Of a stretch of DNA of 41,049 nucleotides, positions 1 through 41,049 are shown one piece after another; within the stretch, counting starts at the first letter, position 1, and every line of letters begins with the position of its first letter. The notes beneath the pieces were generated by a model. It ran no database searches. It saw only the letters and a list, made by a program, of their open reading frames with translations, and was not told where the DNA came from. Location of the stretch: assembly GCA_015493715.1 (NCBI GenBank), contig WGCP01000369.1:1-41049 (forward strand). Reading direction: 5' to 3'. The DNA comes from Desulfobulbaceae bacterium (GTDB lineage Bacteria; Desulfobacterota; Desulfobulbia; Desulfobulbales; Desulfobulbaceae). A program made the position numbers and the translations under genes.

Positions 1-151
1 CCCCTCTTTTGCAAGGATACTTGCCGTCAGATGCCTGATAGCATGAAGACCAAAATGTTTAACCTTGGCCCGCCTGCAAAGATGCTTCATCCAATGAAGG
101 CGATGAATATAGGGTTGCCCGGTTTCAGGGTCGGGAAATACCCAGATATCG
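1..151 (-). pseudogene. 3' part of a tyrosine recombinase (phage-type integrase) gene split by the prophage; runs off the window
   Basis: Minus-strand frame from 150 reads DIWVFPDPETGQPYIHRLHWMKHLCRRAKVKHFGLHAIRHLTASILAKEG, which includes an H-x-x-R box. It is in frame with the 40898-41049 fragment once the prophage and one ATCG copy are removed. Confidence 0.8.
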
Positions 152-198
152 TGTAGCGCGGCGGTTGCTTTAGAACCATTGCGCGGTTGCTTTAGAAC
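152..198 (+). repeat. Prophage end (Mu attR-equivalent) with two direct copies of a putative transposase-binding motif
   Basis: TGTAGCGCGGCGGTTGCTTTAGAAC at 152-176. The identical 16-mer GCGGTTGCTTTAGAAC occurs at 161-176 and 183-198 (22-bp phasing). The reverse complement matches the other end at 17 of 25 positions. Confidence 0.7.
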
Positions 199-289
199 TT
201 GAGTTGCAAGGTGTTTTTAGCGAAAAAATGCTCTAAAGGGTATTTCAGCACTCTTTAACCAGCGTTGAAAAGAGTAAGGAAAGAATCAG

Positions 290-694
290 TCAGCTATCAA
301 ATTCAGGACCGAATATATCAGAAGGAGCGTTCATCTCTTCCGGCAGGTTTTTTCCATCCCAGAACCATGGGGCACCAAAACTCCTTACTATATAATAATA
401 GGTAAGGGCCATAACCCTGCGGGCCGGCTTAAGGGCTTTTTTAGAATCGTGGTTAATTATTCTGAGCATGTTATTGAGGAAAACCCGATCGGCAACCCGC
501 CGATCATTTTCATCCTCCCCCATCGCATACATATAATCATGTATATCACAGGCATCGCTGATATCGAGCCCGAGCAGTTTGTCGGGAATAAACTCGGCCA
601 GAAAGTTTGGGCCGCAGCCATCACAAATTTCAGCACGAGCCGCGTCAGACAGTAGCCAGTAATCCGCCGGGGCATAAAGCAAGGTCGAAGTCAC
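290..694 (-). CDS. Hypothetical protein, possible phospholipase A2-like fold (Gly-loop plus HD dyad motifs)
   Basis: ORF track 290..700. AGGAG lies 6 nt upstream of GTG at 694. Motifs: CDGCGPN, then DACDIHDYMY, then ADRVF, resembling the sPLA2/parvovirus VP1u Ca-loop, HDxxY and distal Asp. This is the last gene before the phage end. Confidence 0.5.
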   Translation of the reverse strand: MTSTLLYAPADYWLLSDAARAEICDGCGPNFLAEFIPDKLLGLDISDACDIHDYMYAMGEDENDRRVADRVFLNNMLRIINHDSKKALKPARRVMALTYYYIVRSFGAPWFWDGKNLPEEMNAPSDIFGPEFDS

Positions 695-863
695 TCTCAA
701 CTCCTATAGGGGTAAAATCGGTTGACCATAGACCATCGTCAACCCGACAGTGCCAAATGACACCGCCATCTTCAAACGAATAATATCCGGTTGTGATAAA
801 GTCATCGTCAATGATCAGCACCGCCAGTTGATACTCGCCAAGTCCGAACGTATTATTTTTCAT
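645..863 (-). CDS. Hypothetical small protein (72 aa)
   Basis: Internal ATG of ORF 645..926. No clear SD. Overlaps both neighbouring genes. Confidence 0.3.
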   Translation of the reverse strand: MKNNTFGLGEYQLAVLIIDDDFITTGYYSFEDGGVIWHCRVDDGLWSTDFTPIGVESDFDLALCPGGLLATV

Positions 864-1149
864 CTTTTGGAACCCATGGTTGAATGTTATCGGACGTTCC
901 CGTCCCTCCACCATCGAGCAATGCATAAACTATTGACCTTATCCCTTTGACAACCGCTTCCGCCTGCCTGGAAGGAACCTCTGTATGAGGGTCCTGTGCA
1001 AAGCCAAGCAGTACCTGAAATATCTGATCTATGTAGGGCCTGGTTTGCTCGTGTCTGGCGGTTGATGTCCACTTGCGCAGCCATCCGGACCCAATAGATA
1101 ATAACGCGGGGATCAGTGCCCGAACAATCGCCTGGATAATAAAACTCAT
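853..1149 (-). CDS. Small membrane protein (98 aa)
   Basis: Hydrophobic N-terminus FIIQAIVRALIPALLSIGSGW. ATGA start/stop overlap with the upstream lipoprotein gene. Confidence 0.6.
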   Translation of the reverse strand: MSFIIQAIVRALIPALLSIGSGWLRKWTSTARHEQTRPYIDQIFQVLLGFAQDPHTEVPSRQAEAVVKGIRSIVYALLDGGGTGTSDNIQPWVPKDEK

Positions 1150-1712
1150 TTTATCTCTCCTGCAGGAGCGCTTTGCGAATCAGGTTGCGGCATTGTATCA
1201 TGGCTGTCGGTCAAAACCCGCGAAGGTCCGGTCAAGCTGCCGTCTCTGCCGGCATTGAGGTCCATGTTATTATAGGAATCATAAATGTTGAGCGGCCCTC
1301 CGCCGGTCACATAACGTGGCCCGAGCGCCTGCTTCATCACCTCGTATCCTGCTGATACCATCTTGCCGGCATAATACCAGGGGATAAATGGGACCACAAA
1401 ATTGCCGACCGAACTTATGTATTCAGGGGCATCAGCGGGCGGAGTGATGGCCGTCGGTTGCTGCTGGGCGGCAGTATTGAGCGTTTCTTTATCATAGGTA
1501 ATATAAACCAACATGTCATCAAGCGGTGTGTCAGTTTTTCCGGCTGCTTCCATAGCCTTGTTGAACATCTCCAGCCTGGCGGCTATAATCTGCGCTCGCC
1601 TTTCGGCTAAAAAACGGCCCTGGTTGTCAATCGCAGTATAATAGTCATGCCGACTACAGCCGCCCAACACCAGACACAACATACCGGCTACAATTATTGT
1701 TGATATCTTCAT
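1146..1712 (-). CDS. Lipoprotein (188 aa)
   Basis: Signal peptide plus lipobox MKISTIIVAGMLCLVLGGC. GGAGAGG SD 6 nt upstream of the ATG. Confidence 0.75.
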   Translation of the reverse strand: MKISTIIVAGMLCLVLGGCSRHDYYTAIDNQGRFLAERRAQIIAARLEMFNKAMEAAGKTDTPLDDMLVYITYDKETLNTAAQQQPTAITPPADAPEYISSVGNFVVPFIPWYYAGKMVSAGYEVMKQALGPRYVTGGGPLNIYDSYNNMDLNAGRDGSLTGPSRVLTDSHDTMPQPDSQSAPAGEIK

Positions 1713-1727
1713 AAAAACCTCTCCAGT

Positions 1728-2582
1728 TTAAAGGAGCGCGGTTAGTGCTTTCAAAAACACTTTTTCAATATTTCTGGCGAAGAATATCAGGTCGCCGCCA
1801 TCTTCAACCTTGATATCTACCGTGTCCGAGCCCGCTCGAAACTCAAGCTCGGCATCGCCGAACTCGATAACGACCGAACTTTTGACGACAGCTTTAACAA
1901 ATTCAATTTCATGGCTTTCAGACCCGACTTCTACTAAAGGCGGCCCATCCGGGTTCTCTTGCATCATTTCATCAGCCTCAGCCCGCAGGGTAGCATTGAC
2001 AGCTACATTTGGATTTCCCAGCGGGCCGACAATATTATGTTCATCGGGGTCGCTGTCATCCACCAGAAACACCTCGTTGCACTGCACACCCTCTGGTTTA
2101 ATGCACTCCGGGCATTCGGAACCCTCGGCAATGTTTTTTTCATAATCGCTTTCAGACGGCAGTCCCGTCGAATTTTCATCGTCTGAGGCATCGACATATT
2201 TCGGGTCCGTTATTTCTATTTTTTTTATCACCTTGGGTGGCTCGAAATGGTCATCATCGTCGGCGTCTGTATTACCACCAACAAGCGCCCCTATCTTGCC
2301 GGCATCTACACGAGTAACGTTTTGCGTTAATCTTGCCCGTATCCCCGTCAGGGCATTGAGCAAGTCAGCCCCGGCTTTGCCTTTGGTCACGTTATAGCAA
2401 GGTCGGCACAGACCTGATGACTGGATATTCTTTTCCCGGCCACAATTGCAACAAGAGCCTGTCTCCCCTTGTTTGAGTACCGGCCTTTTGAAATATTGCG
2501 CTAATCCACGTAATCGGAAATTACCATAGGACAGAACTTCAGACGGTATGTCGGTCCATGGGAAATCAGTTTCCGCACCCAT
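1728..2582 (-). CDS. Acidic protein with N-terminal Cx2C-x11-Cx2C zinc-ribbon-like motif (284 aa)
   Basis: CCNCGREKNIQSSGLCRPC motif, followed by a long D/E-rich region. The ATG overlaps the stop of the upstream gene (TAATG). Confidence 0.7.
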   Translation of the reverse strand: MGAETDFPWTDIPSEVLSYGNFRLRGLAQYFKRPVLKQGETGSCCNCGREKNIQSSGLCRPCYNVTKGKAGADLLNALTGIRARLTQNVTRVDAGKIGALVGGNTDADDDDHFEPPKVIKKIEITDPKYVDASDDENSTGLPSESDYEKNIAEGSECPECIKPEGVQCNEVFLVDDSDPDEHNIVGPLGNPNVAVNATLRAEADEMMQENPDGPPLVEVGSESHEIEFVKAVVKSSVVIEFGDAELEFRAGSDTVDIKVEDGGDLIFFARNIEKVFLKALTALL

Positions 2583-3808
2583 TAATTCATGCTCCTGCCT
2601 ATATGGTCAGCAGCCTCATTAGCCGTCTTCAGGTTGAGTCGAACCTGCGCGGAGGGATCGGATATTTTCGGACGTTGCTCCATCACCCATTGACAACCAT
2701 TATTGTCAGGATCCTCTATATGTGTCGCCACATGAATCCCAAACGTTTGCCACCACTTCCGGAAAAAGGCGAACCAGGGAATTTTTCCACCTGCCTGCCA
2801 GTTTGGCTCGGTTGCTCCTGATGTGCCCGCCCTGGTGCACTTATACACCGTACCACCTGGTGTTTTTATTGTACTCGGACGAATACGATCATTAAGGTTG
2901 TAGGCATGCCCAGGCTGCCATTGACCGATTGCGGTATTATGAACGGTCCACTGGACACCAGCGGCGTCAGGGTCATCTATCGTCGCTCCGTCAACCGTTG
3001 ACCAGGTTGGTTCGGTCGCACCTGATGTCCCGTCCCGTGTGCATTCAAAGTAGACCCATCCATTACCGAAAAGCGTAGTGGCCACGACCAGGTCACCTGT
3101 TGTATATGCGGTAGATGCGGTCCATTTTTCACCTGCCGCCAACTCCGCAGATGATGTAATATGGACTCGCCCGGGCGACAAATTCCATGTGGCTGTATAT
3201 TCAGTGCGGGTTGCCTCAGATTCATTGTCATACGCCTGTCCGATTTCCGTGTCATTGGCAAATATTCGGACAACGACGGGCCGGTCAGGGAGAGTTCCCG
3301 TAATAGTTGCGCCTTCAGTGTTCGTCCAGGTTGGTTCCGTCTCTCCGGACAGTCCTCCACGTATACATTCATAATACCATCCGTAGGCTGGATCAGTGGA
3401 GGCGAATACCCTGTCGCCTATGGTGTAAATGCTATTCTTGAACCATTGATAATATGCGTTATTATGCACCGCCGTCCACTGTACGCCGGAACCATCGGGG
3501 TCATCGACCAGGGAGCCGTCGACCGTCGGCCAGGTCGGCTCGGTCGCATCTGACGTGCCCGCCCGTGTACACTCGTAATAAACGCCATAAACCGGGGTGG
3601 TTCCGACAACCGTGGCGCCTGTGGAATATGCGGTTGACGCTTGCCATGTGGCCGGAGTCCCACTGTCGTGGACAACCCATTGCACCGGATACCAGTTGGA
3701 ACCCTCATTCCAGGAAAACGTTTGCGTATAATTCGCAGCCTGTAGCTGTGAACTTAATCCAATTAAAAATAATACTAATATCCTGGAAAACACCATTAAT
3801 CCATTCAT
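2582..3808 (-). CDS. Signal-peptide protein with four CBM5/12-like carbohydrate-binding repeats
   Basis: Start taken at MNGLMVFSRILVLFLIGLSSQLQA-AN (Sec-like). Four repeats of W..(S/G)TAY..G..V......Y(Y/F)EC(T/I)R.G(T/L)SG.TEP(T/N)W. Confidence 0.75.
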   Translation of the reverse strand: MNGLMVFSRILVLFLIGLSSQLQAANYTQTFSWNEGSNWYPVQWVVHDSGTPATWQASTAYSTGATVVGTTPVYGVYYECTRAGTSDATEPTWPTVDGSLVDDPDGSGVQWTAVHNNAYYQWFKNSIYTIGDRVFASTDPAYGWYYECIRGGLSGETEPTWTNTEGATITGTLPDRPVVVRIFANDTEIGQAYDNESEATRTEYTATWNLSPGRVHITSSAELAAGEKWTASTAYTTGDLVVATTLFGNGWVYFECTRDGTSGATEPTWSTVDGATIDDPDAAGVQWTVHNTAIGQWQPGHAYNLNDRIRPSTIKTPGGTVYKCTRAGTSGATEPNWQAGGKIPWFAFFRKWWQTFGIHVATHIEDPDNNGCQWVMEQRPKISDPSAQVRLNLKTANEAADHIGRSMN

Positions 3809-3812
3809 CGAT

Positions 3813-5252
3813 TTACCTTGAATATTTAAAGTAAAAATCATCGTTAATGTCCAAGAGTCCAACTGTGCCTAAATCCCATGTTAAGGTACGGGTCGTATAT
3901 TTATTCCCGTCAGAATATGGATTGCTATTGGAATAAGAGAAGTTTGCGGTTGTCCCGGAAGAAACTTGACACGCAACACTCATAACGTCACCAACGGACA
4001 TTGAAGCCGGAGTAGGGAATTGGACCGCTATTTCTCCAGGGGCTGCAACTGAGGCAGAACCTTTTGCATAATTTGAAGATAAATCCAACTGCCCGCTTGA
4101 GGTTGAGGCCCTGCAGGTGATTGTTCCCGATGTCGTCACAGAGTCTATTTGTAATATAACTTTTGACAAGTTGCCGTCTCCACCTTGTGGGACAGTCCAA
4201 GTTTGGCCAATTGTAGAACTATCATTGAGGCTATATGCATGGCCTGTTTCTGTGTTAATTGTAATTATTGGATCCGGATAATCCCACACCACCCATGCTC
4301 CTGTTTCGTCCCTGTAGTCCCAGTGATTTTGCGACACGCACATAAAGCTGAACTTATTCGCTGAATCCCACGCGAAATCTCCTGGTGCGCATGAAGAATC
4401 AGAATATAACGGAACCACCTTGTAATGAGATACTGCCGGAGAACATACAATTGTGCCATCATTGTTGATCGAAACAATAAATTCACCAACGCCACATGAT
4501 CCTGTAATAGCATTCTGCTTAGATTGCAGATCGCTGTTAGACGGCACATCAAGCGCCGTTCGCGCCGCCGCCACATTATCCAGATCGGATAGATTGTTTG
4601 ATTTTACAAGAGGCGTCACCCATCCGAGCGTCTGTGCCCCGTCTGTGGCCATAACCTGGCCGGAGAGGCCGTCATCGGCTGGCAGTATCCACAACAAGTC
4701 TCCAGCCTGGCTGCCGTCCAGGTTGACATCTGTCGGCGCTTTGAAACCGATCATGTCGTCACCTGCTGAGTCAGGATCTTCGTGGACCGCCATTTCTCCC
4801 GTTGCCCCGGCCGGCGGCGGGTTAATGTCAAGGCTGTCACACTGTAGATAGGTAAAATGCGCAGGGGCCGGCAGCACATCCCCTATTTCGCCGGGAGAAT
4901 GGAGATCCGTCGAACCACTGCCGCTGCCGGTGGCATTGACAATCGGATGCGTTGGATCTGTGTTGTCGACGGAAATATTTGTGCCAGGCTGGATCGTTTC
5001 GATCTTTGTGTCCAGGGCCGCCTGGGTGGCCGTTGAGATCGACTTGTCGGCATCGTGGGTATTGTCGACGTTGCCCAGCCCCAGATTATTCCGGGCCGCC
5101 TGTACCGTCTGGGCGTTGGTGCCGCCGTTGGCAATATCCATGGCGCCGTTGCCGTCTGCATCCAGTTCCTTGGCCGCATACAGCGTGTAAGGCGTCAGCA
5201 CCATTACCAGCGCCATTATCGCAATCAAATTTCGTCCGTGTCGAATAATCAT
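3813..5252 (-). CDS. Tail-fibre-like protein with hydrophobic, signal-like N-terminus
   Basis: GGTNAQTVQAARNNLGLGNVDNTHDADKSISTATQAALDTK is a classic phage fibre motif. N-terminus is MIIRHGRNLIAIMALVMVLTPYTLYA-AKE. Start is coupled to the upstream stop (GTGATGA). Confidence 0.8.
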   Translation of the reverse strand: MIIRHGRNLIAIMALVMVLTPYTLYAAKELDADGNGAMDIANGGTNAQTVQAARNNLGLGNVDNTHDADKSISTATQAALDTKIETIQPGTNISVDNTDPTHPIVNATGSGSGSTDLHSPGEIGDVLPAPAHFTYLQCDSLDINPPPAGATGEMAVHEDPDSAGDDMIGFKAPTDVNLDGSQAGDLLWILPADDGLSGQVMATDGAQTLGWVTPLVKSNNLSDLDNVAAARTALDVPSNSDLQSKQNAITGSCGVGEFIVSINNDGTIVCSPAVSHYKVVPLYSDSSCAPGDFAWDSANKFSFMCVSQNHWDYRDETGAWVVWDYPDPIITINTETGHAYSLNDSSTIGQTWTVPQGGDGNLSKVILQIDSVTTSGTITCRASTSSGQLDLSSNYAKGSASVAAPGEIAVQFPTPASMSVGDVMSVACQVSSGTTANFSYSNSNPYSDGNKYTTRTLTWDLGTVGLLDINDDFYFKYSR

Positions 5253-5740
5253 CACCAGGTTACCCCCTCGCCGCCAAATGTTACGCTCTCTCCTCCGAAG
5301 GTCACATCACCCCCGGCCCCGGAAGCCTCTGCCGTTGGAGGTCCGATCTGCTCGACAATCACCGTCCCGTCGGTTTGGTGGTCAAATACCAGGCCGTCTA
5401 TTTTGCCGTTCGGAACCAGGAAATATTCTTTCCCGGCCAGCAACCGTTTGGGAGGGTCATTACCTGCCACGTTGATATGCATATCCAGGTAAACGGTGGA
5501 TGTGATCAGGATCGTGCGCAACAGTTGCGGCTGGGCAAACTGCACGGCCACTGATCCAGCGCCGGTGAACGTCTCATCGTGGCGATCTCTGAGCAGATTG
5601 AATGCCGGCAGGTCAGACGTGCGGACAATCCCGTCCAGGTAATCCAGGATGTCCGTGGTCTCAAACCCGACCGCACCGGCGGCCAGGATCCCGGATGGTG
5701 TCTTGTAGTTATTTGCACCGATATTGTTATACGTTGGCAT
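5252..5740 (-). CDS. Hypothetical tail/fibre-associated protein (162 aa)
   Basis: In the late operon and coupled to the fibre-like gene. No motif recognised. Confidence 0.6.
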   Translation of the reverse strand: MPTYNNIGANNYKTPSGILAAGAVGFETTDILDYLDGIVRTSDLPAFNLLRDRHDETFTGAGSVAVQFAQPQLLRTILITSTVYLDMHINVAGNDPPKRLLAGKEYFLVPNGKIDGLVFDHQTDGTVIVEQIGPPTAEASGAGGDVTFGGESVTFGGEGVTW

Positions 5741-5752
5741 TTTAAACTCCTG

Positions 5753-6295
5753 TTAAAGCCGGGGATCAACCCAACTGGTCAACTCTTCCAGCGTCTTTGT
5801 CTGCAGGTCGGCCTTGATCTGCCAACCGTCCGCCAGGCATTGCCGGATATACATTTTCCCTGCCCGAACAAATGTCTTGTATTCGTCCAGACTGTTAATC
5901 GTCAGGAATACGGGAGCCCCGGAGGCTGTTTTGTTGACCTTGACCTGGACGGGAAAATACCCGGATACATCCGCCCCGTCCCAGGCAAGCTCGGCGTACA
6001 TATTTTTTTCGCCTTCGAAGTTGTGCTGGTCGACTTCCAACAACCTGACCGGCTGCCCGTCCGCATCCGGATAGACGAAGCCTGTGGCAATCAGGACATC
6101 CGTGGTCGCGTTGACCGCTGATATCTTTTGAGCCAGCACCTGGTCCCTGGTGTAGACGGGATCAGGTGAATTCCCACCGGATAACCAGGTCTGATATTCC
6201 TGCCATTCCTGGCTTTCAGAATGGGGGTAAATAAATGCTTTAGTTTCAGTGTTTAAAACGGCGTCCCCATTCGTTAATTTGTATTTTGCACCCAT
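5753..6295 (-). CDS. Hypothetical tail-fibre-module protein (DUF4376/XkdW-like by pattern)
   Basis: 180-aa ORF in the fibre module. The family assignment rests on weak pattern resemblance only. Confidence 0.5.
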   Translation of the reverse strand: MGAKYKLTNGDAVLNTETKAFIYPHSESQEWQEYQTWLSGGNSPDPVYTRDQVLAQKISAVNATTDVLIATGFVYPDADGQPVRLLEVDQHNFEGEKNMYAELAWDGADVSGYFPVQVKVNKTASGAPVFLTINSLDEYKTFVRAGKMYIRQCLADGWQIKADLQTKTLEELTSWVDPRL

Positions 6296-6298
6296 AGC

Positions 6299-7006
6299 TT
6301 AACTCCCGTAGACGACCAGACTATCTATGTGTAATTTTAGGTTTGTGGAACCGCCTTTAGTGCTGGCGATAATTATGATCACATCTTCATTGACGACGGA
6401 ATTGACATTATCAGGTGGCTCGCCGTTATTATCAAGAATGGTTAAAGATATAATTCCTCCCGATTCCACATGTAAACCGGAAGGTATTGGTAAAATTGCG
6501 CATCTCCAATCAAGCACGTCATTAAAGATAGACAGATATGCTTTTGGAGTTGACCCGGAATTGATCATTATAATCTGCCCTTTCCTGCGTGCGTTGTATC
6601 GCTCGTCATGATCGCCGCTGGACTTGTGGGTGTTGAGCAGACTATTATTTTGTGCCTGGGTGTAATACCGCCCGTCGTGGTCACCGCTGGACTTGTGGGT
6701 GTTGAGCAGACTATTATTTTGTGCCTTGGTGTAATACCGCCCGTCATGATCACCGCTGGATTTATGGGTGTTGAGCAAGCCTGCAGCTAAAGTCTGTAGC
6801 AACCAGCGTTTTTGCCCTGCATTGGCACCGGGCGCAATAACATCCGGGGATGATGTAGATTCCCCACTGTCTGCGCTCAATCGATAAAAACGCACGTCTT
6901 CTCCATCCTCCACGACTATTGCCCAATCATTTTCTATGAGAGCAGCTCCATCTATAGCGCTGAGTTGAGATAAATCCGTACATGGATATACTTTGTAATC
7001 AGCCAT
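6299..7006 (-). CDS. Fibre-like protein with 23-aa tandem repeats
   Basis: LLNTHKSSGDHDGRYYT(K/Q)AQNNS is repeated about 2.6 times. The HD..YYTKA motif is typical of fibre proteins. Confidence 0.7.
   Translation of the reverse strand: MADYKVYPCTDLSQLSAIDGAALIENDWAIVVEDGEDVRFYRLSADSGESTSSPDVIAPGANAGQKRWLLQTLAAGLLNTHKSSGDHDGRYYTKAQNNSLLNTHKSSGDHDGRYYTQAQNNSLLNTHKSSGDHDERYNARRKGQIIMINSGSTPKAYLSIFNDVLDWRCAILPIPSGLHVESGGIISLTILDNNGEPPDNVNSVVNEDVIIIIASTKGGSTNLKLHIDSLVVYGS
6605..6778. repeat. 69-bp tandem repeat, about 2.5 copies, in frame within the CDS
   Basis: CCGCTGGA seed at 6615, 6684 and 6753 (period 69). Copies are near identical. Confidence 0.9.
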
Positions 7007-7007
7007 C

Positions 7008-7811
7008 CTATACGACCTCCTCTATGGTCAGATTAAGCGTTGCTGAATTTAATGACTCGTAAGCGCCCGTAGGGCCATCTCCAGGCATACGACCAAAAAC
7101 GAGATATTCAGCGTTATCGAAACAAAAAATTTTCCAAACAATAGGACGTCGGCCTATTCGATCATACAACTCTAAAATCTTTCTAAAATCAGACCGTTTT
7201 CTGGCGGTAACCGTACCACTGAAAACACGAACAATCGGGCCGGATTCTTCATACCAGGAACCGCCTTGGAGCTGTTCTTCCGCTCCATAATTTTTTCTTC
7301 CTTCTTGCACATTCCAATTATATTGTCCCAAATCGGTGAGCAATCCAGCTCTGATTCCCCCACCAAACCAATCTCTATCGTTTGCCCTGGCAATCGTTAA
7401 GGTAATAGTCAACGGAGCGACTGTCTCGGGCCATTGGATAAAAACATTTCGTCCTCTTGTATCAATCGAGGATGTCTTATTCTCAAAATCATTATTCGCC
7501 CAATTTACCGTATTGCTTGATTCTGGAGCCTCCCAACTAACAGAATCTCCCGAAAGCACCGGCGCCCAATTCCTGTTAAAATCACTCTCGATAGACGCCT
7601 CCACGTTGTAAAAAAAAGAATTTACCAACATGAGGGCGTTTGTTGTCCCTATGGTTTTAGCAGTAATAACTACGTCTCCACCAGGGCCGACCTTGCATGA
7701 ATTAGAGGGATGGTTATCAAGCAGATTGTTTGCCGGAAATCCAGGTAAAGCACCCGGGACTTCAACTGATACAATCCTATTCCTCTCTATAATTTGCAGG
7801 CCACCGCTCAC
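7008..7811 (-). CDS. Tail tip/baseplate-region structural protein (267 aa)
   Basis: Lies downstream of the tape measure. Overlapping start/stop with its neighbours. Confidence 0.6.
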   Translation of the reverse strand: MSGGLQIIERNRIVSVEVPGALPGFPANNLLDNHPSNSCKVGPGGDVVITAKTIGTTNALMLVNSFFYNVEASIESDFNRNWAPVLSGDSVSWEAPESSNTVNWANNDFENKTSSIDTRGRNVFIQWPETVAPLTITLTIARANDRDWFGGGIRAGLLTDLGQYNWNVQEGRKNYGAEEQLQGGSWYEESGPIVRVFSGTVTARKRSDFRKILELYDRIGRRPIVWKIFCFDNAEYLVFGRMPGDGPTGAYESLNSATLNLTIEEVV

Positions 7812-8737
7812 GCTAAAACCTCATCACCTTCGCCTTCGATAAAAATTTTCGGCACATCACCGACTGCGCCCCAATGGTAGGTAAGTGCGCGGACCGTCAT
7901 CGTACAGAACACATCCTTTATTAACCGGTTATCCGTCCATTGCAATTGGGCTCCTATTTCCGGAGGTCCAGACGAAAGCGGGATTGACTTGGACAGCCAT
8001 CTTTTTGACAAAATAGTTTTTATATCAGCCAAGGCATCTTGGATGTTTGAAGATGCGTTGTGACATACAGGATTTATCTCAAATGGAACCCCATAATGAT
8101 AAACCCCTGAGACTGACTCCGAGCCTGCGGTAAATAATGAGTACGCCTGAGGGCCTGCGTGGGGGCTTGTAAACGCGTCAAAATATCCTAAAAATATCGG
8201 TTGGCCTGTGGGAACCAGCATGTCACCCAAACGCAACACAGAATCTTTTATTTCGAAGAAATGACAAAAAAAGCCGGCTATGGTATCGAGCACATCAATC
8301 AACTGGTGCTCGCCTGTAACTTGGTAATAAACAGCAGGGCTTGGTAATCGTGCTGCAGAATGATCCAATGATAAATTTAAACGAGACGACTCACATGCCC
8401 AATTGAAAATATTAATCAGATTGTCATCAAATGTATGATCACTGATCATCGTAGAAAAGCTATCGCCATATAGCGAGTATTCAACTCCCGTTGAATCGTA
8501 TCGTAACAGATGACCTACTCCATTGATTATCTGCTGATCACTCCCATTTATGTCGGCCAGTATTGATATCTGCACGGTCACCGGGGGCGGAAAGTCATCA
8601 TTGAAGATTTCCTGCGAAAGCCGCACTGTCCCATAGGATGGTCTAACGTATCCTCCGCTGTAATGGTCCATTGATACTTTGATATCGTCCAAAGATGACA
8701 ACCCGATAAAATCAGGTATTTTTATATCAATATTCAT
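7808..8737 (-). CDS. Distal-tail-protein candidate (309 aa)
   Basis: First gene after the tape measure gene. Assignment is by position only. Confidence 0.55.
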   Translation of the reverse strand: MNIDIKIPDFIGLSSLDDIKVSMDHYSGGYVRPSYGTVRLSQEIFNDDFPPPVTVQISILADINGSDQQIINGVGHLLRYDSTGVEYSLYGDSFSTMISDHTFDDNLINIFNWACESSRLNLSLDHSAARLPSPAVYYQVTGEHQLIDVLDTIAGFFCHFFEIKDSVLRLGDMLVPTGQPIFLGYFDAFTSPHAGPQAYSLFTAGSESVSGVYHYGVPFEINPVCHNASSNIQDALADIKTILSKRWLSKSIPLSSGPPEIGAQLQWTDNRLIKDVFCTMTVRALTYHWGAVGDVPKIFIEGEGDEVLA

Positions 8738-8746
8738 CGAATAGTC

Positions 8747-11700
8747 TTAGAAGACGTGCTGTCCAATGCCGCCACGGTTGTTTCTTCGGTCAAATACTCT
8801 ATTTGCTTCTGCACGAGCCCGAGCATCAATTTTTTTGCCATCAAGTTCGACGACAAGCTTGTTCTCTACTTTAATTACCTGTTGACCCAACAACTCAAGA
8901 TACCTACCTAACTTGTCTATCTTATCCTCAATATGATTGATCTGTTTCGGGTGCCGGAGCGGGGTTATGGCCTCCGGGCCGGCCTCGCCAAAATAATTGA
9001 ACGGAGTAAACCAGGTCGGACGCTCGACAACGCCGCCGAGGGCTGACCCCTCTGCATCTCCGTACCTATCGTAGGGATCAAAATATCTGTCGCTGGACAA
9101 ACTTGAGCTGCCGGAAATGGAACTTGACATGTTCGCCGCACCCTGAATTTCCACATTGAGGCGGGCGGTAGCCTCCAGATCAAGGTTGGTGCTGGAAAAC
9201 TTGCGGACAGCGTTGGTCATTGCCTGGGCAGCCTGTGCTGCTTGTGTGGAGCCGATACCGGTTCCCTCAATATCATGTATCAGCGTTTGCAGCGCCCCTG
9301 ATCCACCGGCGGCGGCGGCCTTGACTTCGTCCATGACATCGCTTGAGCTGAGCCATTCATCGTCCAGGCCGTTCATATGCTGCACATATTGTTCAACTGC
9401 CTCAATGCCGGAGCCATAAGCTTCTGATATCTGGTCCGCGGTATCCTGGGTGGCAATGCCGCTATCGACCATGGCAGAGGCTAAAGAATCAGCAGCATTT
9501 TGCGCAGTATAAAAGGACTCTGAAACGCCGTCCAATTGTCCGACTGTCGCGTCGGTGGCCTCCCCGGCGGCTATCATGGCATCAACCAGGCCATAGGCGG
9601 ATGCGGAGGCATACTCGGTGGAATCGCCGGTTGCCGCCATCACGCCATTAAGCGTTTCGTACAGCTGGTTAAAAGCCGTCTCATTGCCCTGGGCAGCCTC
9701 GTGAGCGAGCTGCATGGTGGTGGCGGTATCGGCCATGGATACGTTTACCCCGGCCAGCGTGGATAGATACTGCTGGACATGGGTTGTATCCATGTTTTGC
9801 CCGAGCTGCTGCGTCATGTCGGACAGGCCGCCGAAATCACTCATGGCGGTTTCAGCTATCCCGGAAAAAACGTCCTTCCATTTCTTGGCATAATTCGACA
9901 TATCAATGGCGGAATAATCGCCGGATAATAGCTCGCTATGTTCCGCAGGAGTTCCAAGACCGATGCCGCTTTCCTTCCTGGTTGATTCCGCAATGAGGTC
10001 AGGGATTTTTGGGAGAAAAGAATTCATGGCAATGCCGACAGCGGCAATAATACCCATCGGCCCGGCCATGGAAGCTGATCCCATCTCTGCCCCGGCACCG
10101 GCACCGGCATAACTGGACATCATACCGGCCCCTGAACCTATACCGGATGCCCCAACACCTGAGTACATCCCCTGTGCCGCCAGCATTGTCCCTTCACCAG
10201 CCGCTGCAGATCCTGCACCGGCATAACTTGACAGCATGCCCATCCCTGAGCCTATACCGGTAGTCAACCCGCTCCCATTATTCGCAAGCGAGACCCCTAT
10301 CTCCTGCCCCGCAGTCTTCCCTATTTCCGATCCAAGCTGCTGGTAAACCTGCCCGGAGACATACGGTTCGACTGTCGTCTGACCGCCGTTATATCCAAGA
10401 TAACCAGCCACATCAGACGCAAACTGCGTGGCCGTGCCCTCTGGAACCAGGTCAAGGCCGACCGCGCCCTGATACATGGAGTATCCACCCACTCCTGTCT
10501 GTGCGGCACCAACGGCAACATTACCGTGGGCCATGTTGTTGACGCCTGAGTACATGCCATACGCCCCGCCAACCATAGCCGCGCCTGAAGCCAGTGTGGC
10601 CAGCCCGTCGGCAGCTCCCTCACTGACATTGGTTGCAACCCAATCATGGATTCCTGAACCTAAACCGGATGACGGGATCAGAGAGGTTACGTTACTGCTT
10701 CCCCCGCCACCGGAAGATCCGTCCCCGCCGAACAGGGAAGATAAAGCCGAGCCCAGGGTCTGGCCGCCGGAAGAACCGTTGCCGAAGATGAGCTCAACCA
10801 GGGAATTTGATGCGAGCTGTGCAACCAGTCGAAAGAACTGGTCCCGAATTGAATCAAACAGACCTTTAATCAGGTCACCGGCCGTATTAATCTGGCCGGT
10901 CAGTATTTTGTTGATATACTCATTGCCCATGCGGCCCAGGTCATTGACCATGTTCTGCTGGAGCTGGTTGACCTTTTCGGCGTGCAATCCATACAGATCG
11001 TCACGCTCGTTCATGGCGGTTTCCAGGTCTGCGTTTATTGCCTCGTTGGTGGCCTGCTCCTGGGCCTTGATCATCTCGGCGGCCCGCTTGTCGGCCTCGA
11101 TTTTGCCGACAAACATGTCGGTATTCCGGTACCGCTCCTTGTGATATTTGATATCGTATTCAACCGCCTTGACGGTGGCCTTCTGGGCGCAGGTCAATTC
11201 CTGTCTGTGGGCCTCGCAGACAATCTTTGCGGTTTTCTTGGCATTCTTCTGCGTTTTCATCGCAGCCTCTGCCGCCGCCAGCCCGGCCACGTCAGCGGCT
11301 CCGGCAAACTGTTTATAGGCAGTGGCAACGTTATTGACGGCACCCTCACCTTTGGCCAGTTCGTTGCGCCATTTTTTCAAATAAGCAACCTGCTCTGAAA
11401 GCTCTTTTACTCGCGCTCTGGCGGTCTCGATTGATTTAGAGCTGACCAGCCAGGATAATCTTTCTTTTACCGCCAGATTTGATTTTGCCTTGGCCAGCTC
11501 GGCCTCTGCGTCGGCAATCTCATGTATGGCAAGCCTGACTTTTGAATAGTTAAGTAATTCGGCCGGATCGAGAGAGAGGTACTGCTGAATAGTTATCACG
11601 CCATGAGCCAGATCGCGCAGGGCCTGCATAGCTGCTGCTGCTTCTCGCGTTTTGTCTATTAGAGTATTGACGGCTTCGAGACCACCCGCAAAAAACGACC

Positions 11701-12574
11701 CTATTGCTTCCCTATGGGCTTCGATATAGGCGGTGAATTTTTCGACTTCTTGCCGAAGGCTGTCAACTTCGCTTTTAAATTCGTCAGACTTGGTGATGGT
11801 GAACCCCAACTGTTCCCACATGTCACCGTAAGAATTACTGAGTTGGGAGACTTTGCCGTCAAAATCCTTTACTGCCGCCGATGCCGCACCGCCGAATTCA
11901 GACTCCAACTCTTTGAGAATAATGTTCTGGGCGGACATCATATCTCCTGACGCCTGCAGAACCTTTATCTGTTCTTTTTGTTGGTCGGTGAAAGTGACAC
12001 CTACCCGACTCAATGCTGTTAATCCCTGGATAGGATCATTCAGCGCCTTGCCGATTTGCGTAATTGAAGAGTTCAAATCGGTGCCCATGACGTTTGACAT
12101 ATCAAGGGCCGCCATGGTCGCCCGCTCAAACCCCTCTCCCCGGACATTTTTAAAAGTTGCAAGGATCCCCATGCCCGACAGTATGACCTCATCGCCGACA
12201 GTCGTTACATTCTGCATCGATGAGGCCATTGCCTTGAGCTGCTCAATGTTGTACCCGGAGGCATTGCCTGTTGCCTTGAGCACAGCGGCCAGCCTGGTTT
12301 CCACCTTCTCCTGTTCATTTGCCAGGCCGACCGCCTTTTTCATGGCGGCTGTCATGGCAACAAGACCGGCAGTAACCCCGGCGCCGACGATCAAGGCGGT
12401 TGCCTTTGCCGCCTTTGCCGCCCGCTCCGTATAATCCCCCAGGGTACGGCCTGCCCGTTTAAATCCCTTCTCCGCTTTGGCCCCGGCCTTTTCGGCGGTC
12501 TTCCCCAACTGACGGATTTTTACCGTGCCCTTGTCATCAACCTCGATGGCTATGTTCAGTCTGGTGGAATTCAC
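8747..12574 (-). CDS. Tail tape measure protein (1275 aa)
   Basis: Size, coiled-coil N-terminal half, Gly/Ala/Ser/Met-rich hydrophobic middle, and position after the G/GT chaperone. Confidence 0.9.
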   Translation of the reverse strand: MNSTRLNIAIEVDDKGTVKIRQLGKTAEKAGAKAEKGFKRAGRTLGDYTERAAKAAKATALIVGAGVTAGLVAMTAAMKKAVGLANEQEKVETRLAAVLKATGNASGYNIEQLKAMASSMQNVTTVGDEVILSGMGILATFKNVRGEGFERATMAALDMSNVMGTDLNSSITQIGKALNDPIQGLTALSRVGVTFTDQQKEQIKVLQASGDMMSAQNIILKELESEFGGAASAAVKDFDGKVSQLSNSYGDMWEQLGFTITKSDEFKSEVDSLRQEVEKFTAYIEAHREAIGSFFAGGLEAVNTLIDKTREAAAAMQALRDLAHGVITIQQYLSLDPAELLNYSKVRLAIHEIADAEAELAKAKSNLAVKERLSWLVSSKSIETARARVKELSEQVAYLKKWRNELAKGEGAVNNVATAYKQFAGAADVAGLAAAEAAMKTQKNAKKTAKIVCEAHRQELTCAQKATVKAVEYDIKYHKERYRNTDMFVGKIEADKRAAEMIKAQEQATNEAINADLETAMNERDDLYGLHAEKVNQLQQNMVNDLGRMGNEYINKILTGQINTAGDLIKGLFDSIRDQFFRLVAQLASNSLVELIFGNGSSGGQTLGSALSSLFGGDGSSGGGGSSNVTSLIPSSGLGSGIHDWVATNVSEGAADGLATLASGAAMVGGAYGMYSGVNNMAHGNVAVGAAQTGVGGYSMYQGAVGLDLVPEGTATQFASDVAGYLGYNGGQTTVEPYVSGQVYQQLGSEIGKTAGQEIGVSLANNGSGLTTGIGSGMGMLSSYAGAGSAAAGEGTMLAAQGMYSGVGASGIGSGAGMMSSYAGAGAGAEMGSASMAGPMGIIAAVGIAMNSFLPKIPDLIAESTRKESGIGLGTPAEHSELLSGDYSAIDMSNYAKKWKDVFSGIAETAMSDFGGLSDMTQQLGQNMDTTHVQQYLSTLAGVNVSMADTATTMQLAHEAAQGNETAFNQLYETLNGVMAATGDSTEYASASAYGLVDAMIAAGEATDATVGQLDGVSESFYTAQNAADSLASAMVDSGIATQDTADQISEAYGSGIEAVEQYVQHMNGLDDEWLSSSDVMDEVKAAAAGGSGALQTLIHDIEGTGIGSTQAAQAAQAMTNAVRKFSSTNLDLEATARLNVEIQGAANMSSSISGSSSLSSDRYFDPYDRYGDAEGSALGGVVERPTWFTPFNYFGEAGPEAITPLRHPKQINHIEDKIDKLGRYLELLGQQVIKVENKLVVELDGKKIDARARAEANRVFDRRNNRGGIGQHVF

Positions 12575-12581
12575 GGTATGG

Positions 12582-12881
12582 TTATTTCTCCCTGCCCATT
12601 AGCGGGCAGATTAACGGCGGGTTAAACAGCTTTTTAATCTCTCCCAGATCCATCCACTCATCAGGGGTCAGATCATCGGCCTGCAGCGGATATCCGCCTT
12701 CGACCATAGCCCTGATTCTCAGCAGCTTGACGGTGTAGGGGTGCAGATCCGCATGCCGCTCTTTCGGGCACATTTTGCAGGTTTGCGCAAGATTGTCTCC
12801 GACCTCGATCCTGCATTCTTCTTCATCCTCAATCGTACAGAGACCCGCCTTTATTGCGGCAAGGTCTCGCTTGAGTTTGGG
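12582..12881 (-). CDS. -1 frameshift extension of the tail assembly chaperone (gpT-like part of the G-T fusion)
   Basis: The -1 frame is open from the slip site to the stop at 12582. It reads ...PKLKRDLAAIKAGLCTIEDEEECRIEVGDNLAQTCKMCPKERH... Confidence 0.6.
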   Translation of the reverse strand, partial: PKLKRDLAAIKAGLCTIEDEEECRIEVGDNLAQTCKMCPKERHADLHPYTVKLLRIRAMVEGGYPLQADDLTPDEWMDLGEIKKLFNPPLICPLMGREK

Positions 12882-13282
12882 GCCGCGTCCTCATCTTCGT
12901 CCGGCTCTTCAATCTCGGCCGAGCCCTCAAAGATATGGGCGCCCAGCAGCATCACAAGATCCGCCGCATGGTCCTTGAGCCAGATTTTCCAGTCCTTGTA
13001 ATATTCCGGATCACCGGCATCACTGGCAAACGGCACCGGTTTACCGTCAATCATGCGCTCAAAATCGCCCTTGCGGATGCCGGTCAGTACCTTAAGACCA
13101 TATTTCAGGCGCGTTTCCGCCTGGCGGAACTTGATCTTTTTGCCTTTTCGCTGGATGGCCTCGTTGGAAAATCCCTCCCGTTCCCTGGTCGTCGGCATCC
13201 GGTAATAAAAGACAATGGGAGTATCGGAAAGGTTGTCGTGGAGATGGAGCTCGTTTCTGCTTGTTGATTCGCCTCGTGCCAT
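12851..13282 (-). CDS. Tail assembly chaperone (gpG-like)
   Basis: Lies between the tube candidate and the tape measure. Acidic C-terminus. AGAGGA SD 8 nt before the ATG at 13282 (MARGES...). Confidence 0.7.
   Translation of the reverse strand: MARGESTSRNELHLHDNLSDTPIVFYYRMPTTREREGFSNEAIQRKGKKIKFRQAETRLKYGLKVLTGIRKGDFERMIDGKPVPFASDAGDPEYYKDWKIWLKDHAADLVMLLGAHIFEGSAEIEEPDEDEDAAPNSSETLPQ
12875..12881 (-). promoter_or_regulatory. Programmed -1 ribosomal frameshift heptamer C CCA AAC
   Basis: X XXY YYZ heptamer in the correct phase (gcC CCA AAC), 8 codons before the G stop. The downstream ORF is in the -1 frame. Confidence 0.6.
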
Positions 13283-13388
13283 GTTTGTTGTCCTCTGCGT
13301 GATGTTGTTTGTAAGGATGCCGCCCTCGGCCCTGCCCACCAGCAGAGGAGGCAGTGGGCGTCAGGCGGCAGGTTTTATACATAAAAAA

Positions 13389-14663
13389 TTACTGGGCGTA
13401 CCCGGGAACCAGGTTTTTTACCCGGACAATCGCCGAGCCATGGGTCGCGTCCTCCAATACCTGCAGGTCACCTGCCTCGGCAACAAGCTTGTTGTCCGTG
13501 GACATGGGCGCGGACAGCAGGCCCAGACGCGGGAAGATCAACTCCAGGGTATACTTTTGCCCGGCCTCATACTCGGCGCCCTCGCAGAGCAGGTACAGGC
13601 CAAAATACTCGTTGGCATCCATGTACCGCTGCATGAGCATGTTGCGCATGTTGCGGGTCAGGGTAAGGGTCTGGACCCGTCCCGACCGGAAACAGCGGCC
13701 GGCGTTGGCGCCACCGGCGCAGGGCGTGAATTCGAGCGACATATTATTGTTGATCTTGTACTCAAACTGACGCAGGGTCGCGGCCACCTGGTGCCCACCG
13801 ACAAACTGGCTGCCGTCCCAGTTGCCGCCGAGATGGATACAGGCCTGGGCAACCCGCAGGGGTGTCTCCACGATCCGGGCGGGAAAAGTAGCCCATGCCG
13901 GTTCCGTGGGGGTGTACAGGATCTTGTAATCCACTTTGGACCCGGACCCGCCCAGGGACTCAATGGTGATGACCGCCGGGGTGTCGGCGGAAACGGCGTT
14001 GACAACGGCAAACTTATAGCCGCCGCCGACCATGGCCCTGACCACCTGAATCGAATCCAGCCGCTCGGCATCGGTGGCGCCCTGGACAGCGTTTGCCGCC
14101 AGGGTAAGCGTGGTCGCGTTATCGGCGGCGGTTACGGTCTCTTCGATCACCGTGTCCTCATGCATGCCTGTGGCCTTGATGGAGGCGGACCCCTTTACCC
14201 AGTCATCAGCGGCAAAGGTCAGGGTCGCGGAATCGACAAAGCAGGACGCCAACCGCCTTTTGTCGATGGTCTTACCGATGCGCTGGGCGGCGGTAAAGCT
14301 GGGATTGCTTCTGGCAACGTCGACATCGCCGTCTATCGGCGTGATGGTGTGCTGGTATCCGGACCCGGCGGCAACCGTGGCACAATTCCCCAGTGCGTAT
14401 GCCAGGATAAAGGCGGCCTGGTTGGGCTGCAGCTTGGCAAAGTTAAAGGTCCCTGATGCGGTATTGCCGTTATCATAGATAAGATCGGCCTCTTCTTTTC
14501 CGTTGGCCTCATCGACGTTATTTTCCCGCCGCAGGTCCAGGTTCAGGTAATCGGAATCACCAATCAGGATGGACTGGTCCAAGTCCTGAAAAGTGTTGAT
14601 CGCCGTTTCCATCGTCCCGGCCGACACCGCCGTCAGGTTCAGACTCGCGCGTGGGTTAAGCAT
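13389..14663 (-). CDS. Major tail (tube) protein candidate (424 aa)
   Basis: Assignment by position, between the head-tail joining genes and the chaperone. Beta-rich sequence. No sheath gene present. Confidence 0.6.
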   Translation of the reverse strand: MLNPRASLNLTAVSAGTMETAINTFQDLDQSILIGDSDYLNLDLRRENNVDEANGKEEADLIYDNGNTASGTFNFAKLQPNQAAFILAYALGNCATVAAGSGYQHTITPIDGDVDVARSNPSFTAAQRIGKTIDKRRLASCFVDSATLTFAADDWVKGSASIKATGMHEDTVIEETVTAADNATTLTLAANAVQGATDAERLDSIQVVRAMVGGGYKFAVVNAVSADTPAVITIESLGGSGSKVDYKILYTPTEPAWATFPARIVETPLRVAQACIHLGGNWDGSQFVGGHQVAATLRQFEYKINNNMSLEFTPCAGGANAGRCFRSGRVQTLTLTRNMRNMLMQRYMDANEYFGLYLLCEGAEYEAGQKYTLELIFPRLGLLSAPMSTDNKLVAEAGDLQVLEDATHGSAIVRVKNLVPGYAQ

Positions 14664-14829
14664 CTTTCTTTCCTCCCTTTCCCGGCGCCTTGGCCGCTTT
14701 CACTCGGACAAACGCTTTTTTGTGTTCCTCGGGAATCTCCCGATACTGAAAATCATGGGTAAACACATGCCCGGCCAGCGGGCCGTCAACCACTTCAAAC
14801 GGTGGTTGATCCTTCTTTAACTTCCACAT
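14656..14829 (-). CDS. Small hypothetical protein (57 aa, below ORF-track cutoff)
   Basis: Hand translation gives MWKLKKDQPPFEVVDGPLAGHVFTHDFQYREIPEEHKKAFVRVKAAKAPGKGGKKDA. It fills the gap between genes and overlaps both neighbours. Confidence 0.35.
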   Translation of the reverse strand: MWKLKKDQPPFEVVDGPLAGHVFTHDFQYREIPEEHKKAFVRVKAAKAPGKGGKKDA

Positions 14830-15284
14830 GGTCCTTGAACCTCTTTGGTATAGGTGATGGTCAACTGTTTGCGCTGGATGCCGTTTGACTGCGGATCGAT
14901 AAACATCTCCGACTCCATTTCGTCCGTCAGGGTTGCAGCCTGTATAACGGGCTCCATGCCGAGCAGATTACCGACCAGTTTTTGCTTGATATCATCGGCA
15001 ATCGTCAGTACCCCGGCCTGGGTCGTGGAGGCATCGCCGATGATTGCTCTGTCCGTATCTTTGGCCAACTGCACAAAGACCACCAGGTGCACCGGCAGCT
15101 TCCACTCAACCGCGCAGCAGGAGAGTTCCCGCATCTCCGTCCGTCCGTCCTTGATGGCGACGCAGGGCATCTTTGCCCCGGTATTAATTGAATACACGCT
15201 CGGGGCGATGAAGATGTCACGATCCCGGATGTAATCCAGGTAATTCCTAAGTTCAGCCTGGACGGCCAGCAGTATCTGTTTCAA
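14817..15284 (-). CDS. Head-tail joining / tail terminator-like protein (155 aa)
   Basis: Position and size only. Confidence 0.55.
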   Translation of the reverse strand: MKQILLAVQAELRNYLDYIRDRDIFIAPSVYSINTGAKMPCVAIKDGRTEMRELSCCAVEWKLPVHLVVFVQLAKDTDRAIIGDASTTQAGVLTIADDIKQKLVGNLLGMEPVIQAATLTDEMESEMFIDPQSNGIQRKQLTITYTKEVQGPCGS

Positions 15285-15706
15285 TATTTATCCAGCTCCG
15301 AATGGGGAAAAAGTTGATCCGGCGCATCCACCTTTGCCTGCTCCCTGCCTCCTGATCCCTCCGGGTCGGAGACGCCGAGAGAAATCTTACCGACGGCCAC
15401 CAGATTCAAAAAACGATGGGAATTTTCACAGCGCTTCTGCCAGTGCTCTGGCCTGCCGGTCGGTCTGCGGTCATACAGGGCGCAGACGGCGAGATCCGCG
15501 CAGAACCTGGTTAAAATCGTCGGCTCCTGGGCCAGGGGCAGGGTATACCTGGTGCCGAGGTAGCCGTCGATAATGTCCTGGGCATAGGCAATGGCTTCGG
15601 AAACGACAGCTTCATCGATCACGCCCTGGTCACCATCATCGGTCAGCTGGATAAGCTCATCCTCATCCAGCCATTTTTTGATGTCGGCAACGGTGGCGTA
15701 ACTCAT
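15281..15706 (-). CDS. Mu gp36-like (DUF1320) head-tail connector protein
   Basis: MSYATVADIKKWLDEDELIQLTDD...IDGYLGTRYTLPL matches the DUF1320 N-terminal pattern. Confidence 0.75.
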   Translation of the reverse strand: MSYATVADIKKWLDEDELIQLTDDGDQGVIDEAVVSEAIAYAQDIIDGYLGTRYTLPLAQEPTILTRFCADLAVCALYDRRPTGRPEHWQKRCENSHRFLNLVAVGKISLGVSDPEGSGGREQAKVDAPDQLFPHSELDKY

Positions 15707-16032
15707 CTGGATTCCTTATCCTGGTAAATCGCCCAGGCCGCGTCCCGTTCCTTAGCGGTGATTTCCTTTTTGAGGATTGACGACAAAACTTCCGTCTTCG
15801 GCTTGTGGGATTTTGTCCACAGCACATCGTCATCCTTATCCAGGGCGCCGATGGCCTCGACGATATCATCAAGATCGACGACCACGTGCAGGGGAGGCTT
15901 GGCCTCCCTGACCTTGCCCGCCTTGATCAAACCGGCGGCCTCTTTATCCTCAATTTCCACCAGGGCTCCCGGGTAATGGATATCTTTGCCGTCATCAATA
16001 ACGCCGCCGGCGCATACTCTGCACTGCATCAT
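15703..16032 (-). CDS. Hypothetical head-module protein (109 aa)
   Basis: GGGAGG SD before the ATGATG at 16032. The longer ORF-track version overlaps the capsid gene by 146 nt. Confidence 0.5.
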   Translation of the reverse strand: MMQCRVCAGGVIDDGKDIHYPGALVEIEDKEAAGLIKAGKVREAKPPLHVVVDLDDIVEAIGALDKDDDVLWTKSHKPKTEVLSSILKKEITAKERDAAWAIYQDKESR

Positions 16033-16087
16033 GTTTCCTCCCATTGTTTCCGGCCCGCTTATCCCGCGAGCCGTGGATAAAATCCGG

Positions 16088-17080
16088 TTACACCACCACG
16101 GCCCAGATAACGGCCAGCGGCTGGAACATAACCGGCAGGGGGCGCGCCTCGGCCTTGATCCACTTGCCGGACGGATCATCATCCTCCCACATCTTGGAGA
16201 AGAACATATCGGCCGGTTTACCCTTGCCGACACCGGCAGGAGCTTTCAGGTCAATCACCGGCGCAAACAGCTCGGCGGCGATCTGGGGCCCAAGGCCAAC
16301 CAGGGCAAAGACGTTCTCCGGGATCAGGTCGTGCATGACCCCTGAATCATCGGTGTAGGTGCCGTCGTATTCGTCAATGTTGACCTTGGCCAGGCGGGCG
16401 ATACGGCCCTCTTCGGCAATCTGCCTGCCGGCGGAATACTGGAGCAGCTCGCGGGCATTATCGTTATTGATCAAAGCGTCCATGGCGCCGGATCCGCAGA
16501 AGGCGGCAAATCCGCTGACCGGTCCCGCATGCTGCGAGATTATCTTTTTCCAGGCCCTCAGGTTCTTGATCGGCTCAGAGGCTGCGTCGGTCCACTTGGC
16601 CGTACCGGTCAGGGTCGGCTTGTGGGCGGCCGGCAGGTTGTAATCAACGAGCACGGTCCCGTCCTTGTCCACGACCTGGCCGGACAGCGCCTTGACGGCC
16701 ATGTATTCCCGGGTAAGATCAATCGAGGTCCGCATGTCGGCCTGCTCTTCACCTATCCGCTCCTTGAGCAGCTCGGTCGCCATGACCGATCCGAAAGCGC
16801 GCATATCTTTCAGGTCATCGGCGGAAATAAACCCTTTTTCCGCGAACCGGGGCGCGTTGCAGGTGACGGTCTTGCGGCCGATGCCGCCTCGGACCGTGGC
16901 CGGGGCTGCGGTGGAGATATTGGACAACAGATGACCGGATGACTCCTTGACATCCCATTTAAACGTCCCGGTCAGTTGGCGCTTCTTGCGGCCGAACACG
17001 GTGTCAAGCACCCTGGTCGGCGCGGGTTTCATCTTATTGATCGCCAGGGTCAACTGTCTGGCGGTAAACTCATCAGCCAT
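16088..17080 (-). CDS. Major capsid protein (Mu T / lambda E-like family)
   Basis: 330 aa. N-terminal pattern ARQLTLAINKMKPAPTRVLDTVF and position after the protease/scaffold and decoration-like genes. Confidence 0.85.
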   Translation of the reverse strand: MADEFTARQLTLAINKMKPAPTRVLDTVFGRKKRQLTGTFKWDVKESSGHLLSNISTAAPATVRGGIGRKTVTCNAPRFAEKGFISADDLKDMRAFGSVMATELLKERIGEEQADMRTSIDLTREYMAVKALSGQVVDKDGTVLVDYNLPAAHKPTLTGTAKWTDAASEPIKNLRAWKKIISQHAGPVSGFAAFCGSGAMDALINNDNARELLQYSAGRQIAEEGRIARLAKVNIDEYDGTYTDDSGVMHDLIPENVFALVGLGPQIAAELFAPVIDLKAPAGVGKGKPADMFFSKMWEDDDPSGKWIKAEARPLPVMFQPLAVIWAVVV

Positions 17081-17112
17081 GATATAGGCCTCCTAAATAG
17101 AATAGATAGTTG

Positions 17113-17451
17113 TTACCCGGCGAAATACACGCCGCGCGCCTCAAGGGCTGTGATGGCTGCGGCGTCAAGACCGGTCATGTTCGCCTTGACGTACACCCCG
17201 GCAAAACCGACAACAGCCTTTACATCGGCGGCTGCCGCCTTGGCATCTTCCATCAGCACCGCTACCGGATTTTCCGAACCATCGGAAGCGCCGGCAGCGT
17301 AGGCAATCATTTTTCCTGTGGCCGTTACCCGGCCCAGGATGGTTCCCTTGACCAGGTCGGCTCCTGCGCCGATGGTCTCCGGCAACAGTACCGGCCCGTA
17401 ATCATCAGAGGCGATAAAGGCCGGACGATTCATAGTCGTTTCTGTGGTCAT
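17113..17451 (-). CDS. Head decoration-like protein (gpD/DUF2190-like)
   Basis: 112 aa, Gly/Ala-rich, immediately upstream of the capsid gene. Confidence 0.55.
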   Translation of the reverse strand: MTTETTMNRPAFIASDDYGPVLLPETIGAGADLVKGTILGRVTATGKMIAYAAGASDGSENPVAVLMEDAKAAAADVKAVVGFAGVYVKANMTGLDAAAITALEARGVYFAG

Positions 17452-18323
17452 TTGTTCTCTCCACGTTTGTGGACACCGGCGATATCATCGGCGACCTTTT
17501 CATCTTCGGCATACGCTGCATCCTCCTGGCGGCTATCGTCACCATCGGGCCGCGCCATCTCCTTGAACAGGGGATGCTCGGCAAAGTCGGAAATAAAGGC
17601 CCGGAACCATTTGCCGGGAGTCTCTTCCCTTCCCTCGGCAAACTCATAGGTCTGGGTCTGCTCATCCAGCGCCAGCATGAAATCCGCCAGGCCCTGCTTT
17701 TTCCAGGCAGGCAGGATTTTTCCATCCTTGATCCCGGATTCGATAAAGTTATCGACCTCGGTCCGGCGGGCCTTCTTCTGCGCCTCGGCAAAATCAGCCC
17801 TGGCCGTTTTTGCCTTTTCCTCAAAATCAGCCGCCTTTTTCTCGGCAGCTTCGCGGGCCGCTTTTTCCTTATCAAGCGCGGCCTGCAATTTTTCCAGTTC
17901 CGTCATCGTGTCCTCCACGTCCTGGTATTCATAGGTTTCTTCGTCCTGATCGCTGAAGGACACATCCTTCAGCCCTTTAATTGCCGGTGGCTGGGCTCCC
18001 AGAAAACCGACATGCCGCAGGGTCCCATCCGGATACACGGAGATGGACCGCTTTTTAAATCTCCCGGTGCGCACCATTTCCGCAAACTGCGGTTCCAATT
18101 GCTTCGGCTTGGCCAGCAGATGGCGGCCAACGACCTTGAGTTGATCGATCCAGCCAAAGGCGGGAGCATCACTCTTGGGATGACCGACCACAATCGGCGC
18201 CTCGTGGCTGTCCGGCTGGTACGACGCTGCCATCTTTTCCAGGTCGGCCTCGGTCCATTCCCTGGTTATGCCGTTTGCCGACGTGTGGCGGCCGGTCTTG
18301 AAAATCTCCATCCAGTTGCTCAT
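17448..18323 (-). CDS. Mu I-like head protease/scaffold protein
   Basis: N-terminal WMEIFKTGRHTSANG...APIVVGHP pattern, charged coiled-coil C-terminal half, position after G. Confidence 0.8.
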   Translation of the reverse strand: MSNWMEIFKTGRHTSANGITREWTEADLEKMAASYQPDSHEAPIVVGHPKSDAPAFGWIDQLKVVGRHLLAKPKQLEPQFAEMVRTGRFKKRSISVYPDGTLRHVGFLGAQPPAIKGLKDVSFSDQDEETYEYQDVEDTMTELEKLQAALDKEKAAREAAEKKAADFEEKAKTARADFAEAQKKARRTEVDNFIESGIKDGKILPAWKKQGLADFMLALDEQTQTYEFAEGREETPGKWFRAFISDFAEHPLFKEMARPDGDDSRQEDAAYAEDEKVADDIAGVHKRGENK

Positions 18324-18829
18324 TTTTTCCCCTCTACGATATAATCAGCCAATACCGCCCGTATGGCGACCTTGTCCTCATCCTGGACCAGGAGAAACGG
18401 CCGGGCCGGAATTGTTCCCCATGGCGCTTTCTGCCGCCTGGTGTGCGGTCTGACCTGGTAGGTCGCGCCGTTTCGTGTCCGCTCATGCCCCTTGACATGG
18501 GCGACCACTGTTCCGAAGCTGCCTTTTTTCGCCCCGAAATGCTGCACGGCCGCGTATTTGACATTGGTGCCGACATAGACCACCTTGCCCGACACCCGGC
18601 TGGTGATCGAGTTCTGCAGCCTGCCGGTATCACGCAGCGGCTGCCCGTTTCTGGTCTTGAGCCGTTTCCATTTTCGGGGCCGGCCTCCGGCGGCAAAATT
18701 GGTACGCACCGACTCCCGAACCACTGCCCCTGCCTTTTTCAACAGAGTCCGGTTGCCGATTCGATCAGCGACCTGGCCAAGCTGCTTTTGCAGCTCCCTG
18801 GTCGACCACTTGAAAAGCAAACCGCTCAA
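18320..18829 (-). CDS. Mu G-like virion morphogenesis protein
   Basis: RPRKWKRLKTRNGQPLRDTGRLQNSI...YAAVQHFG pattern. Overlaps the I gene start. Confidence 0.8.
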   Translation of the reverse strand: MSGLLFKWSTRELQKQLGQVADRIGNRTLLKKAGAVVRESVRTNFAAGGRPRKWKRLKTRNGQPLRDTGRLQNSITSRVSGKVVYVGTNVKYAAVQHFGAKKGSFGTVVAHVKGHERTRNGATYQVRPHTRRQKAPWGTIPARPFLLVQDEDKVAIRAVLADYIVEGKK

Positions 18830-18954
18830 AACTTAGGAACCCTGTTTAAAACCCGTTTAAAATCTCTTGCATTAAAACCGAGCCTGCGCACCCGAGTATT
18901 GAGATGGGCGGTTCTGTTTTTTGATTTAAAGGGCAATTTTGAGCCTCGCTTGAT

Positions 18955-20088
18955 TTATCCTTTTTTCCTGAAGATCAGACGGCCTGTTTTCAGCAGCTCA
19001 TCAACATCCTTTTGCTCAACCTGGCGATAGGAGGTAACGCGCAGCGCCTTGCCGGAATATTTGAGCCGCGCCTGAAACCACCTGCCGCCTTTTTTGAGCA
19101 GGGCCACGGTCTTGCCGGAATCCTTGATGATCATGTCCGGCCGCTCGCCGAGTAGCGGCAGCAACCTGTAGTCTTCCACCGTCAGTCCCGGATAGTTGCG
19201 CAGGTTTTTCAGCAGGAAATCTTTGCTGAATACCGCCACTCCGGCCTTACTGTTGATCGCCTCGGCCGCGTCTTTACGCAGTCGCAGGACCGGAAAATCA
19301 CCAACCGGATTTTTGAGAAAGCGGGCAAATCCATCCGCAGCCAGCAGGTCCTTTAACACCAGGGTGGATAACTTCTGCGGGTATTGCTCCAGACGGTCGG
19401 TCATAACCCCGGCCATCTGCTGCCAGTAAACCTTGCCCGGATTGTGTTTGAATCCGGGATCAGGAATCAACGGCCGGGCAGGCATCCGGTTACCGGAGGC
19501 CTGGTCGATCGGCTCAATCAGCCGGTTGGTCGGATCCACATGCTCAACCTTGATTCCGCTGGCCTTGGCCTGGCCCCTGGTGAGACCGATGACCGAGCAG
19601 CGGCAGCGGTAGCCGTTGGGAGGAAACCAGGTGTCCCACACAGGATGATCCGCCGGCCATACCCTGCCGTCCATGGCCAGGTGTGTCGGCCTGGTCCTGG
19701 AATCGTTGATGGCCGAATACTGCCAGTAGGGGAAAACATCCCGATCAGCCATCAACTGCTTGTAGTGGCCGACGTTGTAGGCGGTCTGGATATTGGTCCG
19801 AAAGATATTATCGACCCGCCAGGCCCGCTTGCCGGTCCATCCCCGCCGCAAAAAAATATCACCGCACTCTTTCTTGAAATCATCAAACGATGTGCCGGAA
19901 TCTATCGCCCGCTGCAGGGCCGTAAATACCGTGTTCAGTTCATCGCCCTTGGCGATTCCGGAAACGGCAAAGGCCCGCAGCTTTGCCTCATCGGCCAGTT
20001 TCCCGAACTCGCCCGGACCCAGCTTGACCTTGTCATTCCAGAACTGCTGCGCCTCCTCCATGGGCAGTGGTTTCAGTTCAATGGTCAT
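18955..20088 (-). CDS. Mu F-like head morphogenesis protein
   Basis: NDSRTRPTHLAMDGRVWPADHPVWDTWFPPNGYRCRCSV is the Phage_Mu_F signature. Confidence 0.9.
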   Translation of the reverse strand: MTIELKPLPMEEAQQFWNDKVKLGPGEFGKLADEAKLRAFAVSGIAKGDELNTVFTALQRAIDSGTSFDDFKKECGDIFLRRGWTGKRAWRVDNIFRTNIQTAYNVGHYKQLMADRDVFPYWQYSAINDSRTRPTHLAMDGRVWPADHPVWDTWFPPNGYRCRCSVIGLTRGQAKASGIKVEHVDPTNRLIEPIDQASGNRMPARPLIPDPGFKHNPGKVYWQQMAGVMTDRLEQYPQKLSTLVLKDLLAADGFARFLKNPVGDFPVLRLRKDAAEAINSKAGVAVFSKDFLLKNLRNYPGLTVEDYRLLPLLGERPDMIIKDSGKTVALLKKGGRWFQARLKYSGKALRVTSYRQVEQKDVDELLKTGRLIFRKKG

Positions 20089-21607
20089 CCTGGACCACCT
20101 TGCGGCCGTAGAGATCGGCCGCCAACATGGATTGCTCGGCCATCTCCCGCAGACTGCTCATATCCATTGTCGGGTAGAGCTCCAGCAGCTTTTCCATGGC
20201 CTCTTCGTACGAGGCTGCATTCCGCACAATCTCAAGGATCGACTGTTCAACGGCCGTTAAATCCACCTTTACAAGGCTGTGATCGACCAGTGCCTCAATG
20301 GCCTGCTGTTCAGCCGTGAAACCGGCGGGTTCTGCAAATTCCTGTTTCCCCGGCTGCTGGGTGGCGGTTGCCGTCGAATCCATAATCTCGATATCATCCT
20401 CCTGGAAGCCGTACCGCCGCATGTAGTAGCTCTTGGTCAACCGTACCTGACCGGATTCGGTAATGGTCTTGTCCCGGTCGGCAAAATCCTTTTGCGGATC
20501 CTCGGACTCAAACCAGATAAATTTCGGGGTCGGCACTCCCGGTGCGTTGACCTGTCCATAGATGGTTGCGATTTCATCCATGGTGGTCTTGACCAGGGCC
20601 TGGTCGGATTCCCGGTAATCGTCAAGGACGTCTTCATGGACCTTCCCTGCCGCATAACTGCCCTTGTCCCCGACCTCGGCTGTCAGGGTCTGGCCCATAA
20701 TCACCTTGGACACTTCTTTGTCCATGGCGTCCTTTAATTTCTCAAAGGCCAGGTGCGAGCCGCCGGTCTTGCCGGTGCCGCCAAGCATTTCCACCGTGTT
20801 GCCGTCCGGGACCACGGCAACCGCGTCCTGGACCATTTTCTTCAGGGCGGCAAGCATGGTGTCCTGCTCTTTCTTTTTGGCGCCCTGCCGATATTTACCC
20901 AGCAAAAACGGCATGCCGTATTTTTCCGCAAAGGTGACCCAGAACTTGATGCCGCCTTTTTTAAACATCACCGGCCAGAAACACCGGGACAGCAGACGCA
21001 ACCCATAGGGGTTGTCGTAGGTCGGGAAGTGCCGGGCAAAGACGAACTTGCCCCAGGGCAACTCCTCACCATCATCAGGCTCGGCCAGGCTTTTGAATCT
21101 CGGCTTGTTGTCACTGCCGAACCCGAACCACCTGTGCGGCAGCGGGCGCAGGTCCTGCAGCCTGATGCCGCCTTCTCCCGGCTGCCAGAGCAACTCCACC
21201 GGCGTCATGCCGTAATAGGGCGCATCCAACAGGGAGGATATCAGGTCGAACATGCTGATCTTCTCCAGATCGGCCAGCAGCATCTCGCACAGTTTCTCCG
21301 AGGCGGGCGTCGGTTTATCGTTTTCCTTGCCCGGATCAAAACGCCACTCCCGTTTCATGGTGCCGACCTTTCTGGTCTGGATCACGGACAGGACATGTCC
21401 GTCACTGGTCAGGGAATCCAGAATCTCGGCGCCGTCTCCGCGCTTGGTCAATATCGGGTCCGGATCAGGCAGCAGCCCGATCAGCTCGGTAAAATCCCAG
21501 GCCTCCGAACGGGAGGCGATTTCCCGGGCCAGCGATTTTCGATTCACCGCCTCTTCGCCGAATTCCATGTACCGGTCAGGGGTGATCCACAGTCCGTCGG
21601 CCATCAA
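20078..21607 (-). CDS. Portal protein (Mu gp29 / DUF935-like)
   Basis: 509 aa, lying between the large terminase and F. Confidence 0.85.
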   Translation of the reverse strand: MMADGLWITPDRYMEFGEEAVNRKSLAREIASRSEAWDFTELIGLLPDPDPILTKRGDGAEILDSLTSDGHVLSVIQTRKVGTMKREWRFDPGKENDKPTPASEKLCEMLLADLEKISMFDLISSLLDAPYYGMTPVELLWQPGEGGIRLQDLRPLPHRWFGFGSDNKPRFKSLAEPDDGEELPWGKFVFARHFPTYDNPYGLRLLSRCFWPVMFKKGGIKFWVTFAEKYGMPFLLGKYRQGAKKKEQDTMLAALKKMVQDAVAVVPDGNTVEMLGGTGKTGGSHLAFEKLKDAMDKEVSKVIMGQTLTAEVGDKGSYAAGKVHEDVLDDYRESDQALVKTTMDEIATIYGQVNAPGVPTPKFIWFESEDPQKDFADRDKTITESGQVRLTKSYYMRRYGFQEDDIEIMDSTATATQQPGKQEFAEPAGFTAEQQAIEALVDHSLVKVDLTAVEQSILEIVRNAASYEEAMEKLLELYPTMDMSSLREMAEQSMLAADLYGRKVVQDDH

Positions 21608-23070
21608 TATCCCTCAAACATGGTTGCGGTTTCCAGCCTGACATCGGAGATGATCTCGGTATCGCCATAGACCTCCTGCCTGGTTGCGTGCCATGCCATG
21701 GCCCCGGCAATACCGGAATCGCCGTGCCGTTGTTCCTTGCCCGCCTTGGTGCTGGAGTCCGGCAGCATGGCAACGCCCTTGACCATTTTAAAGGCCCGGT
21801 GGTCTTCGATAATATCCGCGTCTTTGGGCAGGAGGATGGTACGATCCTCAAAGGCGGCTTTATATGGAGGCATGTTCTCCCGGTACCAGGACACGGACAG
21901 CATGACCTCGCTGATCATGGCCTCCCCGTATTTCTGGGCCGCGACCTCGGCCAAATACTGGCCGTTGCCCCGTGCGTCAAAACTGCCATGCGCAAAACGG
22001 GGCAGCCGGTTGATAATGTAGAAGACAATCTGCTTCTGCTGCTGGAAGGGGATATTTCTCATTTCCAGCAAAAACGGAGCGGCAAAGGTGGCGTCCTGCC
22101 TCTCCTGCAGGGGCAGGACCACGGACAGGTCACCACTGCGGCCAAAGTCCTCCCCGAGATAGGACAGCCGGTCCGGATCCATACCGGCAAGGAGCGGTTG
22201 CAGGTGATCCTCGCACCAGGCCTCAACCTCGGAGATCCGCTCCTCTTCCGGATAAAACTTGAATTCATCGGTCTGGGCGTAGCGGATGACCGGAATATCG
22301 CTGCTCATGCAGTTTTCCACCAGCACCCTGGAGAGATATGTTCCTCCGCCCTTGGAGGGTATGCAGAACAATTCCTCATCGGCATCAGAGCCATAGAAGT
22401 CGATCATCTCCTGACGCCAGGCCTTTTCCGCCTCCGGTGACCATTGCAGGCCGCGCACCAGACAAATGCGCCGGTACAGCCCGGCCTCCAGGGCCTCATC
22501 AAAGGTGACCCGGTGCAGGGAATAGGGCTTGCGGCCCGCCCGAATATCCTTGACCAATTCATTAAAAGGATTGTCCTCTCCGTCATGGGTGGAAATCACC
22601 CGCACCTGTCCGCCCCACATCAGCAGGGCCATGGCGGCCTTGAGCAGCTCGGAGAGCTGGTCGTGAAACGCGGCCTCATCAATGACGACCCGGCCCTGTT
22701 TACCACGCAGGTTGGAGGGCCGTGACGACAGGGCGACAATCTTGTGACCGGAGGAAAACTTGATCCGAAAGGTAAGGATATCCTTGCCCTCATCAACAAT
22801 GACCTCTTCCTCGACCTCTTCCGCCGCCAGGTCATACTGTTTTGCCCAGAAGGCGCAGTCCTCGATAAATTCTTCGGCCATATCCTTGTTGTAGCCGATG
22901 TACCAGACATCATCCCCGGCAGATGACGCGGCATACAGGGCATCATCCCCGGCCTCGGACCAGGAGAGACCGATACGCCTCGACTTCTCAATCACCTTGA
23001 CCGGAGCCGGATCACCGGCCCACGCCTGCTGGTACGACAAGAAAACGTATGGAGAGTTGTCTGTTGTCAT
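21604..23070 (-). CDS. Terminase large subunit (Mu gp28-like)
   Basis: Start at MTTDNS (ATGA overlap with the upstream stop). Position and size fit. Confidence 0.85.
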   Translation of the reverse strand: MTTDNSPYVFLSYQQAWAGDPAPVKVIEKSRRIGLSWSEAGDDALYAASSAGDDVWYIGYNKDMAEEFIEDCAFWAKQYDLAAEEVEEEVIVDEGKDILTFRIKFSSGHKIVALSSRPSNLRGKQGRVVIDEAAFHDQLSELLKAAMALLMWGGQVRVISTHDGEDNPFNELVKDIRAGRKPYSLHRVTFDEALEAGLYRRICLVRGLQWSPEAEKAWRQEMIDFYGSDADEELFCIPSKGGGTYLSRVLVENCMSSDIPVIRYAQTDEFKFYPEEERISEVEAWCEDHLQPLLAGMDPDRLSYLGEDFGRSGDLSVVLPLQERQDATFAAPFLLEMRNIPFQQQKQIVFYIINRLPRFAHGSFDARGNGQYLAEVAAQKYGEAMISEVMLSVSWYRENMPPYKAAFEDRTILLPKDADIIEDHRAFKMVKGVAMLPDSSTKAGKEQRHGDSGIAGAMAWHATRQEVYGDTEIISDVRLETATMFEGY

Positions 23071-23504
23071 TGCCCGATTCCAAGGATCTGCCGACGGATA
23101 CCGTCCACCGTTTCGCTGGTAAGCCCGGCCTTTTTCACTTCCTTGACCACATCTTCCGCAACCCGCTGCGCCTTTTCCATCTTGTCCCAACGCTCAAGTA
23201 GGGAACCAAGCTTAGACATGACATCCATCATCGGCGCCGTCCGCTCAATGGGCTTGAGACCCTCCAGAAAGGCCAACTGTTCCTCAAACAGATCGCGCAG
23301 ACGCTGGATGTTGCCGCGCTTCTGCGCCCGGGCGCGGTCCCATTCATCCATGTCCGCGGACGGTCGCTTGCTTTCGGCCTTCCAGCGGGCAAGCGAGGTG
23401 ACCGATACCCCAAGCACGTCGGAAATATCAGACAGGCTATGGCCGTCGGCATACATCCGCTTCGCCTGGGGTTCGAGATGTCCCTTTGCCCCTTTCTTAG
23501 CCAT
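23067..23504 (-). CDS. Terminase small subunit-like (Mu gp27 / DUF1804-like) HTH protein
   Basis: AKRMYADGHSLSDISDVLGVSVTSLARWK...DEWDRAR pattern. Confidence 0.7.
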   Translation of the reverse strand: MAKKGAKGHLEPQAKRMYADGHSLSDISDVLGVSVTSLARWKAESKRPSADMDEWDRARAQKRGNIQRLRDLFEEQLAFLEGLKPIERTAPMMDVMSKLGSLLERWDKMEKAQRVAEDVVKEVKKAGLTSETVDGIRRQILGIGQ

Positions 23505-23748
23505 AGAGCGACTCTTCCAGATCTTTGATCGAGGATTCAAGATTCAACAGCTCCGCCTGCTGCATGACCAAATCATCCATCAGCGAGGCGGCACCGGCAA
23601 TATCCATATCGGCAACATCTTCCAGGGCCGGATTGATCATGGTCGGAATCTCCTTGCAGATCAGGCGGGCCTTGCGGCGTAATATCTTGCGCTTCTCCGT
23701 CAGATCGGCCAGTTTTCCCCGCATCATGGCAATGTTCTTGTTCATCAT
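23497..23748 (-). CDS. Small coiled-coil protein (83 aa)
   Basis: Operon position between the lysis genes and the terminase genes. Confidence 0.5.
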   Translation of the reverse strand: MMNKNIAMMRGKLADLTEKRKILRRKARLICKEIPTMINPALEDVADMDIAGAASLMDDLVMQQAELLNLESSIKDLEESLYG

Positions 23749-24095
23749 CGCCCCTCCCGCATGGTGTCGATACGGTCAACAAGCTTGGTCATGGCCATGG
23801 TGTTGCGCCTGATTATGTCGGACAGCGCCTCGGATGTGCGCTGGTAGCTTTTGACCAGTTCGATGTTGTTGTCGTAGCGATGGACAAATTCCAGTAATAC
23901 CTTCTGGGTATTTGCCTCGCTGGCCGCGATCTGGTCGCGCAGGCCAACCAGTGCCCTGGCAATCATTCGGACGCCGAGATATGCCAGTAACGGCGGAACC
24001 AGGAAAAGAACCCCCAATATGGTGCCCACCTGCCATCCTCCCATTTTTTCGATCATGGACACCAGGGCCATGGCGGTTGATAGTTCGGGAGCCAC
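23745..24095 (-). CDS. Membrane-anchored coiled-coil protein, i-spanin-like
   Basis: N-terminal TM WQVGTILGVLFLVPPLLAYLGV followed by a helical domain. Located in the lysis cassette. Confidence 0.55.
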   Translation of the reverse strand: MAPELSTAMALVSMIEKMGGWQVGTILGVLFLVPPLLAYLGVRMIARALVGLRDQIAASEANTQKVLLEFVHRYDNNIELVKSYQRTSEALSDIIRRNTMAMTKLVDRIDTMREGR

Positions 24096-24107
24096 CGCGC
24101 CCCCCCC

Positions 24108-24317
24108 TTACTGCAGTCTCGGTTTTTCGATCTTATGGGCCACGCCGATGACCGCCAGCGCTCCCATGACAGCCTGTACGGCCTGGGCCAGCACCGCCGC
24201 CTGGCTGTCGGCCGCGCTCATGTCAACGTCAAAGTAGAGGGTGACAAGTTTTACGATCAAGAGGCCGATAACCCCGGTCCATGTTTTCCAGCCCTGCATC
24301 CGTTTAATTTGCGGCAT
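24108..24317 (-). CDS. Holin-like small membrane protein (69 aa)
   Basis: Two hydrophobic segments. AGGAG SD. Lies downstream of the endolysin gene. Confidence 0.55.
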   Translation of the reverse strand: MPQIKRMQGWKTWTGVIGLLIVKLVTLYFDVDMSAADSQAAVLAQAVQAVMGALAVIGVAHKIEKPRLQ

Positions 24318-24329
24318 TTTGTGCTCCTG

Positions 24330-24359
24330 TTTTTTTTATTGGTGTTTTTTTTATTGGTG
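24330..24359. repeat. Perfect 15-bp tandem repeat x2 directly upstream of the holin-like SD
   Basis: TTTTTTTTATTGGTG repeated twice on the plus strand (CACCAATAAAAAAAA on the coding strand). Confidence 0.9.
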
Positions 24360-24410
24360 TATTTCTTCCACTGCCAGATATGGTGCAGATCCATCAGCCA
24401 CTGCACCCGG

Positions 24411-24902
24411 TCAGTCCGGCAGCATCTTCTTTCGTTCTTTTTCGATTTTTTCGACATAGCCGATCGTTTGGCGGGCATTCTTTTGCCCGGTTACCTGAGG
24501 CAGGACCAGGGCCAGCGAATGCCATTTATCTTTTTTCAGCGCCAGCTTCTGCGCCTTGATGATGTTTCCCGGGCCAGCGTTGTAGGCAGCCAGGGAAAAA
24601 CGCAGCCGCTCCAGCCCCTTTTCCTTTTTCCAGATCATCCACATCTCGTGCATGTAGTGGATGCCGAACAGGATGTTGCGGCGTGGATCAAAGGGCCTGT
24701 TCTCCACCCAGAGTCGGCTGGATATTTCCTCGGCCGTCTGCGGCATCAACTGCATCAGCCCCATGGCCCCCGCCGGACTGACCGCCTGCGGGTTCAGGCC
24801 GGACTCCACGATTGCCTGCGCCTTGAACCAGGGCCAGTCAACCAGCCCCTCAAAATAGATCCCGGCATAGAGCCGGAAATGGTGATCAAAGCGATTTGTC
24901 AT
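24411..24902 (-). CDS. Endolysin, lytic transglycosylase (SLT domain)
   Basis: AIVESGLNPQAVSPAGAMGLMQLMPQTA and AAYNAGPGN motifs. Confidence 0.9.
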   Translation of the reverse strand: MTNRFDHHFRLYAGIYFEGLVDWPWFKAQAIVESGLNPQAVSPAGAMGLMQLMPQTAEEISSRLWVENRPFDPRRNILFGIHYMHEMWMIWKKEKGLERLRFSLAAYNAGPGNIIKAQKLALKKDKWHSLALVLPQVTGQKNARQTIGYVEKIEKERKKMLPD

Positions 24903-24949
24903 GGATGAAAAGTATTGATTTCCCGTCCGTTCTGTTTTTTACTTACGCC

Positions 24950-25600
24950 ATGGCCCAAGATCGTGACATCCTGCTCAAAATCAGCGCCGACTATTACCAC
25001 TGGCTGGTGCAGAGCCTCCCTGCCCGCCAGGACGGTCTGTTTCGCACCTATCTCTGGCTGGCCTCGCTGTGCATTTCCTTAAACCTCATGCTCATTCGCT
25101 ATGCCCTGCCGCAGCAGTTGTATTTCTGCTCGTTCTGCATCCTGGTCTCCCTGGCGATCTCATTTTTCAGTCTGATGATCTGCCTGTCCGCCATGCGGGG
25201 CAGGCGCGACATCAGCCATCCCGACCTGCAGGCATATTCCGACATGTGGGATGACCACCCGCGTACTGCCTCCCGCTACATGACCGAACAGTTCTGGGAG
25301 ATCACTCGCCCCATAAAATTGGAACAGGGCACAAGAGGACGAAAACTACGAGCCACAACATGGCTGCTCTCCATCAGCTTTTTTTTCCTGGCATGGGCCG
25401 GGTTGCTTACCCTTGACTATCAAGCCTTTACGCTCGCCCCCAAAGGAGGTGATGTCCAGATGAGCGACGAAAAACCGGAGGCCGTGGAGCCGCAAGCTCC
25501 GCAGCCGGAACCGGAAAGGCCAACGGTTGATAATGGCCTTGCAACACATTCCGACGACCACCAGCCCGCAACGACCGTGACCGTCGATACCGACGACTGA
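24950..25600 (+). CDS. Three-TM membrane protein with acidic Pro/Glu-rich tail (216 aa), opposite strand to the phage modules
   Basis: ORF track 24896..25600; start taken at MAQDRD. TMs: YLWLASLCISLNLMLI, FCSFCILVSLAISFFSLMICL, WLLSISFFFLAWAGLLTL. Confidence 0.65.
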   Translation: MAQDRDILLKISADYYHWLVQSLPARQDGLFRTYLWLASLCISLNLMLIRYALPQQLYFCSFCILVSLAISFFSLMICLSAMRGRRDISHPDLQAYSDMWDDHPRTASRYMTEQFWEITRPIKLEQGTRGRKLRATTWLLSISFFFLAWAGLLTLDYQAFTLAPKGGDVQMSDEKPEAVEPQAPQPEPERPTVDNGLATHSDDHQPATTVTVDTDD

Positions 25601-25602
25601 AC

Positions 25603-25633
25603 AAAAACCCGGCCGGGCCGGTCCCGGCCGGGT
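25603..25633 (-). terminator. Intrinsic terminator for minus-strand (middle operon) transcription
   Basis: 11-bp GC stem ACCCGGCCGGG/CCCGGCCGGGT with a 5-nt loop. A T-run follows on the minus strand (AAAAA on plus). Confidence 0.65.
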
Positions 25634-25653
25634 TCAACAAAGGAGAAAGATAC

Positions 25654-25800
25654 ATGAAAAGCATCATTGCGCTCGATGCTGCCGTGTACAGGGATAGATA
25701 TAGAGGATGGAGTCAGGGAATGTTAGAGGCGCTGCCGCCCAACATAGACGCAAAAAACCCCTCGACCGGCAACGGTGAGGGGTTTTTTAGTGGTGATTAA
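25654..25800 (+). CDS. Possible 48-aa small ORF
   Basis: AAGGAG lies 7 nt upstream of the ATG. Translation: MKSIIALDAAVYRDRYRGWSQGMLEALPPNIDAKNPSTGNGEGFFSGD. The 3' end contains a terminator hairpin. Confidence 0.3.
   Translation: MKSIIALDAAVYRDRYRGWSQGMLEALPPNIDAKNPSTGNGEGFFSGD
25752..25788. terminator. Bidirectional intrinsic terminator
   Basis: AAAAAA-CCCCTC-(13-nt loop)-GAGGGG-TTTTTT. Confidence 0.7.
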
Positions 25801-25807
25801 CAGGATG

Positions 25808-26032
25808 TTAAAGCAGTTTTATCGATTGGTCAACTGATTGCTGCACCGAGTCGATGATCAGGCTCAGTCCGTAGATGTCGCTTTCGTCCAGGTCCAGGCG
25901 GCTGCAGTCGGCAATGGCACGGTTGACAAAACCGAGCACCGCGCTGGCTGCGGCAAGCAGATCAGCGGGATGCTCACCCGCAACCGGCAGCCCGGTTTTT
26001 TCGGCAGCCTCTATGCTGCTTGCGGCAGGCAT
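25808..26032 (-). CDS. Hypothetical acidic protein (74 aa)
   Basis: TGATG start/stop coupling to the ORF6N gene. Confidence 0.5.
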   Translation of the reverse strand: MPAASSIEAAEKTGLPVAGEHPADLLAAASAVLGFVNRAIADCSRLDLDESDIYGLSLIIDSVQQSVDQSIKLL

Positions 26033-26808
26033 CAGGCCACCACCTTGCCGTGACCGTCCTTCCTGATCATCCCCATCTTGAATGCCAGTTTTTCATACCG
26101 CTGCACGGTTGAATTTGAGACATCAAGCAGCTTGGCGGTTTCCCGCTGGGTATTTCCCCGCCTTCGGTAGAGGATGAGCTTATCAAGGAAATTCTCGGGA
26201 AATCCTGATTTCCGGAGAGCGGAAATCATCCTGATGGCCGCCCTGGCCGCCTCGCCCTGGATGGCCTCAACAAGTTCCTGCACCGCCGGAACATACTCCG
26301 GCGGCAAGTCGGCGATCTTCTTGCGGGCAAATACGCCCCTGTCGCCGAACAATGTCGTGATGGCCTCCCCGGCCCGGCTCCCGGACGCTCCGGCCATGGC
26401 GCTTTCTTCCAGGGCGGAAAAGGCCCGCATGATCTGGACGGAACGCTTGGCCGCGACATCGCTTTTCAGAACAGCCGACAACATATTGGCGCCATTGCGG
26501 GTAAACATCCAGGGCCGGACATCATCTCCCGCGTAAATTTTGGTCACATTTTGTGACCTCAAGCTTGGCTCTTCGTCTCCCTCATAAATTTTGGTCGCAT
26601 TTTGCGACCGAATTAGCTCGATCTCGTTTTTAGTCGCCTGAAACACAAAATCTTCCGGGAACCTATCCGGATTACGACGAACCGCCTCATTTGCCCGCTT
26701 GGTTTTGACCCCATAAATAGCGGCAACACTGCTGGCTAACATGGCCGGTGGACGGTTGGGAAGGGTGATGATTGTTGACTGGATGTCTTTGACTGTTACT
26801 TCGCGCAT
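26032..26808 (-). CDS. ORF6N (Bro-N/KilA-N-related) domain protein with C-terminal HTH
   Basis: AAIYGVKTKRANEAVRRNPDRFPEDFVFQ...RSQN.T...PWMFTRNGANMLSAVLKSD..A...SVQIMRAF matches the ORF6N pattern. The C-terminus RRRGNTQRETAKLLDVSNSTVQRYEK is HTH-like. GGAGG SD. Confidence 0.85.
   Translation of the reverse strand: MREVTVKDIQSTIITLPNRPPAMLASSVAAIYGVKTKRANEAVRRNPDRFPEDFVFQATKNEIELIRSQNATKIYEGDEEPSLRSQNVTKIYAGDDVRPWMFTRNGANMLSAVLKSDVAAKRSVQIMRAFSALEESAMAGASGSRAGEAITTLFGDRGVFARKKIADLPPEYVPAVQELVEAIQGEAARAAIRMISALRKSGFPENFLDKLILYRRRGNTQRETAKLLDVSNSTVQRYEKLAFKMGMIRKDGHGKVVA
26533..26609. repeat. Two 26-bp repeats 51 bp apart, each holding a 17-bp dyad, inside the ORF6N CDS
   Basis: GGTCAC-ATTTT-GTGACC at 26542-26558 and GGTCGC-ATTTT-GCGACC at 26593-26609. 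The A>G change in one arm is matched by T>C in the other arm. Confidence 0.9.
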
Positions 26809-26965
26809 GATATGCCTCCGTTTGGGAAAAAGTATCCCGCCCCTTCGCTGTTAAACAAAAATGGGCGGGCCGATGCGGGTTAACAGACCGGCTCAAACGG
26901 AAACCGGCGAGCCCGAAGGCTCCCCGCACAGCCCGCCCAACTTGAAGCGGCCATGCAACGGACAT

Positions 26966-26999
26966 AAAAAAACCGCATATCCCCGAAAGGGAAAGGCGG
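26966..26999 (-). terminator. Intrinsic terminator after the 27107..27511 gene
   Basis: Minus strand reads CCGCCTTTCCC-TTTC-GGGGATATGCGG followed by TTTTTTT. Confidence 0.6.
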
Positions 27000-27106
27000 T
27001 ATGTCCGCCGTTTGAATCTCGGGCTGTTAATCCCGGCAACCGATTTTGCGGCTGCAGGTATACCCGTAGCACATCCGACGGACATTGTCAAGTTAAGGTT
27101 CGTCTA

Positions 27107-27511
27107 TCATTTTTGCCTGCATAGTTCGTCCGTCGGTTCAAGCATGCAGTTGATGAACCGGGTTGCACCGTTATAACCCCGCATAAAAGCGTAGTCCCAT
27201 TTGCTCAAGCCTGGGATATCATAAAGAACATGGTTGGCCCTGAATATGGTTTTTGCCAGGGTTATGCCGCTTGCCGGGATCGTGCTTCCCTCTGAATAAT
27301 AATATGCCGCCGTCATCCTGTGCGGTGTGTTTGGGAGCTGTTCAGCATGCCGCCTTATCTCCATCTCTGATACCCCTTTCTTATAGGAAAAGGTAAAGAT
27401 CCTGTTCCTTCCCTTGTCTTTCAGGTACCCAAATTGATTTATTGCACCACCTGCATAAGCAAATGTCGACACCAGGACCATCAGTAATGTAATCATAGCT
27501 GTTTTCTTCAC
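27107..27511 (-). CDS. Secreted hypothetical protein (134 aa)
   Basis: Signal peptide MKKTAMITLLMVLVSTFAYA-GG. AGGAGAGG SD before a GTG start. Has its own downstream terminator. Low GC. Confidence 0.75.
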   Translation of the reverse strand: MKKTAMITLLMVLVSTFAYAGGAINQFGYLKDKGRNRIFTFSYKKGVSEMEIRRHAEQLPNTPHRMTAAYYYSEGSTIPASGITLAKTIFRANHVLYDIPGLSKWDYAFMRGYNGATRFINCMLEPTDELCRQK

Positions 27512-27636
27512 TGTTCCTCTCCTTTCTTGTTATTGTGCCGTTATCGGCAAAAAAACCACAAAACGACAAAACCACATGAATCACAGTTCAGCAACACTTA
27601 CAGCCATTTTGTGACCGTTCTTCCGTGAAAAAACAT

Positions 27637-27664
27637 TTGACAGGTCCCCTTGGACCATGATAAT
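27637..27664 (+). promoter_or_regulatory. Sigma70-type promoter with a palindromic operator in the spacer
   Basis: TTGACA (27637-27642), 16-nt spacer, GATAAT (27659-27664). The spacer contains GGTCC-CCTT-GGACC. Confidence 0.6.
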
Positions 27665-27673
27665 GGAAGTTGT

Positions 27674-27706
27674 CACCTCCCCTAAACAGGGGGAGGGTGT
27701 TTCTTT
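27674..27706 (+). terminator. Leader hairpin plus U-rich tract (possible attenuator) between the promoter and the gene pair
   Basis: CACCTCCCC-TAAACA-GGGGGAGGGTG followed by TTTCTTT, starting a few nt after the predicted TSS. Confidence 0.45.
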
Positions 27707-27746
27707 ACAAGATTACGTCTTTATGACATCCACAACAGAGGAGATT

Positions 27747-27941
27747 ATGAAGTTGAAATGTTTATTTCCCCCTCTTCCCCCTTCTGTTCCCAGACACGGC
27801 GAAAAAGATAAAAGAAAAATGCGGCGCGATGCCGCTCGTCTGGCATCATCAGGAAACGTCCTTGTGCAGCAGGGCCTCTTTGTGACAAAAGAAGAAATTG
27901 ACAGGAGAAAAAAGCGCCTCCTGGAAAAATGTTGTGAATGA
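27747..27941 (+). CDS. Small basic protein (64 aa)
   Basis: GAGGAG lies upstream of the ATG at 27747. The ORF-track start at 27657 lies within the -10 element, upstream of the predicted TSS. ATGA overlap with the next gene. Confidence 0.5.
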   Translation: MKLKCLFPPLPPSVPRHGEKDKRKMRRDAARLASSGNVLVQQGLFVTKEEIDRRKKRLLEKCCE

Positions 27942-28525
27942 GTACCACCGCCATTAAAATAGACCACGCCCATCTTGCCAAAATATGCGACCTTTTTAAG
28001 GAAGCTGAGCGAGCGATTAAAGAGATCGAAGATATCGGGAACGAGCTTATCGTTCCCGCCGTCAACCAACTTCGCTATACCGGCAATCACCTTGTCCGTT
28101 ATCTTGCGGACCCATCCAATGAAAGTGAGCTCTTCGAGGCGGAAAGACACTGTAAACGAGCTTCCTATGACGCCTACGAAGCGGCTATTTTGTACTATCT
28201 CAAACTGTTCCATAAGTTTAAAGATGATTACCGTCGTGTATCAATTGCCTCTGTCCTCCCCGATTATGCTGAATTATGCCTACAGGTGGACAAGGCGCGG
28301 AAACTTATCCGGGACAACAACAAAAGCAAGACGCGCGGTGAATTCTACCAGCAATGCAAGGAGCATCTTGATGTAATTGCAGGTAATGTGAAAAAGATGG
28401 ACGCCTGCCGCGACGAATTGAACAAGTTGATCAAGAAAGAATGGATACAACTTGCCCTTCTTGTCTGTGCAGTTATCGCTGCCGCAGGAGGAATAGCAGC
28501 CATTGTTTCAGCAGCATGCTCTTAA
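27938..28525 (+). CDS. Tail-anchored helical membrane protein (195 aa) with R-x4-H motif
   Basis: C-terminal TM WIQLALLVCAVIAAAGGIAAIVSAA. Contains LRYTGNH and HCKRASYDAYE. Low GC. Confidence 0.7.
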   Translation: MSTTAIKIDHAHLAKICDLFKEAERAIKEIEDIGNELIVPAVNQLRYTGNHLVRYLADPSNESELFEAERHCKRASYDAYEAAILYYLKLFHKFKDDYRRVSIASVLPDYAELCLQVDKARKLIRDNNKSKTRGEFYQQCKEHLDVIAGNVKKMDACRDELNKLIKKEWIQLALLVCAVIAAAGGIAAIVSAACS

Positions 28526-28570
28526 CGCAAGACAACCACATCAACCCTTTTATAACTCACCAGTTTTCTC

Positions 28571-29011
28571 CTACTTATTATTCCCCGGTCCGATCATCCA
28601 GGTGTCGATGTCCAGGCCGTCATTGAGGATGACGCTGTTTAAGCGGATCCAATAGCGCATGTCCTTCGGTTTTTCCAGGATCAGCACAATTCCCGCCTTT
28701 TTCCCCGTCTGCAGGCTGTAATACAGTGACTGGCCGATGGCCTCTTCCCACTTGTCGGCAAAGTCAAACTCTATGGCGTGGCTGGAGGTCAGGCAGTCGC
28801 AGCGGGTACGGTCGGCCAGGACCACCTCTGTGCGGCCGTTATGCTCGCTGCACCAGGCCTGCTGATACCATTTTTCATGGTGATTGCGCCTGGCGTGCGC
28901 GGTGTTCGGCGCAAACAGGGCATACAGCACCCATGACAACAGGACCATGGATCCTATGTATGTCAGCCAGAACCAGCCGCAGGCCGTTAACCGTTTTCGT
29001 GTTTTTTTCAC
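28571..29011 (-). CDS. N-terminally membrane-anchored hypothetical protein (146 aa)
   Basis: MKKTRKR followed by TM WFWLTYIGSMVLLSWVLYALF. C-domain contains DCLT....AIEFDFADKWEEAIGQSLYY...KKAGIVLI. Start overlaps the mor stop. Confidence 0.65.
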   Translation of the reverse strand: MKKTRKRLTACGWFWLTYIGSMVLLSWVLYALFAPNTAHARRNHHEKWYQQAWCSEHNGRTEVVLADRTRCDCLTSSHAIEFDFADKWEEAIGQSLYYSLQTGKKAGIVLILEKPKDMRYWIRLNSVILNDGLDIDTWMIGPGNNK

Positions 29012-29373
29012 TATCTGAACAGCTCCATTTGTTTATTCTTTTTGGCCGGTCCGGACGGGGCGGCCAGGATTTCCTTTACCCTGCGGTGGCTGAGGTTGTA
29101 TTTTGACGCCAGGTCAAGCATGGTGACGTCGCCACCATCATAGTCGGAGATCATGGCCTTATCACGGATTTTCCGCAACAAATCCTTTATCCCGCGCATA
29201 TACAGCGGTTGCCCGGAAAACACCTGGGCCAGAAACAAGGTCAGCTTGACGCCTTGTCCTGGGCGATACCGTTCTATCTCCGCCGCGATCCTTGACAGAC
29301 CGCCCGGGAGATCTTCTATCTTCGGCAGGTGCTCTTCCGGTATCTCGATTATTTTCTTCCTCGTTTCAAACAA
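29011..29373 (-). CDS. mor: Mor-family transcription activator
   Basis: SGQPLYMRGIKDLLRKIRDKAMISDYDGGDVTMLDLASKYNLSHRRVKEIL parallels Mu Mor GGQVYIPRG...RD..I..DF.G.NV.EL...YG. Confidence 0.85.
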   Translation of the reverse strand: MFETRKKIIEIPEEHLPKIEDLPGGLSRIAAEIERYRPGQGVKLTLFLAQVFSGQPLYMRGIKDLLRKIRDKAMISDYDGGDVTMLDLASKYNLSHRRVKEILAAPSGPAKKNKQMELFR

Positions 29374-29791
29374 GATCTACGCCCTCCCGCGCGCCCCAAT
29401 CCTTGAGCGCCTCAATTATCGTGTTTTTCTCCCCGGTCGTGCACCAGCGCATGTGATGCTTCTTGGTCATGCGCCGGACAAAGGCCTGCAGGGCACGATC
29501 AGACTTGTTTCTGACGACTCCCGCCTTTGCCAGCTCCAGCCAGAGCGCGATTATCTTGCCCTCCTGGCCGTCTGTCGGTTTGGAATATACGCCCGGCAGC
29601 TTCTGCTGGTATTTCGGCTTCCAGCCCAGGGACCGAAAGTGATTGATAAGCCGGCATGCCTGGCCGACCGTCAATTTGGCCGCTGATTCTTTACCGAAAC
29701 GCTCCCGCATAATGTCCCGGTAGGCCTCGTCGGTGAGACCAAGCTCTTTTTTGGCTATGTGGATCTTGGCCAGATCAGCTCTTGACGGCAT
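29366..29791 (-). CDS. gemA: Mu gp16 / GemA-like (DUF1018) protein
   Basis: ADLAKIHIAKKELGLTDEAYRDIM...KLTVGQACRLINHFRSLGW pattern. Lies directly upstream of mor, as in Mu. Confidence 0.8.
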   Translation of the reverse strand: MPSRADLAKIHIAKKELGLTDEAYRDIMRERFGKESAAKLTVGQACRLINHFRSLGWKPKYQQKLPGVYSKPTDGQEGKIIALWLELAKAGVVRNKSDRALQAFVRRMTKKHHMRWCTTGEKNTIIEALKDWGAREGVDLV

Positions 29792-29812
29792 GTTTTTCTC
29801 CTTTCATGGCAT

Positions 29813-30121
29813 TCAGTTTACAGGCCCGACACGCAGAAATCTCTTGCGGACCCCGGCCAGCACCCTTGACCATCCAATACGTCGTCGCCACAGCTTGCCA
29901 TCGGCAACGGCACGGTAACAATCACGGCGGTCCGTGCGGTACAGGTCAACAATATGGACAACCTTCCCAAAATCATAATCAATAACGATGATCCGCCTGC
30001 GAAGATCGGGCAATTCAACAGGATATTCAGGAACGGGGCCGGCCAGGCGTTTTTGCTCTTTTGCCGCCCGCATCGCCTGTAATTTTTTACTTCCTGTCTT
30101 TCGTCTGCGGTACATAATCAA
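29813..30121 (-). CDS. Hypothetical basic protein (102 aa)
   Basis: Early-operon ORF with no recognised motif. Confidence 0.5.
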   Translation of the reverse strand: MIMYRRRKTGSKKLQAMRAAKEQKRLAGPVPEYPVELPDLRRRIIVIDYDFGKVVHIVDLYRTDRRDCYRAVADGKLWRRRIGWSRVLAGVRKRFLRVGPVN

Positions 30122-30219
30122 CCTTGCAAGCTACAGATATTCTGATGTTAGCTGGTTAAATCTTCGGCTGCTTCAACGCCGCTACGGAATCCCTTTGAAT
30201 CCAAAACACCAGAAGGTGC

Positions 30220-30588
30220 TCAGCCCGGCCCTTTTATCATCGACAGCCATTGCTCTTCAGTTGCGGTTGAATCCCCAAAAGAGCTTGCTCCATTATCAGC
30301 AAGCCATTTTGCCAGCTCTTCTGGAGTCTCGCATACAGGAGAAATCGGACTACCCTCTGAAACATCCTCCCACATTTGCCACCCTTCCCCTTTTGGTGGC
30401 TCAAGACATTCAAAATCAGGGCAATTGAAACTTTTAATTTCAAAGCCTTTTGCTTTTGCAAACGCTCTGCAATCATCACATGTCATTCCATATTGTCCAT
30501 CCAGACAATTGCTAATCATATATCCATACCAAATTTTACCAACAGGCCAATCAAAATCAAGTGGCACTCTTTTAACCTCTCTACCCAT
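30220..30588 (-). CDS. Hypothetical protein (122 aa), conserved phage ORFan type
   Basis: The VKRVPLDFDWPVGKIWYGY N-terminus recurs in phage hypothetical proteins (recalled from memory). GGAGG SD. Confidence 0.65.
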   Translation of the reverse strand: MGREVKRVPLDFDWPVGKIWYGYMISNCLDGQYGMTCDDCRAFAKAKGFEIKSFNCPDFECLEPPKGEGWQMWEDVSEGSPISPVCETPEELAKWLADNGASSFGDSTATEEQWLSMIKGPG

Positions 30589-30632
30589 AACAAAACCTCC
30601 TAAAATTAATCAGCTAACAAACCATTCGAGCT

Positions 30633-30666
30633 GACCGGAACCAGCTCACTCTATCCATCTACCGGC
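30633..30666. repeat. Copy 1 of a 34-bp intergenic element
   Basis: GACCGGAACCAGCTC-ACTCTAT-CCATCTACCGGC. Paired with 31446-31479. Confidence 0.7.
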
Positions 30667-30691
30667 ACATACCGGCAGCTCAATTCTACCG

Positions 30692-31024
30692 TTATACCAC
30701 CACCCCAATAACATTTTTGCCAGCCAGCGGATTTGGTTGCGCTGCAAATCTCTCAAAAAATACGATTTTATCTTCCTTGGTTGGAGTTGGCAGGGGGTAA
30801 TCACCGATATGAGACGGATCATACTCTCCATCCCAAAACCGTTCATCGGTTACATTATCCTCTAACCAAGGCTTAACAGCCCTCATGGCCCTTGGTAGCA
30901 TATGGGTCATTAACCCTTTTTCACCAGTCAACATTTCAAGATCCTCGTAAAGATACTCTATCTTTGTATGCAATCTTCCAGTAGTCAAAGTCCGTAATCT
31001 TTGGATATCCATAATAATCCTCAT
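30692..31024 (-). CDS. Hypothetical protein (110 aa)
   Basis: Low-GC ORF. No function recognised. Confidence 0.6.
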   Translation of the reverse strand: MRIIMDIQRLRTLTTGRLHTKIEYLYEDLEMLTGEKGLMTHMLPRAMRAVKPWLEDNVTDERFWDGEYDPSHIGDYPLPTPTKEDKIVFFERFAAQPNPLAGKNVIGVVV

Positions 31025-31146
31025 TTGAAATGGTATAACAACCGCATTGAAGGGACGCTTTCACCCGGCGATTGCGTTTATTGGCCCAACCAACAATATT
31101 TTCTTGTCGGTTCATTTCGGCTGCATGGCGCCCATCATGCGAACCG

Positions 31147-31407
31147 TTATATGTCAGGGTAAAAATCTTTATATTTCCATTTTTTCAAATCAAACAACAT
31201 TTTTAAGTACCCTCCACAAGAGGAATACCTATCGAAATATATTGTCCAGTCTTGCCCTTTTTCAATTGCTTTTTTAGATTTCTCGTCAACGGTATTTATC
31301 GCTTTCATACGGATTTTATAAATAATATTATTCCGCCAAGACATCAGCAAACAAAAGAAAGACAGCAACACGCTGGCGCATAGTAAAAAAAACATAATTG
31401 CCACCAT
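31147..31407 (-). CDS. Small membrane protein (86 aa)
   Basis: N-terminal TM VAIMFFLLCASVLLSFFCLLM. Low GC. Confidence 0.6.
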   Translation of the reverse strand: MVAIMFFLLCASVLLSFFCLLMSWRNNIIYKIRMKAINTVDEKSKKAIEKGQDWTIYFDRYSSCGGYLKMLFDLKKWKYKDFYPDI

Positions 31408-31445
31408 CCCACATTTTACGAAACATATAACCCATCGCTCCAGCG

Positions 31446-31479
31446 GACCAGAACCAGCTCTGCCGACCTATCTACCGCC
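31446..31479. repeat. Copy 2 of the 34-bp intergenic element
   Basis: GACCAGAACCAGCTC-TGCCGAC-CTATCTACCGCC. 26 of 34 positions identical to copy 1, same orientation, 813 bp away. Confidence 0.7.
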
Positions 31480-31520
31480 TTGGCTGGCCGCTGATCTCAA
31501 AGCCGTTATCTTTTCAAAAA

Positions 31521-32066
31521 TTACTTTTTGACCTTCCCTTGCTTCTCCTTCATCTTGTCCAGGTATTCCTGCACATTCGGCGGCACCTTGACATCATCTA
31601 TCCGGTCAATCGCTCTCTCTCCACGAACCACAGCGGCCCTGTTGCCGGAGAGTTCCTGGTCACGGACAGTGCGTTCCCGCGCCGAATCATCCTGATCAGC
31701 CAACTGGTAGACGACCTGTCGCAGGTAGTTGTGATTTTTCAGCGGCAGGGAAAGCGTCTGCCGGCGTTCAACCATTTGTTCCATACCTGTATACCAGTGG
31801 CGCGATGTACATGGCCGGGCCACCTTTCCCCGCACCTGTATATGGCCGGCAGCGGCCAGCGTGGAGATCTCCTTGCTCAACCGCAGGACCTTTTTCCATG
31901 ACAGGGCACGCCGACCTGGTCGAAAGAGTGACAGGTAACTGAGTATTACCTTCGGTATCGGGTCGGGCAAGGAGGTGACAAACCGAACCGCCTCCCGTAT
32001 GATCACATCATTCTCCCAGGCCTCGGCGCTGGCTACGGCCCCGCAACTCGGACAGGTCATCTTCAT
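31521..32066 (-). CDS. Hypothetical protein with N-terminal CxxC (181 aa)
   Basis: MKMTCPSCGAVASAEAWEND... AGGAAG SD. Confidence 0.65.
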   Translation of the reverse strand: MKMTCPSCGAVASAEAWENDVIIREAVRFVTSLPDPIPKVILSYLSLFRPGRRALSWKKVLRLSKEISTLAAAGHIQVRGKVARPCTSRHWYTGMEQMVERRQTLSLPLKNHNYLRQVVYQLADQDDSARERTVRDQELSGNRAAVVRGERAIDRIDDVKVPPNVQEYLDKMKEKQGKVKK

Positions 32067-32240
32067 ATATTATCTTCCTAAAACGGATATAGGCTGCTCA
32101 TCAGAGCAGGTAAGCCACTGCCTGGTGATTCCAGCCGGGGGGAACTACTCTCTTCACACGCACGGCCGATCCGCGCGGCAAAGACCTCCGGCACTATTTA
32201 AACCGTCGGCCCGACTGGAATTTCGCTTATTCTTGAAAAA

Positions 32241-32302
32241 AATCTTTTCTTATCTTCGCCATGGCCCTGGTGTCAGCGTTATCGTCACAGATATAATGGG
32301 GC
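32241..32302. repeat. 62-bp direct repeat, copy A
   Basis: 55 of 62 positions identical to 32581-32642, no indels. Confidence 0.9.
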
Positions 32303-32558
32303 TGAGTTTTCCTTGGTTCCGGGTTTCCTCCTTGGGGCCTTCTCCGGTTAGAAGCCAATTTGGATCGGTATCAAATTGGTTACACAGCTTCATTATAAAC
32401 GGAGCGTCAGGGTAGCTTTCTTCCTTTTCATATCTGGACAAAGTGCTTTTATGGACACCAAGATTCTCGGCGAAAGCTGGTAAAGAAGAATTTGCTCTAA
32501 TCTCCCTTATTCTTTCGCCAATCCCCGCGCATTCTTTTATAGAGTCTGCCCGCTGCAT
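32250..32558 (-). CDS. XRE-family HTH regulator embedded in the early operon (102 aa)
   Basis: IGERIREIRANSSLPAFAENLGVHKSTLSRYEKEESYPDAPFIMKLCNQFDTDPNWLLTGEG. AAGGAG precedes the ATG at 32558. Confidence 0.8.
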   Translation of the reverse strand: MQRADSIKECAGIGERIREIRANSSLPAFAENLGVHKSTLSRYEKEESYPDAPFIMKLCNQFDTDPNWLLTGEGPKEETRNQGKLSPIISVTITLTPGPWRR

Positions 32559-32572
32559 ATTCTCGCTTCTCC

Positions 32573-32806
32573 TTAAAAACAATCTTTTCTTATCTTCGCC
32601 ATGGTTTTGGTGTCATCATGGTCGTCACAGATATAATGGGGCAGGATTCTATACATCCTGCCGGGCTTCAGGCCAATCAGCCGACAACGATCTTCCTCTC
32701 CGCCCTGCCAGTTACGAACAAAATGATCGCAACCGGAACAATCTTTCCAGGTTGGTCCCTTGCGGTAATTTCGCTCTGCCTTGGCCTTGAGTTTCGGCAC
32801 GCCCAT
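32573..32806 (-). CDS. Cys/His-rich small protein (77 aa)
   Basis: AAGGAGGGAG SD and TAATG coupling. Contains CSGCDHF...RCRL...YICDDHD. Confidence 0.6.
   Translation of the reverse strand: MGVPKLKAKAERNYRKGPTWKDCSGCDHFVRNWQGGEEDRCRLIGLKPGRMYRILPHYICDDHDDTKTMAKIRKDCF
32581..32642. repeat. 62-bp direct repeat, copy B
   Basis: Encodes PHYICDDHDDTKTMAKIRKD, the C-terminus of the 77-aa protein. Confidence 0.9.
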
Positions 32807-33027
32807 TATTCTCCCTCCTTCATCCACGATTTGTTGTACGTCTTCCTTGATTGTAGTCGTCGGGGACGGGGGCCCAGGCAGTCTATAATCCTCTCCGCTT
32901 CGGTTGTTTCCAGTTCAAACTGGTCAGAGATAAACGACTGGAACTCTTCAAAATGATATTCAAGGAAGCGTTTAATAATCGTTTTTTCCGTGTTTTTTTC
33001 ATCGGTTTTAAACGCATCCATAATCAC
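32806..33027 (-). CDS. Small acidic protein (73 aa)
   Basis: Early-operon ORF coupled to the DUF3164-like gene. Confidence 0.5.
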   Translation of the reverse strand: MIMDAFKTDEKNTEKTIIKRFLEYHFEEFQSFISDQFELETTEAERIIDCLGPRPRRLQSRKTYNKSWMKEGE

Positions 33028-33641
33028 ACCCCGGCAAGGTCAAGACGGATGGTCTCCCATTCTGATTCCCTGCTTTTTTTCACCTGGAAAATTAGATAAC
33101 TGCGGGTGCCGGTGACCGTGACCGCCTCGGTGATCAGCTCCATGGCCGCCTTCCACGTTTTATCTTTTATCAGGAGTTTGCGCAGGCCGAGGATCCGCTT
33201 GGTGTCGACGTTTCCCTTGCGATCGACCTTGAAGGCGTCAAAGACAACGGCCTTCAAATTGTCGTTGGCGCCCTCGCTCCAACGCTCCAAGCAATCATCT
33301 ATTTTTTGCTTGGCCAGCTGGAGCCGTTCGTCAAATTCGATGACTTTATTAATCTTTATCTGCAGCCGACTGGTGCCGGAAAAATTGGTCAACTGATAGT
33401 TCCCGCCCGGGGAGAGTGATTCCTCCCCGCACCGCGCGGACAGCCAGTCCAGGTATTTTGTGATATCCTTCATGACAGCCGCCTTGAACTTGGCCAACCG
33501 CTCCTGCATGAGCATGGCCTGCCTGATCTCTTTTTCAACCAGCTGGTCACGTTTCTTGTCCACCGGATCAATATACTTAGGCGGTACATGACTGCCGGCA
33601 GGGTCAATCCAGCGGCCCTTGGTGTCTTTTTCAGCCATCAC
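33024..33641 (-). CDS. DUF3164-like transposable-phage early protein
   Basis: GRWIDPAGSHVPPKYIDPVDKKRDQLV...FDERLQLAKQKIDDCLERW...AFKVDRKGNVDTKRILGLRKL pattern. Confidence 0.75.
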   Translation of the reverse strand: MMAEKDTKGRWIDPAGSHVPPKYIDPVDKKRDQLVEKEIRQAMLMQERLAKFKAAVMKDITKYLDWLSARCGEESLSPGGNYQLTNFSGTSRLQIKINKVIEFDERLQLAKQKIDDCLERWSEGANDNLKAVVFDAFKVDRKGNVDTKRILGLRKLLIKDKTWKAAMELITEAVTVTGTRSYLIFQVKKSRESEWETIRLDLAGV

Positions 33642-34039
33642 TGCACCTCGTTATTAGAGCCGACATCGGGAGCCATTAACATTCTGGACCGTTCGGCAGC
33701 CCGCATGTTACGCACCTGCAGATATGTATGCGCCGATCTGGCCAGGTTATCAGCTGCTGCCGCTATACGGAACAGGGTTGAGTCCGGCATTGCATATATA
33801 TCGTTTTCCAGCTCTATCATCACGCCGAGTGCGTCTATTTGCTCAAGCGTCTCCTGTTTGTATCCCCGGCAGGCAACCGAGACCGGCCCGTCCAGTTCCA
33901 ACGCCGTTAACGCGGTTTTTCTGATGGAACAAAGCCGTTCCAGTGCGTTTTCCGCGCCCGGGACATTCAGCAGGTTTTCCTGTAGTTCGCTGATGCTTGT
34001 TAAAATGTCGGTCAAGTTGTGAGTTATCTCGGTTTGCAT
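33638..34039 (-). CDS. Hypothetical early protein (133 aa)
   Basis: Operon position only. Confidence 0.55.
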   Translation of the reverse strand: MQTEITHNLTDILTSISELQENLLNVPGAENALERLCSIRKTALTALELDGPVSVACRGYKQETLEQIDALGVMIELENDIYAMPDSTLFRIAAAADNLARSAHTYLQVRNMRAAERSRMLMAPDVGSNNEVQ

Positions 34040-34055
34040 GATTTTTTCTCCTTTC

Positions 34056-34379
34056 TTAATTTCTTAATTCGCATTTAAGGCAGCATTTATAGAGCCGGAT
34101 CGTGGCCGGATTGCCGCACTTGACGCCTATTTTCTGCGCTTTTTCCCAAAAGCTGACACAAAGCTCCGGCTTAATATCACCCATGGCCGGGCAGGCGACC
34201 TTGCCGTTGTGGCCATAGATCGCCATGACCCTGGCCTCAATGGCATCGGTGGTGGCCGGGTATTTATCAGACAGGACCAGTGATATGGTTGATGCTGATA
34301 TTCCCAGTTCTCGGGCAACCATCGCCCGGCCCTTGATATCAGCCTGACGGCGCAGTATTTCAAGCCAGAATTCGCTCAT
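34056..34379 (-). CDS. HTH DNA-binding early protein with Cys cluster (107 aa)
   Basis: MVARELGISASTISLVLSDKYPA... followed by C..C...CxxC. Confidence 0.65.
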   Translation of the reverse strand: MSEFWLEILRRQADIKGRAMVARELGISASTISLVLSDKYPATTDAIEARVMAIYGHNGKVACPAMGDIKPELCVSFWEKAQKIGVKCGNPATIRLYKCCLKCELRN

Positions 34380-34870
34380 GATGTTCTCCCTTCCATACCG
34401 GTTGGCCTGGCAATCTGTCTACTGGCGAGCATATAGGTGGTGTACCGTCCGTCCTTGCCGGTCTTTTTGATGTACCCATACGTTTCGAGCAGAAAAACAT
34501 ATTCATCGACCGTTCCTCTGCCTGCTCCTGACGCAATGACCAGGTCACGGCGGGTAAAGTGTCGCTTTGCCCGAATGAGTCGCCATATCCGGCCGCGCAG
34601 TGTGTTTTTCTGCAGGGACTGTTTTGGCCGTTCGGTCAAATTTCGGATGATCTTCCAGGTTGGATTCCGCCGGGCAGGGCCGAATTCTCCAAAGCGCAGC
34701 GGTTGTGGATTGTCGGCGATTTCCTGCAGATATCCCTCGTTGGCAAGTTTATCAAGTGCCCGCAGGGCCGGACGCCTGGGAAGCTCGGTTTTGGTAAGAA
34801 CCTCCTGCAAACAGACCCGCTTTTTCTCACAGGTAAGCAGGTGATGAATAAGAGGATCCAGGACAGTCAT
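34376..34870 (-). CDS. Hypothetical protein, winged-helix-like repeats (164 aa)
   Basis: RRPALRALDKLANEGYL and GTVDEYVFLLETYGYI segments. Confidence 0.55.
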   Translation of the reverse strand: MTVLDPLIHHLLTCEKKRVCLQEVLTKTELPRRPALRALDKLANEGYLQEIADNPQPLRFGEFGPARRNPTWKIIRNLTERPKQSLQKNTLRGRIWRLIRAKRHFTRRDLVIASGAGRGTVDEYVFLLETYGYIKKTGKDGRYTTYMLASRQIARPTGMEGRTS

Positions 34871-35556
34871 TTTGCCCCCCTGTATTGCTGCAGGTCGGCG
34901 GCGGACACGCTTTTGAGATCATTCAGCCGCGCCATCTGCTCGGCCCTGGACATCCAGGTGGTTATCAGTCTGAGTTTGCCTTTCGACTGACCGAAAATGT
35001 ACGAAATCGCATCCTTATCAAGCGGTATCTCACATATTTGATCGGCGAGATTCGCGATTTCTTTTTCGTCAAAAAGGTTAAATTTGACGACCGCAGAAAT
35101 GCGGTCAAAGAGGTGGCGAAAACGCTTCAGTTTTTTGTCGGCATGTTCCATACCCATCAGGACAATGGGTATATTGGTAATATCGTTGAGATCCCGTAGG
35201 ACCTCGACCATGCCGCCGCGCATGAGATAGTCAACCTCATCCACAAGCAACGGCCGGGGACGATCAAAAAGCTGCTCAACCGCCTGGTCAAAGAGCGCGT
35301 CCGAACGAAAAGCCGGGGCCTCTCCGAGTTCGGCGACGATATTGCTCAGTAAACTGCGGCGGGAGGTGATATCCTTGGCCCTGATATACGGCACGTCATT
35401 CCTTGCCGCATACCACATCCCGGTCTCGGTTTTACCGGTGCCGGGAGGACCGAAGGCCAACATCATGCCGATCCTGCCCCTGATCGGCGTGCGCACAACT
35501 TCAATTCCGGCCGCAAACCGCTGCACGTTTTTTGTCATGGCAAAAGTGTCTTTCAT
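34867..35556 (-). CDS. MuB-like AAA+ transposition ATPase
   Basis: Walker A FGPPGTGKT and Walker B LLVDEVD. Directly downstream of the transposase. Confidence 0.9.
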   Translation of the reverse strand: MKDTFAMTKNVQRFAAGIEVVRTPIRGRIGMMLAFGPPGTGKTETGMWYAARNDVPYIRAKDITSRRSLLSNIVAELGEAPAFRSDALFDQAVEQLFDRPRPLLVDEVDYLMRGGMVEVLRDLNDITNIPIVLMGMEHADKKLKRFRHLFDRISAVVKFNLFDEKEIANLADQICEIPLDKDAISYIFGQSKGKLRLITTWMSRAEQMARLNDLKSVSAADLQQYRGAK

Positions 35557-35621
35557 CTGCTATTATTCCTCCTGTATCGTTTTTTTTGTACAAGGTTCGA
35601 CGTGCCGGCGTCGGACCTTTT

Positions 35622-37805
35622 TTATTTCATCGCCTGTTCTTTGGCGTCTTCAACGCCGTATTCAAGCCGCAGATCACCTACCAGCGACATGTACATCCGG
35701 CCGCCATCTTCCAGGTAATATTCATCAAGGAATGCACATTCATCCAGGGTGAGCGGGCGGGGAGATTGCCGCAGGGCCGCCAGGATAGCGTCAAACCGCT
35801 CGCTTTTTGTTGAGTATATACGCTGGATCGGCGCTGCTTTTTCTTCCTGCGGTCCTGCCGGACGCTGCTTTTCTACTGGACGATTAACCTCGACCAGATC
35901 GATATACTGGTCATCGGTCATCTGCCGGATGGCGGTATCATGGTCCTGGTCGGCATGGATAATGAGGTCTTTATCTATATCCATATCAAGCAGGTGGATT
36001 CCCGACCTCTCGGCCTCAACCTCTTCAATCTTGCGTTCAAGCAGCTTTTTCCGGCCGGTGTAGCGTTTGTCTCGGTCCTGTTCTACTTCTGAAAGCGGGT
36101 AAAAGTCTTTCTTGTTCCTGTTCAGATGTGCCAGGCATATCAACCGTTGCTCCATATCACGGACACGGACGTATGACGGGTCATGGATGTCATATTCAAC
36201 AATGACCTTCTCGCCGTGGTAATGCTCCAGGGCGGCCTCGTAATAGACATTGTTGTGCAGGCTGATCTGGCTACGGATAGCCTTGCGGACAGTCTGAGGA
36301 CGGAACAAATCGGACAGGATCTCCGGCGGCAGCAGTGTCGGTTCCCAGCCGTTTTTTATCGCCGTAAACCATGCTTCCGCAGGGGTCATGTGCCTGATGC
36401 GCTGCGTGGCGGCATCCCGCATCTTCGGCAGCCCGGCATGCGGCGTGTTGTTGTAATCGCGGACCGATTGCTCGCAAAATTCGATAAATTGTCGCCAGGA
36501 CGGCAGGTCACTGGTCACGCATGTGCCGGTGGCTTTGACCTCTTTTTCATGGGCAAGGTAAATTTTTCTCTTGACCAGTTCGTCCATTCCTTTGCCGACA
36601 TAGGTGTCAAGCTTGCGGGCTGCGGAGATCCAGAGCCGTTGGTTTGTTTTCTCGACCAGGCCGCGCCCCTGGGCGTTGCCGGGGATGCCGGTTTTGTGGG
36701 TTATTCCGGCCCTGGCAAGGACGCCGGTAACCTCATCACTGAGGATGTGGGCCATGTTGCCGGCGCCGTTATCCGTATACAGGATGGCAGGCACACCGCC
36801 CCACGGCTTTTGATCATTGACCGTCATGGCGTTGCGCAGGGCATCGGCCACCGTATGGGCTGATTCAGCCAGGCCCGTTGACCAGCCGAGGCACATCTTT
36901 GTTTTCACATCGATGACAGCGCAGACCTCCGGTTTAAACGGCCTGCCGTGAACCGGATGCGCGACCTTTGCCTTGAAGGAATGGCCGTCACACTGCACGA
37001 CATCACAGGGGAGCAGGTTGTCCGTGGATCGTTTAATATAACCGCGAAAACGCTTGAGAGCAGACGGGCTGTGTCTCCCTTTTTCCCGTTCCAGCCGGGA
37101 TCGTTTGTGATGGTATCGCCGGAGCTGGTGATAGCTCGGCATCTGGATATTTTCCGGCAGGATATGCTCCAGCTCCCGCATTGCCTCCGGTATGGACGGC
37201 TTTTGCGGTCGGTTGTAAACTTTATGAAAATAAGGACCCCATTCGGGGACCTGCTCCTTGCGAGCCTGTTTTGGGGCCAGAGATGCCTCACCGTATCGAC
37301 GGATTTTACGCTGCCAGCCGAAGATTGTGGACCGGGAGAGTGTGCGTCCGTTGCCTCGGCGCGCATTGGCAAGGTGGACCATCTTTTGTAGATTTTCCGG
37401 AAGCATTTCTGCTTTGGCAAGCTTTACCAGCTTGTCCGCCGCCTTCGTGGCGCCGTGTAGTTCTTTAAGCTCTTCAAATTTCCGGTACAGCGCCAGGCGC
37501 GCGGTGAGCACGTCCCTCTGCCATTTTTTCAAGGAGCCGGTTTCCGCCCTGGCGTCTGCGGTTGCAACGATGGTTTTTGTATGAGCCGGTAGTATTGGTA
37601 ATATTTCGGCGCTGGCACGGCAAAACAGGTCATCCCTGGTCTCTTGCGGGAGAGATTCAATATAATATTCCCGGCCGCCACCGCGATTACTGGTATTGTA
37701 TTTATAGAGCCAGTCTTCGCGTTTTGCTTTTGCGTTGATACCCTGCACCGTCTTCGGCATACCGGCAACCCCTGCTAATTCTGCTGCCGTGTACCATTTC
37801 TTCAT
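35622..37805 (-). CDS. Mu A-like DDE transposase (727 aa)
   Basis: N-terminal Mu-type HTH WYTAAELAGVAGMPKTVQGINAKAKREDW. DDE candidates in VVQCDGHSF, ILYTDNGAG and GLVEKTNQ. Confidence 0.95.
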   Translation of the reverse strand: MKKWYTAAELAGVAGMPKTVQGINAKAKREDWLYKYNTSNRGGGREYYIESLPQETRDDLFCRASAEILPILPAHTKTIVATADARAETGSLKKWQRDVLTARLALYRKFEELKELHGATKAADKLVKLAKAEMLPENLQKMVHLANARRGNGRTLSRSTIFGWQRKIRRYGEASLAPKQARKEQVPEWGPYFHKVYNRPQKPSIPEAMRELEHILPENIQMPSYHQLRRYHHKRSRLEREKGRHSPSALKRFRGYIKRSTDNLLPCDVVQCDGHSFKAKVAHPVHGRPFKPEVCAVIDVKTKMCLGWSTGLAESAHTVADALRNAMTVNDQKPWGGVPAILYTDNGAGNMAHILSDEVTGVLARAGITHKTGIPGNAQGRGLVEKTNQRLWISAARKLDTYVGKGMDELVKRKIYLAHEKEVKATGTCVTSDLPSWRQFIEFCEQSVRDYNNTPHAGLPKMRDAATQRIRHMTPAEAWFTAIKNGWEPTLLPPEILSDLFRPQTVRKAIRSQISLHNNVYYEAALEHYHGEKVIVEYDIHDPSYVRVRDMEQRLICLAHLNRNKKDFYPLSEVEQDRDKRYTGRKKLLERKIEEVEAERSGIHLLDMDIDKDLIIHADQDHDTAIRQMTDDQYIDLVEVNRPVEKQRPAGPQEEKAAPIQRIYSTKSERFDAILAALRQSPRPLTLDECAFLDEYYLEDGGRMYMSLVGDLRLEYGVEDAKEQAMK

Positions 37806-38020
37806 GCCGCATCCTTTATGTCTGTCGGCAGGTCTAAGTATTTTTCCGGGCAGCCATTATCAACAAACCAACGCAAGACACGCTTATTATTTTCGTCTCC
37901 ATAAACCGTCGTACGCACAGTTCTTGAGTCTGCATATCCGAGGATATCTCTGATTTCCCTGTAGGTGATCCCTCTGCGGATCATCCACACCCTGATCTCT
38001 GTTGAGTTTCTTTCTTTCAT
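37802..38020 (-). CDS. ner: Ner-like small DNA-binding protein
   Basis: 72 aa immediately upstream of A. WMIRRGITYREIRDILGY is HTH-like. Confidence 0.6.
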   Translation of the reverse strand: MKERNSTEIRVWMIRRGITYREIRDILGYADSRTVRTTVYGDENNKRVLRWFVDNGCPEKYLDLPTDIKDAA

Positions 38021-38655
38021 TTTTCGAGTATCTCCATAAGCATAACTAAATTATTGAGGACAACCTTTCTGGAGGTGTCTCGCCAGTTCTTTTGTCGCTC
38101 AATCTCAATCTGTTGCCAAAGCCTTTCCCATGTATCAAAAAAGGCATCAGATTGGCGATTTTTAGCGGCCGCCTTTATAGAGCTCTTGCTCTTTTTTACC
38201 TGCCGGTGGAAACTTTCTCCCTGGTGCAGCAGGACCTCGCTTTTTGTAAGGCGGGCGGTTAGAGGATGTCCATCCTCTACCTTTTTTACGACTTTATTCC
38301 AGACGATGGGCTGTTCTTCAGGTGGCAGTTTCGCCAGCTCTCTGGCCTGGGCTTCATTTTGCGGTATAATGATTCCAGATAGTTGCGTGTTATTTTGTGT
38401 ACAATTGTTCACATTTTCCACTGCATGTGCCGCATCAATAAGCTGGTAAGCCCTCCTGCTGCAGATGTCCCAAAACTCCGTGCAGTATCCCTCAAAGGTC
38501 CGACCGTTCTCATCTCTGTATAGCCGGTTATCTCTAATCTCGGTCAACGCGTTACCGACGGCCACAAAACCAAGGAAGTTGTCTTTAATGGTCTGTTCAA
38601 GTTCCTTTAATCGGTCTTTTTCTACTTCGGTTAATGGATGCTCGATTAATTCCAC
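38017..38655 (-). CDS. DUF3102-like protein
   Basis: FLGFVAVGNALTEIRDNRLYRDE..RTFEGYCTEFWDICSRRAYQLIDAAHAV pattern. AAGGGG SD before the GTG at 38655. Confidence 0.7.
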   Translation of the reverse strand: MELIEHPLTEVEKDRLKELEQTIKDNFLGFVAVGNALTEIRDNRLYRDENGRTFEGYCTEFWDICSRRAYQLIDAAHAVENVNNCTQNNTQLSGIIIPQNEAQARELAKLPPEEQPIVWNKVVKKVEDGHPLTARLTKSEVLLHQGESFHRQVKKSKSSIKAAAKNRQSDAFFDTWERLWQQIEIERQKNWRDTSRKVVLNNLVMLMEILEK

Positions 38656-38666
38656 CGCTTTCCCCT

Positions 38667-39086
38667 TTACAGTTCTGCTTCCAAGCGGCGCATTTGCGCC
38701 TTGGTTGCTTTGACTGATTGATAATGTTCCGCCCACTTGAGCAGCTTTGCCTCTTTCTCATTTATTATCCGGTAGCCAAGAGGTTCTATCAATACCCGTA
38801 TAGGCTCTTTGCTCTCCACCACCGCACAAAACACGGGCAGGGCCTTGACTGGGATGACCCTCTCTTTGTCCCCTGGGTTAAGCCACTTCTCCAACGTGGC
38901 CAGGCTTAATCTCCGGCCATTACCCTTCATCAGGCGAACTCCGTACCTTTCGGCCAGCTCATTCATGCGATCGCATATCTCATCGCGAGACAGACCGCAT
39001 GCATCAGCAGCAGTGGCCATCGCCGTCTTGATATCTCGCAAGACGTTGAGGCTCGGCTGGTTAAAGAGGTTGAGTTGATTGACCAT
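38667..39086 (-). CDS. Early regulatory-type protein (139 aa), HTH-like
   Basis: ACGLSRDEICDRMNELAERYG... resembles phage regulatory proteins. Confidence 0.6.
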   Translation of the reverse strand: MVNQLNLFNQPSLNVLRDIKTAMATAADACGLSRDEICDRMNELAERYGVRLMKGNGRRLSLATLEKWLNPGDKERVIPVKALPVFCAVVESKEPIRVLIEPLGYRIINEKEAKLLKWAEHYQSVKATKAQMRRLEAEL

Positions 39087-39093
39087 GTTGTTT

Positions 39094-39387
39094 TTAGAAC
39101 TGTCCTTGTGTCACCCGTGATGACAGCCTGAGAGCCTGCCTAATTGAGCAAAATCTGTATTTGTATCCATCCTTGCCGTGCCACCTGCCGTTTATCCTGA
39201 TTCTATATCTAGCTCTCCAGTAGCTGTCGTTGTGCAGAGGTGGCCGTGGATAAATGTTCCGCTTGTACGGCCGCCATAATCGTCGCCATTTTTCAGCCCT
39301 GAAAAGTTCAATTTTGATTGTTTTTTTGCCCTCTCTTCCAGCAACTCTAAATCGCCAGATAGCATCAGGTAGCCGGTATTCACTCAT
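39094..39387 (-). CDS. Very basic small protein (97 aa), possible AP2-like DNA-binding segment
   Basis: YWRARYRIRINGRWHGKDGYKYRFCSIRQAL. No SD. An alternative frame (39192..39383) is also open. Confidence 0.4.
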   Translation of the reverse strand: MSEYRLPDAIWRFRVAGREGKKTIKIELFRAEKWRRLWRPYKRNIYPRPPLHNDSYWRARYRIRINGRWHGKDGYKYRFCSIRQALRLSSRVTQGQF

Positions 39388-39477
39388 AAAAAAGACAAAG
39401 GCATTGAAGAAAATACCCCTCGTGCTACTCTGGGCCAGGAATCCAATCCAACAACCATTTCACACGAGGAGGAAGCA

Positions 39478-39735
39478 ATGGGAAAAGAACGAATTGCCAA
39501 GACAATTGCCGAATTACAGGTTGACATTGAAATGCTCACCAATGAAATTGAGGCGCACAGACTCGTTATAGGCTGGTTGATTGCACACACGCCAGATAAT
39601 GGCGGTATGAGATTCTTAAGAAACCAGGCAAATATCATTGATCCTGATGGACAAGGAGAAAACATTGTCGCTAACGAACTCGACTCATTAAGATCTCTTG
39701 CCGCCTCTCTTGTCGTTGACGATGGGAATCATTAA
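39478..39735 (+). CDS. Hypothetical protein (85 aa), oriented against the early transcript
   Basis: GAGGAGG SD 5 nt before the ATG. Confidence 0.5.
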   Translation: MGKERIAKTIAELQVDIEMLTNEIEAHRLVIGWLIAHTPDNGGMRFLRNQANIIDPDGQGENIVANELDSLRSLAASLVVDDGNH

Positions 39736-39856
39736 TAACTGAAAGAGGAAATACCTTAACTTCTCCAATATCAAACTTCGGGAGAATTAACCTTGAGGCC
39801 TGATATGTTCCTTCTCCAAATTTAATCAAACGCTGTTCCTTTTTTTCACCGTCCAT
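39671..39856 (-). CDS. First ORF downstream of the early promoter (61 aa)
   Basis: GGGAG SD. The 3' end overlaps the plus-strand ORF by 65 nt. Confidence 0.35.
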   Translation of the reverse strand: MDGEKKEQRLIKFGEGTYQASRLILPKFDIGEVKVFPLSVINDSHRQRQERRQEILMSRVR

Positions 39857-39967
39857 CGCATCTCCCTTTTGCCGTCCGATTAAAAAATCAACCGGACATT
39901 GATTTAGATTCAGATATTGTGTAATCTGAAGTTAAAAATAGCCTGTAAAGGCGTTATCGTTTGTTAA

Positions 39968-39996
39968 TTTATACAAGTATTGTTTACGGCTGTCAA
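39968..39996 (-). promoter_or_regulatory. Early promoter (Pe-equivalent)
   Basis: Minus strand reads TTGACA (39996-39991), 17 nt, TATAAA (39973-39968). Confidence 0.7.
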
Positions 39997-40002
39997 TAAG
40001 AA

Positions 40003-40030
40003 AACTTGTTTCAAGTTACAATTGTATAAT
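40003..40030 (+). promoter_or_regulatory. Operator-like palindromes overlapping a TATAAT box facing the repressor gene
   Basis: AACTTG-TTT-CAAGTT (40003-40017), TACAATTGTA (40017-40026), TATAAT (40025-40030). No good -35 element. Confidence 0.5.
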
Positions 40031-40089
40031 TTTTCTTGGTTTTTTGTACTATCTGATTGTTTTTTTGCGAAAAACCAACTGTCACTGTA

Positions 40090-40680
40090 ATGAAAAGTGG
40101 CTTTCAACTTCCTTTCAACTTCCGGACATACAACTTGAAAGAGAAAAACGTCAAAGAAAACTTTGCGGAGAGGATAAGAAAAGCTGCTGATTCTATAGGC
40201 GGACAGGCAGAGCTATCCCGCAGGACAGGTATATCAAAGGTAAGTATTGGAGCATACGCGTCCGGAAAATCAGATCCATCGAGAGAGAGACTAATTCTCA
40301 TTGCAAAGGCAACTGACTATCCTCTTCTTTGGTTAGCAACGGGGTCGGATAAAGAAAATCAGCAGTCTGGAAAAACATTGCAATGCACTAATGACCATGG
40401 GAAATACGAAAAGATACGAATATCAGAAAAACTACAGAAAACTGCGGAAATACTTGAGTCTAAAACTATATATAGGACCGCTCTGGCTGCCAATATCGAC
40501 GCCTTTCATCATGCCGTCGCCCAGGACAACCAGGTCCGGAAGAATGAAAAGGAATTGGCCGCCCAGCAGAAAAGAATAGCCGACCTGGAGAGCAGAATTG
40601 TCTCCCTTGAAAAGCTGCTCTCTTCGGTTTCGGCCACACCAGGGGACTACCAGAAGAAAAACAAAGACAATGCCGCATGA
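40090..40680 (+). CDS. XRE-family repressor (Mu c-equivalent) with coiled-coil C-terminus
   Basis: FAERIRKAADSIGGQAELSRRTGISKVSIGAYASGKSDPSRERLILIAKATDYPLLWLATG. Transcribed toward the phage end, as Mu c is. First ATG at 40090 (the ORF-track start at 40057 is TTG). Confidence 0.85.
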   Translation: MKSGFQLPFNFRTYNLKEKNVKENFAERIRKAADSIGGQAELSRRTGISKVSIGAYASGKSDPSRERLILIAKATDYPLLWLATGSDKENQQSGKTLQCTNDHGKYEKIRISEKLQKTAEILESKTIYRTALAANIDAFHHAVAQDNQVRKNEKELAAQQKRIADLESRIVSLEKLLSSVSATPGDYQKKNKDNAA

Positions 40681-40693
40681 GACTCTTATAAAC

Positions 40694-40736
40694 AAAAAAA
40701 GCTTCTCTCTATTATATATAGGTGAAGCTTTTTTTG
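40694..40736. terminator. Bidirectional intrinsic terminator after the repressor gene
   Basis: AAAAAAAGCTTC-(loop)-GAAGCTTTTTTT. Confidence 0.75.
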
Positions 40737-40738
40737 AA

Positions 40739-40800
40739 GTTTAAAAGCAACCGCACAATTTTCATTTTTTCCCGTTTTTTCTGCGCGCTTGCTTTTAAAC
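40739..40800. repeat. Internal copies of the end motif at the c-proximal end
   Basis: GTTTAAAAGCAACCGC at 40739-40754 (14 of 16 vs GTTCTAAAGCAACCGC). An oppositely oriented GCGCGCTTGCTTTTAAAC at 40783-40800. Confidence 0.55.
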
Positions 40801-40872
40801 TTATTTTTATTTATTTTTCACTTTTTCATAACCATTTCACAACCTTTTAATCCACATTTGAAATTATACCTT

Positions 40873-40897
40873 AGTTCTAAACCTCCCACCCCTTTAC
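40873..40897 (+). repeat. Prophage end (Mu attL-equivalent) terminal inverted repeat
   Basis: GTTCTAAACCTCCCACCCCTTTACA, 17 of 25 positions identical to the reverse complement of 152-176. Ends in CA. Confidence 0.7.
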
Positions 40898-41049
40898 AAT
40901 CGCCGATACGACTGCCCTTATGGAGCAGCAAGCCTTTATAAAGATCCTCAGTCATCGGCAGCCAGGATGATTCCCACGAGCCATCTTTCGTTTTCCTGGT
41001 GTACAGTCTGATTTTCTTTTCGGCTAAATCCACATCTTCCCATTTCAAC
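40898..41049 (-). pseudogene. 5'/middle part of the interrupted tyrosine recombinase gene (enters from beyond the window)
   Basis: Reads (L)KWEDVDLAEKKIRLYTRKTKDGSWESSWLPMTEDLYKGLLLHKGSRIGD, then runs into phage-end sequence and stops at 40818. Confidence 0.8.

Follow-up and report, generated by a model that had tools for sequence, protein, structure and literature searches.

Dimers of HTH proteins such as cI and Cro of phage lambda bind the 17-bp operators of lambdoid phages, whose consensus is TATCAC-N5-GTGATA. Palindromic protein-binding sites also occur within coding DNA, as with parS in parB/spo0J, the iterons of the lambda origin in gene O, and lacO2 and galOI in lacZ and galE. The parS site and the lambda origin are each located within the gene for their own binding protein; the lambda iterons are 6-5-6 dyads with an A-rich centre, differ in copy number and code for a peptide repeat. 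In Salmonella prophage BTP1, the 63-bp element aba covers the first 34 bp of bstA together with the 29 bp preceding the gene, carries terminal direct CCCGCC repeats and has no dyad in the KilA-N-coding part (PMC8585504).

Here we analysed a 41,049-nt stretch of DNA (the window) in which the ORF6N-HTH gene of a Mu-like prophage carries two dyads in its own coding sequence. These and the related sites in other ORF6N genes resemble lambdoid operators in their 17-bp length, 6-5-6 dyad, fixed spacer, multiple adjacent sites and the tie between Gln and A.T, and one ORF6N subtype has the half-site TATCAC/GTGATA itself (GGTATCAC-AAAAT-GTGATACC). However, lambdoid operators are intergenic, whereas the DNA that holds the ORF6N sites itself encodes the putative binding domain; the arms of these sites are often perfect for 10-14 bp, and the fold is ORF6N rather than that of cI/Cro. 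With parS, the iterons, lacO2 and galOI they share the character of cis-acting palindromic sites embedded in coding DNA. Unlike these sites, the ORF6N site is conserved over a whole Pfam domain family, occurs in several frames and has a readable residue-base code; most of these genes hold a single copy, and nothing points to a role as an origin or in partition.

The initial annotation had likened the arrangement to BstA/aba. The concept carries over, as both are phage-borne proteins with a KilA-N-like N-terminus whose own gene carries a DNA element acting, in the window putatively, on the protein, but the anatomy does not: aba spans the bstA start, has direct repeats and does not keep a constant position relative to the domain, whereas the window dyads are inverted repeats at codons 67-89. 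The match at the protein level failed as well. PADLOC found no BstA model match for the window protein, only the candidate defence family PDC-S05 via the ORF6N domain, and the protein has an HTH at its C-terminus in place of the BstA C-terminal domain. The P1 immI locus (c4 antisense RNA, icd, ant) is similar in that a C4 RNA lies directly upstream and an isrK/c4-target-like element further upstream, but here the controlled gene is an ORF6N-HTH gene in a Mu-like prophage, and the dyads, which bear no relation to c4 targets, are found throughout the family without c4. As in REP/RAYT systems (REPtrons), short palindromes flank one gene family, with copies at gene 3' ends; unlike in those systems, genome-wide dispersal was not seen in the examined loci, the master copy is intragenic and ORF6N lacks HUH motifs.

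The window gene and its two dyads

A hydrothermal-vent metagenome is the source of the window, whose sequence is present in DNA runs only. The features of the region are as follows, in gene order.

26966-27055, minus strand: isrK-like RNA (RF01394), 61.2 bits against a gathering score of 50
26863-26943, minus strand: C4 antisense RNA (RF01695) in the leader of the ORF6N-HTH gene, 61.7 bits against a gathering score of 45
26032-26808, minus strand: ORF6N-HTH gene, 258 aa, with the ORF6N domain at aa 1-135, long helices and a C-terminal HTH at about aa 207-244
26671-26703, minus strand: codons of the predicted helix aa 36-46 (TKRANEAVRRN), from the AF2 model
26508-26609, minus strand: two 51-bp tandem repeat units, in gene orientation the upstream copy at 26559-26609 and the downstream copy at 26508-26558
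26593-26609, plus-strand letters: dyad 1, GGTCGCATTTTGCGACC, GGTCGC-ATTTT-GCGACC, perfect 6-5-6
26542-26558, plus-strand letters: dyad 2, GGTCACATTTTGTGACC, GGTCAC-ATTTT-GTGACC, perfect 6-5-6
25808-26032, minus strand: 74-aa ORF without a family match, its start overlapping the ORF6N-HTH stop
25621-25609: terminator-like hairpin downstream of the 74-aa ORF

The protein matches Pfam PF10543 (ORF6N) at aa 21-113 (E 1.1e-20, 74.1 bits against a cutoff of 27.8), and its PHROG match is 'anti-repressor'. In the structure model, a strand at 22-24 is followed by a helix at 25-32 and, at 36-45, by the second helix of the domain's helix-turn-helix-like unit. Searches of the PDB by fold and by sequence brought up no ORF6N relative at a significant level; what they did find were weak similarities to winged HTHs and matches to the C-terminal HTH. 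Because no ORF6N structure has been solved, helix 36-45 is a predicted 'recognition helix'. Upstream, a match to the c4-a1b1 target (RF03163, 27016-27068) overlaps the isrK-like RNA and falls below its gathering score (38.8 versus 46.7 bits). A C4 RNA also precedes the ORF6N gene of one relative, L237.

The two perfect dyads and the compensated base pair reported in the initial annotation were confirmed. On the coding strand, dyad 1 reads cGG TCG CAA AAT GCG ACC (RSQNAT, aa 67-72) and dyad 2 reads aGG TCA CAA AAT GTG ACC (RSQNVT, aa 84-89). They lie 51 bp apart within one 51-bp tandem repeat, the units of which are identical at 38/51 positions overall and at 32/37 in their 3' part. A single compensated base pair, stem position 2, distinguishes them (G.C in dyad 1, A.T in dyad 2); read on the coding strand, it is a synonymous change at a Ser third position together with a non-synonymous change at an Ala/Val second position. 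In simulations, two random substitutions in a 17-nt dyad gave a changed yet perfect dyad in about 2% of cases. As had been noted, the RSQ..T segment gains 17 residues through the duplication; they fall in a loop of the ORF6N domain for which AF2 gives a pLDDT of about 51 (residues 71-90).

Both dyads lie roughly 200-260 nt into the ORF, and no promoter-proximal copy was found in the window, which counts against an operator; the 6-bp arms, the shortest in the family, do so too. No further perfect copy is present in the 41-kb window (0.28 expected at one mismatch or fewer). As operator copies elsewhere in the window, the only candidates were a near-dyad with one mismatch at 1305-1321 and a half-site of 11 nt at 27606-27616, and neither was convincing. 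An intrinsic terminator within the gene was rejected, as a T-run is absent after both dyads on either strand.

A palindrome at one coding spot across the ORF6N family

A perfect palindrome is present at the same coding spot of nearly every ORF6N-domain gene examined: about 100 distinct genes from many phyla carry it, with arms of 6-14 bp (typically 8-14) and an A/T-rich spacer that has the same 5-nt length in nearly all homologs. Perfect stems of at least 5 bp were found at 66/76 and then 69/83 distinct homolog sites, and stems of at least 8 bp at 65% of the 83 homologous sites compared with 0.8% of 5036 control windows. The palindrome is kept in about 90% of genes across phyla despite protein identities of 35-60%, and only 35 of 969 stem pairs are mismatched. 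These genes reside in replicons as different as a Mu-like prophage, plasmids, chromosomal islands and loci adjoining housekeeping genes; the cultured-phage database holds only four records with close ORF6N relatives.

That the symmetry itself is selected, as had been proposed from the window alone, is supported by the family-wide data, and far more strongly than the window could show. Paired cells made up 85.5% of the alignment; shuffles gave 59% and slid controls 35-39%. The covariation score was 0.647 versus 0.18 and 0.10-0.15, respectively, and double-sided changes occurred at 12/12 stem pairs. The codons are linked accordingly: Ser TCA goes with Val GTG in 25/25 cases and Ser TCG with Ala GCG in 23/24, against background frequencies of 16-26%. 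Furthermore, in otherwise close homologs the same palindromic DNA is read as L-R-S-Q-I-A-T-S, V-A-I-C-D, V-T-K-C-Y or V-V-E-N-F-D-H. A protein-level cause of the RSQ..T motif is ruled out by this synonymous-codon linkage and by the frame-shifted variants.

The dyads are peculiar neither to this gene nor to the 51-bp insert: relatives with one copy have a dyad as well, in most cases with arms that are much longer. Tandem duplications of the dyad recur in the family, and multi-copy genes hold sites of several specificity classes. Decay in close homologs, which the initial annotation would have taken as evidence against the element, was seen only in the closest full-length homolog (P0002/L241), in which the dyad is reduced to 4/6, a point against the operator reading; five other relatives (P0003, P0004, L031, L033 and L035) keep it. 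Symmetry that often extends over 10-14 bp per arm exceeds a typical dimer footprint and likewise counts against an operator; intrastrand pairing or template-switch homogenisation has probably also shaped the palindrome. Searches of the literature for ORF6N, KilA-N and the dyad core sequences found no description of the element.

Some genes carry extra copies outside the coding position. These were found in 5' leaders or transcription-start regions (L016, L021, L025, L030, L049, L081, L136, L214 and plasmid matches H48 and H61) and just past stop codons (L130, L207 and H54/H55). In L136, the internal hairpin is lost and a 13-bp hairpin stands 15 nt before the ATG instead. The spacer of the extragenic copies is unbiased in orientation (11 versus 12). 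The class of leader copies in relatives often differs from that of the adjacent protein, which counts against the operator reading. A REP-like dispersed element was rejected, because the extra copies lie within about 300 nt of ORF6N genes and are not spread over the 6-kb flanks. Plasmid BLAST with the palindrome returned mostly ORF6N-adjacent matches; it also showed a weak imperfect hairpin in P1-like plasmids.

A predicted helix residue co-varies with stem base pair 2

Throughout the family, the helix residue at -5 (E41 in the window protein) co-varies with stem base pair 2, with E going with G.C, Q with A.T and R or K with C.G. In the first set, E was paired with G.C in 32/32 cases and Q with A.T in 31/39 and with T.A in 4/39, and R went with C.G. 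The rule was replicated in new sequences (Q-A.T 11/11, E-G.C 5/7, R-C.G 1/1) and again in a further set (Q 10/10, E 4/4, R 5/5, K-C.G 3/3), giving about 95% agreement over three independent sets. In a scan of 27 residues against 8 stem positions, residue -5 and base pair 2 formed the top pair (MI 1.07 bits, z 21) and residue -8 came second; the codons of both residues in the window, R38 (26695-26697) and E41 (26686-26688), thus belong to positions that co-vary with base pair 2 family-wide. Raw coevolution counts are inflated by phylogenetic relatedness. On a quick NJ tree with Fitch parsimony, residue and base pair changed together on the same branch 10 times compared with 2.7 expected, and the rule held on several branches. 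The rule also holds in frame-B genes, where base pair 2 encodes other residues, and the observed pairings agree with known residue-base preferences (Arg/Lys for G, Gln for A, Glu for C).

Because base pair 2 changes in step with a residue of the predicted DNA-reading helix, the protein that most likely binds the dyads is the one encoded by the gene itself. Our favoured reading is that each dyad is a 17-bp dsDNA operator-type site for a dimer of the ORF6N domain encoded by the same gene, and we put its probability at roughly 0.6. The suggestion that the gene contains an intragenic element was borne out to this extent, as protein-DNA coevolution makes it best read as a DNA site linked to the protein that the gene encodes. 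The helix would read base pair 2 in the major groove, with Arg38/Glu41 specifying G.C in the window and Gln specifying A.T and Arg/Lys C.G in relatives. Binding may feed back on the gene by autoregulation or as a roadblock, in relatives perhaps jointly with the sites at the transcription start. The 51-bp duplication would have created a further site at a distance of about 4.9 helical turns, with the extra 17 residues landing in a loop that tolerates them, and this site would later have switched symmetrically to the A.T class. By the family rule, dyad 1 (G.C) is of the class predicted to match the protein's own R38/E41 and so is putatively 'cognate', and dyad 2 (A.T) is of the class that goes with Gln at -5 in relatives and is predicted to be non-cognate. 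Given such a switch, the gene would hold one site matching its own protein and one of another class.

Alternative readings and significance

The most serious alternative, though an unlikely one, is that the palindrome acts in cis as an mRNA hairpin in stability, in translation pausing or coupling, or as an RNA-binding site, with the leader and 3' copies serving as stabilisers or terminators. All extra copies lie inside plausible transcription units, and the stems exceed the length that a protein footprint needs. In phage contigs, the same 19-mer hairpin is found between genes, followed by T-runs, with G.U wobbles on the transcribed strand and without a link to ORF6N; being terminator-like there, it also has an RNA-level use, which counts against the operator reading. 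However, the intragenic copies have no U-tract after them, and the Rfam scan of the region found only C4 and isrK upstream and no match at the dyads. The mismatches in the family stems comprise 13 G:T, 10 A:C and 12 others; as G:T is not in excess over A:C, wobble is not tolerated. The spacer is fixed in length and unbiased in orientation, and covariation of a helix residue with a base pair in a perfect stem suits the major groove of B-DNA better than an A-form stem. The palindrome is therefore best read as a DNA rather than an RNA element. RNA contigs for one relative (L118) are sparse, too few to show ends.

A functional sub-case of DNA binding, and a rather improbable one, is BstA/aba-like self-immunity, in which the ORF6N protein would be a DNA-sensing defence or regulatory protein and the palindromes would be decoys that titrate or silence it on its own carrier element. 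ORF6N proteins match PDC-S05, and a study reports that one member of that family protects E. coli from T7, T5 and T4 (bioRxiv 10.1101/2024.09.26.614923). Some relatives are located in restriction-modification or integrase islands, multi-copy genes combine several site classes, and the motif is enriched in phage contigs (90 stretches versus 2 and 2 for controls). However, aba differs in position and anatomy, and the window protein matches the PDC-S05 model over aa 3-135 only (E 3.5e-31), with the HTH in place of the C-terminal effector, whereas the L130 protein matches it over the full length (E 3.8e-121). In addition, the gene follows a c4 antisense RNA, as regulators of the antirepressor type do.

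It is less probable still that the palindrome is a hairpin or cruciform signal in DNA, single-stranded or extruded by supercoiling, for replication, recombination or transfer of a mobile element. Arms of 8-14 bp around a 3-nt A/T core are ideal for extrusion, pairing is strictly Watson-Crick on both strands, tandem duplications recur, and inversions of the spacer (AAAAT versus ATTTT) suggest DNA hairpin formation. Nevertheless, ORF6N genes are spread over very different replicons, genome-wide dispersal is lacking in the examined loci and the residue-base-pair code would go unexplained. A shufflon-like inversion between the inverted internal and 3' copies of L130 was rejected, as no opposite-strand ORF, the expected inverted segment, was found.

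Least probable of all is a functionless, self-perpetuating quasi-palindrome in a tolerant, low-confidence loop, in which replication template switching, known to yield perfect long arms, spacer inversions and no wobble as seen here, would copy changes between arms and mimic compensation, since it accounts neither for the retention across phyla at such protein identities nor for the copies at leaders and gene ends, the L136 hairpin before the ATG or the helix-residue coevolution.

The own-protein operator reading has a wider extension, which we offer tentatively and hold to be doubtful: ORF6N may be a large family of DNA binders with operators in their own coding sequences, a code from residues -5 and -8 to base pair 2, and a network of cross-recognition or heteroimmunity. 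If this is true, duplicated-site genes would hold operators of different classes, as the gene of the E-type window protein does with one G.C and one A.T site, and ORF6N proteins of different mobile elements or paralogs could read each other's genes, a network in the spirit of BstA/aba. The 'terminator' palindromes of phage genomes could in that case also serve ORF6N-type (PDC-S05) defence proteins as targets or decoys.

Domains of the ORF6N/KilA-N type are found widely in phages, plasmids and defence islands and have had neither a solved structure nor a known DNA target; our analysis provides a predicted 17-bp palindromic target, a predicted recognition helix and a residue-to-base code. It also points to an unusual constraint, in which a DNA site shapes the coding sequence of a family and survives changes of reading frame. 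Apparent protein motifs such as LRSQIATS and VAICD, among others, are footprints of the palindrome, so that part of the ORF6N 'motif' is driven by nucleic acid, which matters for annotators and builders of HMMs. If the sites mediate self- or cross-recognition, they would bear on the control of prophage antirepressors and on the candidate defence family PDC-S05.

Duplicated dyads in a Mu-like prophage

The initial annotation had reported duplicated dyads with a compensated difference inside an ORF6N-HTH coding sequence, and the window sequence confirmed them. The features are as follows.

20078-21607, Mu portal
21604-23190, large terminase
26808..26032, minus strand, ORF6N-HTH gene, 258 aa
26508-26558 and 26559-26609, 51-bp tandem units, one dyad each
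26542-26558, dyad 2, plus-strand sequence GGTCACATTTTGTGACC
26593-26609, dyad 1, plus-strand sequence GGTCGCATTTTGCGACC
26863-26943, minus strand, C4 antisense RNA (RF01695; 61.7 bits, above threshold)
26966-27055, minus strand, isrK-like RNA (RF01394; 61.2 bits)
27637-27642 (TTGACA) and near 27659 (TGATAAT), plus strand, sigma-70-like promoter
34867-35556, MuB-like ATPase
35622-37805, MuA-type transposase

The tandem units are identical at 38 of 51 positions overall and at 32 of 37 in the dyad-containing part. In coding orientation dyad 1 reads cGG TCG CAA AAT GCG ACC (RSQNAT) and dyad 2 aGG TCA CAA AAT GTG ACC (RSQNVT), so one of the compensating differences is synonymous, at the third base of Ser, and the other exchanges Ala and Val at the second base. 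When two substitutions were simulated in a 17-nt dyad, a changed but still perfect dyad resulted in about 2% of cases. The dyad centres are 51 bp (about 4.9 turns) apart, a spacing at which two dimers could occupy one helix face.

By gene content the window is a Mu-like prophage, from a hydrothermal-vent metagenome. The protein carries an ORF6N domain (PF10543, E 1e-20) and a C-terminal helix-turn-helix, and its PHROG matches are 'anti-repressor'. Directly upstream of its start lie the C4 and isrK-like RNAs, the latter overlapping a sub-threshold c4-a1b1 match (27016-27068, minus strand). This is an antisense-controlled leader of the type known from P1 immI, here in a Mu-like prophage, and the ORF6N-HTH gene occupies the position of an antirepressor-type gene. 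The same C4-ORF6N arrangement was found in L237, a relative whose neighbours are Mor, P22_AR_N and SLT and which belongs to a different Mu-like element. In L237 a second C4 precedes the P22_AR_N antirepressor gene, and group II intron domains (2082-2708; RF02001 at 124 bits, RF01998 and RF00029) match within a 1.2-kb gap, free of genes, that separates the C4-ORF6N module from an antirepressor operon; gene calling gave no reverse-transcriptase ORF.

Two partial matches to the dyads were seen elsewhere in the window. The near-dyad GGTCACATAACGTGGCC at 1305-1321, with one arm mismatch, lies within a minus-strand late-region ORF, and chance suffices to explain it (0.28 expected). The spacer and right arm of dyad 2 (ATTTTGTGACC) recur as an 11-nt repeat at 27606-27616, about 20 nt upstream of the sigma-70-like promoter, which is strong; this repeat is at most a half-site, because its left arm is not conserved (1/6).

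A palindrome across the ORF6N family

The closest proteins to the window ORF6N-HTH share only 48-59% identity with it. We gathered the DNA of about 100 distinct ORF6N genes, drawing on plasmids and on collections of genomes, metagenomes and viruses, and found that nearly all carry, at the homologue of window codons 67-72, a perfect inverted repeat around an A/T-rich spacer of 5 nt. In fixed register, 40 of 76 sites paired at 6/6 and 11 more at 5/6, and a frame-free scan gave a perfectly paired stem of 5 bp or more in 66 of the 76. Of 83 sites, 65% had stems of at least 8 bp; among 5036 control windows taken from these loci the figure was 0.8%. Arm lengths are mostly 8-14 bp (for example TTTGAGGTCGC-AAATT-GCGACCTCAAA), the 6-bp arms of the window being the shortest in the family. 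In a 75-sequence alignment, 85.5% of cells were paired; shuffling the columns gave 59% and sliding the partners 35-39%. Double-sided changes were seen at all 12 stem pairs. We found no description of this element in Rfam or the searchable literature.

Codon usage at the palindrome is linked across the stem. Ser TCA occurs with Val GTG in 25 of 25 cases and Ser TCG with Ala GCG in 23 of 24, although these codons make up only 16-26% of their codon families in flanking parts of the same genes. Furthermore, several subfamilies read the palindrome in other frames, as GTC GCA ATT TGC GAC (VAICD), GTA ACA AAA TGT TAC (VTKCY) or GTG GTC GAA AAT TTC GAC CAC (VVENFDH), while close protein homology persists around these segments. 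The locked codons and other-frame readings in close homologues therefore show that the target of selection is the nucleic acid, DNA or RNA, rather than the RSQ..T peptide. In agreement with this, the AlphaFold model is confident over the domain except at about residues 70-99; this duplicated stretch is a low-confidence loop that links helix 60-73 to strand 100-102.

As to which nucleic acid is selected, only 35 of 969 pairs in intragenic stems are mismatched (13 G:T, 10 A:C, 12 others), showing no wobble tolerance. Spacer length is constant, coding-free copies have T-rich (12) or A-rich (11) spacers, and spacer inversions occur (AAAAT to ATTTT, with RSHFAT replacing RSQNAT). These features point to double-strand symmetry over a sense-strand RNA fold. 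Arms that are perfect over 10-14 bp are longer than the footprint of a dimer, which makes a contribution from intrastrand pairing or template-switch homogenisation probable.

Coevolution of a helix residue and a base pair

The genes were sorted by palindrome sequence and then compared with the helix ..TKRxNExVKRN... The stem pair second from the spacer (pair 2) tracks the residue 5 before the Asn of RN..RFP, which is E41 in the window. In the first set, Glu went with G.C in 32 of 32 genes, Gln with A.T in 31 and with T.A in 4 of 39, and Arg with C.G. This was the strongest of 27 residues x 8 stem positions (1.07 bits, z 21), followed by residue -8 (window R38), where Arg goes with G.C and Ala, Thr or Val with A.T. 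On a neighbour-joining tree with Fitch parsimony, both characters change on 10 branches compared with 2.7 expected, with switches in at least four clades. Previously unused sequences gave Q-A.T 11/11, E-G.C 5/7 and R-C.G 1/1, and another such set Q 10/10, E 4/4, R 5/5 and K-C.G 3/3.

The rule is kept in frame-shifted genes and variants with different closing pairs (loci L021, L025, L017, L012, L010, L128, L129, L132, L137). An intra-protein contact fails as the cause of the covariation, since pair 2 encodes other amino acids in those genes. Textbook residue-base preferences are Arg/Lys with G, Gln with A and Glu/Asp with C, and the observed pairings are the same. The AlphaFold model places residues 36-45 in a strand-helix-helix unit, as its second helix; no solved ORF6N structure was found to check it.

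The compensated difference of the initial annotation falls exactly on this specificity pair. With R38 and E41 the window protein falls in the G.C type, which makes dyad 1 its predicted site; dyad 2 is of the A.T (Gln-type) class.

Extra copies and possible function

Tandem intragenic copies arose repeatedly among ORF6N genes, here listed by locus (L) or protein (P).

Window, 51 nt apart
B. ovatus L135, 51 nt apart
L043, 42 nt apart
L001, three copies, 33 nt apart; Q-type protein; G.C, C.G and A.T sites
P0017 (L242), E-type protein; G.C then A.T sites
P0009 (L243), R-type protein; C.G then A.T sites
P0025 (L244)

Classes are usually mixed in the other multi-copy genes too (L242-L244, L001, L135); where the protein is of the E or R type, its class is that of the first copy, and the last copy is of the A.T class.

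The same palindrome family also occurs outside ORFs adjoining ORF6N genes. Margulis-, Sagan- and WOR-1-type loci have one or two copies between a sigma-54-like TGGCA-N7-TTGCT and the Shine-Dalgarno/ATG. In L016, L021, L025, L030, L049 and L081 the motif (TGGCA/TGGTA-N7-TTGCT) stands about 30-110 nt before the ORF6N start, within 3-18 nt of the palindrome. The pair-2 class of these leader copies often differs from that of the neighbouring protein, a hint that ORF6N paralogs may regulate one another. Copies lie 5-15 nt ahead of the start codon in Butyrivibrio (L136) and in L214, and 7-22 nt past the stop codon in a Legionella pneumophila plasmid (L130) and in L207, with the same placements in Segatella, Bacteroides and Legionella plasmid matches. 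Extra copies cluster near the ORF6N gene, with no dispersal through the flanks. At L008 (3540-3640) two palindromes lie downstream of the ORF6N gene, one between its stop and the next ORF and the other in the first 20 codons of a GspF/PilC-like ORF, reading 'FLKSQIATS'; the annotated start of this GspF/PilC-like ORF may be too far upstream. Two Segatella copri plasmids (L128, 2.9 kb; L129, 4.1 kb), annotated with a replication initiator and ORF6N only, carry the palindrome in a further reading, VVENFDH / EVIKKFDNL.

In viral contigs the 19-mer AGGTCRC-AAWTT-GYGACCT was found in 90 stretches compared with 2 and 2 for stem-permuted controls, a count inflated by two large related phage groups. 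Of the 80 retrieved loci (L140-L219), only 12 carry it within an ORF6N ORF and 4 more close to one. In the remaining loci it lies between genes of AT-rich phage contigs with T/A runs on its flanks, resembling a terminator and lacking an ORF6N link; two conserved phage contexts make up about 27 of the retrieved 19-mer loci. An imperfect hairpin of this type, AAGGTCAC-AAATT-GTGGCCTT, was seen in P1-like IncY plasmids (L234 2495-2530; about 190 records), as a weak match (E about 2) in an unannotated stretch near humD/phd-doc.

Lambdoid operators are 17 bp long, and the window dyads, for which binding is predicted, share their geometry and logic. Placement within the binder's own gene is likewise known from parS inside parB/spo0J and the lambda ori iterons inside gene O. 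The initially proposed BstA/aba parallel holds in concept only: aba, which spans 63 bp at the 5' end of its gene and carries direct repeats at its termini, differs in anatomy (PMC8585504), and the window protein does not belong to BstA. In PADLOC, full-length relatives match the candidate PDC-S05, which comprises ORF6N proteins with a different C-terminus. A defence link is plausible at the family level, since one PDC-S05 member was reported to protect E. coli (bioRxiv 10.1101/2024.09.26.614923). In L132 (Treponema pTS1), L133 and L135, ORF6N sits between hsdM and hsdS (type I restriction-modification) or by integrases and ArdA/JAB genes.

The presence of copies at transcription starts in relatives suggests that the putative binding serves as autoregulation or a roadblock, and a role of the dyads in self- or cross-recognition is possible.

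Follow-up and report, generated by a model that had tools for sequence, protein, structure and literature searches.

A mobile two-gene cassette in a Mu-like prophage pairs a small basic protein with a tail-anchored protein carrying conserved Arg/His residues

Within a 41,049-nucleotide stretch of Desulfobulbaceae DNA (the window), a small and a large gene together form, as judged by comparison with related loci, a genuine, conserved, self-contained and horizontally mobile two-gene module. The initial annotation of this DNA had pointed at a lysogen-expressed toxin/partner or abortive-infection/exclusion module. We tentatively favor a toxin-antitoxin (TA) or abortive-infection (Abi)-like cassette with a membrane-tethered effector as the best explanation of the pair.

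Both open reading frames proposed initially are real, and inspection of the sequence located their ATGA overlap at 27938–27941, where the start of the large gene lies on the stop of the small one (Table 1). In a public gene call, the small ORF is 94 aa long and begins at an ATG at 27657. The 64-aa start at 27747 is favored because of the promoter at 27637–27664 and the GAGGAG ribosome-binding site, and because the homology block shared with a second prophage begins at 27728, in agreement with the family alignment. Computation bore out the low GC content and the strand assignment: the pair has 46.7% GC versus 52.4% for the whole window and 55–61% for the flanks, lies in a low-GC island spanning 27107–28570, and is encoded on the plus strand, with every large phage ORF on the minus strand. 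The prophage is Mu-like and harbors the pair in antisense orientation, flanked by the early genes Mor and GemA on one side and by an anti-repressor-like gene on the other.

Homology to the Mu-like prophage at locus L001 delimits the cassette. The window and L001 share 85.5% identity over the 811-bp block, versus 68–74% for the surrounding Mu-like backbone, and codon changes are mostly synonymous, with 8 synonymous and 4 nonsynonymous changes in the small gene and 49 and 29, respectively, in the large gene. This comparison gives the cassette clear boundaries and shows that it moves separately from the phage backbone. The predicted promoter is specific to the window, since it is positioned outside the block common to the window and L001. 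A leader stem-loop (27676–27706), for which the alignment of L001 with the window reveals no conservation, may be terminator- or attenuator-like or stabilize the 5′ end. These features support a cassette that in the window constitutes a moron with its own putative, strong promoter. Antisense to the phage operons and preceded by a sigma-70-type promoter, the pair is therefore probably expressed in the lysogen.

Table 1 Features of the two-gene cassette and its prophage neighborhood (positions within the window)
Feature	Position	Strand	Remarks
Sigma-70-like promoter, TTGACA-16 nt-GATAAT	27637..27664	+	11/12 matches; directly 5′ of cassette
Leader stem-loop CCTCCCC-TAAAC-AGGGGGAGG, then U-rich tract	27676..27706	+	z = -2.85
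Mobile cassette, 811 bp	27728..28538	+	Delimited by homology to L001
Ribosome-binding site GAGGAG of small gene	27738..27743	+	Within cassette block starting at 27728
Small partner gene	27747-27941	+	64 aa
Small-family core motif GN-x2-LQ-x-G-x-[YF]-x-T	27852-27887	+	Family alignment
Large gene	27938-28525	+	195 aa; tail-anchored product
E24-x3-K28, helix 1 of large protein	28007..28021	+	E 98%, K 92%
R46-Y-T-G-N-H51 (R-x4-H), mid-helix 2 of large protein	28073..28090	+	Alignment
H71-C-K-R74-A-S-Y-D78-A-Y-E81, helix 3 of large protein	28148..28180	+	Alignment
C-terminal membrane anchor WIQLALLVCAVIAAAGGIAAIVSAACS	28442..28522	+	Hydrophobic segment of large protein
SLT endolysin	24411-24902	-	Prophage neighbor; ~3 kb from pair
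ORF6N/HTH anti-repressor-like gene	26032-26808	-	Prophage neighbor of pair
Mor	29011-29373	-	Prophage neighbor of pair
GemA	29366-29791	-	Prophage neighbor of pair

The two genes travel together. Clustering identified a small ORF upstream and on the same strand in 81/84 large-gene loci, an HMM found the small gene in 93 of 96, and diverged copies in two more raise this count to ~95/96. Conversely, the large gene lies directly downstream in all 18 evaluable metagenome loci retrieved via the small protein. The genes overlap or are at most 18 nt apart in at least 36/48 loci, and divergence of the two partners is correlated (Mantel r = 0.66, reached by 0/999 permutations). As in type II TA systems, two adjacent co-directional small genes are thus inherited as a unit. 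No conserved third gene was found across the loci, the other neighbor “clusters” being antisense shadow ORFs. The large gene is essentially never found alone, and a solo small gene occurs on a Pseudomonas megaplasmid lineage (L097–L100); this asymmetry, typical of a toxin and its neutralizer, would be indirect evidence for such roles.

The large protein was modeled by AlphaFold2 (pLDDT 94.3) as six helices and no strands, with a single hydrophobic segment at the C-terminus (residues 169–195). Model and hydrophobic-segment analysis agree with the initially predicted all-helical protein carrying one C-terminal transmembrane (TM) segment, and exactly one such C-terminal segment is present in 188/193 full-length relatives. 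A conserved juxtamembrane R158-x-E-L-N162 precedes the anchor on its N-terminal side. Both peptides highlighted by the initial annotation, LRYTGNH and HCKRASYDAYE, are present, and their conservation was counted over 194 diverse relatives of roughly 30–50% identity. R46 and H71 are conserved in 100% of these sequences, N43, H51, and R74 in 99% each, Y47 in 98%, and D78 in 97%; R46-x4-H51 is furthermore invariant in family alignments A1 and A2. The acidic, helical cytoplasmic domain displays a nearly invariant polar set composed of E24/K28/E31, N43/R46/Y47/H51, and H71/R74/D78. Poor conservation of the R/H residues had been named as an argument against the initial reading; this objection fails because R46, H51, H71, and R74 are essentially invariant (99–100%).

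The small protein is highly basic, as described initially, with a computed pI of 10.1 and K+R accounting for 17 of its 64 aa. Median pI of its family is 10.3 versus 5.5 for the soluble part of the large protein, so that the partners carry complementary charges. A structure model of moderate confidence (pLDDT 73.8) predicts a disordered N-terminus followed by a helix-loop-helix, and G43 is invariant. In this model, the small protein would resemble SHOCT domains (PF09851; PMC3581485) in forming a two-helix hairpin of ~30 aa whose turn contains a conserved Gly, with acidic residues following this Gly and basic residues in helix 2. Its GN-x2-LQ-x-G-x-Y-x-T core is, however, distinctive, and Pfam yielded no match at E ≤ 1 for eight diverse small proteins, PF09851 included. 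Foldseek with the small-protein model returned no match, and an IMG/VR scan using a small-protein subgroup alignment found no viral relatives.

The initial annotation recognized no described family, and searches of Pfam, NCBIfam, PHROGs, and PADLOC gave the same answer for both window proteins. Searches with 40 diverse large and 8–10 diverse small relatives were likewise negative, PADLOC-DB v2.0.0 contains zero families matching either protein at E ≤ 1, and no PHROG passes the default threshold (best E = 0.02). Scattered sub-threshold Pfam matches among the 40 large relatives (UBR4 and DUF2207_C, 5/40 each; Synaptobrevin, 2/40) are regarded as noise because they fit a generic coiled-coil plus TM composition. 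Sequence and profile searches of the PDB with the large protein retrieved only designed helical proteins and VAMP2 (E 0.002–0.02); as the PDB matches cover the juxtamembrane helix and the TM segment, a SNARE/syntaxin-like reading was rejected as compositional. When PDB and BFVD were searched by Foldseek with the large model, nothing was returned at E ≤ 1e-3, the best BFVD match being an uncharacterized Clandestinovirus protein (E 0.21). Anti-sigma (ZAS), HPt, HisKA H-box, Fic, and di-iron/hemerythrin assignments were also dismissed, with unfit motif spacing and no search support. No description of such a small and large pair was found in the literature.

The R-x4-H spacing of the large protein had been likened to HEPN RNase active sites. 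HEPN domains are four-helix up-down bundles, in which R-x4-6-H is located at the end of helix 3 or where the loop to helix 4 begins, the residue after the motif Arg is N/D/H, and an acidic residue N-terminal to the motif, typically within E-x3-[KR], sits in helix 2 (PMC3710099). The large protein shares several of these traits: a conserved R46-x4-H51, an E24-x3-K28 N-terminal to it, a small all-helical build, and a small partner gene. In addition, HEPN RNase toxins (HepT/DUF86, AbiV, RnlA/LsoA) and the pair alike occur in TA-, Abi-, and CRISPR-type contexts. Other traits differ. Tyr (Y47) rather than N/D/H follows the Arg, E24 is part of helix 1 (residues 10–34) of the AlphaFold2 model, R46 and H51 are located in the middle of helix 2 (39–57) of six instead of at a helix 3/4 junction, and the large protein harbors a second invariant stripe, H-x2-R-x3-D, and a C-terminal membrane anchor. 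The window protein matches no Pfam model of HEPN, and HEPN was absent from the 25 most-matched of 74 Pfam families among the 40 relatives, from the chains retrieved in a PDB profile search with the large family, and from the top Foldseek matches in PDB and BFVD. A comparison by hhalign of the large-family profile with a single HEPN-looking (unconfirmed) protein of locus L009, a one-sequence template, gave a probability of 0.2, which carries no information with such a template. The motif and its conservation thus stand, whereas the predicted fold and motif placement do not match HEPN and the database searches lend HEPN membership no support. A permuted HEPN arrangement of the helices is conceivable.

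Large-protein relatives form 1,714 clusters at 50% identity, whose members are named “hypothetical”. In ~185,000 species genomes, 130 relatives were found, with an extremely patchy distribution over ~10 phyla and without synteny. Pairs were detected on only 4 of 2.9 million IMG/VR contigs, and neither DNA nor tblastn searches detected a match in INPHARED phages, PLSDB plasmids, or E. coli genomes. Most copies are chromosomal and non-phage, and the neighborhood survey did not reveal the consistent link to lysis or morphogenesis genes that would have spoken against the initial reading. The pair also occurs beside an integrase. Duplicated ORFs flanking locus L091 encode PBP-like solute-binding proteins, not transposases, and an IS-flanked arrangement was consequently rejected. 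Defense-type matches (Cas10 and Csx23, twice each; capP, twice; SoFic; PDC-S68; RecD-IV) are found in ~9/142 immediate neighbors, as a raw count, with housekeeping genes making up the remainder; the defense-island signal among immediate neighbors appears weak. The patchy spread over ~10 phyla, cassette-like boundaries, CRISPR- and TA-rich loci, and the solo small gene on the megaplasmid would fit a toxin/partner or defense reading.

Likeness to type II TA systems extends from gene order (small gene first), overlap, translational coupling, and protein sizes to the patchy, mobile distribution, the presence of other TA genes (ParE and CcdAB) beside the pair in L004, and the orphan small gene on a megaplasmid, reminiscent of anti-addiction antitoxins. 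Differences are that neither protein belongs to a known toxin or antitoxin family in Pfam, NCBIfam, or PADLOC, that the small protein lacks a recognizable DNA-binding fold, and that the putative toxin is membrane-anchored. In a TA or Abi-like cassette, the 64-aa basic helix-loop-helix protein would be made first and the 195-aa tail-anchored inner-membrane protein would be translationally coupled to it. The small protein would bind its membrane-tethered partner and keep it inactive until it is lost or displaced, for instance when a phage infects or the element is lost. The freed large protein would then act from the membrane via its Arg/His site, most plausibly by metal-independent cleavage of RNA or nucleotides in a HEPN-like chemistry; nucleotide binding would be an alternative activity. 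Which partner is the toxin, their physical interaction, the chemistry, the trigger, and the phage-defense outcome are what we infer in this scheme, and the small protein might just as well serve as an obligate cofactor or chaperone instead of an inhibitor.

A function outside of conflict, which we consider rather unlikely, would make the large protein a membrane-tethered enzyme, sensor, or regulator, and the small protein its obligate subunit or chaperone; the pair would serve in envelope or stress physiology or in the metabolism of nucleotides and would at times be carried as phage cargo. The majority of loci are indeed positioned among housekeeping genes (pst-phoU/RND efflux, aldehyde dehydrogenase/GTP cyclohydrolase, comM/MCP, epimerases), and this reading accommodates the apparently weak defense-island signal, a sequence conservation high for a conflict protein, and the wide occurrence of the pair within the P. 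syringae/viridiflava group. It does not account well for the extremely patchy distribution without synteny, for defined cassette boundaries and movement independent of the phage backbone, or for the repeated appearance of the pair as a moron of prophages and within CRISPR/TA loci, and no pathway partner is conserved beside the pair.

Superinfection exclusion or an injection block, by which the tail-anchored and the small protein would stop competing phages at the inner membrane without killing, appears improbable. Phage-borne copies sit at moron positions, and three Mu-like prophages (window, L001, and L011) carry the pair at one and the same hot spot. Being low in GC, antisense to lytic genes, under a predicted promoter of its own, and probably expressed in lysogens, with a large product predicted to be a single-pass membrane protein, the window pair resembles prophage membrane Abi/exclusion morons. 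Unlike these, its family is mostly chromosomal and distributed over many phyla, with the majority of copies outside prophages, and it comprises an obligate small partner. Moreover, the conserved, enzyme-like part of the large protein is cytoplasmic, while the TM segment and periplasmic tail are variable and often absent; catalytic-looking invariant residues are unexpected in a steric blocker.

Two Chlorobiales loci, L015 and L017, harbor the pair inside type III-B CRISPR loci, where it separates Csx23 from Cas10; a CRISPR linkage of Bathymodiolus-symbiont loci had been considered as well and was rejected. Both loci have the gene order Csx23–small–large–Cas10 although they have diverged: large proteins are 79% and Csx23 proteins 58% identical, and blastp shows no relationship between the downstream Cas10 genes. 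The stop of csx23 is overlapped by the small gene in L015. Csx23 is itself rare (4/1,113 loci; PMC11229360). This arrangement would fit an accessory of cyclic-nucleotide immune signaling, that is, a type III CRISPR membrane effector or a ring-nuclease-like off-switch, for which Arg/His sites would suit metal-independent phosphodiester chemistry. The large protein also resembles Csx23 and other type III CRISPR membrane effectors in combining a membrane tether with a cytoplasmic helical domain. Csx23, in contrast, has no homology to the pair, is N-terminally anchored, and stands alone. CRISPR genes adjoin only 2 of ~96 loci, no Cas10 is encoded near the Pseudomonas, Desulfobulbales, or prophage copies, and Foldseek against PDB and BFVD revealed no CARF/SAVED-like fold, making such a role very improbable. 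A phage lysis or morphogenesis accessory, e.g., a holin/antiholin-like protein or an assembly factor, is hardly credible: two lambda-like phage lineages carry the pair, on either strand, between TerL (the large terminase) and portal, and an SLT endolysin is encoded nearby in the window, yet in both the window and L094 the pair runs antisense to structural and lysis genes, the great majority of copies are non-phage, no PHROG matches, and the large protein combines a single TM segment with a large conserved cytoplasmic domain.

A more far-reaching version of the conflict reading, to which we give rather little credence, would place the pair in a new and widespread class, in which a membrane-tethered Arg/His phosphodiesterase, either a HEPN-like RNase, highly derived or convergent, or a nuclease or sensor of cyclic nucleotides, is held off by a dedicated helix-loop-helix partner of 60–70 aa. 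Such a class would provide Abi or back-up immunity in prophages and type III CRISPR loci, and the orphan small gene of the megaplasmid would be an anti-addiction or anti-defense factor.

If a TA or Abi-like role holds true, the TA and anti-phage repertoire would gain a two-gene system that is phylogenetically broad and had lacked annotation, a family of >1,700 clusters at 50% identity whose small gene is often missed by gene calling. Its design would be unusual, consisting of a tail-anchored inner-membrane effector with a cytoplasmic, enzyme-like Arg/His site, and one and the same cassette would be carried by Mu-like and lambda-like prophages as a moron and also be found inserted into type III CRISPR loci. 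Even if its function is not defense, both families merit database models and the small ORF merits annotation.

The cassette consists of two plus-strand genes joined by an ATGA overlap, and both ORFs are exactly as the initial annotation described them. The pair is low in GC (46.7% compared with 52.4% for the window and 55–61% for the flanks) and lies antisense at the early-operon end of a Mu-like prophage whose genes run on the minus strand, between the Mor/GemA early genes and an anti-repressor-like gene. The product of the latter, which adjoins the low-GC island, matches PADLOC candidate-system models PDC-S05 (E = 3.5e-31) and PHROG anti-repressor families. For a 134-aa ORF within the island, searches of Pfam, PHROGs, PADLOC and NCBIfam gave no significant match (best E = 0.13–0.16); it is probably a second moron (accessory prophage cargo), unrelated to the cassette. 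On the other side, a 146-aa ORF matched no family in any library searched; its start touches or overlaps the stop codon of mor (coordinate 29011), and we therefore regard it as translationally coupled to the early operon.

Features of the window and of loci carrying relatives of the pair
Feature	Coordinates	Strand	Remark
SLT endolysin	24411-24902	-	family match
ORF6N + C-terminal HTH, anti-repressor-like	26032-26808	-	family match
134-aa ORF	27107-27511	-	Sec-type signal peptide (MKKTAMITLLMVLVSTFAYAGG...)
Sigma-70-like promoter, TTGACA-16-GATAAT	27637-27664	+	11/12 consensus matches
Public call of small ORF	27657-27941	+	94 aa
GC-rich stem-loop with U tract	27676-27706	+	stable fold, downstream of promoter
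GAGGAG ribosome-binding site of small gene		+	after stem-loop
Small gene	27747-27941	+	64 aa
Terminator-like hairpins with T tracts	27821-27835, 27902-27923	-	within small gene
Large gene	27938-28525	+	195 aa
146-aa ORF	28571-29011	-	N-terminal TM segment; convergent with cassette, gap 45 nt
Mor	29011-29373	-	family match
GemA	29366-29791	-	Pfam E = 8.8e-34
CRISPR-linked pairs	L015:2201-3416, L017:4896-6534		between Csx23-like gene and Cas10/Cmr2
Helical ORF, chromosomal	L009:4939-5469	+	176 aa, LSERNWLVH (R-N-x3-H), ~1.3 kb upstream of pair; no significant match by PDB search or by hhalign against large family
Atypical large-family member, Chloroherpetonaceae	L083:5974-6897	+	308 aa; extra coiled-coil and second TM segment, like P0164
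Large terminase (gpA ATPase + nuclease), viral contig	L094:5720-8839	-	1,039 aa; C-terminal LAGLIDADG_3 match
Solo small gene, Pseudomonas amygdali pv. lachrymans megaplasmid	L099:7001-7198		CP031226.1

The stem-loop, followed by GUGUUUCUUU, lies ~5 nt past the predicted transcription start and outfolds 200/200 shuffles (z = -2.85). Right behind a strong promoter, it looks terminator- or attenuator-like; it is missing from the homolog in L001, a metagenomic Mu-like element. The public gene call opens at ATG 27657. Since this codon falls within the promoter, the block shared with L001 does not begin until 27728 and the alignment of the family opens at the Met of the 64-aa form, we take 27747 as the start of the small gene. 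Public genomes often leave the small ORF unannotated, and few Pseudomonas-cluster members carry any name. The minus-strand hairpins within it could block antisense read-through from the phage early operon into the cassette; the five terminator-like hairpins of the region are not clearly above shuffles (2.0 ± 1.7).

Both genes are genuine and form a strict pair. When every ORF lying up to 3 kb from the large gene was clustered across 84 non-redundant loci, the only conserved neighbour was a small same-strand ORF ~220 nt upstream (81/84), the other clusters being antisense shadow ORFs and not a conserved third gene. HMM searches found both genes in 93 of 96 loci; two of the remaining three carry diverged small genes seen by eye, and L083 alone has no recognisable small partner upstream. 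A metagenome search from the small-protein side placed the large gene immediately downstream in 18/18 evaluable loci, and each of the four IMG/VR contigs on which the large gene occurs carries the small one too. At least 36 of 48 loci have the two genes overlapping or at most 18 nt apart, and the partners diverge in a correlated manner (Mantel r = 0.66). Most codon differences that separate the window from L001 are synonymous (8 synonymous and 4 nonsynonymous in the small gene, 49 and 29 in the large).

The initial annotation recognised no described family, and broader searches agree: neither protein, nor dozens of diverse relatives, matched Pfam, NCBIfam, PHROGs or PADLOC, structure comparison by Foldseek with PDB and BFVD returned nothing at E ≤ 1e-3, no relative was found among INPHARED phages, PLSDB plasmids or E. 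coli genomes, and the literature searched contained no matching description of the module. The sole matches from sequence and profile searches of PDB, designed helical proteins and VAMP2, covered the juxtamembrane helix and TM segment and were set aside. The large protein has 59 close relatives; its profile retrieved 1,714 clusters at E ≤ 1e-3 (1,038 at ≤ 1e-10) from 1.84 billion representatives, and when a single genome from each species was scanned by pattern, 130 relatives came up in Desulfobacterota, Chlorobiota, Acidobacteriota, Alpha-, Gamma- and Zetaproteobacteria, Magnetococcales, Planctomycetota, Verrucomicrobiota, Bacteroidota and candidate phyla. Named members are all "hypothetical protein".

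As predicted earlier, the large protein appears all-helical with one C-terminal TM segment. The AlphaFold2 model (33-sequence alignment, pLDDT 94.3, pTM 0.83) has six helices (10-34, 39-57, 63-97, 110-127, 133-156, 158-194), the last containing the sole hydrophobic segment. Exactly one such C-terminal segment occurs in 188/193 full-length relatives, after which the protein either ends or continues with a short variable tail, often Pro/Ser/Thr-rich; the conserved part is therefore taken to be cytoplasmic and the TM segment an anchor. Among 194 relatives, mostly 30–50% identical, R46 and H71 are conserved in 100%, N43, H51 and R74 in 99%, E24 and Y47 in 98%, D78 in 97%, R158 in 96%, and K28, E31, D97, Y98 and N162 in 92–93%, forming stripes on helices 1 (E24-K28-E31), 2 (N43-R46-Y47-H51) and 3 (H71-R74-D78-E81), with a further conserved juxtamembrane R-x-E-L-N. 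In the survey that defined them (PMC3710099), HEPN domains are four-helix bundles that carry R-x4-6-H where helix 3 ends, with the Arg followed by N, D or H, and E-x3-[KR] further upstream. The HEPN spacing noted initially stands, as R46-x4-H51 with E24-x3-K28; however, Tyr follows the Arg, the modelled motif lies mid-helix 2 of six, and no profile or structural similarity to known HEPN was found, which is why we do not file the family as HEPN. HEPN-like chemistry (metal-independent Arg/His phosphodiester cleavage) is still the most economical guess for this site.

The small proteins (median 67 aa) are, as first described, highly basic, with a median pI of 10.3 that complements the acidic soluble part of the large family (5.5). 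A variable amphipathic or Pro-rich N-terminus leads into a basic helix, the core GN-x2-LQ-x-G-x-[YF]-x-T-x-[ED]-[ED] (G36, Q41 and G43 invariant) and a basic C-terminal helix; AlphaFold2 predicts a helix-loop-helix (19-41, 48-62) at moderate confidence (pLDDT 73.8). On a ~1-Mb Pseudomonas megaplasmid lineage (L097-L100) the small gene occurs solo, with no large-protein homolog within 14 kb; downstream of it come an unrelated ORF of 128 aa and an HTH_3 gene. This solo copy is possibly an orphan neutraliser.

The two genes move together as one cassette. Positions 27728-28538 of the window, comprising only the ribosome-binding site and both genes, are 85.5% identical to L001, compared with ~70% for the phage backbones; L001, which encodes MuA- and MuB-like proteins, DUF3164 and GemA, is collinear with the window over 29.4–39.1 kb (68–74% nucleotide identity). 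In three Mu-like prophages (window, L001, L011) the pair is antisense in every case and sits between the end of the early operon and a gene of anti-repressor type (ORF6N, Rha or P22_AR_N); in lambda-like phages (L005/L013/L014/L093, L094) it lies between large terminase and gpW/portal on either strand. The L094 terminase match suggests an intein or homing-endonuclease insertion. Elsewhere the pair adjoins a phage integrase (L095) or, within a polysaccharide island, ParE and CcdAB (L004). In two Chlorobiales MAGs (L015, L017) it lies within a type III-B CRISPR locus and shares the strand of its genes (RT-Cas1, (type II RM), Csx23, small, large, Cas10, Cmr3...), with the small gene overlapping the csx23 stop in L015. 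The Cas1-Csx23-pair block is conserved between them (large proteins 79% identical, Csx23 58%), whereas blastp shows no relationship between the Cas10 genes that follow; Csx23 is rare (4/1,113 type III loci; PMC11229360). Most loci lie between housekeeping genes, for example aldehyde dehydrogenase/GTP cyclohydrolase, pst-phoU/RND efflux or, in P. viridiflava, comM/MCP, and defence-type PADLOC matches account for only ~9/142 immediate neighbours.

We tentatively favour a toxin–antitoxin or abortive-infection-like cassette, in which the small protein would be the neutralising partner and the tail-anchored protein the effector, because of the strict pairing, coupling, gene order and charge complementarity, the solo small but essentially no solo large genes, the mobility and patchy distribution, and the recurrence as prophage moron and in CRISPR/TA loci. 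The interaction of the two proteins, toxicity, chemistry and trigger are all inferred. The mostly housekeeping neighbourhoods speak for a non-conflict accessory membrane function, a possible but rather unlikely alternative. Non-lethal superinfection exclusion is improbable, and involvement in cyclic-nucleotide immune signalling, an idea raised by the linkage to Csx23, still more so. Lysis or morphogenesis genes are not consistently linked, and such a role is very improbable. The proposed cassette resembles known two-gene toxin–antitoxin and abortive-infection modules as a kind, but its two protein families are new and its putative effector is, unusually, tail-anchored. The finding is real, and the pair is a well-defined, widespread candidate module.
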